From positions 1-42,610 of IMG/VR virus record IMGVR_UViG_3300020042_004769: a stretch of DNA of 42,610 nucleotides; one strand, given 5' to 3'. The notes below the pieces were generated by a model. That model had not been told where the DNA came from and did no database searches. It worked only from the letters and a program-made list of their open reading frames with translations. This document shows, piece by piece, positions 1 to 42,610 of the stretch (within the stretch, counting starts at the first letter, position 1; each line of letters starts with the position of its first letter). The position numbers and the translations under genes were made by a program. The DNA is from a virus (Duplodnaviria > Caudoviricetes).

Positions 1-2
1 AC

Positions 3-233
3 CGCTGGAAGGCTGACATGGCCTCGGATTCGTGGCTGTCTAAAAATGTGCGCCCAATGACCTTGGTGTATATCCTGACCGCTTACCTCACACTGGCTAT
101 TCTGGATGGCTTCGGCTTTAAGATTTCCGAGTCTTACGTTACGCTGCTTGGGCAGTGGGGCATGCTCGTAATGGGTGCGTACTTTGGCGGCAGAACGCTT
201 GAGAAATTAGCCGACATGAAAGGTAAAAAATGA
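3..233 (+). CDS. Holin (3TM-type), 5'-truncated by window edge
   Basis: Frame is open from position 3 (RWKAD-MASDSWLSKNVRP). Two hydrophobic helices, YFGGR-x-x-EK and a basic C-terminus; overlaps the endolysin start. Confidence 0.8.
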   Translation, partial: RWKADMASDSWLSKNVRPMTLVYILTAYLTLAILDGFGFKISESYVTLLGQWGMLVMGAYFGGRTLEKLADMKGKK

Positions 234-667
234 CACACCTAAGTAAACACTTTACCCTTGACGAACTCACCGTCACCGACCACAGAGAGTTTGACAACAG
301 CCCTACACAAGAGGAAATCAGCAACCTGCAACGCTTGGCGCAACTGCTGGAGCAGGTCAAGGAAACCCTTGGCGGCAAGCCTGTAATGATTAACTCTGCC
401 TTCCGCAGTAAGCAGGTCAATGATGCAGTTGGAAGTTCTGACAAGTCTCAGCATCGTAAGGGGTGCGCGGCTGACCTCCGAGTACCGGGAGTTACCCCTG
501 ATGAGGTAGTCCGTGCTGTGATTGCTGCGGGTTTACCCTATGACCAGATCATCCGTGAGTTTGACCGTTGGACACACATCAGCATCCCAAACACAGAAGA
601 TGCAGAACCAAGAGGGGTTGCGCTTATCATTGACAAGGAAACCCCTCGAGGTAGGCCTTTTGCATAA
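230..667 (+). CDS. Endolysin, peptidase M15A family (Zn)
   Basis: LSKHFTLDEL start, SAFRS, SQHRKGCAAD (H-x6-D) and WTHIS motifs; follows the holin. Confidence 0.88.
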   Translation: MTHLSKHFTLDELTVTDHREFDNSPTQEEISNLQRLAQLLEQVKETLGGKPVMINSAFRSKQVNDAVGSSDKSQHRKGCAADLRVPGVTPDEVVRAVIAAGLPYDQIIREFDRWTHISIPNTEDAEPRGVALIIDKETPRGRPFA

Positions 668-676
668 GGAAGAATA

Positions 677-1330
677 ATGCCACAAGCAATGACCTTTACG
701 TCGCTGCAAAACGACGTCCGCAGCTACCTGGAACGTGGGGCGTCTGCCGTCACGGACCCATTGGTCTATGCTCAGATCCCAAGCCTGATCAACTTTGCAG
801 AACGCCGCATCAGCCGCGATCTTAAGATTCAAGGCTTTCAAGTGGCCGTTGTGACAAACCTGCAAGCTGGCGTTGCCGTACTTGCCAAACCAGACCGTTG
901 GCGCGAGACTATCTCGATGAACATCGGAACCAGTACGGGCGGCAATACGCGCGTCCAGCTGTTCTCAAGGGCCTACGAGTATGTTAGAAGCTACTGGCCC
1001 AACGACACCCTGACCGACGAACCGGTGTTCTACGCCGACTACAACTACACCAACTGGATCATTGCCCCGACGCCTGATTCTACCTATCCAATTGAGATCT
1101 TGTACTACGAGTTGCCCGTCTTGTTAGACGACAACACCCAGACCAACTGGCTGACCCAATACGCCCCCAACTTGTTGTTGTATGCGACCCTGTTGGAAGC
1201 AGCCCCATTCTTGAAAAACGACGAACGAATCCCAGTCTGGCAAGCCATGTACCAATCAGCCGCGCAAGCACTGCAAGGGGAAGACATGAGCAAGATCTTA
1301 GACCGTGGTGCCGTAAGAAACGAGGCCTAA
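677..1330 (+). CDS. Putative head-tail adaptor protein
   Basis: 217 aa; IPSLINFAERRISRDL, APTPD, TNWL...PNLLLYATLLEA pattern of podovirus adaptors; position before tail genes. Confidence 0.65.
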   Translation: MPQAMTFTSLQNDVRSYLERGASAVTDPLVYAQIPSLINFAERRISRDLKIQGFQVAVVTNLQAGVAVLAKPDRWRETISMNIGTSTGGNTRVQLFSRAYEYVRSYWPNDTLTDEPVFYADYNYTNWIIAPTPDSTYPIEILYYELPVLLDDNTQTNWLTQYAPNLLLYATLLEAAPFLKNDERIPVWQAMYQSAAQALQGEDMSKILDRGAVRNEA

Positions 1331-1331
1331 T

Positions 1332-2522
1332 ATGACCACCTACACTAACATCTTTGGCGGAAGCAATATCTCCCCCGCTGAGATCAGCTACGCGACTGTC
1401 AGCCTTACGGCCAACACAACTTTTGATTGGGCACTTGAGACAGCGCCTTCGACAAACCTGATTGCCGGCATCATGGACGTCACGGCAACGGCAGGTCCTT
1501 GGAGTCTGACCTTGCCAAGTGCCCTGGAAGCATCAACTGGGCAAGCCATCCTGTTTAACAACGTCGGGGCCAATTCCTTTATCATTAGGAACGCGGCCGG
1601 GACGCAGGTAGCCGCTCCCACAGCAGGCCAAGTCTGGCAGATCTACCTGACCGACAATACGACAGCAGGCGGTACCTGGTTGGCATTCCAGTTTGGAGCT
1701 GCCGTCTCAACGGCAAATGCTGCTTCCTTGGCCGGGACAGGTCTAGTTGCCATTGGCTCCCTCTTGTCCTTGGCAATGCCCGTCACGTTCTTTGGAAGCA
1801 ACTATACGGCTGGGACCGATGATCGCGCTAAGACCTTCATTTGGAATGGTGGCGCGGGTACTCTCACATCAGCCGCAGCCGGAACCCTTGGAAACAACTG
1901 GTTTATCCAGCTTCGCAACGAAGGCACAGGGGCCCTTTTAGTAGATCCTCCAGGTTCCCAAACAATCAATGGCTCCTCTACTATAAGCTTCCAGCCTGGC
2001 GATTCTGCCATTATCTTTACGGATGGCAGCAACTTTTACACTCTTGGGTACGGCCAATCGCCCGTCTTTGCGTTTGACTATACGTCCATCAACGTAGCAG
2101 GAACCGGCAACTACACCTTGTCCGGCAGCGAACTAAACCGCATTGCCTACAACTTTACGGGCGTCTTGACAGGCAATCGCAACGTCATTGTGCCCCAAAC
2201 AGTCCAGCAATACTGGGTGGCCAACAACACGACGGGGCCTTATACTCTTACCGTTAAGACATCAGTTGCAGCTGGAGCTGTTGTCAACCAAGGCTCACGA
2301 GCCATCTTGTATTCTGATGGCACCAATGTTGTGGCGGCTGATACCGGCGGCGTGGCTGTTCCCATCAGTATCTCTGACGGTGGTACTGGAGCCACTACTG
2401 CAGGAAACGCCTTGATCAACCTAGGCGGAACCTCAACAGGTATTGCTCTTTTTACTGCAGTCTCTCAAGCCACCGCACAAGTGGCCATTGGCCTTGATCC
2501 AATCCAGGGTGGAACTTACTGA
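1332..2522 (+). CDS. Putative tail fibre / structural protein
   Basis: 396 aa, G/T/A/N-rich, beta-strand-like repeats, ISDGGTGATTA motif, ends IQGGTY. Confidence 0.6.
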   Translation: MTTYTNIFGGSNISPAEISYATVSLTANTTFDWALETAPSTNLIAGIMDVTATAGPWSLTLPSALEASTGQAILFNNVGANSFIIRNAAGTQVAAPTAGQVWQIYLTDNTTAGGTWLAFQFGAAVSTANAASLAGTGLVAIGSLLSLAMPVTFFGSNYTAGTDDRAKTFIWNGGAGTLTSAAAGTLGNNWFIQLRNEGTGALLVDPPGSQTINGSSTISFQPGDSAIIFTDGSNFYTLGYGQSPVFAFDYTSINVAGTGNYTLSGSELNRIAYNFTGVLTGNRNVIVPQTVQQYWVANNTTGPYTLTVKTSVAAGAVVNQGSRAILYSDGTNVVAADTGGVAVPISISDGGTGATTAGNALINLGGTSTGIALFTAVSQATAQVAIGLDPIQGGTY

Positions 2523-4168
2523 TGGCAACAACTCCAATCGTCCTTAAGTCGCTGCCTGGCATTAAGCGCGACGGCACCAGGTACGAGGGCGACTACTACG
2601 TCGACGGTCAATGGGTCCGTTGGCAACGTGGCCTTCCCCGTAAGATTGGAGGATATACAGTCATCAACCGCTACTTGACTGAAGTCAGCCGCGGAGTTAA
2701 GACGTTTACAGAGAATGGCTTGACTTATTTCCATTCCGGAAGCGCAAGCTTTGTTGAGCGTTTTACCATCGATGGCAGCGGCAATACAAGCCTGATTGCT
2801 GACCGTACTCCAATCACGTACGCGGTCAGTGACGACAATCTTTGGCAATTTGACGTGATCTATGACAGCCAATCTATCCCTGCTGCCAACATGATCGTGG
2901 CCCAAGTGGCCCCAAATGCGGGCTGTCTTTGCAATACCGACGGAGGCCAGATCTTTATTGGCTCTATGACGGGGACCGATCGCCTGACTGAAGTCACAAC
3001 GTTTCCGGCTGGAGTAAGCGCCACTGGGGGTGTGGTCTCCCTGCACCCCTATCTGATGTACTTTGGAAACGACGGCGTCATTGGATGGTCGGTGGCCGGG
3101 GCCCCTACGGACTTGACGGGTTCAGGCTCAGGGAATGCGCGCGTAGCAGGTCAAAAGATCGTCCGTGGCCTTGCCCTTAGGGGTGGTCCAGGAAACGCGC
3201 CAGCGGGCCTCTTTTGGAGCGCAGACGCTGTTATCCGAGCTTCCTTTGTTGGAGGCACCGAAATCTTTCAGTTTGACACGATCAGCCCGTATTCCAGCAT
3301 CTTGTCTGCTGCTTCTGTCATTGAATACGACGGCCAATACTTCTGGTTGGGAACAGATCGCATGCTGATGTTTAACGGCGTGGTTCGCGAGATCCCCAAC
3401 AACTTAAACATCAACTACTTCTATGACGGCTTAAACAGGGCCGCTGCCCAAAAAGTGTGGGCGTACAAGGTTCCCAGGTACGGCGAGATCTGGTGGTGCT
3501 ACCCACGCGGTGATGCCACAGAGTGCACCCACGCCATCATCTACAACCTCCGTGAGAACACCTGGTATGACACCGAGTTGCCTAATGGTGGACGGACCGC
3601 TGGGGAGTGGTCTCCTTTGTACGCTGCGCCATTTCTATGCGGCCTACAAACGTCCACTTTTGTACCAAACAACCGAGTCACCGAGGCTGGGGACCTTCGG
3701 ATCACGCAAGACGGCGACCAACGCGTCGTGGTCCCTGAAGAAGGTTACAAGGTCTGGCAGCACGAGCATGATGTCAACGAGATCGATGGCCAGTTTATCA
3801 CGGCGGTTCCTTCATTCTTTGAGACAGCCGACATGAGCATGCTGGTCCCTCAAGGCGGATCTAAGAACAAATGGATCCGGGTTGAGGCTATTGAGCCCGA
3901 CTTTGTACAGTCTGAGAATATGACCGTCCAGCTGACAGGGCGGGCCAATGCCAGGGCTCTTGAGGTCCAGGGCCCTGAACGTGTAATCTACGCCACTCCA
4001 ACAGATCCTTACGAGCAGATAGTTTGGTTCAAAGAAGAACGCCGCGAACTGCGGTTTAAGTTTACCTCTAACACCATCAATGGCGACTACCAGATGGGCC
4101 AGATCATCGCGCATGTAGGCGAGGCAGATGGTTCTATGCTCGGCGGTGTTGTAGGAGGTTCCACGTGA
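2522..4168 (+). CDS. Putative tail nozzle / DNA stabilisation protein
   Basis: 548 aa, aromatic beta-rich; PGIKRDGT, VRWQRGLPRKIGG, YGEIWWCYP, IYNLRENTWYD; lies between adaptor/fibre and ejection genes. Confidence 0.65.
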   Translation: MATTPIVLKSLPGIKRDGTRYEGDYYVDGQWVRWQRGLPRKIGGYTVINRYLTEVSRGVKTFTENGLTYFHSGSASFVERFTIDGSGNTSLIADRTPITYAVSDDNLWQFDVIYDSQSIPAANMIVAQVAPNAGCLCNTDGGQIFIGSMTGTDRLTEVTTFPAGVSATGGVVSLHPYLMYFGNDGVIGWSVAGAPTDLTGSGSGNARVAGQKIVRGLALRGGPGNAPAGLFWSADAVIRASFVGGTEIFQFDTISPYSSILSAASVIEYDGQYFWLGTDRMLMFNGVVREIPNNLNINYFYDGLNRAAAQKVWAYKVPRYGEIWWCYPRGDATECTHAIIYNLRENTWYDTELPNGGRTAGEWSPLYAAPFLCGLQTSTFVPNNRVTEAGDLRITQDGDQRVVVPEEGYKVWQHEHDVNEIDGQFITAVPSFFETADMSMLVPQGGSKNKWIRVEAIEPDFVQSENMTVQLTGRANARALEVQGPERVIYATPTDPYEQIVWFKEERRELRFKFTSNTINGDYQMGQIIAHVGEADGSMLGGVVGGST

Positions 4169-4392
4169 TCACGCAGCCCGTTATAATCGGATTGCGCGAC
4201 TGGGCCGATCAGATCGTTATGGACCTGTCAATCTACGGAGCGCTCTCAAGGCTAGACGATGAAGACAAGTGGCAAGAATGGGCACTACAGTTTTGCGTTA
4301 TCTCAGGACTAAGCCAGAAAAACGTTCCTGACCCATTTGACTTTCCTGACTGGCGCAGTTGGGCCCAACGATTTGTACAGATGGTGGACTAA
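4165..4392 (+). CDS. Hypothetical Trp-rich protein
   Basis: 75 aa, GTG start overlapping the upstream stop; its stop overlaps the next ATG. Confidence 0.7.
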   Translation: MITQPVIIGLRDWADQIVMDLSIYGALSRLDDEDKWQEWALQFCVISGLSQKNVPDPFDFPDWRSWAQRFVQMVD

Positions 4393-4682
4393 TGACCGAT
4401 CAAGAATTTATCGAGCTGCTGAATGCCGTAGCCAAAAAAGCCAAACCGTTTAACAACGAACTCGTGCTCATTGACGGCCTGGATATGAACCTCAACGAGA
4501 CAGGCCTAGATAGCTTAGACCTGCTAATATGCGCTATGCAGCTCTGCGAGATCTACGATGTTGAGGAAGAAAAAAGCAAGGAATTGTTCGGGTCAACACC
4601 CCAAGAGCTCCTTAATTTCCTCAAAGAATGGGGTCGTAGACAGCCAAATGACTACGCTGAAGCCAAAGGATTATTGGCATGA
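4392..4682 (+). CDS. Acyl carrier protein-like (phosphopantetheine attachment motif)
   Basis: 96 aa acidic helical protein with ETGLDSLDLL (Ser41, codon 4512-4514), followed by LCEIYDV; TAATG-coupled start at 4392. Confidence 0.8.
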   Translation: MTDQEFIELLNAVAKKAKPFNNELVLIDGLDMNLNETGLDSLDLLICAMQLCEIYDVEEEKSKELFGSTPQELLNFLKEWGRRQPNDYAEAKGLLA

Positions 4683-4813
4683 GAAAGATTCTCATAAAAA
4701 ATCACGCAGTTTATTCTGAGGGTACTCTTAAACTTTGTCAAGTTTCCTCAGAACAAATTAAAATCCTTAAAACTCACGGTGCCAAGACCAAATTAAACAA
4801 CATGGGGAGCTAA
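4679..4813 (+). pseudogene. 44-aa ORF, probable relic of a beta-ketoacyl-ACP synthase (FabB/F-like)
   Basis: MRKILIKNHAVYSEGTLKLCQVSSEQIKILKTHGAKTKLNNMGS*. IKILKTHGAKTKLNN resembles the ketosynthase I-x-x-I-x-x-HGTGT-x-x-ND motif; ATGA-coupled to the ACP gene; AT-rich. Confidence 0.45.
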
Positions 4814-4815
4814 GT

Positions 4816-5271
4816 ATGCCACTCGTAGACAGTCGACAACAAATGCTAGATCTTGGCGAGCTAATTAAAGTAGCTGCTGAGGACACAAAATCCGAGTATC
4901 CGTTGGAATTCGTGTATGCCTCCTTTGTCAAAGAAATACAGATGCCTGGCAGCAAATTTTATCGATATGGCAACACTGTCTATATTGTACACGCGTCGCC
5001 AAAAGATCCTCGCAAAGGCCTATTTAGAGCTTTGAATGCTGATACGCCAGCAAACTTTCTAGCCTCGGCCTACGCTTTTCCAGTTGACGCCTACAAGGCA
5101 GGTTTTGACACGCTGGTCACGCAGTTCAGCAATCAAAGTCTTTTGAATATCTTTAGGCAGGTCATGAAAAATCCACCTAATCCTGGCATGGGCTATAACG
5201 TCTCTATGCTTGCTGATGGACAGTATCAAGTTGCTTTGCAGCTTGGAAATAAACGCGAAGGAGCACAATAA
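4816..5271 (+). CDS. Hypothetical protein, possibly GNAT-like acyltransferase fold
   Basis: 151 aa alpha/beta pattern, immediately before the ejection genes. The fold call is inference only. Confidence 0.55.
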   Translation: MPLVDSRQQMLDLGELIKVAAEDTKSEYPLEFVYASFVKEIQMPGSKFYRYGNTVYIVHASPKDPRKGLFRALNADTPANFLASAYAFPVDAYKAGFDTLVTQFSNQSLLNIFRQVMKNPPNPGMGYNVSMLADGQYQVALQLGNKREGAQ

Positions 5272-7310
5272 TGTCGGCCGTAGTAGAAATTATTGAAGAC
5301 GTTGTTGGCGGCGTCGTTGAAGCCGTTGGAAGCATTGTTGAAGGAATCGGCGACTTAATTAGCGACGTAGGTGTCGCCATTGACAAGTATGTCATTCAGC
5401 CTATCATAAATGATCCAATATCCGCAATTGCTACCGTAGCAGCCGCAACGTTTTTAGGACCCGCAGCCGCCACACTTTTTGGAACATCAGCAACTGTTGG
5501 CGTAGGTATCGCAGCAGGTTTTGGTAACACGGCCGCAGGTCTTGCTCAAGGTGAAGACTTTGAAACTGCAATCAAAGGAGGCCTTGCCGCCGGCTTAGGT
5601 TCTTATGCCGGAGCAGAGCTGTTTGGCGGTGTTGGCGGTGAGGGTTCTGCCGCAACGGACCCACTTGACGACTTTCTAGCCGTAAACAACAATTTTGCTG
5701 ACGTGCCAATGGACTCGCTTGCAGCTGCTCCTTCTGCTGTATCAAGTCCAGTTAGCTCGCCGAACATCACAACGACTGACTTGCCACCAATCGGCGCTCC
5801 CACCACGCTAGATGTATCTGCCCCAACAGCCACAGTACAGCCTTCACCTCTTGAATCAATTGCTCCTTCAGTAGAAGCAACAACGGCTTCAGCGACTCCA
5901 AGCCCACTTGAATCGTTAAATACCCCTGTCCCTCAAGTTAAGGTTCCGGAGTTTCAGCTAGCCAGCTTAGACAAATCTTTTGCGCCTGACTACAGCTTGA
6001 CAGGGGGCATGCAGTCAGGGGCTCCTGGTTTTAATCTCTCTAAGTTTACGCCGGCCGATTCGTTCGACATCTACGGCAATCCTAACTACAGCCTAACACC
6101 TCCAGGAACTCCCAGCGGCCCTGGTATGCAGTTCCAAAGCAGCCCCAACATTGCCGGAATGGGCGGAGGTCAAGGTTTAACTGCCGAAGTAAGCGGACTT
6201 CCTCGGTACATGGAAAACGGCTCCCCCACTACATTTGAGGGGGCAAGCGGAAAGACCTATGGTAATGCAACGCCTGACATGACAATTGGGGCAAGGAGCA
6301 TGACTCCTGTGCCACAGACCCTCCCTTACGACTCTGCTTCCAGCGTGAGTACCCCTAGCCTCTATGATCAAATCTCAGAGGGCAACTTTACAGACGCAGC
6401 TAAAAACATTGGCAACAAAGCCGTTGACTACTATAACAAAGCAAGTCCATGGGAGCTTGCTGGCGTGGGTCTTACTGCGGCTAGCTTGCTTGGCGGATCT
6501 GGCAGTCCTCCTTCTTCTGCGCCTCCTCCAAAAGGTTCTACTCAGGACAAGAACTTTAACAAGTCGCTTGACCTGTATAAGTACATGCGAGACAAGGTCA
6601 ATTATGGTGGCGAGGCTACAAAGTATGGCCAAGTCGGTGAACCAAATGCCGCCGAGCATCAGTTCTTCCAAAATACTCAGTTTGTGCCAATCCCAATTGG
6701 TGCAAAGATGGGCGGCCTTATCCAGATGAAACATTTTGCGCAAGGCGGACAAGCTCAGGGTATGCAAGATCCCCGTAGAGCCCAGATGATGCAGGCAATG
6801 GCGCAACAGCATCCAGCTGGTCAAGGCGGTCCTATGGGCATGGCTCAGGGACGTCCTCCAATGATGCAGGGTGCTCCTCAAAGAATGCCTCAAAGAATGC
6901 CGCAAGGTATGCCTCCACAGGGTGGCCAGCAAGGTATGCCTCAACAAGGTATGCAGCAAGGACGTCCACAGATGCCTCAGCGTCCTCGCGACCCTAAGAT
7001 GGCCTACTACCAATATGGCAATCCTCCTGCCAAAGCAATGGCCATGGGAGGTCTTAACCAAGTGCACAGCATGAGAATTGGTGGAGGTGCAGACGGCCGC
7101 TCTGACGACGTAAATGCTGTCTTGTCGGATGGCGAATATGTATTTGACTCTGAATCAGTAGCAATGCTTGGCAACGGATCTTCTAAAGCAGGGGCTGCCA
7201 AACTTGATCAGATGCGCTCTAAACTGCGTCAACACAAAGGACAGGCCTTAGCCAACGGTAAGATCAGCCCAAATGCTAAGAGTCCGCTAGCTTACTTGAA
7301 GGGAGCTTAA
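5271..7310 (+). CDS. Putative ejection / internal virion protein
   Basis: 679 aa; Gly/Ala hydrophobic N-terminus, P/S/T linker, Q/M/P/G low-complexity tract, C-terminal GRSDDVNAVLSDGEYVF motif. Confidence 0.65.
   Translation: MSAVVEIIEDVVGGVVEAVGSIVEGIGDLISDVGVAIDKYVIQPIINDPISAIATVAAATFLGPAAATLFGTSATVGVGIAAGFGNTAAGLAQGEDFETAIKGGLAAGLGSYAGAELFGGVGGEGSAATDPLDDFLAVNNNFADVPMDSLAAAPSAVSSPVSSPNITTTDLPPIGAPTTLDVSAPTATVQPSPLESIAPSVEATTASATPSPLESLNTPVPQVKVPEFQLASLDKSFAPDYSLTGGMQSGAPGFNLSKFTPADSFDIYGNPNYSLTPPGTPSGPGMQFQSSPNIAGMGGGQGLTAEVSGLPRYMENGSPTTFEGASGKTYGNATPDMTIGARSMTPVPQTLPYDSASSVSTPSLYDQISEGNFTDAAKNIGNKAVDYYNKASPWELAGVGLTAASLLGGSGSPPSSAPPPKGSTQDKNFNKSLDLYKYMRDKVNYGGEATKYGQVGEPNAAEHQFFQNTQFVPIPIGAKMGGLIQMKHFAQGGQAQGMQDPRRAQMMQAMAQQHPAGQGGPMGMAQGRPPMMQGAPQRMPQRMPQGMPPQGGQQGMPQQGMQQGRPQMPQRPRDPKMAYYQYGNPPAKAMAMGGLNQVHSMRIGGGADGRSDDVNAVLSDGEYVFDSESVAMLGNGSSKAGAAKLDQMRSKLRQHKGQALANGKISPNAKSPLAYLKGA
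6876..6911 (+). repeat. 12-bp coding tandem repeat (PQRM PQRM PQGM)
   Basis: cctcaaagaatg cctcaaagaatg ccgcaaggtatg, followed by degenerate caaggtatg units. Confidence 0.7.
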
Positions 7311-7311
7311 T

Positions 7312-8733
7312 ATGGCAGTCACGGACTTTCTGTTCCAAGGGGCTCCACCTGCGTCAGTCACGACGTATGGCGAGACAACTTCAAACGTTCCTGCTTGGTA
7401 TTCTGACTACACGCAGGGCTTGATCAGTCGGGCCAACGCGATTGCAGCAGAGCCCTATCAACCGTACACTCTTGCCAGAATTGCGCCCTTAGACCCCCTT
7501 CAGACGTCAGCCTACGACAAGACCAAGGGATTGTCTGGTGAGTATCAGCCCTTGCTTGACATGTCAGAGAATGCGATCTACAACGCAGGGGCCGGCAGCT
7601 CTGTTGGGGCGGCGTCTCCGTACATCCAGCAAGCTCTCCAATATAATCCAGCCAGCGCTGCTTCTGGAGCCATTGGTCAAGCTGGAAACTTAATAGGCCA
7701 AAGCTACGGCGACGCTAGCGCCCTTGCCCAACCGTACTTCAGCCAGGCAAGTGAATACACCCAGCAAGGAGCTGGCGGCACGGCTCAGTTGGCCGCGCCT
7801 TACATGCAGCAGGCTTCGCAACTTTCAAATCAAGGGGCGCAGACTGGCTTAGGCGGCATACAAGACTACATGAACCCATACACTGACCAAGTGGTCAATC
7901 GTATTGGTGAGTTGGCCGGTCGCAATCTAAAAGAAAACCTGCTTCCTAACATTCAGGACAAGGCTATTCAAGCTGGTACCTTTGGCGGAAGCCGCAGTGG
8001 TGAAGCTATTGGACGGGCTTTGCGTGACAGTCAAGAATCCGCCTTGGCCCAACAGTCCTCTGCCCTTCAACAAGGCTACGGGCAAGCTGGCCAGCAACTT
8101 CAAGCTGATCGCGCTCGCCAACTGCAGGCGGCTCAGCAACAAGCTACCTTTGGTCAACAGACGGCTGGCCTGTCTGCGGCAGATCAACAACGTCTCATGG
8201 CAGCAGGCCAACAGCAGGCGGCCATTGGCCAATCAACTGCTGGCTTGGAAGGCGCCGACCTTGCAAGGTACGGTCAAGCCGGGGCCCAGATGGGAGCTCT
8301 TGGTCAGATGCAGGGAACCTTGGCAGGAGCCGCTGGTACCCAAAACTTGCAAGCCGCTCAGCAAATGGGAACGCTGTCTGGTCAAGACCTTTCTCGCCAG
8401 CTGCAGTCAGGTCAAGCTATGGGAGCCCTTGGCCAACAGACCCAACAGATGGGCATGCAAAATATCAGCGGCCTGGAGGCGGCGGGTGCAACTCAACAGC
8501 AGCAGGCGCAACGCTCTTTAGACACCCTTTACCAAGACTTCCTCAACGGCCGCGAGTACGACCGCAACAACATTGCATTCTTGAACGCATCTGTTCGTGG
8601 CCTGCAAGTGCCTACTTCAACAACTACCGCTTCAACAGGACCGGCAAGCGTCTACCAGCCTTCTCCGCTATCGCAGCTTGGTTCTGCCTTAGCTTCAGGA
8701 TACGGCCTTAGCAAGATGTTCGCAAAAACGTAA
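7312..8733 (+). CDS. Putative DNA ejection / pilot protein
   Basis: 473 aa, Q/A/G-rich helical; YMNPYTDQVV, AGTFGGSR, PSPLSQLGS motifs typical of podovirus DNA transfer proteins. Confidence 0.7.
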   Translation: MAVTDFLFQGAPPASVTTYGETTSNVPAWYSDYTQGLISRANAIAAEPYQPYTLARIAPLDPLQTSAYDKTKGLSGEYQPLLDMSENAIYNAGAGSSVGAASPYIQQALQYNPASAASGAIGQAGNLIGQSYGDASALAQPYFSQASEYTQQGAGGTAQLAAPYMQQASQLSNQGAQTGLGGIQDYMNPYTDQVVNRIGELAGRNLKENLLPNIQDKAIQAGTFGGSRSGEAIGRALRDSQESALAQQSSALQQGYGQAGQQLQADRARQLQAAQQQATFGQQTAGLSAADQQRLMAAGQQQAAIGQSTAGLEGADLARYGQAGAQMGALGQMQGTLAGAAGTQNLQAAQQMGTLSGQDLSRQLQSGQAMGALGQQTQQMGMQNISGLEAAGATQQQQAQRSLDTLYQDFLNGREYDRNNIAFLNASVRGLQVPTSTTTASTGPASVYQPSPLSQLGSALASGYGLSKMFAKT

Positions 8734-8742
8734 GGATAAAAC

Positions 8743-11700
8743 ATGGCATTGCTTGAAGACGACGAAGAAACTAGTTCCATTGAAGGTGGCTCGCAAGACC
8801 AAGACAGTGGCGCTCAGACATCTGGCTTTTCCTCGTCAAGAGGCGCAGCCAATCCTTATACCGGGCAGCTTCAAACCCTGCTCACTAAATACCTTCAAAA
8901 CAGCGAAAAAACAGCAACCGATAAGCAGGCCCTGCTGGATAAGGCGCGTGAGCGGATCATGGCTAGGTCAGCTGGCCCGGATCAAGCAGAGATGGCGTTT
9001 CGTCTTGCTGCTGCATTAGGCAAGCCTACTCGCACTGGTAGCTTTGGCGAGACACTTGGCAACGTTGCCGAGACAACTGGCGAGGCTCTTTCGCAACGTC
9101 GTAAGGGCATGCAAGAACTAGAAGACCTAAACCTTAAATACCAGCTGGCGGCAGCTGATACCAAAGGCGAAGGACAGAAGGCCCAGATTGGTGCCCTTTC
9201 TGCTTTGTCTCGCTCAGCTCCTAGAGACCGCCTGACAGAGATTGAGAAGCTGCAAGAAGTCGTTGATGACCCTAAAGCATCAGACCCTGCTAAGAAGAAC
9301 GCGCAAGCTCGCATCACCTTCTTGACTACCCGCAGTGGTGGTACTTCTGAGATTGATCGCCTGGTTGCTGCTATTGATGATCCTAAGACATCGCCAACGG
9401 CCAAGCGTTCATACGAAGCTCGTCTTAAAAAGTTGACCTACATTCCGGCAGAGTCCAAATCCGATAAAGACGCAGGCAAGCCTCAATCTCCTGCGGGCAA
9501 GCTTGCGGCAGATGAAGGCCTGACTCCAGGAACAACTGAATTTACCGCCCGCGTAAAAGCCCTAGCTGGCGAAGGTAAGGGTATGACCCTGAGTGCCCAA
9601 GAGCAAAAAGAATTGTTTGAGGCTGAGGACGTTGTCAATGCCAGCAAGACGGTTATCTTAAACCTGAGCAAGGCCCTAGAGATTAATCCGAAGGCCTATT
9701 CTGGTTTTGCGGCTGGAGCCCGCCGGTCTATCGCACGCAACATCCCTGGAGTCGGCGACTCAGAAGGCGTGACCGCAACCACTGACCTTGAATCCCTGGT
9801 CGGTCAAAACTCTCTTGACCAAATGAAGGTCATCTTTGGTGGAAACCCAACGGAAGGTGAACGCAAGATCTTACTTGATCTTGCTGGATCAATAAGCCTT
9901 GGTGAAAATGAACGAGCCGCAATATGGAAAAGGGCGGTAACCGCAGCGGCCCGGCGTCTTAAGCTTAACCAGGAAAAGATGGAAAACATCCGCAAGGGCG
10001 CTTACGGAAAGATCACACCTGAAGCCAACGCGGATGGTGGTCCTGTTGGAAGCTATGCCAAAGGCGGCATAGTCCACATGGAAGAAGGCGGCGAGATGTC
10101 CATGGCGAACATGGGTCGAGCTGTTGGTCAGGGCCTAGGCCTTGGCTTTGGCGACGAGGCAATTGCCCGTGTTCGCGCCCAGATGGAAAATCGCCCTTAC
10201 GAGGACGTGGTCAAGGAAGAGCGCGAGGCATACCAGAAGTTTCAAGAAAAGCACCCGTTTGTTGCCCTTGGCACTGAGCTAGCTTCTGGCTTAGTTCCAA
10301 CCATCGGCATGGCTATGATCCCAGGAGCAGGAACGCCTGGCGCCGTCATGGGAGCAAGTCGTATGGGGATGGCGGCAAAGTCATTGGCCCAATACATGCC
10401 TAAGTTCATGACTGGCACAATGGGCAAGGCTGCAGCTACCGGAGCCGCTACCGGAGCTGTTGCAGGAGCAGGTTCCGAGACCGAAGGAAATCGCATGAGC
10501 GGAGCGGTCTCCGGCGGCACAACAGGCGCGGTCCTTGGCCCAACTGTTGCTAAGACTATCCAGCTGGGTGGTCGAGGCGCTAAGGCTATTAAGGACGCGA
10601 TACGACCATCTCCTGGGGCTGTAGATCAGCGTGCAACCAATAAGGTGTTGGAAGCTATGGGCAGGGACGAAATGGACCCTGCGGCTCTTCGGGCCAAGAT
10701 GCTGGCTGATCAGAAGCTTGGCGTTCAGTCTACCATCATGGATGCAACTCCGTCCCTGTCTACCCTTGGCGAGGCCGTAGTGACTCGTGCCGGTTCAGGA
10801 CGCAAGATCCTTGGCAAAGGCCTGAATGAGCGCCTGGAGGGCGGACGTGAGGCTGCAGCTTCTCGTGCCCTTAAAGACATTGGCAAGGGAGTTGAGTACA
10901 CCGCCCAAGAAGACAAGCTGGTCGGAACGCTACGCGCCAATGCTAATAACCTTTACGATACGGCCTACGCCCACGGCTCGGTTGATGATACCCGCATCCT
11001 GAAGGTCTTGGAGGATGACACCTTTAAGAAGGCGTTTAAGGAAGCTCAAGCCATCTCCAGCAAAGAAGCACGTGCAGCAGAACTTCGCGGGGAAGATTCA
11101 ACTCGCTTCAAGCTAAACGACATCTACAGCCAAGACAAAGACGGCAACCTGATTAGCGTCGGCAAGATCCCTGACGTCCGCACCCTTGACTACATCAAGC
11201 GCGGCATCGATGCTCTCATTGACAAAGGTTACAGAGGCGAAGGTATGGGCAAGGCAGAAGCCAATGCTCTCAAGGATCTTAAGAAGGCCTACGTTAAAGT
11301 CATTGACGATAACGTCCCAGAGTATGCCGCGGCGCGCGCAAAGTATGCCGGCGATATAGAGGTATTGGATGCGCTCCGCATGGGCCGTACTGACTACCTT
11401 AGTCCCAAGATGTTACCTGCCGAAGCCAAGAAGCTGGTCGATGCCATGTCAGACGGCGAGCGTGATGCTCTGCGCGCTGGCGTGGCCCAGTCGCTCCTGA
11501 CCAAGGTTATGGATGCTCCCCAGCAAATCAATGCGGCCCAAAGGATTATTGGGGCACCTGCAACTCGCAAGCGTCTGGAAGCCTTGTTCCAAGATCCTAA
11601 CGAATACAAGGTATTTGAGGCAGCCCTTCAACGCGAGTCAGAGTTGTTCCGTAACGCCCAGGACATTGTCCGCGGAAGCCGGACGGCTAACAAACAAGAA

Positions 11701-12102
11701 GCCTTGAAAGACTTAAGGGCCGGCAACGGCATCTTTGACATTGCTGGCGAAGCGGTAGACATTGCAGCTGGTTCCCCTGGCTCCGTTGTCGGACGTGTCT
11801 TAAAATACTTGCAGGCACGTACGTCTCTTGATGAGAAGACCGCCACAGACGTGGCCCAGATGCTGAAGTCAGGAACCCAACAAGAGGTCGATGACGTGCT
11901 AAGCCGACTAGAATCTAGCAGTGCCAAGTTTGTAAAAGACCAGGCAACATCTGCTCGTCGCCTTAAGACAACTTCTGGTGCCGTGGGTGCTGCTGCCCCA
12001 ACAACTCGACGAGCCCCTCCCGAGCAGGAACAGGCTCCTGAGGGCGAAGATGACGACGCAAAGCTCCAAAGACTTTTGGAAAAATATAGCACAGAGGAAT
12101 AA
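8743..12102 (+). CDS. Large putative ejection protein (two-part)
   Basis: 1119 aa; helical N-half, xxGG linker at ~10027-10098, then GQGLGLGFGDE and Gly/Ala-rich hydrophobic segments. RBS AAGGA upstream. Confidence 0.7.
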   Translation: MALLEDDEETSSIEGGSQDQDSGAQTSGFSSSRGAANPYTGQLQTLLTKYLQNSEKTATDKQALLDKARERIMARSAGPDQAEMAFRLAAALGKPTRTGSFGETLGNVAETTGEALSQRRKGMQELEDLNLKYQLAAADTKGEGQKAQIGALSALSRSAPRDRLTEIEKLQEVVDDPKASDPAKKNAQARITFLTTRSGGTSEIDRLVAAIDDPKTSPTAKRSYEARLKKLTYIPAESKSDKDAGKPQSPAGKLAADEGLTPGTTEFTARVKALAGEGKGMTLSAQEQKELFEAEDVVNASKTVILNLSKALEINPKAYSGFAAGARRSIARNIPGVGDSEGVTATTDLESLVGQNSLDQMKVIFGGNPTEGERKILLDLAGSISLGENERAAIWKRAVTAAARRLKLNQEKMENIRKGAYGKITPEANADGGPVGSYAKGGIVHMEEGGEMSMANMGRAVGQGLGLGFGDEAIARVRAQMENRPYEDVVKEEREAYQKFQEKHPFVALGTELASGLVPTIGMAMIPGAGTPGAVMGASRMGMAAKSLAQYMPKFMTGTMGKAAATGAATGAVAGAGSETEGNRMSGAVSGGTTGAVLGPTVAKTIQLGGRGAKAIKDAIRPSPGAVDQRATNKVLEAMGRDEMDPAALRAKMLADQKLGVQSTIMDATPSLSTLGEAVVTRAGSGRKILGKGLNERLEGGREAAASRALKDIGKGVEYTAQEDKLVGTLRANANNLYDTAYAHGSVDDTRILKVLEDDTFKKAFKEAQAISSKEARAAELRGEDSTRFKLNDIYSQDKDGNLISVGKIPDVRTLDYIKRGIDALIDKGYRGEGMGKAEANALKDLKKAYVKVIDDNVPEYAAARAKYAGDIEVLDALRMGRTDYLSPKMLPAEAKKLVDAMSDGERDALRAGVAQSLLTKVMDAPQQINAAQRIIGAPATRKRLEALFQDPNEYKVFEAALQRESELFRNAQDIVRGSRTANKQEALKDLRAGNGIFDIAGEAVDIAAGSPGSVVGRVLKYLQARTSLDEKTATDVAQMLKSGTQQEVDDVLSRLESSSAKFVKDQATSARRLKTTSGAVGAAAPTTRRAPPEQEQAPEGEDDDAKLQRLLEKYSTEE

Positions 12103-12105
12103 ATT

Positions 12106-15100
12106 ATGGCCTACAACGAGCTCAGCCTTACAGGATCAGACGAGGATCTTGGGGACCTAGAGGCAAAGTACGTAAGACCGGATTACTCCTCACAGATCCC
12201 AGGTCAGGTTTCTACTTCCAAGTCTGAGGCACCTAAAAGCCTGCGTGAGAGGGCTGTTTCTGCTCTAATGCAGTACAACCCGTTGATGATGATGAAATCA
12301 TTAAGAGAAGCTTCTGGGGCCATTGCCCTTGGTAGCGTTCTTCCTGTTGTGGCCCCTTATAGCGCGGGCATTCAGGCTTTAAACGCAGCCCCTGGAAATG
12401 CTTATCGCCGCAGCCTTGGCGAACAAGAGGTTGAGACTCCGTCAACTAACGACCTAATGCAAAAATACGGAGAGGCAATTTATCCAAAAACTCAGCTTGG
12501 CCAAAATATGGTTGAGGGAGTGGGCAAACTCATGCGAGATCTAAAAGTGCCTGACGCATGGCCTATGGTTCCTAATGCTCCTAGACGAGCAATGTTGACA
12601 CCTACAGACGTGCGCGTAGGAGCTGGTCAAGTCAAGCAACTGGCCAAGGAACTTCGCGAGACTCCTGCTGACTTCCAAGCTGCGCAATCTGGCCTAAAGC
12701 GCCAGAACTTGTATGGTGAAGACACCATTGGCGTCAAAGCCCAGGCTGCCGCAGATGCTCTTGGCGATACCCTTGAGCGCCGCAAATCAACGGGTCAGTC
12801 TTTGGTGCCTGGTTTGCCAGAGGCCTTGACTCCTGAGACCAAGCTCTACGCCGTCCGTCCAAAGGGTTCTCGCATTGTTCAGGCTCAGGTGCCGGCTACG
12901 GCCAAGGGCTTTGGTCCGGACAATAACGCAATCAGCAGCATCGTTGAAGACACCTATGGAAATGTTCCAGCGGCTGAGATGCCTCCTTCAATGGTCATGC
13001 AGGAATACAGCCGCAGGTTTCTTCGTAATGACACGCCTTTGCGAGAGGCAGTCATTGAGGCAGAGCGTCAAAAAGCTCGCGAGATGTTTCCAGATGCTCC
13101 CAGCCCTGGCGATGCTCAACGAGCTTTTGACGTTTTGCACACGGATCAGCCTAAACGAAATGAGATGCAATTAGGCCTGATTGAGGATCTCTTAAACAGC
13201 CCTGAGGGGGCGGCCTTTCGCGAACAAGGGGTTCCTAGCCCTAAAGAGTTCATGGCCCGTATGTCAGAGGCCGAGCGCGTGCTTAAAGGACCTTTTTCAA
13301 ACTATATCAGCAAGAATGTGGGTGCTGAAGGAGATCCTACAGTTAAGCTTGCTCGCCAGGGTATTACCTACGAGACCCCTGAGCGCATTAAAGAACTTGC
13401 ACAATTTGCAAATCCTAGCGAGATGGCGGGTCGACGCACGGCTTCTGGCTTCCCTGCCATGGGTAGCTTTTATGAAGAGCATTTGGCCAAGACGGGAGAG
13501 CTTGATCGCCTAAATGAAGAGATCAAGGTCCTTGAAGATGCCCGCGAGCCCTTGTTTAATCGGGCGCATGAAGAAGGCATTGATCCGGCTACAATTCCTG
13601 AATATGCAGAGGCGACAAACCCCTTGCGCCAAAAGCTACGTCAGCGCGAACAAGTGCTAGGTGAGCTTGAAAACATCAAGCTTGGCACGGCAGTTGAGAA
13701 TATAGGAGATTCTACCGTTGCCCCAAAGACTAAACAGGAGATGTTAAAACAAATCCCCTACGCGCAACGTCAATTCTTTCCAAGTGTGACTAAGGCCGCC
13801 GAGGATGAAAAACTATTTCTTATCGATAGAGAGAGCTTGCTTGGCGACATGGGCTATAAAAAGCTTGGGGCTGAGTTACTTGAGGACATTCTTACTGGCA
13901 AGGCTGGTGACACCTCTAAGCTGACCATTGAGAACTACATGCGGGACAAGGGCTTGTCTCGGATAGAAGCCGAAAAAGCCGCCAAGGTCCAAGCACAAGC
14001 ATATCGTCAAACCCTTCAAACTACTTTGCTTGATCGCTTGCGTAGCGACCAGAATGTGAAAACTTTTGGTAATGCCTCAATTATCACGCTTGACAAGAAC
14101 ACGCCAAAAGACGTGGCCATACGTGACATGAGTGCTGACACAACTGTATTAGACCACTGCGTTGGCCAATGCGGAACTGCGCCCCAAGGACGTAAGAACA
14201 TCTTGACTGGCCAGCAGCAATACTACGAGCCCCTTGTTGACCCTATCACCGGGGAACGTTCAGGCCGTGGTACAGGCGACACTACTTATGTGAGAGACTT
14301 GGAGCGGGGCCATGAGTTGATCAGCGTTCGCGACTCTAATACTGGCTTGCCAGCAGCCACAATCCAATTGATCCCTACCAGCGGAAGTAGCGAATTAAGA
14401 GACGGCACATTTGACATCGGCTATGCCTCAGGGGCCAAGAACGGAGCCGTTGATCCAGCCTATACAAATGCAATTCGCGACTACTTGAATCAGAGATCCG
14501 GCTCAATTAGAAATGCCGGGACCAACTTGTCTGACAACACGGGGGTGTTTGACGCAACTAACCCCAATGACTGGAGGCGAGTAACAAAAGAAGCTGGTCT
14601 TACAAAGGATCAAGCAAAAGCCTTTGATTTTGAAGAGGGGGAAGGCCTTCCACGGTTTGTGACTGTTGATGATGTCAAGGCTGCCACTAAAGATGTCAGA
14701 GAAGCACATCGTGCCCTTGCTGCGCAAGATCAAGGCCCGGTTGCAACGCTTACCGCCACGGATCATGCCAGGATGCAGGATGACTTTAACTCTGCGTGGG
14801 ATAACGCAGTTCAGGGGGCGCGTGAAAATTCAAACTTAGACAATCCAAATCGAGTTGAAGGAGCCATAAACCGGGCTGTCCTTACCATCTTCCAGCAGCA
14901 TCTGGAGGATCCGGTCGCCTTTACTCAAGAGGGCGTTACCCGACTTCGCCGGGCCGAACGGGATATGCAGAACGTGATTGAAAGCTCGTATGCCCAAAAT
15001 CGCGAAGTAGACACAGAGCTTGCCAGTGCGCTTTCTGATCTTTTGATTGATGTTCGCGGTATCCGTTCAAGCATTGAGCGTAGGTTGTCGGTTGCTGAAA

Positions 15101-16287
15101 ATAACGCTGTACCTCAACGCGTTCCCCAGGGCAATCAAATGCCCGAGATGGACACAATGGAATTATTAAGAGCCCATGGCGACCGTATGACAGAGCGCCA
15201 GCGAGGTTGGTTGCGTGAGTTTTCTCGTCGTTGGGAAGAAACTCCAGACACTCCAAGAGGAGAACGTATTTTAGATGATATGACGGCAGAATACGCAACT
15301 TGGCGTGAAAATAACCGCCTGCTGCCTGAAGAAAATTTGCCAGTAGGTGATTGGGAACCTGATCCAGGAGCGGTTGCTAATGAGCCAGATGTTTTTACAC
15401 TAGCAAGAAGGTACGACATTCCACCGATCACTGTTCAAGAGATCCAAGCAAGATTTAGGCACCCTGATACAACGGTCGTTGGTTTGACAATGCTGCGAGA
15501 TGCTGCTCGCGCGGGCGATCCTTGGACGGTCTTTCAAAATCTGTCGCAAGCATCTCGTGATGGTGCTGCCAACATGGTCACGGACGAGATAATTAGGCGC
15601 GAGCAAGCCACACAGTTGCCCGCCCCTGTTGCCCCTGCTCAACAACCTTTGCAACTTGCCCAGCGGGAGGCTGTTCCTCGTGAAATTCAAGACATGTCTT
15701 TTCAGGACATGATGACGACCATGGAACCGCGTGGAATTCGTCAAGCTGAAGAATTGGCCCAGCTGTATTTTAGCGAAAACCTCATTGACGACAATAATAC
15801 GACCATCAGCGCTTTAACCAACATGGTTAGAAATTATCGGGTGGGACCGCACGCCAATGCTAACTTTGATGTGCGCGAATTGGCTGCTCGCATGCTTGAA
15901 GACTTAGACGTAACTGCGACGCGTGAGGCAGGCCAGATTGGCGAGGCCCTTCGCGATGCAATCTACAGCGATATGACCGCAGAAGAAGCTATGCGGCAAG
16001 CTGATAGAGACATCTCAACACTTGAACGCTACGGTGAAGAGGCTTGGGAAGACCTGATTGGTCCGATGGCAGAAGAAATTCCTTGGAACCGAAACGTTGA
16101 GGCCAGGCTAATTGAGAATCTTCGAATCATAGCCGATGACTTTAGGGAGATGCGAGACAATGGTCAAGCCAAAGGTGGTCTGGTTAAGAAGAAACGCAAG
16201 GCCAACAAGGCCAGAACGTCCTCTGTTGTCACCAGAAGGCACCCAGAGCTTGCCGAAATGCAATATCAGTATGGTGGCATGGTCTGA
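12106..16287 (+). CDS. Large putative ejection/polyvalent protein with PcfJ-like domain
   Basis: 1393 aa; VLDHCVG...Y...LISVRDSNTGLPAATIQL motif at ~14100-14400; last gene of the virion module. Confidence 0.65.
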   Translation: MAYNELSLTGSDEDLGDLEAKYVRPDYSSQIPGQVSTSKSEAPKSLRERAVSALMQYNPLMMMKSLREASGAIALGSVLPVVAPYSAGIQALNAAPGNAYRRSLGEQEVETPSTNDLMQKYGEAIYPKTQLGQNMVEGVGKLMRDLKVPDAWPMVPNAPRRAMLTPTDVRVGAGQVKQLAKELRETPADFQAAQSGLKRQNLYGEDTIGVKAQAAADALGDTLERRKSTGQSLVPGLPEALTPETKLYAVRPKGSRIVQAQVPATAKGFGPDNNAISSIVEDTYGNVPAAEMPPSMVMQEYSRRFLRNDTPLREAVIEAERQKAREMFPDAPSPGDAQRAFDVLHTDQPKRNEMQLGLIEDLLNSPEGAAFREQGVPSPKEFMARMSEAERVLKGPFSNYISKNVGAEGDPTVKLARQGITYETPERIKELAQFANPSEMAGRRTASGFPAMGSFYEEHLAKTGELDRLNEEIKVLEDAREPLFNRAHEEGIDPATIPEYAEATNPLRQKLRQREQVLGELENIKLGTAVENIGDSTVAPKTKQEMLKQIPYAQRQFFPSVTKAAEDEKLFLIDRESLLGDMGYKKLGAELLEDILTGKAGDTSKLTIENYMRDKGLSRIEAEKAAKVQAQAYRQTLQTTLLDRLRSDQNVKTFGNASIITLDKNTPKDVAIRDMSADTTVLDHCVGQCGTAPQGRKNILTGQQQYYEPLVDPITGERSGRGTGDTTYVRDLERGHELISVRDSNTGLPAATIQLIPTSGSSELRDGTFDIGYASGAKNGAVDPAYTNAIRDYLNQRSGSIRNAGTNLSDNTGVFDATNPNDWRRVTKEAGLTKDQAKAFDFEEGEGLPRFVTVDDVKAATKDVREAHRALAAQDQGPVATLTATDHARMQDDFNSAWDNAVQGARENSNLDNPNRVEGAINRAVLTIFQQHLEDPVAFTQEGVTRLRRAERDMQNVIESSYAQNREVDTELASALSDLLIDVRGIRSSIERRLSVAENNAVPQRVPQGNQMPEMDTMELLRAHGDRMTERQRGWLREFSRRWEETPDTPRGERILDDMTAEYATWRENNRLLPEENLPVGDWEPDPGAVANEPDVFTLARRYDIPPITVQEIQARFRHPDTTVVGLTMLRDAARAGDPWTVFQNLSQASRDGAANMVTDEIIRREQATQLPAPVAPAQQPLQLAQREAVPREIQDMSFQDMMTTMEPRGIRQAEELAQLYFSENLIDDNNTTISALTNMVRNYRVGPHANANFDVRELAARMLEDLDVTATREAGQIGEALRDAIYSDMTAEEAMRQADRDISTLERYGEEAWEDLIGPMAEEIPWNRNVEARLIENLRIIADDFREMRDNGQAKGGLVKKKRKANKARTSSVVTRRHPELAEMQYQYGGMV

Positions 16288-16304
16288 CGCTCCGTGGGGC
16301 CCTA

Positions 16305-16472
16305 TCAAAAACGCTATAGAGGATATTTTTAGACTATACAAAGAGGATCAATACTCTCTGTTTTGGTCTTGCGCGATCTAGAGAGAAGACGAACGAACGA
16401 GTCAATAATAATTAGTTAAATGAATTGATTCACTCTGTATTGGCTCTAAAAAGTACTCTATAGCTTTTTTGA
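16305..16472. repeat. ~170-bp inverted-repeat hairpin element, copy 1
   Basis: Arms tcaaaaacgctatagag... and ...ctctatagcttttttga; core acgaacgaacgagtcaataataattagtt shared with 34994-35163. Confidence 0.85.
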
Positions 16473-16541
16473 AACCATAGCTAGTAAAAGTCCCAGCTGA
16501 AAATAAATTAAAAAAACTGCGTAGCACGTGGTTTTACGCGC

Positions 16542-16604
16542 TAGAATCAATCCCATGCACAGCAATCTCGCTTGCATAAACAGAAAGAAGAAAGAGAGAA
16601 TATC
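16542..16604 (+). promoter_or_regulatory. Putative early promoter/leader (TAGAAT -10, hairpin, AGAAAGAAGAAAG)
   Basis: TAGAAT at 16542-16547, ATGCA..TGCAT hairpin, AGAAAGAAGAAAG at 16582-16594; same layout at 30176-30230. Confidence 0.6.
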
Positions 16605-17591
16605 ATGGCTCACGAAGTTGAAACGATGGCTTACGCTAATGAGACCCCTTGGCATGGCCTTGGCACCCCCGTCGCAGACAACCTGACCCCCGCCCAGATG
16701 CTTGACGTAGCTGGCCTTGACTGGAAAGTTCAGAAGAAGGCCTTGGTCGTCGACGAACTTGACCACGTGCTAAACAGCCACTACGCTTTGGTGCGCGACA
16801 CAGACAGCAAGATCCTTGGCATCTGCGGCAACGAATACCAGCCCACGCAAAACAGCGACGTCTTTGAGTTCTTTGACAAGTTTTGCAAAGCCGGCGATAT
16901 GAAGATGGAGACTGCCGGCTCTCTTTGCGGTGGCAAGCGCGTTTGGGGCCTTGCTAAGATTAACGGCGGCTTTATGCTGGGCGGCAAAGACGAAGTCGAA
17001 GGCTACATCTTGCTTGACAATCCACACATTTGGGGCCGTAGCTTGCAGATCTTGTTTACGCCAATCCGCGTAGTTTGCAATAATACGTTGACAGCGGCTC
17101 TTCAGAACAATACAAACAAAGACAACACTTTCCGCATGTCTCACGATCGCGCGTTTGACGACGAGATCAAGCAGACTGCTGCAGAAAAAGTTGGCCTTGC
17201 AATGAAGTCGCTTGACGTGTTCAAGCAGCAAGCAGAGTTCTTGTCCACGAAACGCGCCAAGGACCAGCAAGTCATGGAGTTCTTCTCCAAGCTCATCAAT
17301 CCGGACCAATATCAAGCAGCCTTGGTTGCTTCAGAAGATGATTCAGTCAGCCGTTCAGATCTTGGCCGTACAGTCAACCGTCTGATCGACATCGTGCAAA
17401 CCCAACCAGGCGCTGATCTGAAGACGTCAGCAGGTACTTGGTGGGGAGCATTCAACGCCGTGACGTACTACTACGACCACGTCGCTGGAACTGACCAAGA
17501 CAAGCGTCTGACAAGCGCGTGGTTTGGCTCAGCCGCAACTCGCAAGCGCCACGCACTTGACTTAGCCGTCGAGTTTGCCGAAGCAGCATAA
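16605..17591 (+). CDS. DUF932/DUF945 family phage/plasmid protein
   Basis: PWHGLG, AGLDWKV, YQPTQN, ETAGSLCGGKRVW, TPIRVVCNNTL, GTWWGAFNAVT motifs; ATG at 16605 after the purine-rich leader. Confidence 0.88.
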   Translation: MAHEVETMAYANETPWHGLGTPVADNLTPAQMLDVAGLDWKVQKKALVVDELDHVLNSHYALVRDTDSKILGICGNEYQPTQNSDVFEFFDKFCKAGDMKMETAGSLCGGKRVWGLAKINGGFMLGGKDEVEGYILLDNPHIWGRSLQILFTPIRVVCNNTLTAALQNNTNKDNTFRMSHDRAFDDEIKQTAAEKVGLAMKSLDVFKQQAEFLSTKRAKDQQVMEFFSKLINPDQYQAALVASEDDSVSRSDLGRTVNRLIDIVQTQPGADLKTSAGTWWGAFNAVTYYYDHVAGTDQDKRLTSAWFGSAATRKRHALDLAVEFAEAA

Positions 17592-17596
17592 AACCT

Positions 17597-17610
17597 GGGG
17601 CTTCGGCCCC
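17597..17610 (+). terminator. GC hairpin with C(UUCG)G tetraloop, no U-tract
   Basis: GGGGC-TTCG-GCCCC just after the DUF932 stop. Confidence 0.45.
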
Positions 17611-17635
17611 TACCTTCCCACTCTAGGAGAAAATT

Positions 17636-18490
17636 ATGGCAAACGCCAGAGGAAAGTCCATCGACAATACCCACCTGAGCATTGATCAGGCGGAAGAGCG
17701 CGGTTTCATTCATCGCGACTACATTGCCCACTGTCTACGTTGGACCCATGTGGCCAAGTGGATGGGCAACCCTAAGCATCGTAAGGATTGCAAGTTGCTT
17801 GACATTGGCTGCGGCAAGGACGTACCACTGGCAAAGATGCTTATGACCAGCCGCATGGCTTCAGATGGCCTTGACTACATCGGCATTGACTACAACAAGC
17901 TTGAGATGCCTAAGGCCTTTGAGAACACTAAGTTTAAGCCAACCTTGATTGGCAACGTGGCCTTCCCAGATTGCCAGCTGCCGCATGACAAGTTTGACGT
18001 GATCACAAGCTTTGAGGTCCTTGAACACGTTGAGCCGCTGCATGCCTACAAGATGCTCGAAGGTATCCGCGATCGCTTGGCCCCTGAAGGCGTAGCATTC
18101 TTGTCCACGCCAGTCTATGACGCAAAGGTTGGGGCAGCAGATAACCACGTCAACGAGATGACCTACGAAGTAATGCAGTTGATGCTCCACAAGGTAGGCT
18201 TGGAAGTTGACGCCCACTACGGCACTTTTGCCTCCATTAAAGACTACAAGGAAATGATTGAAAAAGATGACCTCGATGCAGTGTTCAGCCGCCTGCGTGA
18301 TTACTACGACAGCAACTACTTGGCAACTATCTTTGCTCCGCTCTATCCCCACCGATCACGCAATGTGCTTTGGCGAGTCAAACTGCCGAAAAGCCAAGAG
18401 CTGTTTACCCCTGGCAAGTTCTCAGACCTCACAAAGCCGCTCTCCAGCAGTGACGCTTGGCAGCCCCTCTTTGACTATCTTGGAGAATGA
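17636..18490 (+). CDS. Class I SAM-dependent methyltransferase (small-molecule/UbiG-like type)
   Basis: LLDIGCG motif I, YIGID motif II, FDVITSFEVLEHV, LAPEGVAFLSTP; RBS AGGAG. Confidence 0.88.
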   Translation: MANARGKSIDNTHLSIDQAEERGFIHRDYIAHCLRWTHVAKWMGNPKHRKDCKLLDIGCGKDVPLAKMLMTSRMASDGLDYIGIDYNKLEMPKAFENTKFKPTLIGNVAFPDCQLPHDKFDVITSFEVLEHVEPLHAYKMLEGIRDRLAPEGVAFLSTPVYDAKVGAADNHVNEMTYEVMQLMLHKVGLEVDAHYGTFASIKDYKEMIEKDDLDAVFSRLRDYYDSNYLATIFAPLYPHRSRNVLWRVKLPKSQELFTPGKFSDLTKPLSSSDAWQPLFDYLGE

Positions 18491-18882
18491 TCATGGACAT
18501 GTTTGATATGGTTTCCGATTTTCATAAAAAGTTTGGATTAGAGCCTACTGATCAGCCAGACTTTCCGGTAGAAGGAATCTGGAAGCTTAAAAATTCGCAC
18601 ATGCAAGAAGAGCTTGATGAGATACGGGCAGCCGCAATCAACGGTGATCTTGAGGAGTACTTTGACGGCCTGATTGACCTTGTCTACGTAGCTCTTGGTG
18701 CGGCGTACCTAGCAGGCCTACCCTTTGAGCAAGGGTTCTTGCGGGTGCATCAAGCCAACATGAAAAAAGTGCGCGCTTTAAGGCAAGAAGATAGCAAACG
18801 CGGGTCTACCTATGATATAGTGAAACCTGCAGGATTCGTGGCCCCAACGCTTACGGACCTCATTAGAAAGGAGAAAGAATGA
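18487..18882 (+). CDS. MazG-like all-alpha NTP pyrophosphohydrolase
   Basis: VSDFHKKF, QEELDE, DGLIDLVYV, VHQANMKK, IVKPAGF motifs. Confidence 0.85.
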   Translation: MIMDMFDMVSDFHKKFGLEPTDQPDFPVEGIWKLKNSHMQEELDEIRAAAINGDLEEYFDGLIDLVYVALGAAYLAGLPFEQGFLRVHQANMKKVRALRQEDSKRGSTYDIVKPAGFVAPTLTDLIRKEKE

Positions 18883-19871
18883 AAGGCATTATTGTCATCG
18901 ATGGTTGCGACGGCACCGGAAAAACAACTCTTGCTAAAGCTATTTGCGACAAGCATGATGGCGTCTACATTCACAACACGTATCGCTGGCCTACAAAGAT
19001 GCCGCTGTATCACACAGCTGCTTTGCATCGCGCGTTAAAGCTTGCTCGTACACGTCTTGTAGTGATTGATCGCTTGTGGATGAGCGAAGCCATCTATGCA
19101 GAGGTCTACCGTAATGGCAGCCCTTGGCCTAACATGGGACGCATGATTGATCGCATCATCCGTAAGGTCGGAGGTATGTACATCTTGGCGCAATCTCCAC
19201 AAGGCCATCAAGAAAAGTTTGAGCAGCTGAAGACAGAGCGCAAAGAGATGTATGACAACGTGGACCCAGTGCGCAAGCGCTTTGATCAGTTGTTTGAAGG
19301 AGGCTTTGCTGGCCATGATAGCGACTACGCGCAGCAGCTGTCTGTGTTTGGCATGCGCTTGCGCGATGACGTTCTGCCCTATCGATACGACATTGAAGGT
19401 ACCAACCTTGATGTCTACATTGACATGGCGATGTCAGTCCTTGATTCTCGCATGACTAAGCAATACGCGCCAGCCCTTGACCTGCGTACAGAAAACTTTG
19501 CAGGACATGTGCATGAGGCCAACTTTATCTTTGTTGGAGACAAGGCTAACAGCAAGTTTAGAGCAGTCAGCTGGCCCTTCTATGACTTTGGCAATTCAAG
19601 CGAGTTTTTTGCTAGTGCCCTGCATGAGTTGACATTTGACGAGACAAGAGCCGTCTACATCAATGCTAATGATCAGGATGGTATTAAGCACATTGACAGG
19701 TGCCTTTCAGCAAAGCCGTATCTGCATTTGATTTGTCTTGGCAATGAGGCTCATGCGTCAGTGCATTCGCTCACTCGCCGCATCTCCAGCGTCTATCATC
19801 CGTCATACGCAAAGCGGTTTAACAAAGCCGGTGAATTTTTGCTTCAACTTAAGGAGGCTCTCAATGGTTAA
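18879..19871 (+). CDS. dNMP kinase (thymidylate-kinase-like) fused to a uracil-DNA-glycosylase-like domain
   Basis: N-terminal IVIDGCDGTGKTT P-loop and VIDRLWMSEAIY. C-terminal FVGD..WPF..YINA..ICLGNEA..YHPSY follows the UDG superfamily motif order. Confidence 0.75.
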   Translation: MKGIIVIDGCDGTGKTTLAKAICDKHDGVYIHNTYRWPTKMPLYHTAALHRALKLARTRLVVIDRLWMSEAIYAEVYRNGSPWPNMGRMIDRIIRKVGGMYILAQSPQGHQEKFEQLKTERKEMYDNVDPVRKRFDQLFEGGFAGHDSDYAQQLSVFGMRLRDDVLPYRYDIEGTNLDVYIDMAMSVLDSRMTKQYAPALDLRTENFAGHVHEANFIFVGDKANSKFRAVSWPFYDFGNSSEFFASALHELTFDETRAVYINANDQDGIKHIDRCLSAKPYLHLICLGNEAHASVHSLTRRISSVYHPSYAKRFNKAGEFLLQLKEALNG

Positions 19872-20670
19872 CACGACATTTAACACGACAAACATGAACT
19901 GGCAAGGCTTGCTAGATATTGTCATGCGCAGCGGAAGCGAGACAAGCCCACGTGGCAAAAAGACAAAAGAGCTCTTAGGCTTTAAGTCAATGATTGACAT
20001 GAACCAGCCCGTCATCACCATCAAGGAACGGGCTCTTGGCTATAAGTTTATGGCGGCCGAAGCAGCTTGGATTATGTCAGGCGACAACCGCGTTAGCACC
20101 ATCGCCCGTTTTAGTAAGCAGATCAGCAACTTCTCTGACGACGGCATCTTTTTCTATGGAGCCTACGGCCCAAGAATACGCGACCAGCTGGCTCACGTTG
20201 TTCAGTCGCTATTGGCTGATCCAGACACACGGCAAGCGGTCATCACGATATGGCGTCCAAACCCTCGTGCTTCAAGAGACATCCCTTGCACTATCAGCTG
20301 CCAGTTTGTGATTCGCTCCGGTATGCTTCATTGCTTTATGAACATGCGTTCCTCTGACGCTTGGCTTGGCGTGCCGTACGACTGGTTTAACTTCAGCATG
20401 CTGTCAGCAGGTATTGCTTTGCTTCTTCGTCAAAAAGGTTTAACTGTTCAGCTTGGCTCCCTGCACTTTTACGCAGCAAGTCAGCACCTGTACGAAGAGA
20501 ACTGGTTCAAGGTAGATGCTTGCTTAAACGGAGAGATCCTAGGCGACTACGCCCCAATCGACCTTGAATACTTTGATGACTACGACCACTTAGTTAATCA
20601 CTTGTGGACACTGGCAGGTGGCCATGTGCACAACGGTTTTCTTAAGGAATTATCAACATGGAAAGGATAG
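19864..20670 (+). CDS. Thymidylate synthase-family protein, dCMP-type (Asp at the specificity position)
   Basis: AAEAAWIMSG, YGPRI, TRQAV, DIPCT (catalytic Cys), MRSSDAWLGVPYD, SQHLYE; RBS AAGGAGG before ATG 19864. Confidence 0.88.
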   Translation: MVNTTFNTTNMNWQGLLDIVMRSGSETSPRGKKTKELLGFKSMIDMNQPVITIKERALGYKFMAAEAAWIMSGDNRVSTIARFSKQISNFSDDGIFFYGAYGPRIRDQLAHVVQSLLADPDTRQAVITIWRPNPRASRDIPCTISCQFVIRSGMLHCFMNMRSSDAWLGVPYDWFNFSMLSAGIALLLRQKGLTVQLGSLHFYAASQHLYEENWFKVDACLNGEILGDYAPIDLEYFDDYDHLVNHLWTLAGGHVHNGFLKELSTWKG

Positions 20671-21164
20671 GCAAACATGAATACTTTTCGCAACTGGCTT
20701 TACTCGTTAGTCGAAGGAGTACTTGCGCTAGGAGGAGTGTGGGCTGCGTTCTCATATCTCATCGTGGGCATATTCTCGGTACTGGTTATAACGGGGTGCC
20801 TCGTGGTCATACTCATTGCACTGACGTTCGCTGTCCCGGTGCTGCTTTGCCTTCGGGCACTGGCCTGGATGTATGTGAAGCTATTCATGCGGAACAAAAC
20901 GCCTTACTCCAATGTAAGGACGTTGAACAAATAGACACGGCTTACGTAACTGCTATGCCTTGCATGACTTGTACAAAGCTTTTGCTAAACACAAGCTGCA
21001 AGCGCATAGTCTACGTTGAACCATACCCGCATGACGCTGCAAAACAACTCTGGATTAAAAATGGACGTATCATCTTATCAACCGCCGAAGCACTTTCCCA
21101 ATCTGTTAGTAGCGAAGAGGATCGCAATCGACTGCGAGACGCGCGACCCGAACTTAATGACTAA
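20658..21164 (+). CDS. dCMP deaminase family (Zn-dependent)
   Basis: RSTCARRSVGCV, GTGYNG, HAEQNAL and PCMTC motifs. Confidence 0.9.
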   Translation: MERIGKHEYFSQLALLVSRRSTCARRSVGCVLISHRGHILGTGYNGVPRGHTHCTDVRCPGAALPSGTGLDVCEAIHAEQNALLQCKDVEQIDTAYVTAMPCMTCTKLLLNTSCKRIVYVEPYPHDAAKQLWIKNGRIILSTAEALSQSVSSEEDRNRLRDARPELND

Positions 21165-22923
21165 AGGCCCTGGAGGAGTACGCGGAGATGGCTACATCGT
21201 GGGATTTTCTGTCGCAACTGATGATGGATTTGCTGAGTACTATCCTGTCCGTCATGCAGCAGGTGGGAACCTTAACCCTGACAATGCGTTTACTTGGCTA
21301 AAGGACATGCTGAAGACAGACATTCCTAAGATTGGCGCCAACCTGCCTTACGACCTTGAATGGTTGCTGACAGAAGGCGTCAAGGTAGGAGGTCCTAAGT
21401 ATGACGTGCAGATTGCCGAGCCTTTGCTGGATGAGGACCGCATCACCTACAAGCTTGATGCCCTGGCCCAGTCTTACCTTGGAGAGACAAAGGACGAGAC
21501 AGAGCTGATTGCAGCAGCTGTTCGCCGCGGTATCCACCCGAGCAAGGTCAAAGAAAACCTTTGGCAGTTTCATGCTGCTGAGGTGGCCCCATACGGACGC
21601 AAGGACGCAGACCTGCCTATCCGCATCTTTGCCCAACAAGAAGTCTTGCTGCACGACGAGAAGCTGTGGGAAGTCTTTGAGATGGAGACGCAGCTAGTTG
21701 ATGTGATTGTGGCCATGCGCCAACGTGGGGTCCCAGTCGATCTTGACCGGGCCCACAAGGTTAAGGCTCAACTACTTGATGAGCAAGGCAAGCTGACGGA
21801 GCAACTCAAGAAGGTTGCAGAGCGGGATGTAGACATCTGGTCTGGTGACGATATACAGGCAGCCAGTGACGCATTGAAGCTGGATTACCCAAAGACTGAA
21901 AAGGGGAATGCTAGTTTTCCCGGTGAGTTTCTTGAAGCTAGTGAACATGAATTTTTCTCCTTAATATCCAGGATCCGGAAGCTTGACCGGGCTGGTGGTG
22001 TATTTATCGATAGCAAAATCATTCAGATGGAAAAAGATGGCAAAATTTACCCAACATTCAGACAGGTTCGTGACGATCGGGGTGGCACAAAGTCCGGGCG
22101 TTTTGCGTCGTCTAATCCGAACATGCAGCAAGTACCAGCTAGAGATCCAGTGCTGGCTCCTCTTATCCGAAGCATCTTTGTGCCTGAGGATGGGTGTCAG
22201 TGGGGCGTCTTCGATTACTCGCAGCAAGAGCCTCGTGTCACGGTTCACTACAGCTATTTGCGTGGTTTTCCTGGTGCTGAGATTGCTCGCAATAGGTATC
22301 TTGACGACCCTGATACTGACTACCATCAGCTCGTTGCTGACATGGCTGGAATCACTCGTAAAAACGCGAAGACGCTAAATCTTGGACTGGCTTACGGTAT
22401 GGGTGCTGCCAAGGCTGCTACCCAACTGGGCCTGCCGCCAGCAGAGGCCAAGCGAGTCTACGAGCAATACCATGCCAACGTGCCGTTTATTAAGGCTCTT
22501 GGCGAGGAATGCACGCGGATTGCAACCAACAGGGGCTACGTCAAGACGTTCTTAGGTAGACGCAGACGGTTCCAGTTGTTTGGACCACCTAAATACACGC
22601 TAGGTCTGATCCCATTAAAGAAGGACTTGGCTGAGGAAAAGTACGGGCTGCCGTTAAAACGATATTTTGTGCACAAGGCCATGAACGCCGTCATACAAGG
22701 ATCTTCAGCTGACATGATCAAGATGGCCATGATCAACCTGTTCAAAAAAGGCGAAGTACCTCATCTGACTATCCACGATGAATTAGACTTTAGCGTAAGG
22801 GACTTGGATCACGCCAGATTGATCCGCCAGGAGATGTTGTCATGTGTAGACTTGGTCGTGCCATTAAAAGTAGATTGCGATCTTGGACCCAGCTGGGGAG
22901 AAGCGGTGGAGGTGAAGCTATGA
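21061..22923 (+). CDS. polA: DNA polymerase family A with 3'-5' exonuclease
   Basis: Exo IAIDCET, NLPYD; SGRFASSNPNMQQVP; motif A DYSQQEPR; motif B RKNAKTLNLGLAYG; IQGSSAD; motif C IHDEL. Start at 21061 is inferred. Confidence 0.93.
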   Translation: MDVSSYQPPKHFPNLLVAKRIAIDCETRDPNLMTKGPGGVRGDGYIVGFSVATDDGFAEYYPVRHAAGGNLNPDNAFTWLKDMLKTDIPKIGANLPYDLEWLLTEGVKVGGPKYDVQIAEPLLDEDRITYKLDALAQSYLGETKDETELIAAAVRRGIHPSKVKENLWQFHAAEVAPYGRKDADLPIRIFAQQEVLLHDEKLWEVFEMETQLVDVIVAMRQRGVPVDLDRAHKVKAQLLDEQGKLTEQLKKVAERDVDIWSGDDIQAASDALKLDYPKTEKGNASFPGEFLEASEHEFFSLISRIRKLDRAGGVFIDSKIIQMEKDGKIYPTFRQVRDDRGGTKSGRFASSNPNMQQVPARDPVLAPLIRSIFVPEDGCQWGVFDYSQQEPRVTVHYSYLRGFPGAEIARNRYLDDPDTDYHQLVADMAGITRKNAKTLNLGLAYGMGAAKAATQLGLPPAEAKRVYEQYHANVPFIKALGEECTRIATNRGYVKTFLGRRRRFQLFGPPKYTLGLIPLKKDLAEEKYGLPLKRYFVHKAMNAVIQGSSADMIKMAMINLFKKGEVPHLTIHDELDFSVRDLDHARLIRQEMLSCVDLVVPLKVDCDLGPSWGEAVEVKL

Positions 22924-23327
22924 AGGAAAGCCAGTTTTGGGCTCTAGTTAAAGCTAAGCTGCCTGGCCACGTGGAACGCGTTGAGAATGCCCTTACCAGG
23001 GGAACTCCAGACGTGAACATGTGCCATGAGGGCAATGAGCTTTGGCTAGAGTTAAAAGTATTGGATGCTAAGAACAAATGTGAGCTACGTCCAGAACAGG
23101 TTCTATGGCACCGTAAGCGCCAAGAAAGCGGAGGACGTGTGTTTGTATTAGCTCGCAACGAAAGTGTCCTAAAGGTACTCCAGATTCAGCGAGATATGAC
23201 TCTCTTTGAGATCTGGACCTGCAGCAAGCCATTTGATTGGGAATATATGAATAGCCTGCTTTTTAACGTGCCACCTTTTTGCACTGAATTTGTCGTGCGT
23301 CATGCACAAGTTGGAGGAAAACAATGA
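22920..23327 (+). CDS. PD-(D/E)xK nuclease (VRR-NUC / Holliday junction resolvase-like)
   Basis: MKESQFW, RVEN..GTPD, WLELK, LRPEQVLW, GGRVFVL; ATGA overlap with polA. Confidence 0.8.
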   Translation: MKESQFWALVKAKLPGHVERVENALTRGTPDVNMCHEGNELWLELKVLDAKNKCELRPEQVLWHRKRQESGGRVFVLARNESVLKVLQIQRDMTLFEIWTCSKPFDWEYMNSLLFNVPPFCTEFVVRHAQVGGKQ

Positions 23328-23641
23328 CAGTCTATGTCGTACAAGAATCACCGAAGTTTAACCTGCTGCCTGCCGCGGAGTATGGTGACCTTCAGACGTT
23401 GCTGCCGCCAGGGCAAGTGATGATGGCCACTGCGCCAACCATCCGCGTCCTGCGCGACAAGCTTAAGAGTTTTTCGGACAGCGATTTTCTACTGGCTATT
23501 GGTGACCCCATTGCCATTGGTATGTCCGTTGCAATTGCTGCTGGCTTTAACAGCGGCAAGATCAAGATGCTGAAATGGGATCGCCAGGAGCATCGTTACT
23601 ACGCCCTTGAGGCAGACCTTACAGGAGTTAGAAATGCTTGA
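23324..23641 (+). CDS. Hypothetical phage protein
   Basis: 105 aa, RBS GGAGG, coupled within the replication operon. Confidence 0.75.
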   Translation: MTVYVVQESPKFNLLPAAEYGDLQTLLPPGQVMMATAPTIRVLRDKLKSFSDSDFLLAIGDPIAIGMSVAIAAGFNSGKIKMLKWDRQEHRYYALEADLTGVRNA

Positions 23642-24182
23642 AGAAGACATGATGGCTGACAGTCAGATGCCAACTGACCAAGGCTTAGGCAAGATCAGTA
23701 CGCTTGCAGAAGAGTACACAGAACTTGATGATGAGATTAAAGATGTGGAAACGCATCTGAAGCTCTTAAAAGAACGAGCTAAGAACATTGCTGAAAAGCA
23801 GTTGCCTGATGCTATGGCAGAAATCGGTGTGGCAAAGTTTACGCTTACAGACGGTAGTGAAGTGACCGTCAAACCGTACTACAGCGCCAAGATCAGTGAC
23901 GAGAAACGTGATGAGTGCTTTGGCTGGTTGGAAGACCATGGCCACGAGGCGCTAATTAAAGACGAGGTAGTCCTGACATTTAATCGCGGTGAGCACGAGA
24001 AAGCCGAAGAGTTCAAAGCCCAGCTGCTAGAGCAAGGCATGGATTATTCTGGCAAGATGGGTGTTCATCCTCAGACTTTGACAGCATTTGTCAAAGAGCA
24101 AGTGGAAAGCGGAGCCGAATTCCCACTTGAACTTTTTAACGTGTACATCGGCCAAATTGCTAAAGTTAAAAGGAGCAAATGA
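23634..24182 (+). CDS. Hypothetical phage replication-module protein (coiled-coil N-terminus)
   Basis: RBS AGGAG before ATG 23634; LPDAMAEIG, WLEDHG, VHPQTLTAFVKE; located upstream of the SSB-like gene. Confidence 0.75.
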   Translation: MLEEDMMADSQMPTDQGLGKISTLAEEYTELDDEIKDVETHLKLLKERAKNIAEKQLPDAMAEIGVAKFTLTDGSEVTVKPYYSAKISDEKRDECFGWLEDHGHEALIKDEVVLTFNRGEHEKAEEFKAQLLEQGMDYSGKMGVHPQTLTAFVKEQVESGAEFPLELFNVYIGQIAKVKRSK

Positions 24183-24949
24183 TGGTAAAGAAAACTGAAG
24201 TGGCTGTCAAGCAGCCGACCGCCCTTGTGGCATTTACTGACGACATGATGGCTGATGCCGGTCTCGGTTTTGAGAACGTATCTGCTAACGATGTCGCTAT
24301 CCCGTACCTCAAGGTGCTGCAGGCTTTGTCGCCAGAACTTCGCGGAGTCACCAAAGTTGCTGGTGCTGAAGAGGGTTTGATCATCAACACTGTCACAGGT
24401 GTCTTGATGAAAGAAATCCGAGTTATTCCTTGCGCATTTAAGAAAAGCTACGTTGAGTGGACTCCTCGTGAAGCTGGCGGCGGCTTGGTCAAAGAATGGA
24501 CTGAGGACAAGATCCTTGAAAAGACTAAGAAAAATGAACGCAATCAAGACGTATTGGCCAACGGCAACTTGATCGTCACGACAGCTTATCACTATGTGCT
24601 AATCTTGTCAGAAGGCGGTTTTGAGCGCGCCCTCATTGCTATGTCTTCGACACAGTTGAAGAAGTCACGTCGCTGGCTCGGTCAAATGATGGCCTTGCAA
24701 GTTAAGGTTGGCGACAAGTCATTCACGCCTCCTCCATTTAGCCATAGCTATCACTTGGGTACCGGCATGGAGACTAAGGATACAAACAGCTGGTATGGCT
24801 GGTTGATCAACGATCCAAGCATGGTTCAAGACCGTAGCATCTACGACGCAGCCAAGAAGTTTGGTCAAGACGTGACTGCCGGTATTGTTAAGGTTGCTGC
24901 CCCGCCTGAAGATGGCGCGGCTATTGATGAAGACGACGTGCCGTATTGA
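24179..24949 (+). CDS. Putative single-stranded DNA-binding protein
   Basis: 256 aa, IPYLKVLQALSP, acidic C-terminal tail ending in an aromatic residue (IDEDDVPY); located between polymerase and primase. Confidence 0.6.
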   Translation: MMVKKTEVAVKQPTALVAFTDDMMADAGLGFENVSANDVAIPYLKVLQALSPELRGVTKVAGAEEGLIINTVTGVLMKEIRVIPCAFKKSYVEWTPREAGGGLVKEWTEDKILEKTKKNERNQDVLANGNLIVTTAYHYVLILSEGGFERALIAMSSTQLKKSRRWLGQMMALQVKVGDKSFTPPPFSHSYHLGTGMETKDTNSWYGWLINDPSMVQDRSIYDAAKKFGQDVTAGIVKVAAPPEDGAAIDEDDVPY

Positions 24950-24960
24950 TTGGACAAGTC

Positions 24961-25146
24961 ATGAGTAACAAGAATCCATCAGCCACTAAAAAAGGCCCTG
25001 GTCGTTACCATAAGCAGGGGGTCACAAAAGGCAAGGCGTCAAAGTCTAGCTACCGACCCTCTGCTGCAAAGGCTAATGTCAAGGTTGCAGCGCAGACAGA
25101 TCACGTGACAAATAGTCCGTTGAAAGCTGCGACGCGAGGCGGTTAA
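24961..25146 (+). CDS. Small basic hypothetical protein
   Basis: 61 aa Lys-rich ORF (alternative TTG start at 24946). Confidence 0.5.
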   Translation: MSNKNPSATKKGPGRYHKQGVTKGKASKSSYRPSAAKANVKVAAQTDHVTNSPLKAATRGG

Positions 25147-25150
25147 GTCA

Positions 25151-25170
25151 GGGGCGGCTTAGGCCGCTCC
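25151..25170 (+). terminator. GC hairpin, no U-tract
   Basis: GGGGCGGC-TTAG-GCCGCTCC in the gap before the primase gene. Confidence 0.45.
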
Positions 25171-25197
25171 CTTCATCAACAATAACGAGAAAGAAAT

Positions 25198-26721
25198 ATG
25201 CTTGCACAAAGATTCATGGCGCTATTTTCCGGGCACACAAATGCCTACGGAACCTATGACATCGATGGCAAGAATACTGGTCTAAAGGTACAGGGGACAG
25301 CAATCACAAAGAGGGCGCCGGTTACGGAGCAACTGTGGGATGCACACCTAGCTGGAACAAAAGGGATCGGTATTGTGCCAATCAGAGAGGACAACACATG
25401 TCTCTTTGGTGCGATTGACATTGACGAATACAAGAATTTTGACCTTAAGGAGGCCGTTGATGCTTGCATTAAGGCGAAGGCTCCAGTAGTTGTCTGCCGC
25501 AGCAAGTCTGGCGGTGCACACATCTACATGTTCTTCAGCGAGCCGATACCGGCAGCTGATGTTAAACGAAAGCTAGGCGAGTTGGCCAGCGTGATTGGCC
25601 ATCCAAACTGCGAGATCTTTCCAAAGCAAGATCAGGTGTTGTCAGAACGTGGCGACGTCGGCAACTGGATCAACATGCCTTACTTTGAAGGCGATCAAAC
25701 ATCCAGATATGGGGTTGCTGAAAACGGCGGTCCAGTTCAGATCACTGACTTTCTAGATTTTGCCGAGGGCATTAAGCTTACGAGGGCCAACTTCGTGCGC
25801 CTTAAGTTTGCAGAAGCTAAAAGCAAAAAGCGTGCCTACAAGGATGGTCCTCCGTGTCTTGAGAAGCTAGCTCAAACTGGCTTCCCAGAAGGTACACGTA
25901 ACAACGGCCTGTTTAACCTATGCGTCTTGGCACGCAAGATGAAACCAGATGACTGGCAGCCACTGGTCATGCAGATGAACATTGACATCATGGATCCTCC
26001 GTTGTCAGAGTCTGAGGCCATGGGTGTCATCCAATCAATGCAAAACAGCGACTACCAGTACACCTGCAGCCGACCGCCGCTCCGGCCTAATTGCAATGCT
26101 GGTATGTGCCGCATGCGTAAGTATGGTGTGGGCCAGACGTCAGGCACGCCGCGTCTATCTTCTCTGAGCAAGTACAACACGGAACCGCCCATCTGGTTTC
26201 TTGACATGGACAACGGCATGCGCCTGTCCTTAAACACCGAAGACCTGCAGAACCAGGCGGGCTTCCAGAAGCGGTGTATGGAGGCCATGAACTACATGCC
26301 ACCAAAGATGAACCTGACGCAGTGGAACCAAATGATCCAGGCCCTACTTGCTGACGTGGTCGTCATCGAGGCTCCTGAAGACGCCAGCCCCAAGGGCCAG
26401 TTCATTGACCTACTGGAACGCTATTGCACCGGCAAGGCACAAGCCAAGCATCTTGACGAGATCCTCCTTGGCAAACCATTCCATGATCGTGACGACAATC
26501 GGCACCTGTTCCGCTTAGCTGACTTCATCAACTTCCTTGACAAGCAGAAGTTCAAGGAGTTTAAGCTTAACCAGATCAGCTCCGCCATCCGCGATTACGG
26601 TGGAGAGACGCACACCTACAAGCTGAACGGCAAGCGAGCAACTGTCTGGTCTGTGCCTGCCTTCTCTTTCCAGGACAAGGGCCATCAGACTCCGGACTTT
26701 AGCAATGGTAGCCTTATCTAA
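25198..26721 (+). CDS. Archaeo-eukaryotic-type primase with PriCT-like domain
   Basis: GAIDID (DxD), RSKSGGAHIY, EIFPKQ, NMPYF, PPCL..GTRNNGLF motifs. Confidence 0.82.
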   Translation: MLAQRFMALFSGHTNAYGTYDIDGKNTGLKVQGTAITKRAPVTEQLWDAHLAGTKGIGIVPIREDNTCLFGAIDIDEYKNFDLKEAVDACIKAKAPVVVCRSKSGGAHIYMFFSEPIPAADVKRKLGELASVIGHPNCEIFPKQDQVLSERGDVGNWINMPYFEGDQTSRYGVAENGGPVQITDFLDFAEGIKLTRANFVRLKFAEAKSKKRAYKDGPPCLEKLAQTGFPEGTRNNGLFNLCVLARKMKPDDWQPLVMQMNIDIMDPPLSESEAMGVIQSMQNSDYQYTCSRPPLRPNCNAGMCRMRKYGVGQTSGTPRLSSLSKYNTEPPIWFLDMDNGMRLSLNTEDLQNQAGFQKRCMEAMNYMPPKMNLTQWNQMIQALLADVVVIEAPEDASPKGQFIDLLERYCTGKAQAKHLDEILLGKPFHDRDDNRHLFRLADFINFLDKQKFKEFKLNQISSAIRDYGGETHTYKLNGKRATVWSVPAFSFQDKGHQTPDFSNGSLI

Positions 26722-28213
26722 GCCTAACATTATTCTTGGACCACCTGGAACCGGCAAGACAACGACGCTTATGAACATCGTCGAGTCTTTGCTGGAGAAG
26801 GGCGTCAAGCCTGATGAGATTGGTTTCATCAGCTTCACCAAGAAGGCTACGACAGAAGCCAGGGATAAGGCCAGGGCCCGCTTTGGATTCTCAGTGGAGC
26901 AGATGCCATTCTTTCGCACGATCCACAGCCTTGCATTCAGGCAGCTAGGACTCAGCCGGCAGCAGGTCATGCAGCACAGCCACTATCAAGAACTTTGCGA
27001 TGAGCTAGGCGTTGAAATCACGGGCCGCCAGACTGGTGAGGACGGCACGCTGGTTGGCATGGCTCAGGGCGATAAGCTGCGTTTTGTTGAAGGCATGGCC
27101 AGGATCCGGTGCGTGCCACTCAAGCAGCAGTGGGAAGACTTAAATGACGATGACCTCGGGTGGTTTGAACTGGAACAGTTTGGGAAGTCGCTGAAAGAGT
27201 ACAAGGACAACCAAGGCCTGATCGACTACACGGATATGCTTGAATTGATGCGGTCAGAAGGCTTCGTACCTAAGTTAAAAGCCCTCCTGGTGGATGAAGC
27301 ACAAGACCTATCCAAGCTACAGTGGATGGTTGTTGAACGAATGATGGAGAAAGCGGATGAGACTTATATTGCTGGAGACGATGATCAAGCAATCTTTCGA
27401 TGGGCAGGAGCGGACATCGATCATTTTATATCCTTGGCTGGGAATGTGCGCGTACTTGACCAGTCCTACAGAATACCGGCGGTTGTGCACGACCTCAGCT
27501 TTGAAATTATTAAATCGGTCACTCGGCGGCGTGAAAAGACGTTCAAACCTGCTGCGCATCTGGGCTCGATAACTTACCATAACGACATAGAGCACGTTGA
27601 CATGGGCCAAGGAACATGGCTCTTGCTTGCTAGGAATGTCTATATGCTCAAGGAATTGGTTGACTTATGCCATCGTGAGGGCTACGCCTACGAGTGTCAA
27701 GGAATGAGCCCTCGTAAGTCCGAGGCATTGCTTGCCATAAGGTCCTGGGAGAAGCTTCGCAAGGGTGAATTCATCCAAGCCGATCAGTTGAAGCTGGTCT
27801 ACTCACACATGTCAAAGCGGATGGTCGATCACGGTCACCTGTCCTTGAAGACACTGACAGAAGACATGGTCAACTTGGACGTGCTGCAGGCGAAGTACGG
27901 GCTGCAGACCAAGGCCATTTGGCACGTGGCCCTTGACCGCATCAGCGACGAGGAGAAGGAGTATTTCCTGGCCGCATTAAGACAAGGCGAATCTTTAAGT
28001 GGCGACCCCCGCATCACCATCAGCACAATACATGGCAGCAAGGGTGGCGAGGCGGACAACGTGCTACTGATCACGGACCTTAGCCCTAAGACCTATGACG
28101 GCTACCAAGAGAATCAAGACGACGAGCTTCGCGTGTTCTATGTTGCTGCGACAAGAACCAAGAAGAACCTTCACATCATCACGCCGCGCACGCAAAGGTA
28201 CTTTGACCTATGA
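26705..28213 (+). CDS. UvrD/Rep superfamily 1 helicase
   Basis: GPPGTGKTT, FTKKA, TIHS, VDEAQD, GDDDQAIF, QSYR, TIHGSKGGEAD, YVAATR motifs. Confidence 0.93.
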   Translation: MVALSKPNIILGPPGTGKTTTLMNIVESLLEKGVKPDEIGFISFTKKATTEARDKARARFGFSVEQMPFFRTIHSLAFRQLGLSRQQVMQHSHYQELCDELGVEITGRQTGEDGTLVGMAQGDKLRFVEGMARIRCVPLKQQWEDLNDDDLGWFELEQFGKSLKEYKDNQGLIDYTDMLELMRSEGFVPKLKALLVDEAQDLSKLQWMVVERMMEKADETYIAGDDDQAIFRWAGADIDHFISLAGNVRVLDQSYRIPAVVHDLSFEIIKSVTRRREKTFKPAAHLGSITYHNDIEHVDMGQGTWLLLARNVYMLKELVDLCHREGYAYECQGMSPRKSEALLAIRSWEKLRKGEFIQADQLKLVYSHMSKRMVDHGHLSLKTLTEDMVNLDVLQAKYGLQTKAIWHVALDRISDEEKEYFLAALRQGESLSGDPRITISTIHGSKGGEADNVLLITDLSPKTYDGYQENQDDELRVFYVAATRTKKNLHIITPRTQRYFDL

Positions 28214-28434
28214 CAAACAGCCCCAATCCCAATTGTGAAAAAGACTGCCGCTTTCAACATGGAATGAGCATGACCACTGCTATGTACTTTCCTCCTGTTT
28301 ACGACAAGCAGGGCAGCAACCTTAATCCTGATGGCAATACCACTTCTTGCGACGTCACATGTTCAACGTGCAACAAAAAGTGGAATTCCTCTACAAGGTT
28401 TGGGGAAACGACTTATACGGAGACCTGCAAATGA
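28210..28434 (+). CDS. Small Cys-containing (Zn-ribbon-like) protein
   Basis: 74 aa, CEKDC...CSTC; ATGA-coupled at both ends. Confidence 0.65.
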   Translation: MTNSPNPNCEKDCRFQHGMSMTTAMYFPPVYDKQGSNLNPDGNTTSCDVTCSTCNKKWNSSTRFGETTYTETCK

Positions 28435-29867
28435 TTGACTACAAATACAAGACCAAGCCGTTCGACCATCAAGACAAGGACTTCCTGCTCAGCCGGGACA
28501 TGGATGAATATGCCTTGTTTTGGGAGATGGGGCTGGGCAAGTCTAAGACCACGGTCGACACCGCTGCGTGGCTGTACGCGACAGGCAAGATCAATGCCGT
28601 GTTCATCCTAGGCAACAAGGGTTCGTACCGCAACTGGGTAACCAAGGAGCTGCCTGAACACATGCCTGACTATATCGATTGGGTCGGTACGTATTGGGAC
28701 TCGGCAGCAAGCACCGAACTCAAGAAGAGCTACGACCTGCTGCTGACGCCCATGGAGCCTCTAAAGATCTTTGTCATGAACATCGAGGCCTTGGCCTTTG
28801 ACCGCAGCTTCAAGACCGCAGAATCTTTTGTCAACTGCCACCGGACCCTGATGGTGATTGATGAATCCACAACCATCAAGAACAGGGATGCCAAGCGCAC
28901 TAAGGCTGCTTTTAAGATAGGCAGGAAGGCGGACTACCGACGGATCCTGACAGGGTCTCCGGTGACCAATAACCCGTTGGACCTGTTCAGCCAGGCCTGG
29001 TTCCTTAATCCGCATCTGCTAGGCTTCACCAGCTTCTACACGTTCCGTGCAAAGTACGCGGAGATGGTCAAGATCACGGCAGGCAATAGGGCGTTTACCA
29101 AGGTCAAGGGCTTCAAGAACCTTGATGAGCTTACTAAGTCAATTCAGACATGGTCATCACGCCGCACCAAGCTAGAGTGCCTGGACCTGCCTGAGAAGAT
29201 CTACCAATACTACGAGGTGGAACTTACGGACGAGCAGAAGAAGCATTACAAGAGCCTTAAAGAGAAGGCTATGGCCGAATTGGATGGCCAGCTGGTCTCG
29301 GCTCCCATCGTACTTACCAAGCTGCTTCGACTCCACCAGCTGGTGTGCGGGCACCTCACAACGGATGATGGCACGGTTATTCCCATCGAGAATAATCGGA
29401 TGAAGGCGTTGATGGAGGTGCTTGACGAGGCCTCAGGCAAGGTCATCATCTGGGCGAACTACAGATCAGACATCAAAGACATCGAAGCAAGGCTGCAGGA
29501 AGAGTTTGGCAAGAAGGCGATCGTGTCTTACTACGGAGACACGTCTAATGAGGATCGGCAGGAAGCCGTCCGCCGCTTTCAGACAGACCCTGATTGCACG
29601 TACTTCGTGGGAAACCCTCAGACAGGCGGCTTTGGCATTACGCTGACGGCAGCAACCAACGTGGTCTACTACAGCAACAGCTATAACCTGGAGCACCGGC
29701 TGCAGTCAGAGGATCGGGCGCATAGGATTGGCCAGAAGAATACAGTGACCTACGTGGATTTGATCTGCCGGAAGTCCGTTGACGAGAAGATCGTCAAGGC
29801 CTTACGTGAGAAGAAGATGCTCTCGTCGCAGGTGTTAGGCGACGAGTGGAAAGAATGGCTAAGTTAG
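28431..29867 (+). CDS. SNF2-family superfamily 2 helicase
   Basis: EMGLGKS, IDEST, LTGSP, GGFGITLT, QSEDRAHRIGQ motifs; ATG at 28431. Confidence 0.93.
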   Translation: MIDYKYKTKPFDHQDKDFLLSRDMDEYALFWEMGLGKSKTTVDTAAWLYATGKINAVFILGNKGSYRNWVTKELPEHMPDYIDWVGTYWDSAASTELKKSYDLLLTPMEPLKIFVMNIEALAFDRSFKTAESFVNCHRTLMVIDESTTIKNRDAKRTKAAFKIGRKADYRRILTGSPVTNNPLDLFSQAWFLNPHLLGFTSFYTFRAKYAEMVKITAGNRAFTKVKGFKNLDELTKSIQTWSSRRTKLECLDLPEKIYQYYEVELTDEQKKHYKSLKEKAMAELDGQLVSAPIVLTKLLRLHQLVCGHLTTDDGTVIPIENNRMKALMEVLDEASGKVIIWANYRSDIKDIEARLQEEFGKKAIVSYYGDTSNEDRQEAVRRFQTDPDCTYFVGNPQTGGFGITLTAATNVVYYSNSYNLEHRLQSEDRAHRIGQKNTVTYVDLICRKSVDEKIVKALREKKMLSSQVLGDEWKEWLS

Positions 29868-30055
29868 GCTTCTTTGATGCGCAGGAAGAAGGACATGAAC
29901 ACGTCGTTGTCCATGGTCCGCAGCGCGCTGCCAGGGAAGAACTGGTCAGGCCAGCCTTGCTCCTTGTCTTGCAAGATATAGAGGCGCATGTTGTTGTCAT
30001 ACTCCAGCGACATGCCATTCTCGTGGGCGATCTTTTTAGCGACTGTTACTCTCAT
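29864..30055 (-). CDS. Hypothetical protein
   Basis: 63 aa, with AAGGA RBS and its own TAGAAT box upstream on the minus strand. Confidence 0.65.
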   Translation of the reverse strand: MRVTVAKKIAHENGMSLEYDNNMRLYILQDKEQGWPDQFFPGSALRTMDNDVFMSFFLRIKEA

Positions 30056-30230
30056 GTGGAAATTCCTTTTAATGCAAGCATTCTACTACGTAGTGCAGCA
30101 CTGCGAGCAATTAAATACTAGTACATGTCCCAGTAGATATTTTGCAAATAATGCGCGCAGTGCGTAGTTTCACGCTAGAATGCAACCAAGCACAGCATTC
30201 CGCAGTGCTAAGAAAGAAGAAAGGTTTATC
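30056..30230. promoter_or_regulatory. Divergent promoter region (two TAGAATGC boxes)
   Basis: Minus-strand TAGAAT at 30080-30085; plus-strand TAGAAT at 30176-30181, then an AGCAC..GTGCT hairpin and AGAAAGAAGAAAG at 30211-30223. Confidence 0.6.
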
Positions 30231-30398
30231 ATGAACACTTACATCAAGCTCATCATTAAGACCATTGGCTGCAGTGAACCACGCGCCATGGAGATCTTTA
30301 ACGAACTTTGTGGCATGGACATTCGCTTGGGCGCGTCTAGTACTGCGAAGATCGTGCGCTTCATCAAAGAAGCCAACATCAACTCTGGCTGCCGCTAA
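30231..30398 (+). CDS. Small early hypothetical protein
   Basis: 55 aa MNTYIKLII..., directly after the leader motif. Confidence 0.65.
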   Translation: MNTYIKLIIKTIGCSEPRAMEIFNELCGMDIRLGASSTAKIVRFIKEANINSGCR

Positions 30399-30408
30399 GG
30401 AGAACAGC

Positions 30409-30585
30409 ATGGACTTCATCACAGTTCGCATCGCCAGCAACTATGGCGCAAAAGCAGTCTACCCAGTCTGCGAGACTGCTCAGATCTTTGCCAATCTCGT
30501 TGGCACTAAGACTCTCACACCTACTACCATCAACGCGATCAAGTCCTTAGGCTACAAGATCGTTGTGCAGCAAGAGGAAATCTGA
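30409..30585 (+). CDS. Small early hypothetical protein
   Basis: 58 aa MDFITVRIASNYG...; RBS AAGGAG. Confidence 0.7.
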   Translation: MDFITVRIASNYGAKAVYPVCETAQIFANLVGTKTLTPTTINAIKSLGYKIVVQQEEI

Positions 30586-30587
30586 TC

Positions 30588-30791
30588 ATGGAACTACGCA
30601 TTAAACCCGACAACATCGTGACAGTTGAGACTGAGAACGCAGGTGGAGGCTGTATGCTTGACTTCATCACGCTGCGCAACGGCCAAGTGCTTGTCGTCAG
30701 CGACGAGTACGTCGGACTCTACGCTTCTAAGGATGCGTTTTACGCTACCAAAGACCAGATCAACGGCTTTTACTTGAAGGATGCATCATGA
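30588..30791 (+). CDS. Small hypothetical protein
   Basis: 67 aa; RBS GAGG; ENAGGGC motif. Confidence 0.7.
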   Translation: MELRIKPDNIVTVETENAGGGCMLDFITLRNGQVLVVSDEYVGLYASKDAFYATKDQINGFYLKDAS

Positions 30792-31543
30792 GAATAGTTT
30801 GGACCAAAGAAGAAAAGCGCGCGCTTCACGAGTGCATGGTCGACATGTGCTACTCCAAGCCGTACATTATCCCCAGCAAAGTCTTGCTGCGTAATGCCCA
30901 AGAGGAGGTCATACCCTACGAACGCCGGTCTGTTATTAGCGACCAGCGCATCTTTAACTACAAGACTATGATTGCGTCTGCGCGAGCCAAGGCAGAAGAA
31001 CATCGCAAGAAGGCTGCCAAGTCGCTGCCTGCGCCTGCCGTAGAGCCCTTGCCACTGCCTGAGCCGCCGGCCAAGAAGATAGACACGCTGGGCGAAGTCT
31101 TTGAGCTGTTCATAGACGCCCTCGCTGATCGGATCCTTGCAAAGATAGCAGCAAGGCAGCAGTTTGAGGAGCAAGAGCTTGCGTCTGACAAGCCATCTGT
31201 CATGCTAGAAAAAGGTTGGCTAGATGCACACCTAGAAAAGCTTACGATACGCAGCAAGGAGGTCAAGGTTAAGCGGCCAACCTCGTTGATCGTCGGACTC
31301 AACGGACATCAGATGGAATGCGTCAAGCAATCAAGGCCAGAGATTGACTTCACCTTTGTGACAGCGGAGCAGGCGGTAAGCATGCAGGCATTCAACAAGG
31401 AGCACACGATCCTCATGACCAAGTTCATCAACCATTCGGTCCAAAGTAAGTATCGCAAGCACCCTAACCTGCACTATTGCAATGGCGGTATCAGCGACTT
31501 GAAGCATCTGCTACGGATTATCTTTCACAAGGAGACAGTATGA
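30788..31543 (+). CDS. Hypothetical protein
   Basis: 251 aa; Pro-rich linker and a small C-terminal alpha/beta domain (LIVGL...TKFINHS...NGGISDL). Confidence 0.75.
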   Translation: MRIVWTKEEKRALHECMVDMCYSKPYIIPSKVLLRNAQEEVIPYERRSVISDQRIFNYKTMIASARAKAEEHRKKAAKSLPAPAVEPLPLPEPPAKKIDTLGEVFELFIDALADRILAKIAARQQFEEQELASDKPSVMLEKGWLDAHLEKLTIRSKEVKVKRPTSLIVGLNGHQMECVKQSRPEIDFTFVTAEQAVSMQAFNKEHTILMTKFINHSVQSKYRKHPNLHYCNGGISDLKHLLRIIFHKETV

Positions 31544-31947
31544 CAACCCCCGCCGCTGCACAGCAATATCTTCACGAGCACTTGGTCGTATGGACCGGCA
31601 AGGGCTACGAGGTCTACAACCCGCACAGCAAGCCGCTTGAAGAGCTGCCCGTCATCTACGGCTTCAACAATGGAGGCTCTCACGAGTGGTACCAAGCTGT
31701 CGCCATAGCAGAAGACGGTCATGCCTTGGGCAGCCATGTCTGCAGCCATGAAGGTTACATGCCGCATGATCTTGGCGTGGTCAAGGGCTCTCGGCCTGAT
31801 CGCCATGAGAACGACTACCAGAAGCACTACCCAGACGGATACCGCATGGACTTTGTGCCGTTCAAAGATGTTGAAGGGCATGAGGCCTTGAAGAAGGCAT
31901 TTGTCTTGAACAAGCTGCTTGAAGATGAACACAAGGAGACGGTATGA
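31526..31947 (+). repeat. 18-bp direct repeats CACAAGGAGAC(A/G)GTATGA
   Basis: Copies at 31526-31543 and 31930-31947, 17/18 identical. Confidence 0.8.
31540..31947 (+). CDS. Hypothetical protein flanked by 18-bp direct repeats
   Basis: 135 aa, His-rich; RBS AAGGAG; ATGA-coupled. Confidence 0.75.
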   Translation: MTTPAAAQQYLHEHLVVWTGKGYEVYNPHSKPLEELPVIYGFNNGGSHEWYQAVAIAEDGHALGSHVCSHEGYMPHDLGVVKGSRPDRHENDYQKHYPDGYRMDFVPFKDVEGHEALKKAFVLNKLLEDEHKETV

Positions 31948-32114
31948 AGTACTTAAAGGCGATTGGAATGTGGCTGCTGCAAGCTACCATTGGCGTGATC
32001 ATGCTGGGCTTCATGGTGCTCATGCTCTTGGAATGGTCAGCCGGTTGCGGCGAGACTTACGTAGACTCTAGGGGGATCAGGCACCACAACGAATGCCTGT
32101 TCATTGACCGATGA
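31944..32114 (+). CDS. Small membrane protein (56 aa)
   Basis: MKYLKAIGMWLLQATIGVIMLGFMVLMLLEWSAGCGETYVDSRGIRHHNECLFIDR; translated by hand, below the ORF-track cutoff. Confidence 0.7.
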   Translation: MKYLKAIGMWLLQATIGVIMLGFMVLMLLEWSAGCGETYVDSRGIRHHNECLFIDR

Positions 32115-32218
32115 TTGACAAGTTCATTGACTGGTGGTTTAGTGGCCGCTGCCTCAAGCATCCAATGGTTGTGGCGGCAATCTTTTACCTGATCGGATAC
32201 GCAGTGGGGAAGTCATGA
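32111..32218 (+). CDS. Small membrane peptide (35 aa)
   Basis: MIDKFIDWWFSGRCLKHPMVVAAIFYLIGYAVGKS; ATGA-coupled at both ends. Confidence 0.55.
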   Translation: MIDKFIDWWFSGRCLKHPMVVAAIFYLIGYAVGKS

Positions 32219-32364
32219 ACGTATTTCAACACGGCGTTATAAACGGGCTTGGCTGGGTGGCTGTCATGGCTGACGGCTGGATACTTCACACCCATTGGCT
32301 GGCATTGTGGGGATTGGGACTAATTGTCTACAGCCTGTGGAATATCGGCAAAGACTTGAAATGA
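32215..32364 (+). CDS. Small membrane protein (49 aa)
   Basis: MNVFQHGVINGLGWVAVMADGWILHTHWLALWGLGLIVYSLWNIGKDLK; ATGA-coupled at both ends. Confidence 0.6.
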   Translation: MNVFQHGVINGLGWVAVMADGWILHTHWLALWGLGLIVYSLWNIGKDLK

Positions 32365-32561
32365 CTGGATGGAGGAAAAGACAGATCATGGAACAATACT
32401 GCGCGCATTGCCTAAAAGAATGCTGTACCATAACCATTGACGAAGGCATTGGCCAATACGAGTACTGGGGAGCAACGGGAGTTGACATCCGGCTTGTGGA
32501 GGTCAGTGACTGCTGCGAGGCAGACCTACTTGACGAACTACCTGAGGAGGATGAGGAATGA
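32361..32561 (+). CDS. Small Cys-rich protein with acidic tail
   Basis: MTGWRKRQI..CAHC..GIGQYEYWG..SDCC; coupled start. Confidence 0.7.
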   Translation: MTGWRKRQIMEQYCAHCLKECCTITIDEGIGQYEYWGATGVDIRLVEVSDCCEADLLDELPEEDEE

Positions 32562-32743
32562 ACAACACACCACCACCACTTCAATACTTTACCAAAGACC
32601 ATGCGGTGAGCATGACCCTGCGAGATTACTTTGCAGCCAAGGCTATGCAAACATTTTTGCTAGACAAACGTGCGTCTATGCAAGATGACGCAATAGACGC
32701 ATACAAAATGGCAGACGCAATGATGAAAGCGAGGGAAGCATGA
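32558..32743 (+). CDS. Small phage protein (MTLRDYFAAKAMQ type)
   Basis: 61 aa with MTLRDYFAAKAMQ...AYKMADAMMKARE, a motif common in proteobacterial phages. Confidence 0.8.
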   Translation: MNNTPPPLQYFTKDHAVSMTLRDYFAAKAMQTFLLDKRASMQDDAIDAYKMADAMMKAREA

Positions 32744-32961
32744 ACAAAAAACTTCAATTACTTATTGACCAAGCATCTACGACAACAACTGAGTATTTTG
32801 ATGGGAGAGGTAATATCACTTCAACTTGTTTCGACAAAGAAAAGTTTGCCGCCCTTGTCCGTGCTGATGAGCGTGAGAAGGTTGCAAAACAATGGGAGCA
32901 ATGGCATGGGTTCGACAAGCACACCGTAGCAGCAATCAGAGAAAGAGAAGAAACAGAATGA
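32740..32961 (+). CDS. Small hypothetical protein
   Basis: 73 aa, EKFAALVRADERE motif; coupled. Confidence 0.7.
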   Translation: MNKKLQLLIDQASTTTTEYFDGRGNITSTCFDKEKFAALVRADEREKVAKQWEQWHGFDKHTVAAIREREETE

Positions 32962-33164
32962 AAATCCTACACACAAAAACCCTTAAAAGCGGCAAGATTC
33001 ATATGCTGGTTGAAGTTAGCCCCAAGGAATCCCTCATGTCAATCAAACAGGATGAGCATTACAGACTCGGTGGGCAAGTTGATGACATCGTTAAGGGTCA
33101 CGTCATAACCGAAGCGCATGGCGTTTACTGGTGCAGCATTACACAACAATGGGAGGCAGCATGA
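32958..33164 (+). CDS. Small hypothetical protein
   Basis: 68 aa from the ATGA-coupled start at 32958. Confidence 0.65.
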   Translation: MKILHTKTLKSGKIHMLVEVSPKESLMSIKQDEHYRLGGQVDDIVKGHVITEAHGVYWCSITQQWEAA

Positions 33165-33589
33165 AAGAAGCATTTGAAAGGATGACAGGTATGCCTGATG
33201 CGTGGACAAACCCTGCGCTGATGCAAGCAAGAAACGGTTTTATTCAAGGGTGGGAAGCACGGGCGCAACATGATGTAGACGCAACCATCATTCAATATCA
33301 CGAAGCCACAATTAAAAGGTTGGAAAAGCGTGTTGAAGAATTGGCACAGCCAGTACAAGAGCCTGTGGGGGTCTTTTGCGAGGATGATGATATTGGTTAT
33401 GTTCGCCTAATTCCTCATCAGCAAATGAAGTTGAAGGCATGGGACAAACTCTACACCGCCCCACAGCAACGCCCTTGGGTGGGGCTGACGCATGATGAGA
33501 GATATGAGTGTATCCACGGCGAAAGTGTGGATGCTTGGGATATAGCAGAAGCTGTAGAAGCCAAACTCAAGGAGAAAAATTATGGATGA
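33161..33589 (+). CDS. Hypothetical protein with RPWVGLT...EAKLKEKN C-terminal module
   Basis: RBS GGAGG, ATG 33161; AQPVQEPV and LYTAP motifs. Confidence 0.75.
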   Translation: MKEAFERMTGMPDAWTNPALMQARNGFIQGWEARAQHDVDATIIQYHEATIKRLEKRVEELAQPVQEPVGVFCEDDDIGYVRLIPHQQMKLKAWDKLYTAPQQRPWVGLTHDERYECIHGESVDAWDIAEAVEAKLKEKNYG

Positions 33590-33758
33590 CAAAGAACTAC
33601 TTGACTTTGTAGAGCAGCGTATGTTTAACGTGATGTTGGAAGGTTGCCTAGTAGCGGACCATTTAGGTCCGCCAACCGACACAGGTGCGTGGTCAGTGTC
33701 CTTTCGTTCAGACACCATTGCCCGACTATTGGATATGGCGAAGGAGAAGAATCTATGA
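33582..33758 (+). CDS. Small hypothetical protein (58 aa)
   Basis: MDDKELLDFVEQ...DMAKEKNL; RBS AAGGAG; translated by hand. Confidence 0.6.
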   Translation: MDDKELLDFVEQRMFNVMLEGCLVADHLGPPTDTGAWSVSFRSDTIARLLDMAKEKNL

Positions 33759-33919
33759 CATTCCAAGAACAAATTGAGGCACTGCCCGAAGCGGAGCGGA
33801 CTAAGTTCTTTAGGGGGCTTATGGCGGTAGCTGAAGCAGGACGACAGGCGGGTGTACCGCCCGAAGAGTTATCCAAGATGTACGCCAACACATACAACGA
33901 AGTGGAGAAGAAGCTATGA
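33755..33919 (+). CDS. Small hypothetical protein (54 aa)
   Basis: MTFQEQIEALPE...; RBS AAGGAG, ATGA-coupled. Confidence 0.65.
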   Translation: MTFQEQIEALPEAERTKFFRGLMAVAEAGRQAGVPPEELSKMYANTYNEVEKKL

Positions 33920-34131
33920 AAGACGATAAATTAAAACCACGCACTGTTCTTACAAGTGCGGGATACATTGCAGACGAAGACGACGACATTCAAGTTTACC
34001 AACGCCCTTGGGTGGGGCTGACTACGGAGGAGATATCTAACGAGTTAATTTCTGACGAGCCAGATTATGTACAGGGGTTCGTTGAGGGCACGCGGTGGGC
34101 AGAAGCTAAATTAAAGGAGAAGAACGGATGA
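33916..34131 (+). CDS. Small protein with RPWVGLT...EAKLKEKN module
   Basis: 71 aa; shares its C-terminal module with 33161-33589. Confidence 0.7.
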   Translation: MKDDKLKPRTVLTSAGYIADEDDDIQVYQRPWVGLTTEEISNELISDEPDYVQGFVEGTRWAEAKLKEKNG

Positions 34132-34394
34132 AACAGTGGATTAAGCGTGTCCTGGGCTCATTAGGTGGTCTTCAGGTCAACAAGGAATTAAATCCTGTCG
34201 ATGACTATGTCCTGGTTAATAAGAGGGATCTAGATGGTCTTCTGGCAGAACTTCAGGAACTGCGCGGTTTAGGCCTGTCGACTGACGCCAGGGACCTAGA
34301 CTTGCTGCTGGGGGATATGAAGGCGGAAAACAAGGCCTTGCGGGCCTTGGTAGACTCTCACAACATTGCATCTAGTCCAGCTGGATTGAGATAG
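34128..34394 (+). CDS. Small hypothetical protein
   Basis: 88 aa; RBS AAGGAG; last gene before the terminator. Confidence 0.65.
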   Translation: MKQWIKRVLGSLGGLQVNKELNPVDDYVLVNKRDLDGLLAELQELRGLGLSTDARDLDLLLGDMKAENKALRALVDSHNIASSPAGLR

Positions 34395-34442
34395 GTTTAC
34401 AATGAACTGCCGGGAAAACGCAGTTGCCGGCTGAGAAGTTTT

Positions 34443-34469
34443 AAGGGGGCCTAACCGCCCCCTTTTTTT
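34443..34469 (+). terminator. Rho-independent terminator
   Basis: AAGGGGGC-CTAACC-GCCCCC followed by TTTTTTT, between convergent genes. Confidence 0.8.
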
Positions 34470-34908
34470 ATTCCTCGCGGTCACGCACCTTGCAGCCAAG
34501 GTCGATAGGATCTGTCTTCAAGTAGTCGAAGATGGCCTTGCGACGTTTCTCGGATTTGGGAGTTCCGCAGTTAGGACAGCCATGTCCGCATACGGAACAA
34601 TAGTTCATGGGGTTCTCGAAAGCTTTGACTACGCGCTTTTTGTGTTCTTCGCGGCAATGCTCGATCCACTTGGTCCTCCAGCCCTTAATTGCGATTAGCT
34701 CGTCGACTCTGTCTAAAACTTGCTGAGTTACCCTGCGACCTTTAACGGCATTAAAAAATGTGCCTCGACTTAGGTCAAGACCATCTGCTGCCTCGTTATC
34801 GTACAGTCGACTGATGTTTGGATGGCCTGAGCCATATTCGCTAGCCCAAACAATAATCTTGATCGTATCTAAGTCAAGAGGAGATGTTGCTTCAAGTGGT
34901 CTGCCCAT
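34468..34908 (-). CDS. Putative HTH DNA-binding protein with C-terminal Zn ribbon
   Basis: LSRGTFFNAVKGRRV helix-turn-helix-like segment and CSVCGHGCPNCG; TATAAT and AGAAAGAAGAAA leader upstream on the minus strand. Confidence 0.65.
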   Translation of the reverse strand: MGRPLEATSPLDLDTIKIIVWASEYGSGHPNISRLYDNEAADGLDLSRGTFFNAVKGRRVTQQVLDRVDELIAIKGWRTKWIEHCREEHKKRVVKAFENPMNYCSVCGHGCPNCGTPKSEKRRKAIFDYLKTDPIDLGCKVRDREE

Positions 34909-34958
34909 GATGTTTTCTTCTTTCTAAGTGAATAAGAGTTAAATTATACAGCATTCTA
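34909..34958 (-). promoter_or_regulatory. Putative promoter/leader for the HTH gene
   Basis: Minus strand reads TAGAATGCtgTATAAT...AGAAAGAAGAAAacatcATG. Confidence 0.55.
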
Positions 34959-34993
34959 TACAAGTAAGACTATGTTTTAGGAGCCAAAAAGAC

Positions 34994-35163
34994 CAAAAAC
35001 GCTATAGAGGATATTTTTAGGCTAAACAAAGAGGATCAATACAACCTTTTAGCAGACACGGAGATCTTATGATTTGAAGAAACGAACGAACGAGTCAATA
35101 ATAATTAGTTTAGTGTATTGATCCAACTAGTTTAGCCTAAAAAAACACTCTATAGCGTTTTTG
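34994..35163. repeat. ~170-bp inverted-repeat hairpin element, copy 2
   Basis: ~49-bp imperfect arms (caaaaacgctatagag...ggatcaatac / gtattgatcc...ctctatagcgtttttg); same orientation as copy 1. Confidence 0.85.
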
Positions 35164-35233
35164 AAAGGGCCTATGTACGCGATCCCGCACTCCGTATTAG
35201 AATAACAAGAAGAAAATATAAGGAGTATTGGCT

Positions 35234-35560
35234 ATGGCTTTCAAGAAGGGTGAAAAGACTCCCGGCGCTGGTCGACCTAAAGGCAGCGTCAACAAGCGCA
35301 ACGTTGAGCGCCAAGAGATCTTCGACAAGATCGTTGAAAAGCACGGAGATCCTCTCGAGGCATTGGCAGAGATGGCTTTCGACCCTAACCACGACCTCTT
35401 GGTCCGCAAGGACTGCATGAAGGAACTGGTTCAGTATGGTCACGCCAAGAAGCGGTCTGTTGAGATCTCAGGACCTGATGGAGGACCCATTGAAGCACGG
35501 CTCGAGCTTGTTGGGCAGATCACCGACCTTATTGGCAAACTAAACGCTGGCGGCAAATGA
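35234..35560 (+). CDS. terS: Terminase small subunit (putative)
   Basis: AFKKGEKTPGAGRPKGSVNK N-terminus, EISGPDGGPI C-terminus; directly before terL; RBS AGGAG; TAGAAT upstream. Confidence 0.75.
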   Translation: MAFKKGEKTPGAGRPKGSVNKRNVERQEIFDKIVEKHGDPLEALAEMAFDPNHDLLVRKDCMKELVQYGHAKKRSVEISGPDGGPIEARLELVGQITDLIGKLNAGGK

Positions 35561-37032
35561 TCCTATCCAAGGCCGAGCTAACGACTATCCAGTCAAACCT
35601 CGCGACCCTGGATCTAGCAGACCTGGCTCACATAGCCTGGAAGCTGAAGTGGAAAGACACGGCTCGTGAGCAGCAGATGACTCCGACAGGTGATTGGGGC
35701 ATTTGGCTGATCTTGGCTGGTCGTGGCTTCGGTAAGACAAGGACAGGAGCAGAGGACATTGGCAACTATGCTGCCGACAACCCTGGTGTGCGCTGTGGCG
35801 TCATCGCGCCAACCTCAGGGGACATCAGAGGCGTCTGCTTTGAGGGTGACTCGGGCATCATGAACGTGGTGCCTCATTACCTCATAGACAACTACAACCG
35901 GTCCATCGGTGAGATCACCCTGAAGAACGGATCATCGATCAGAGGCTTCTCGGCTGAGGAGCCTAGTCGTTTGCGCGGTCCCCAGTTCCACCGAGTCTGG
36001 TGCGATGAGCTGGCTGCCTGGCAGTACGTTGACGAGACATGGGACATGATGAAGTTCGGTCTGCGCCTGGGCGACGATCCACGAGTCATCATCACAACCA
36101 CTCCTAAGCCTATCGATCTGGTCCGTAAGCTGATCAAGGACGCGGAGAAGAAGAACAGCCGAATCCGCATCACCCGAGGGTCTACCTATGACAACGCCGC
36201 AAACCTTGCCAAGTCCTTCCTTGCTGAGATCACACAGTACGAAGGCACGCAGCTTGGACGACAAGAGATCCATGCCGAGGTTATTGACCCCGAAGAGACC
36301 GGCATCATCAAGCGTAGCTGGTTCAAGCTCTGGCCGGCCGACAAGCCTTTGCCGCCTCTTGACTACATCGTTATGAGCCTTGACACGGCGTTCACGGAGA
36401 AGTCTGTAGACCGTAAGAGCCATGACCCTGATCCAACCGCGTGCTCGGTCTGGGGCGTCTTCCGCCACGAGAAGAAGCCAGCCTTCCTGCTGCTTGACTG
36501 TTGGCAAGATCACCTCGGTCTGCCTGGCCTGATCGAACGGGTCAAGAAAGAATGGGCGGTGCGGTATGGCGACGAGGACTTTAGGCCTATGATCAAGCCG
36601 TTGATTGGCCCAAAGCAATCGATGTTTGGTGGCAAGCAACCTGACCTAATGATTATCGAGGACAAAGGATCTGGCATCAGCCTGCGTCAGATGCTGGCCC
36701 GTGAGGACATCCTCGCCTATCCCTACAATCCTGGTCGTGCCGACAAGCTTCAACGCCTGCACGCGGTCTCGCATTTATTTGCACATGGATTCATTTGGGT
36801 GGTAGAATCGGACAAACGGCCTGGGAGCCCTCGCTCTTGGGCGGACCCTTTAATCTCGCAGCTGTGCAGCTTTCATGGTGAAGGATCGATTAAGCATGAC
36901 GACTTTGTGGACTCAACGACGCAAGCGCTTAGGTTGCTTGCCGATCGCAATAGTCTCTCAGTCACCAGAAAAGCAGAAGACAAAGTTGAACGGGACATCA
37001 AGCCAAGGCTTGTGAACCCATACGCGATCTAA
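35557..37032 (+). CDS. terL: Terminase large subunit
   Basis: Walker A AGRGFGKT, Walker B WCDE, TTTP coupling motif, nuclease acidic motifs SLDTA, IEDKGSG, HDDFVD. Confidence 0.95.
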   Translation: MILSKAELTTIQSNLATLDLADLAHIAWKLKWKDTAREQQMTPTGDWGIWLILAGRGFGKTRTGAEDIGNYAADNPGVRCGVIAPTSGDIRGVCFEGDSGIMNVVPHYLIDNYNRSIGEITLKNGSSIRGFSAEEPSRLRGPQFHRVWCDELAAWQYVDETWDMMKFGLRLGDDPRVIITTTPKPIDLVRKLIKDAEKKNSRIRITRGSTYDNAANLAKSFLAEITQYEGTQLGRQEIHAEVIDPEETGIIKRSWFKLWPADKPLPPLDYIVMSLDTAFTEKSVDRKSHDPDPTACSVWGVFRHEKKPAFLLLDCWQDHLGLPGLIERVKKEWAVRYGDEDFRPMIKPLIGPKQSMFGGKQPDLMIIEDKGSGISLRQMLAREDILAYPYNPGRADKLQRLHAVSHLFAHGFIWVVESDKRPGSPRSWADPLISQLCSFHGEGSIKHDDFVDSTTQALRLLADRNSLSVTRKAEDKVERDIKPRLVNPYAI

Positions 37033-37044
37033 CCGGAGTATTGA

Positions 37045-39576
37045 ATGGCTGACAACGAACAAGAATACGGCGAGATGTACGAGGTTGAGGACGACTCCAA
37101 GGTCCGTGATACCGATGACGGTGGTGCAATGGTCACCATCGATGAATCCCCAACGCCTGCCGACTCAGAGTTCTATGCTAACCTTGCCGAGAACATGGCG
37201 AGTTGGGAACTGTCAAGCCTCGGATCAGAACTCTGCGACATCTTAGAAAAAGACAAAGAAGCCCGCAAGAAGCGGGATGAGCAATACGAAGAAGGTCTGC
37301 GTCGTACAGGCCTTGGTGATGATGCCCCAGGTGGTGCATCGTTCACAGGAGCCAGCAAGGTTGTTCACCCTATGCTGACTCAAGGCTGCGTGGACTTCTC
37401 AGCCCGCGTCATGAAGGAACTCTTTCCGCCCGATGGCCCAGCCAAAGACAAGATCGTTGGCGAAGTTACTCTTGAGAAGCAAGAAAAAGCAGACCGCCTT
37501 GTCAAGTTCATGAACTGGCAGATGACAGAGCAGATGCCAGAGTTTAGATCTGAGCTTGAGCAGCTATCAACTCAGCTGCCTTTGGGTGGCGGTCAGTACC
37601 TCAAGATCACTTGGGATACCAACAAGAAGCGTCCTGTCCCTCAGTTCGTTGCAATCGACGATGTCTACTTGCCGTTCGCCGCAACTAATTTCTATTCGTC
37701 TGAGCGCAAGACACATGTGCAGTACTTGACTCGCATTGAATATCAGAAGCGTGTCGAGTCTGGTATGTACATGGACGTGGACCTGATGGCCAGTCCGCTG
37801 CCACCTGATGAATCAAAGGCCGAGACCGCTAACAACAAGATCGAAGGTCGTACTTCAGACAGCTACAACATTGATGGTCTACGCACTACCTATGAGTGCT
37901 ACATCATCCACGACTTCAACGATGAATACGGCTTGGCTCCATATGTCATCAGCTTAGACAAGGCAACGCAAAACGTGTTGGCCATCTATCGCAACTGGGA
38001 AGAAGACGACGAGACCAAGCAAGAGATGCAGTGGATGGTTGAATTCCCATTCGTGCCTTGGCGTGGCGCGTATCCGATTGGCCTGACGCACATGATTGGC
38101 GGCCTAAGTGCCGCTGCAACAGGTGCTTTGCGAGCTTTGCTTGACTCTGCCCACATCAACAACTTCCCAGGCTTGCTGAAGCTTAAGTCAGGAACAGGCG
38201 GCCAGACAGACCGCGTTGATCCGACCGAAGTGAAAGAGATCGAGGGTTCATTTGGCCAAGATGACATTCGCAAGATGCTCATGCCAATGCCTTACAACCC
38301 ACCAAGCCCAGTCCTGTTTACGTTGCTTGGCTTCTTGGTTGATGCTAGCCAGAACGTTGTCCGCACGACATTTGAAGACTTGGCTGACAGCAACGCTAAC
38401 GTCCCCGTTGGAACCACCTTGGCTCGCATGGAACAGGGCATGGTTGTGTTTTCAGCAATTCATGCTCGCTTGCACAACTCAATGGGCCGTGTGCTGAAGT
38501 TGTTGTTCCGCCTGAATAAGACCTACTTAACAGAAGCCGAAGTCTACGACGAGACAGGCGAACTGTTGGTCAAGCGCAGCGACTTCGATGGCCCAATGAA
38601 TGTGGTGCCAGTCAGCGATCCCAACATCTTCAGCGAAGCCCAGCGCTTTGCTCAAGTACAGGCAGTCATGCAGCGTGCCGAGAAGATGCCTCAGTTGTAT
38701 GACCTCCGCAAGGTTGAGACCATGTTCCTTGAGCGCTTAAAGGTGCCTCAAGGTAAGGACCTCTTGCTGCCAGCACCTAAGCCATTAGAGCTGAATGCGG
38801 TCAATGAGAACATTGCGATGACGATGCGCCGCCCTGTTGTGGCCTTCCCTGAGCAAGACCACTTGGCTCACTTGCAGGTCCATCTGGACTTCTTGACTAA
38901 CCCAATGTTCGGCAACAACAAGGCCATTGGCCCTGCATTTATCCCTATGATGCTTGACCATATCAAGGAGCACATGGTCCTTTGGTATGCAACTCAGATC
39001 TACCAAGAAGCTTCCGGCGCTGCCGAAGTAGACATTGGTGAGATTCAGAAGGATGCGACGACCGAGGAGAAACAAGCCCTTGACAAGCTACTGGCAACGA
39101 CAAGCCAGATCGTGACTAAACAGAGCCAAGAGGCCTTTGGTCAGATCCCGCAGATCATTGAACAAGCCATTCAGACCTTGCAGCAGATGCAACCGCCTCC
39201 TCCGCAAGATCCGTCAGTCCAGATTGCCCAGAAGCAGTTGGAGAATCAGCAAGCCAAGGATCAGGCCACGGCGCAGACTGCCCAGGCCAAGATGCAGCAA
39301 GACGCGCAGCTTAAGCAAGCAGACATCCAGGCCCGCAGCCAGGATACTCAGGCGACAATCCAAGCTCGCATCCAAGAGTTGCAAAATCAATTGCAGATCG
39401 AACAGATTCGTCAACAAGCCGAAGACAGTCGCGTGCAAGCGCAGATCCAGGCTCGCTTGGAGATGAACGAGTCCGACAACCAAACAGCCAAGCAGCTTGC
39501 CGCCCTAGAGGTAGCAACTGGCGAAAGATTTTCTGTCTCAACAGGGACAGGAATAAACCCCAACCCGCGCTCATAA
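37045..39576 (+). CDS. Portal protein with long Gln-rich C-terminal coiled coil
   Basis: 843 aa directly after terL; VVHPML, YPIGLTHMIGGL..ALRALLD, PVGTTLA, PVSDPNIFS; Q-rich barrel-like tail. Confidence 0.88.
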   Translation: MADNEQEYGEMYEVEDDSKVRDTDDGGAMVTIDESPTPADSEFYANLAENMASWELSSLGSELCDILEKDKEARKKRDEQYEEGLRRTGLGDDAPGGASFTGASKVVHPMLTQGCVDFSARVMKELFPPDGPAKDKIVGEVTLEKQEKADRLVKFMNWQMTEQMPEFRSELEQLSTQLPLGGGQYLKITWDTNKKRPVPQFVAIDDVYLPFAATNFYSSERKTHVQYLTRIEYQKRVESGMYMDVDLMASPLPPDESKAETANNKIEGRTSDSYNIDGLRTTYECYIIHDFNDEYGLAPYVISLDKATQNVLAIYRNWEEDDETKQEMQWMVEFPFVPWRGAYPIGLTHMIGGLSAAATGALRALLDSAHINNFPGLLKLKSGTGGQTDRVDPTEVKEIEGSFGQDDIRKMLMPMPYNPPSPVLFTLLGFLVDASQNVVRTTFEDLADSNANVPVGTTLARMEQGMVVFSAIHARLHNSMGRVLKLLFRLNKTYLTEAEVYDETGELLVKRSDFDGPMNVVPVSDPNIFSEAQRFAQVQAVMQRAEKMPQLYDLRKVETMFLERLKVPQGKDLLLPAPKPLELNAVNENIAMTMRRPVVAFPEQDHLAHLQVHLDFLTNPMFGNNKAIGPAFIPMMLDHIKEHMVLWYATQIYQEASGAAEVDIGEIQKDATTEEKQALDKLLATTSQIVTKQSQEAFGQIPQIIEQAIQTLQQMQPPPPQDPSVQIAQKQLENQQAKDQATAQTAQAKMQQDAQLKQADIQARSQDTQATIQARIQELQNQLQIEQIRQQAEDSRVQAQIQARLEMNESDNQTAKQLAALEVATGERFSVSTGTGINPNPRS

Positions 39577-39586
39577 GGAGTAAATA

Positions 39587-39814
39587 ATGGTAGCAATCAG
39601 CTTACACAAACAAATGGCCATGGGTAAAGGTTACCCAAAAGCCAAGAAGATCGCTAGCGATCCTTCACCGACCCCAGGTTTGCCAGATGCAAACTACAAG
39701 ACCATGGCTAAGATGAAGACCGAAAAGGTCCAAGGCGAAGGCAATGGCGGCACAAACAGCCAGCGCGGTAAAGGTCCTGACAAGATCTCCACCGTCATGG
39801 GCGGACGCCGATAA
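39587..39814 (+). CDS. Small basic hypothetical protein
   Basis: 75 aa, RBS AAGGAG. Confidence 0.65.
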   Translation: MVAISLHKQMAMGKGYPKAKKIASDPSPTPGLPDANYKTMAKMKTEKVQGEGNGGTNSQRGKGPDKISTVMGGRR

Positions 39815-40015
39815 GTGTTAGCAAAAATCATCACGACAATCCGAGCCGAGCAGTTGGCATTGGCCGTTGAGGCCATCAAAGTACCAACAGCAGAAGGCAA
39901 GGACATCAGCTTCGAATATGGAAAACGTCAGGGCATTTATGCAGGCCTTGACCGTGCCATCCAGCTGATTGAGCGGATCCACCGTGATGTTGAGAATGAT
40001 AGTCGAGATCTTTAA
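39815..40015 (+). CDS. Small hypothetical protein
   Basis: 66 aa, GTG start; YGKRQGIYAGL motif; between portal and GroES. Confidence 0.65.
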   Translation: MLAKIITTIRAEQLALAVEAIKVPTAEGKDISFEYGKRQGIYAGLDRAIQLIERIHRDVENDSRDL

Positions 40016-40036
40016 CCCCAGCATACGGAGAAGCGA

Positions 40037-40456
40037 ATGCTACTTGAAACCCCCATGTCCTTTACTTACGCCTCATTGGACGAGGCCTTCCCAACTGTAG
40101 ACTGCTGTCACGAGCCTTTGGGCTCACGCGTGATTGTTCAAGTCCGCAAAGCCAAGAACCAGACGGCTGGCGGTATCTACATCCCTGAAGAAGCAAGAAA
40201 AACAGAAGCCAGCAATACGCAGATTGCCAAAGTTGTGGCGGTCGGAACATTGGCTTACAAGAATCGGAACACCATGGAACTGTGGCCTGAAGGCTCCTGG
40301 TGTGAAGTTGGCGCCTACGTCCGTGTGCCTAAATACGGCGGTGATCGTTGGACAGTAAAGTCCGGTGACGAGGAGATCGAATTTGTGATGTTCAATGACC
40401 TGGACGTTCTTGCCAAGGTCACTGGGGATCCCACTGCGATCCGTGCGTTTATCTAA
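40037..40456 (+). CDS. groES: Co-chaperonin GroES (Cpn10)-like
   Basis: EPLGSRVIV, TAGGIYIPE mobile loop, AKVVAVG, EVGAYV..KYGG, NDLDVLAKV. Confidence 0.88.
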   Translation: MLLETPMSFTYASLDEAFPTVDCCHEPLGSRVIVQVRKAKNQTAGGIYIPEEARKTEASNTQIAKVVAVGTLAYKNRNTMELWPEGSWCEVGAYVRVPKYGGDRWTVKSGDEEIEFVMFNDLDVLAKVTGDPTAIRAFI

Positions 40457-40472
40457 CTGCTGAAAGGAGCAG
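40457..40472 (+). promoter_or_regulatory. RBS-containing hairpin (GAAAGG loop) upstream of the scaffold gene
   Basis: CTGCT-GAAAGG-AGCAG, ATG at 40476. Confidence 0.55.
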
Positions 40473-40475
40473 GCA

Positions 40476-41465
40476 ATGGCTGGAGAAAATATGCTCATCG
40501 AAGATGATGAGGACCAAAAGAAGGGTAAGCCTCAGGAAGTCGAGTTTGTCCCCGTAACCACTAAAGAAGGTGACGAAGACGATGACGACGACCACCCAGA
40601 GGATTCGCGTCTCTCAGAAGACAATGAAGACCGCGAAGAACTACGTCGCAAACGCCGCGAAGAGAAGACAGATCGCGCAGCGCGTAGAAAACAGGCAATT
40701 GAGCGAGATAAAACAGAGCTCAACTTCCTGAGGCAACGGAACGAGTCGCTTGAAAAGCGCATGTTCCAGGTCGAGAAGTCTGTTGTGGGAAATGCGATCT
40801 CAACTATTGATGACCGTATTGCCGACACGCTTGCAGAAGTTAAGGCCGCAGAAAGAATCATTGCTCAAGCCATCGATGCCGGTAACGGCGAAGATGTTGC
40901 TAAAGCCATGCGAATCCGCGACCAAGCCATGCAGAAGGCACAGCAGCTACAGGTCCACAAGCACCAGCAGAACCAAGTCGCCCAAGATCTGCATCAGCAA
41001 TCTCAGCAGCCAGCCCAACAGCAAGCTCAAGGTCCAGATCCGGACATTGCTAGCTTTGCTCAGGACTGGGTATCTAAGAATAGCTGGTACGATCCAAACG
41101 CCAAGGACGAGGCCTCGAAGATTGTTTTAGCAATAGATCAGTCTTTGGTAGAATCTGGCTATAATCCAAAAACAGAGGCATATTGGCGCGAGCTAGACAA
41201 GCGAGTGGCCAAGCGATTGCCAGACATTAAAGGAGGCGGGAACTATGACGACAGTCAAGACGATGATCGCCGCGGACAACGCAGAGGTCCGCCTATTGGT
41301 TCTAGCAGGGACCAGGCTCCGCAATCTACCCGCCGTGAAGTATACATCTCCCCAGAACGAAAGCAAGCTATGACTGATGCTGGAGTTTGGGAAGACCCCG
41401 TCCTACGCCAACGCTACTTAAAACAGTACGCAAAGTGGGACCGTGAAAACAATTCAACTCGCTGA
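40476..41465 (+). CDS. Putative capsid scaffolding protein
   Basis: 329 aa; acidic N-terminus, coiled coil, WVSKNSWY, YWRELDKR, C-terminal SPERK...YLKQYAK. Confidence 0.7.
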   Translation: MAGENMLIEDDEDQKKGKPQEVEFVPVTTKEGDEDDDDDHPEDSRLSEDNEDREELRRKRREEKTDRAARRKQAIERDKTELNFLRQRNESLEKRMFQVEKSVVGNAISTIDDRIADTLAEVKAAERIIAQAIDAGNGEDVAKAMRIRDQAMQKAQQLQVHKHQQNQVAQDLHQQSQQPAQQQAQGPDPDIASFAQDWVSKNSWYDPNAKDEASKIVLAIDQSLVESGYNPKTEAYWRELDKRVAKRLPDIKGGGNYDDSQDDDRRGQRRGPPIGSSRDQAPQSTRREVYISPERKQAMTDAGVWEDPVLRQRYLKQYAKWDRENNSTR

Positions 41466-41475
41466 AAGGAGTGAG
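41458..41475 (+). promoter_or_regulatory. RBS-containing hairpin (GAAAGG loop), second copy
   Basis: CTCGCT-GAAAGG-AGTGAG, ATG at 41480. Confidence 0.55.
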
Positions 41476-41479
41476 GAAA

Positions 41480-42013
41480 ATGACTGATGAACGCTTAAAA
41501 AAATCCCCTGATCTCGTACGCCAATCACGTGGAGCCACAGAACGCAATGTGACTGAAGACCGTGCCATTAGCGACGAAGATCGTGTTGAGATGTTTAGAT
41601 CTCAATTTTTCCAAGACGCATTGCCAGATCTGCCAAAGATCCCTGGCTTTCACACATGTTGGTTGACTACCACTAACCCCCGCGACTCCATTCAGCAACG
41701 GATCCGGTTGGGTTATCAACCTATTAAAGCCGACGACGTGCCTGGCTGGGAATACGTAACCATTAAGACAGGCGAATGGCAAGGGTTTATTGGTGTCAAC
41801 GAAATGCTCGCATTCAAGCTGCCGTTGTCTCTCTACACACGATTCATGCAAGAAGCTCACCATGACGCTCCTGCACGTGAAGATGAGAAACTTACGGCTA
41901 TATTGGACAGCATTAAAGAGTCTGCGGCAGCCGCGGGCGGGCGTGTGATTGAGGGTGATGGTATCGCTGCATTGCGCGAAAATCCTGGTCGAGCTAAATT
42001 TGAAGAGCTTTGA
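41480..42013 (+). CDS. Conserved head-module hypothetical protein
   Basis: 177 aa; PKIPGFHTCWL...RIRLGYQP...EMLAFKLP. Confidence 0.75.
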   Translation: MTDERLKKSPDLVRQSRGATERNVTEDRAISDEDRVEMFRSQFFQDALPDLPKIPGFHTCWLTTTNPRDSIQQRIRLGYQPIKADDVPGWEYVTIKTGEWQGFIGVNEMLAFKLPLSLYTRFMQEAHHDAPAREDEKLTAILDSIKESAAAAGGRVIEGDGIAALRENPGRAKFEEL

Positions 42014-42048
42014 TCATCCACTAATTTCTCTAATGAGGAAAAGCAAAC

Positions 42049-42610
42049 ATGTCTACTACTAGCACACCGTTTGGCTTCCAGCCCGTTTACCACGCAAGTG
42101 GTTTCGTGCGCCCGGCAGCCTTTACGCTGGCGGACAACGCTGCAGTGACCTTGTTGCAATACCAACCTGTGAAGATCAATACTTCCACTGGTGTTGTAAC
42201 TCCGGCCGCTGCTGGCGATGCCTTCGTCGGTACCTTTATGGGTGTTGAATTCACCGACAGCGATGGCCGTCGTCGTGTATCCAACAAGTTCATTGCGAAC
42301 ACCCCTGCAACTGATGTGACCGCGTATATCACGCGCGATCAAGCGATTGTTTATCAGATCCAAGCCAATGGATCGATTGCAATTAGCAACATCGGCAACC
42401 AATATGACTTTGGTTCGATCACCGCTGGTTCTACCACGGTTGGTCTTAGCACAGCTGTGTTGGACACTGCCTCACTTGTAGCTTCAGGCGGCACTGCCCA
42501 AATGCGCGTGATCGGTATCACACCCGGTCCCGATAACGCATGGGGTGATGCTTATACAATTGTCCAAGTTCAGATCTCTGAGCATCAGGACGTTGCCACA
42601 ATCAACGCTT
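42049..42610 (+). CDS. Putative head structural/decoration protein, 3'-truncated
   Basis: MSTTSTPFGFQPV...GTFMGVEF...VYQIQA...MRVIGI...; frame stays open to the window end; RBS GAGG. Not listed in the ORF track. Confidence 0.75.
   Translation, partial: MSTTSTPFGFQPVYHASGFVRPAAFTLADNAAVTLLQYQPVKINTSTGVVTPAAAGDAFVGTFMGVEFTDSDGRRRVSNKFIANTPATDVTAYITRDQAIVYQIQANGSIAISNIGNQYDFGSITAGSTTVGLSTAVLDTASLVASGGTAQMRVIGITPGPDNAWGDAYTIVQVQISEHQDVATINA

Follow-up and report, generated by a model that had tools for sequence, protein, structure and literature searches.

Described Cytosine-Modification Systems

In phage T4, cytosine is replaced at the nucleotide level by 5-hydroxymethylcytosine (5hmC), through a dCTPase (gp56), a dCMP hydroxymethylase (gp42), a kinase (gp1) and glucosyltransferases. 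The same logic is recognizable in a gene cassette of the phage sequence studied here (the window, the whole stretch of 42,610 nucleotides, 76% complete). A computational survey of such operons was reportedly made by Iyer et al. in 2013 (NAR). In comparison with T4, the thymidylate synthase (TS) homologue of the window is of a MilA-like lineage (30% identity to gp42 over 125 aa), and its pyrophosphatase is of the PRA-PH type, with no gp56 match in the window. The window also adds a methyltransferase and a UDG fusion.

Two other systems are close in gene content. The 5hmC carbamoyltransferase module (Yang et al. 2021, PMC8670742) has its PRA-PH, TS and deaminase context and its TS clade in common with the window. 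Its carbamoyltransferase class is specific for 5hmC; the window has a SAM methyltransferase instead, and the predicted product is a methyl ether. In Xp12-type 5-methylcytosine (5mC) phages, which possess a 5mC-selective deaminase (bioRxiv 2024.12.05.627091), a TS with Asp177 (E. coli ThyA numbering, used throughout) lies near the deaminase, PRA-PH and polA genes, like in the window. Xp12, however, has a DHFR adjacent to its TS and no homologue of the window methyltransferase or kinase-UDG. PRA-PH, TS, deaminase and polA form a described cytosine-substitution module (the same two sources), so the earlier note, which could match this pathway to none described, holds only for two elements undescribed in the literature searched, the fused UDG domain and the step of the methyltransferase. 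In that literature, largely outside the subscription journals, no description of methylated 5hmC in phage, or of methoxymethylcytosine or -cytidine, was found; an earlier in silico mention is possible.

The 5-hydroxycytosine (5hoC) synthases of RB69, DLP3 and RL38JI share an acidic residue 143 and D177 with the window TS, but have N169, where the window has D169, and are accompanied by glycosyltransferases (PMC13326640). Finally, the Stenotrophomonas phage AXL3 (gp27-gp31) and the Pseudoxanthomonas phage PW916 contain all five genes in an identical arrangement, with a methyltransferase 33% and a TS about 50% identical to those of the window. Both are siphoviruses, whereas the window is podovirus-like. 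In both, these genes were published as thymidylate synthesis genes, the modification being left unexplained (PMC7504290 for AXL3).

Organization of the Cassette

Five overlapping genes on the same strand run into polA, as the earlier note had described (Table 1). The overlaps at their junctions are 4, 4, 8 and 13 bases, and about 100 bases between the deaminase gene and polA, which likely starts at ATG 21061; a relative (L041) has the same N-terminal polA stretch.

Table 1. Coordinates of the cassette genes and domains in the window.
Feature	Position	Strand	Match or remark
Class I SAM methyltransferase, 284 aa	17636..18490	+	Methyltransf_23, E 8.6e-15
PRA-PH/MazG-like nucleotide pyrophosphohydrolase, 131 aa	18487..18882	+	PF01503, E 2.7e-12; PHROG 671
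Kinase::UDG fusion, 330 aa	18879..19871	+	PHROG 761 (kinase); fold match (UDG)
dNMP kinase domain, fusion aa 1-190	18879..19448	+	PHROG 761; YorR/thymidylate kinase matches
UDG-superfamily domain, fusion aa 193-330	19455..19871	+	Family-4-like fold
Thymidylate synthase (TS) homologue, 268 aa	19864..20670	+	E 2.2e-21
dCMP-deaminase-family enzyme, 168 aa	20658..21164	+	Pfam, E 4.7e-21
Family A DNA polymerase (polA) with 3'-5' exonuclease	21061..22923	+	Frame open from 21016

The cluster is more than a chance arrangement, because its order is kept in all 52 TS-seeded loci holding the methyltransferase, as well as in AXL3, PW916 and two Manatee Spring phages. The genes are under purifying selection, with dN/dS values of 0.02-0.22 against six relatives (one value, for the UDG domain, is saturated). 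The phage comes from freshwater, and contigs from four sequencing runs contain close variants only.

No glycosyltransferase is visible, in agreement with the earlier note: GT1 and GT2 (PF00534, PF00535) were not detected in five of five relatives that are 98-100% complete, and a T4 beta-glucosyltransferase query found no match in the 76% complete window, although divergent phage enzymes would escape both searches. A Tet/JBP search gave no match anywhere, controls included.

A Predicted dCMP Hydroxymethylase

The TS homologue possesses the TS fold and the catalytic Cys146 (C142 in the protein), and its best PDB matches are CMP 5-hydroxymethylases (E 7e-24). In an alignment to E. coli ThyA, T4 gp42 and the Xp12 TS, residues D139, C142, T143, D165 and D173 fall on positions 143, 146, 147, 169 and 177. 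T4 gp42 is identical at all five (D143/C146/T147/D169/D177). ThyA, on the contrary, has L143, H147 and N177; the Asn177 and His147 of canonical thymidylate synthases are replaced by D and T in the window. The Xp12 TS, only 29% identical, has N143 and P147, and the non-acidic residue 143 of Xp12-type dCMP methylases is thus not found in the window either. According to PMC13326640, Asp177 stands for cytidylate (dCMP) specificity in this family, Asp143, Asp169 and Asp177 together are the signature of dCMP hydroxymethylases, and Asp or Glu at 143 is a correlate of hydroxymethylation rather than a proof.

Judged by these residues, the TS homologue is a predicted dCMP hydroxymethylase of the T4 gp42/MilA functional class. 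The synthesis of a non-canonical pyrimidine, proposed in the earlier note, is well supported, and a 5hmC-based substitution in the phage DNA is highly probable. Among the products that had been suggested, the O-methylated 5-hydroxymethyl type stands. The 5-hydroxy or 5-methoxy and the uracil-based ones are disfavoured, because the TS has the Asp177 of dCMP-specific enzymes and the Asp143 of hydroxymethylating ones, and lacks the D169N signature of the hydroxylases. Two assignments were rejected for the enzyme itself: 5hoC synthase, as Asp169 (D165) stands where those synthases have Asn, and dUMP hydroxymethylase, the PW916 annotation, on account of Asp177. In a quick tree, where Xp12 and ThyA sit on long branches and their placement was left unused, the carbamoyltransferase-partnered TSs of two loci (L070, L079) are nested in the TS clade of the window (support 96).

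The HEN1-Like Methyltransferase

The best PDB match of the methyltransferase family profile is HEN1 (E 2.5e-12), and its best profile matches are O-methyltransferases. Only the catalytic domain of this small-RNA 2'-O-methyltransferase aligns, with 19% identity, and the context in the window is dCMP modification, not RNA. A HEN1-like active site is formed by R35, E127, E130, H131, S157-T158-P159, H171 and E174. R701, E796/E799/H800 and the TP motif of HEN1 align with R35, E127/E130/H131 and T158-P159, which are kept in 111-112 of 112 sequences. The motif X Arg and the motif IV EhhEH with its leading Glu, tested as marks of the HEN1 family, are therefore present; UbiG also has ExxEH. Of the HEN1 motif VI, TPNxE(F/Y)N, the protein keeps only S-T-P, so that the likeness to HEN1 is claimed for the way of working only. 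H171 is invariant, its pairing with HEN1 H860 being made by eye beyond the HMM-aligned range.

The predicted fold (pLDDT 89.5) is less selective. In the VIA search, ChlM (Z 18.2), PDB 4htf (17.7) and others rank above HEN1 (15.8), and HEN1 is not among the top Foldseek matches listed; these model-based searches single out neither HEN1 nor a methyl acceptor. Based on the active site, the protein is a predicted hydroxymethyl O-methyltransferase. Its family counts 373 viral loci and 323 clusters at 50% identity (E up to 1e-30), and its atlas clusters are 95-100% viral.

Linkage of the Methyltransferase to Hydroxymethylases

The earlier proposal depended on a linkage of the methyltransferase to TS and kinase in relatives, which was found. 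Among the best 80 of the 373 viral loci, about 20 of them near-copies, a TS adjoins the methyltransferase in 65. All 65 TSs have D143/C146/T-or-S147/D169/D177; 22 of them are from distant lineages (20-28% identical to the window TS), and 15 of these 22 combine T4-gp42-type motifs with a different gene order. In genome contigs, a TS is present in 8 of 13 methyltransferase loci, with the signature in all seven readable TSs. The methyltransferase hence follows hydroxymethylases over three TS lineages and differing gene orders. In one locus (L184), a SAM-synthetase domain is encoded two genes downstream. Relatives without the methyltransferase have in its place a carbamoyltransferase, a proven 5hmC modifier (at the very same position in L070), or a PLP enzyme; neither co-occurs with the methyltransferase in loci L001-L169. 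The predicted methylated product, as suggested earlier, is well supported. Two observations count against the 5-methoxymethylcytosine reading given below: in L127 a TS is lacking for 4.9 kb downstream, and Methyltransf_23 is not significant in MetaGPA (27 vs. 1436 contigs; p 1 after correction).

This distribution also bears on the strongest alternative, which is nevertheless unlikely: the DNA would contain plain 5hmC and the methyltransferase would act elsewhere, on RNA ends as in Hen1/Pnkp repair, on a protein or on a by-product of the pathway. The HEN1-like site does belong to an RNA 2'-O-methyltransferase. Moreover, L182 has the methyltransferase but lacks a TS for 6 kb in both directions, while HTVC200P and L067 have the TS module without it. 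The L182 locus also counts against the main reading. Against this alternative stand the tracking of hydroxymethylases over three lineages and the exchange with a carbamoyltransferase.

Less probable still is a methyltransferase targeting the exocyclic N4, giving N4-methyl-5-hydroxymethylcytosine, a product of the same mass as the O-methyl one. The linkage to 5hmC synthesis fits it equally, and several N-methyltransferases share the fold, within one Z unit of HEN1 in the VIA search. The motif IV of amino-methyltransferases, (D/N/S)PP(Y/F/W/H) (PMC1397878), is however replaced by EhhEH in the window protein, and its best profile matches speak for O-methylation.

Kinase, Glycosylase, Pyrophosphatase and Deaminase

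In the model of the kinase::UDG fusion (pLDDT 91.8), the first 190 residues align to thymidylate kinases (Z 13.9), and this domain would phosphorylate the modified dCMP. The glycosylase fold noticed earlier is borne out by the same model: residues 193-330 align to UdgX (Z 12.2, rmsd 2.8, 134 aligned) and to the T. maritima UDG (Z 11.9), with no match in Pfam and PHROG searches. The domain is found in 53 of the 58 TS-seeded loci with the kinase. Its conserved positions are G-[DE], Asn262 and His307-Pro308; Asn262 and His307, which we take to be catalytic, are each kept in 38 of 41 sequences. The PRA-PH enzyme is a putative dCTPase, removing dCTP and supplying dCMP. A homologue lies near the Xp12 TS, and PRA-PH is enriched in cytosine-modified contigs (PMC8670742 supplement 2). 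The deaminase, 53% identical to AXL3 gp27, would feed dUMP to the dTMP synthesis of the host.

Restriction Evidence

TasI and Tru1I were the only enzymes, among 37, to cut AXL3 DNA; 35 of 37 were resisted (PMC7504290). This resistance is compatible with plain 5hmC equally well. It is also relevant to a quite improbable reading, in which the deaminase would turn hydroxymethylated cytidylate into the uracil series and thymine would be partly replaced by 5hmU or 5-methoxymethyl-U. Some TS-linked phage deaminases do use 5hmdCTP, and a second TS or ThyX is absent in five of five near-complete relatives. But A/T-only enzymes cut AXL3 DNA and G/C-containing ones do not, ThyX is present in AXL3 and several loci, and the window deaminase is just 25% identical to that of Xp12.

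Very improbable, too, is an ordinary auxiliary supply of dTTP, as in the AXL3 and PW916 annotation, or a route to 5hoC or 5-methoxycytosine. The gene names suit a conversion of dCMP to dTDP, and the acidic 143 with D177 suits 5hoC synthases. Against these readings stand D177, which points to dCMP use, the resistance of AXL3 DNA, and D169, a position occupied by Asn in all 5hoC synthases tested (PMC13326640). An Xp12-type 5mC phage, making 5m-dCMP with its TS and dTTP from it with its deaminase, shares the core gene set of the published ones but is the least plausible, given D143/T147 against N143/P147, the 29% TS identity and the negative outcome of a search with a single query, the Xp12 DHFR, of the 76% complete window and loci L001-L169.

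In the window, four A/T-only restriction sites, picked after seeing the data, are under-used (2 observed vs. 14.0 expected, corrected for the depletion of A/T-only non-palindromes, 0.64). Eight close relatives show this avoidance only weakly (28 vs. 37.5, p 0.07). Neither 19 distant cassette loci (365 vs. 338) nor T4 show it, and it is not replicated across the family. The method succeeded with a control, the PurA/PurZ-like phage PMBT28 with its modified A (G/C-only palindromes 11 vs. 172).

Proposed Pathway and Significance

From the genes, folds, residues and linkage observed, we infer the following products. The PRA-PH enzyme would split dCTP to dCMP, which the TS homologue, with CH2-THF and water, would convert to 5hm-dCMP. 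The fused kinase would phosphorylate it and polA would incorporate the modified nucleotide, the methyltransferase adding the SAM methyl before or after this step. Part of the dCMP would be turned by the deaminase into dUMP, from which the host makes dTMP. The weakest step is that of the UDG domain, which may excise uracil or deaminated modified cytosine. Overall, we put at about 55% the probability that the cassette replaces cytosine with 5hmC and that the HEN1-like enzyme methylates the hydroxymethyl oxygen, giving 5-methoxymethylcytosine. The benefit is likely protection from restriction, the hydroxyl being capped by a methyl in place of a sugar.

If true, natural DNA would be known to contain one more base and 5hmC to be capped in a way that needs no sugar, which is relevant to restriction evasion, and a SAM-dependent, 5hmC-specific transferase could serve as a labelling tool. 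The cassette is carried by two cultured phages, AXL3 and PW916. The odds appear even that 5-methoxymethylcytosine genomes are widespread among podo-, sipho- and T4-like phages of waters and soils, that a HEN1-like O-methyltransferase was repurposed from RNA ribose to a DNA base, and that AXL3 already carries the base, which would account for its restriction resistance. As the family is large, the base could in that case be common in lakes and oceans.

Gene Cluster and Its Published Core

The record (42,610 bases, the entire virus record) is estimated to be 76% complete. Its gene content, assigned with Pfam and PHROG, is podovirus-like (terminase, portal, ejection proteins, primase, helicases, polA), and contigs from freshwater metagenomes of four studies include close variants. 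The positions that the earlier note gave for the five genes running into polA hold: all share one strand, and neighbouring genes overlap. Pfam and PHROG back the assignments as methyltransferase, PRA-PH/MazG-like pyrophosphatase, kinase, thymidylate synthase (TS), dCMP deaminase and polA. The UDG-like domain gave no match in profile searches of the window; its fold is evident in the predicted structure of the kinase fusion. All cassette genes are under purifying selection in comparison with six relatives (methyltransferase dN/dS = 0.04-0.11). A DUF932 gene lies immediately upstream of the cassette, as in many, not all, relatives, and is followed by a G+C-rich hairpin with a TTCG loop, terminator-like in score on the minus strand only. 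A GroES-like co-chaperonin gene is found amid the head genes.

A "new pathway", as the earlier note proposed, does not hold as a whole, because the PRA-PH, TS-Asp177, deaminase and polA neighbourhood was already described in cytosine-modified metavirome contigs, according to the accessible portions of two sources (bioRxiv 2024.12.05.627091; PMC8670742, supplement 2). In the literature searched, which covered few subscription journals, no description was found of methoxymethylcytosine in phage DNA or of such a methyltransferase.

Features of the window and variant cassettes of its relatives
Locus	Positions	Feature
Window	16605-17591	DUF932 gene
Window	17597-17610	Hairpin, before the methyltransferase ribosome-binding site
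Window	40037-40456	GroES-like gene
L071	3742-6989	TS (D143/D177) cassette with PLP enzyme
L075	3948-7045	TS (D143/D177) cassette with PLP enzyme
L084	2380-6662	TS (D143/D177) cassette with PLP enzyme
L208	1942-4292	C5 DNA-methylase-like gene within cassette, at the methyltransferase position, with unknown 359-aa gene
L127	8135-9762	C5 DNA-methylase-like gene within cassette, with TylF-like O-methyltransferase
L184	6004-9678	Methyltransferase homologue, then SAM-synthetase N-terminal domain gene, dUTPase, T4-type hydroxymethylase
L182	5926-6876	Methyltransferase homologue
L005 (Pelagibacter phage HTVC200P)	5487-6765	Kinase and D143/D177 TS, annotated thymidylate synthase

The Methyltransferase

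The predicted structure has a class I fold. HEN1 is metal-dependent. It is the top match (E 2.5e-12) of a profile built from 112 diverse family members, ahead of UbiG and other Hen1 proteins. Its conserved site comprises R701, E796, E799, H800, motif VI with TP, and H860, the E796 position being rare among small-molecule enzymes (PMC1397878, available text). With the PDB chain numbering shifted by 8 residues, R701, E796, E799, H800 and TP pair with R35, E127, E130, H131 and T158-P159; these residues, together with H171 and E174, are retained in 111-112 of the 112 sequences. The enzyme shares active-site residues with HEN1 and is read as a hydroxyl O-methyltransferase, not as a member of that family. 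The structure search is less specific (ChlM, Z 18.2; 4htf, 17.7; HEN1, 15.8), and several N-methyltransferases score slightly lower. Action on another substrate is an unlikely alternative; an N4-methyl product is more doubtful still.

The expected linkage to TS in relatives is upheld. Among 65 TS-seeded viral loci, 52 carry the methyltransferase, all in constant gene order; seven stop at a contig end <1.5 kb upstream, and six truly lack it. In these six the slot is exchanged for a carbamoyltransferase (two) or a PLP enzyme with two unknown genes (three), with nothing recognised in one. L208 and L211 likewise have a TS module without methyltransferase in the DNA retrieved. Conversely, methyltransferase-profile seeding gave 373 viral loci. 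Among the 80 best-scoring, which were retrieved, 65 contain a TS, always with the hydroxymethylase signature (D143/C146/T-or-S147/D169/D177), and 14 of the other 15 are interrupted by a contig end <1.5 kb away on one side. L127 has the pyrophosphatase and kinase-UDG genes and no TS across 4.9 kb. GTDB genomes yielded only 13 methyltransferase loci, all on uncultured-bin contigs (TS in 8, signature in 7 of 7 readable, 4 cut short). L182, on a 306-kb metagenome-bin contig, genuinely departs from this pattern locally: the 6 kb on either side contain no TS. As many loci are near-copies, the independent evidence is not the counts but three TS lineages: 22 of the 65 TSs are 20-28% identical to that of the window, and in a quick tree of sampled divergent ones, six cluster with T4 gp42 (support 99) and two form a third lineage.

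The Synthase Product

Aligned with E. coli ThyA, T4 gp42 and Xp12 TS, the window TS has D143, C146, T147, D169 and D177, the pattern of T4 gp42, and its top solved relatives are CMP 5-hydroxymethylases. In ThyA numbering, Asp177 indicates dCMP, acidic 143 hydroxymethylation and Asn169 hydroxylation (PMC13326640, available text). The product is very probably 5hm-dCMP. A uracil-series product is very improbable, and ordinary dTTP supply or 5hoC marginally more so. Least probable is 5mC DNA as in phage Xp12, whose TS, unlike that of the window, has N143/P147. The Xp12 TS lies two genes from a DHFR; with this DHFR as query, neither the window, at 76% completeness, nor loci L001-L169 gave a match. 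In two relatives whose TS falls in the same clade as that of the window, the partner enzyme is a carbamoyltransferase, a class shown to be active on 5hmC and inactive on 5mC (PMC8670742, accessible portion).

Building on the genes, folds, residues and linkage observed, dCTP would be removed, 5hm-dCMP synthesised, and the modified nucleotide phosphorylated and incorporated in DNA, the deaminase supplying dUMP. The methyltransferase would O-methylate the hydroxymethyl group, a step given a probability of about 55%. dTMP is likely drawn from the host, because five near-complete relatives have one TS each and none of the five has ThyX, GT1 or GT2. The UDG domain could have a repair role. A second structural match (PDB 9qhs, Z 10.3) is to part of a family-A polymerase from a phage, whose structure was determined with a modified template, so the UDG domain may bind instead of excising.

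Restriction Phenotype and Site Avoidance

The cultured Stenotrophomonas phage AXL3 has all five genes in identical order, and its TS shares the signature. Of 37 enzymes tried on its DNA, 2 cut, both at A/T-only sites, and its authors did not identify the modification (PMC7504290, available text). This speaks for a modification of C or G but is not specific to methylation. The accessible part of the publication on PW916, a Pseudoxanthomonas phage with the cassette, yielded no digestion result. Against a composition-corrected codon-shuffle null, the window contains 11 A/T-only palindromic hexamers (25.3 expected) and 2 occurrences of four known restriction sites (14.0 expected). DSL-LC04, a relative without the cassette, has no such depletion (50 vs. 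45). Close relatives show the depletion weakly, and neither distant cassette loci nor T4 show it; it carries little weight as evidence for modification. G/C-only palindromes are strongly avoided in two phages that have a PurA/PurZ-like gene, Salmonella phage PMBT28 (0.06 of expected) and Providencia phage Kokobel2 (0.58). Such avoidance may indicate which base is modified.

Variant Cassettes

In L071, L075 and L084 the place of the methyltransferase is taken by a PLP-dependent (PALP) enzyme together with two unknown genes; these TS (D143/D177) cassettes are candidates for a second undescribed 5hmC hypermodification. Similarity searches gave matching hits (H7, H61) in HTVC119P. For the cultured, T7-like pelagiphage HTVC200P, the kinase and D143/D177 TS suggest, at the sequence level, that its DNA likely contains modified cytosine.
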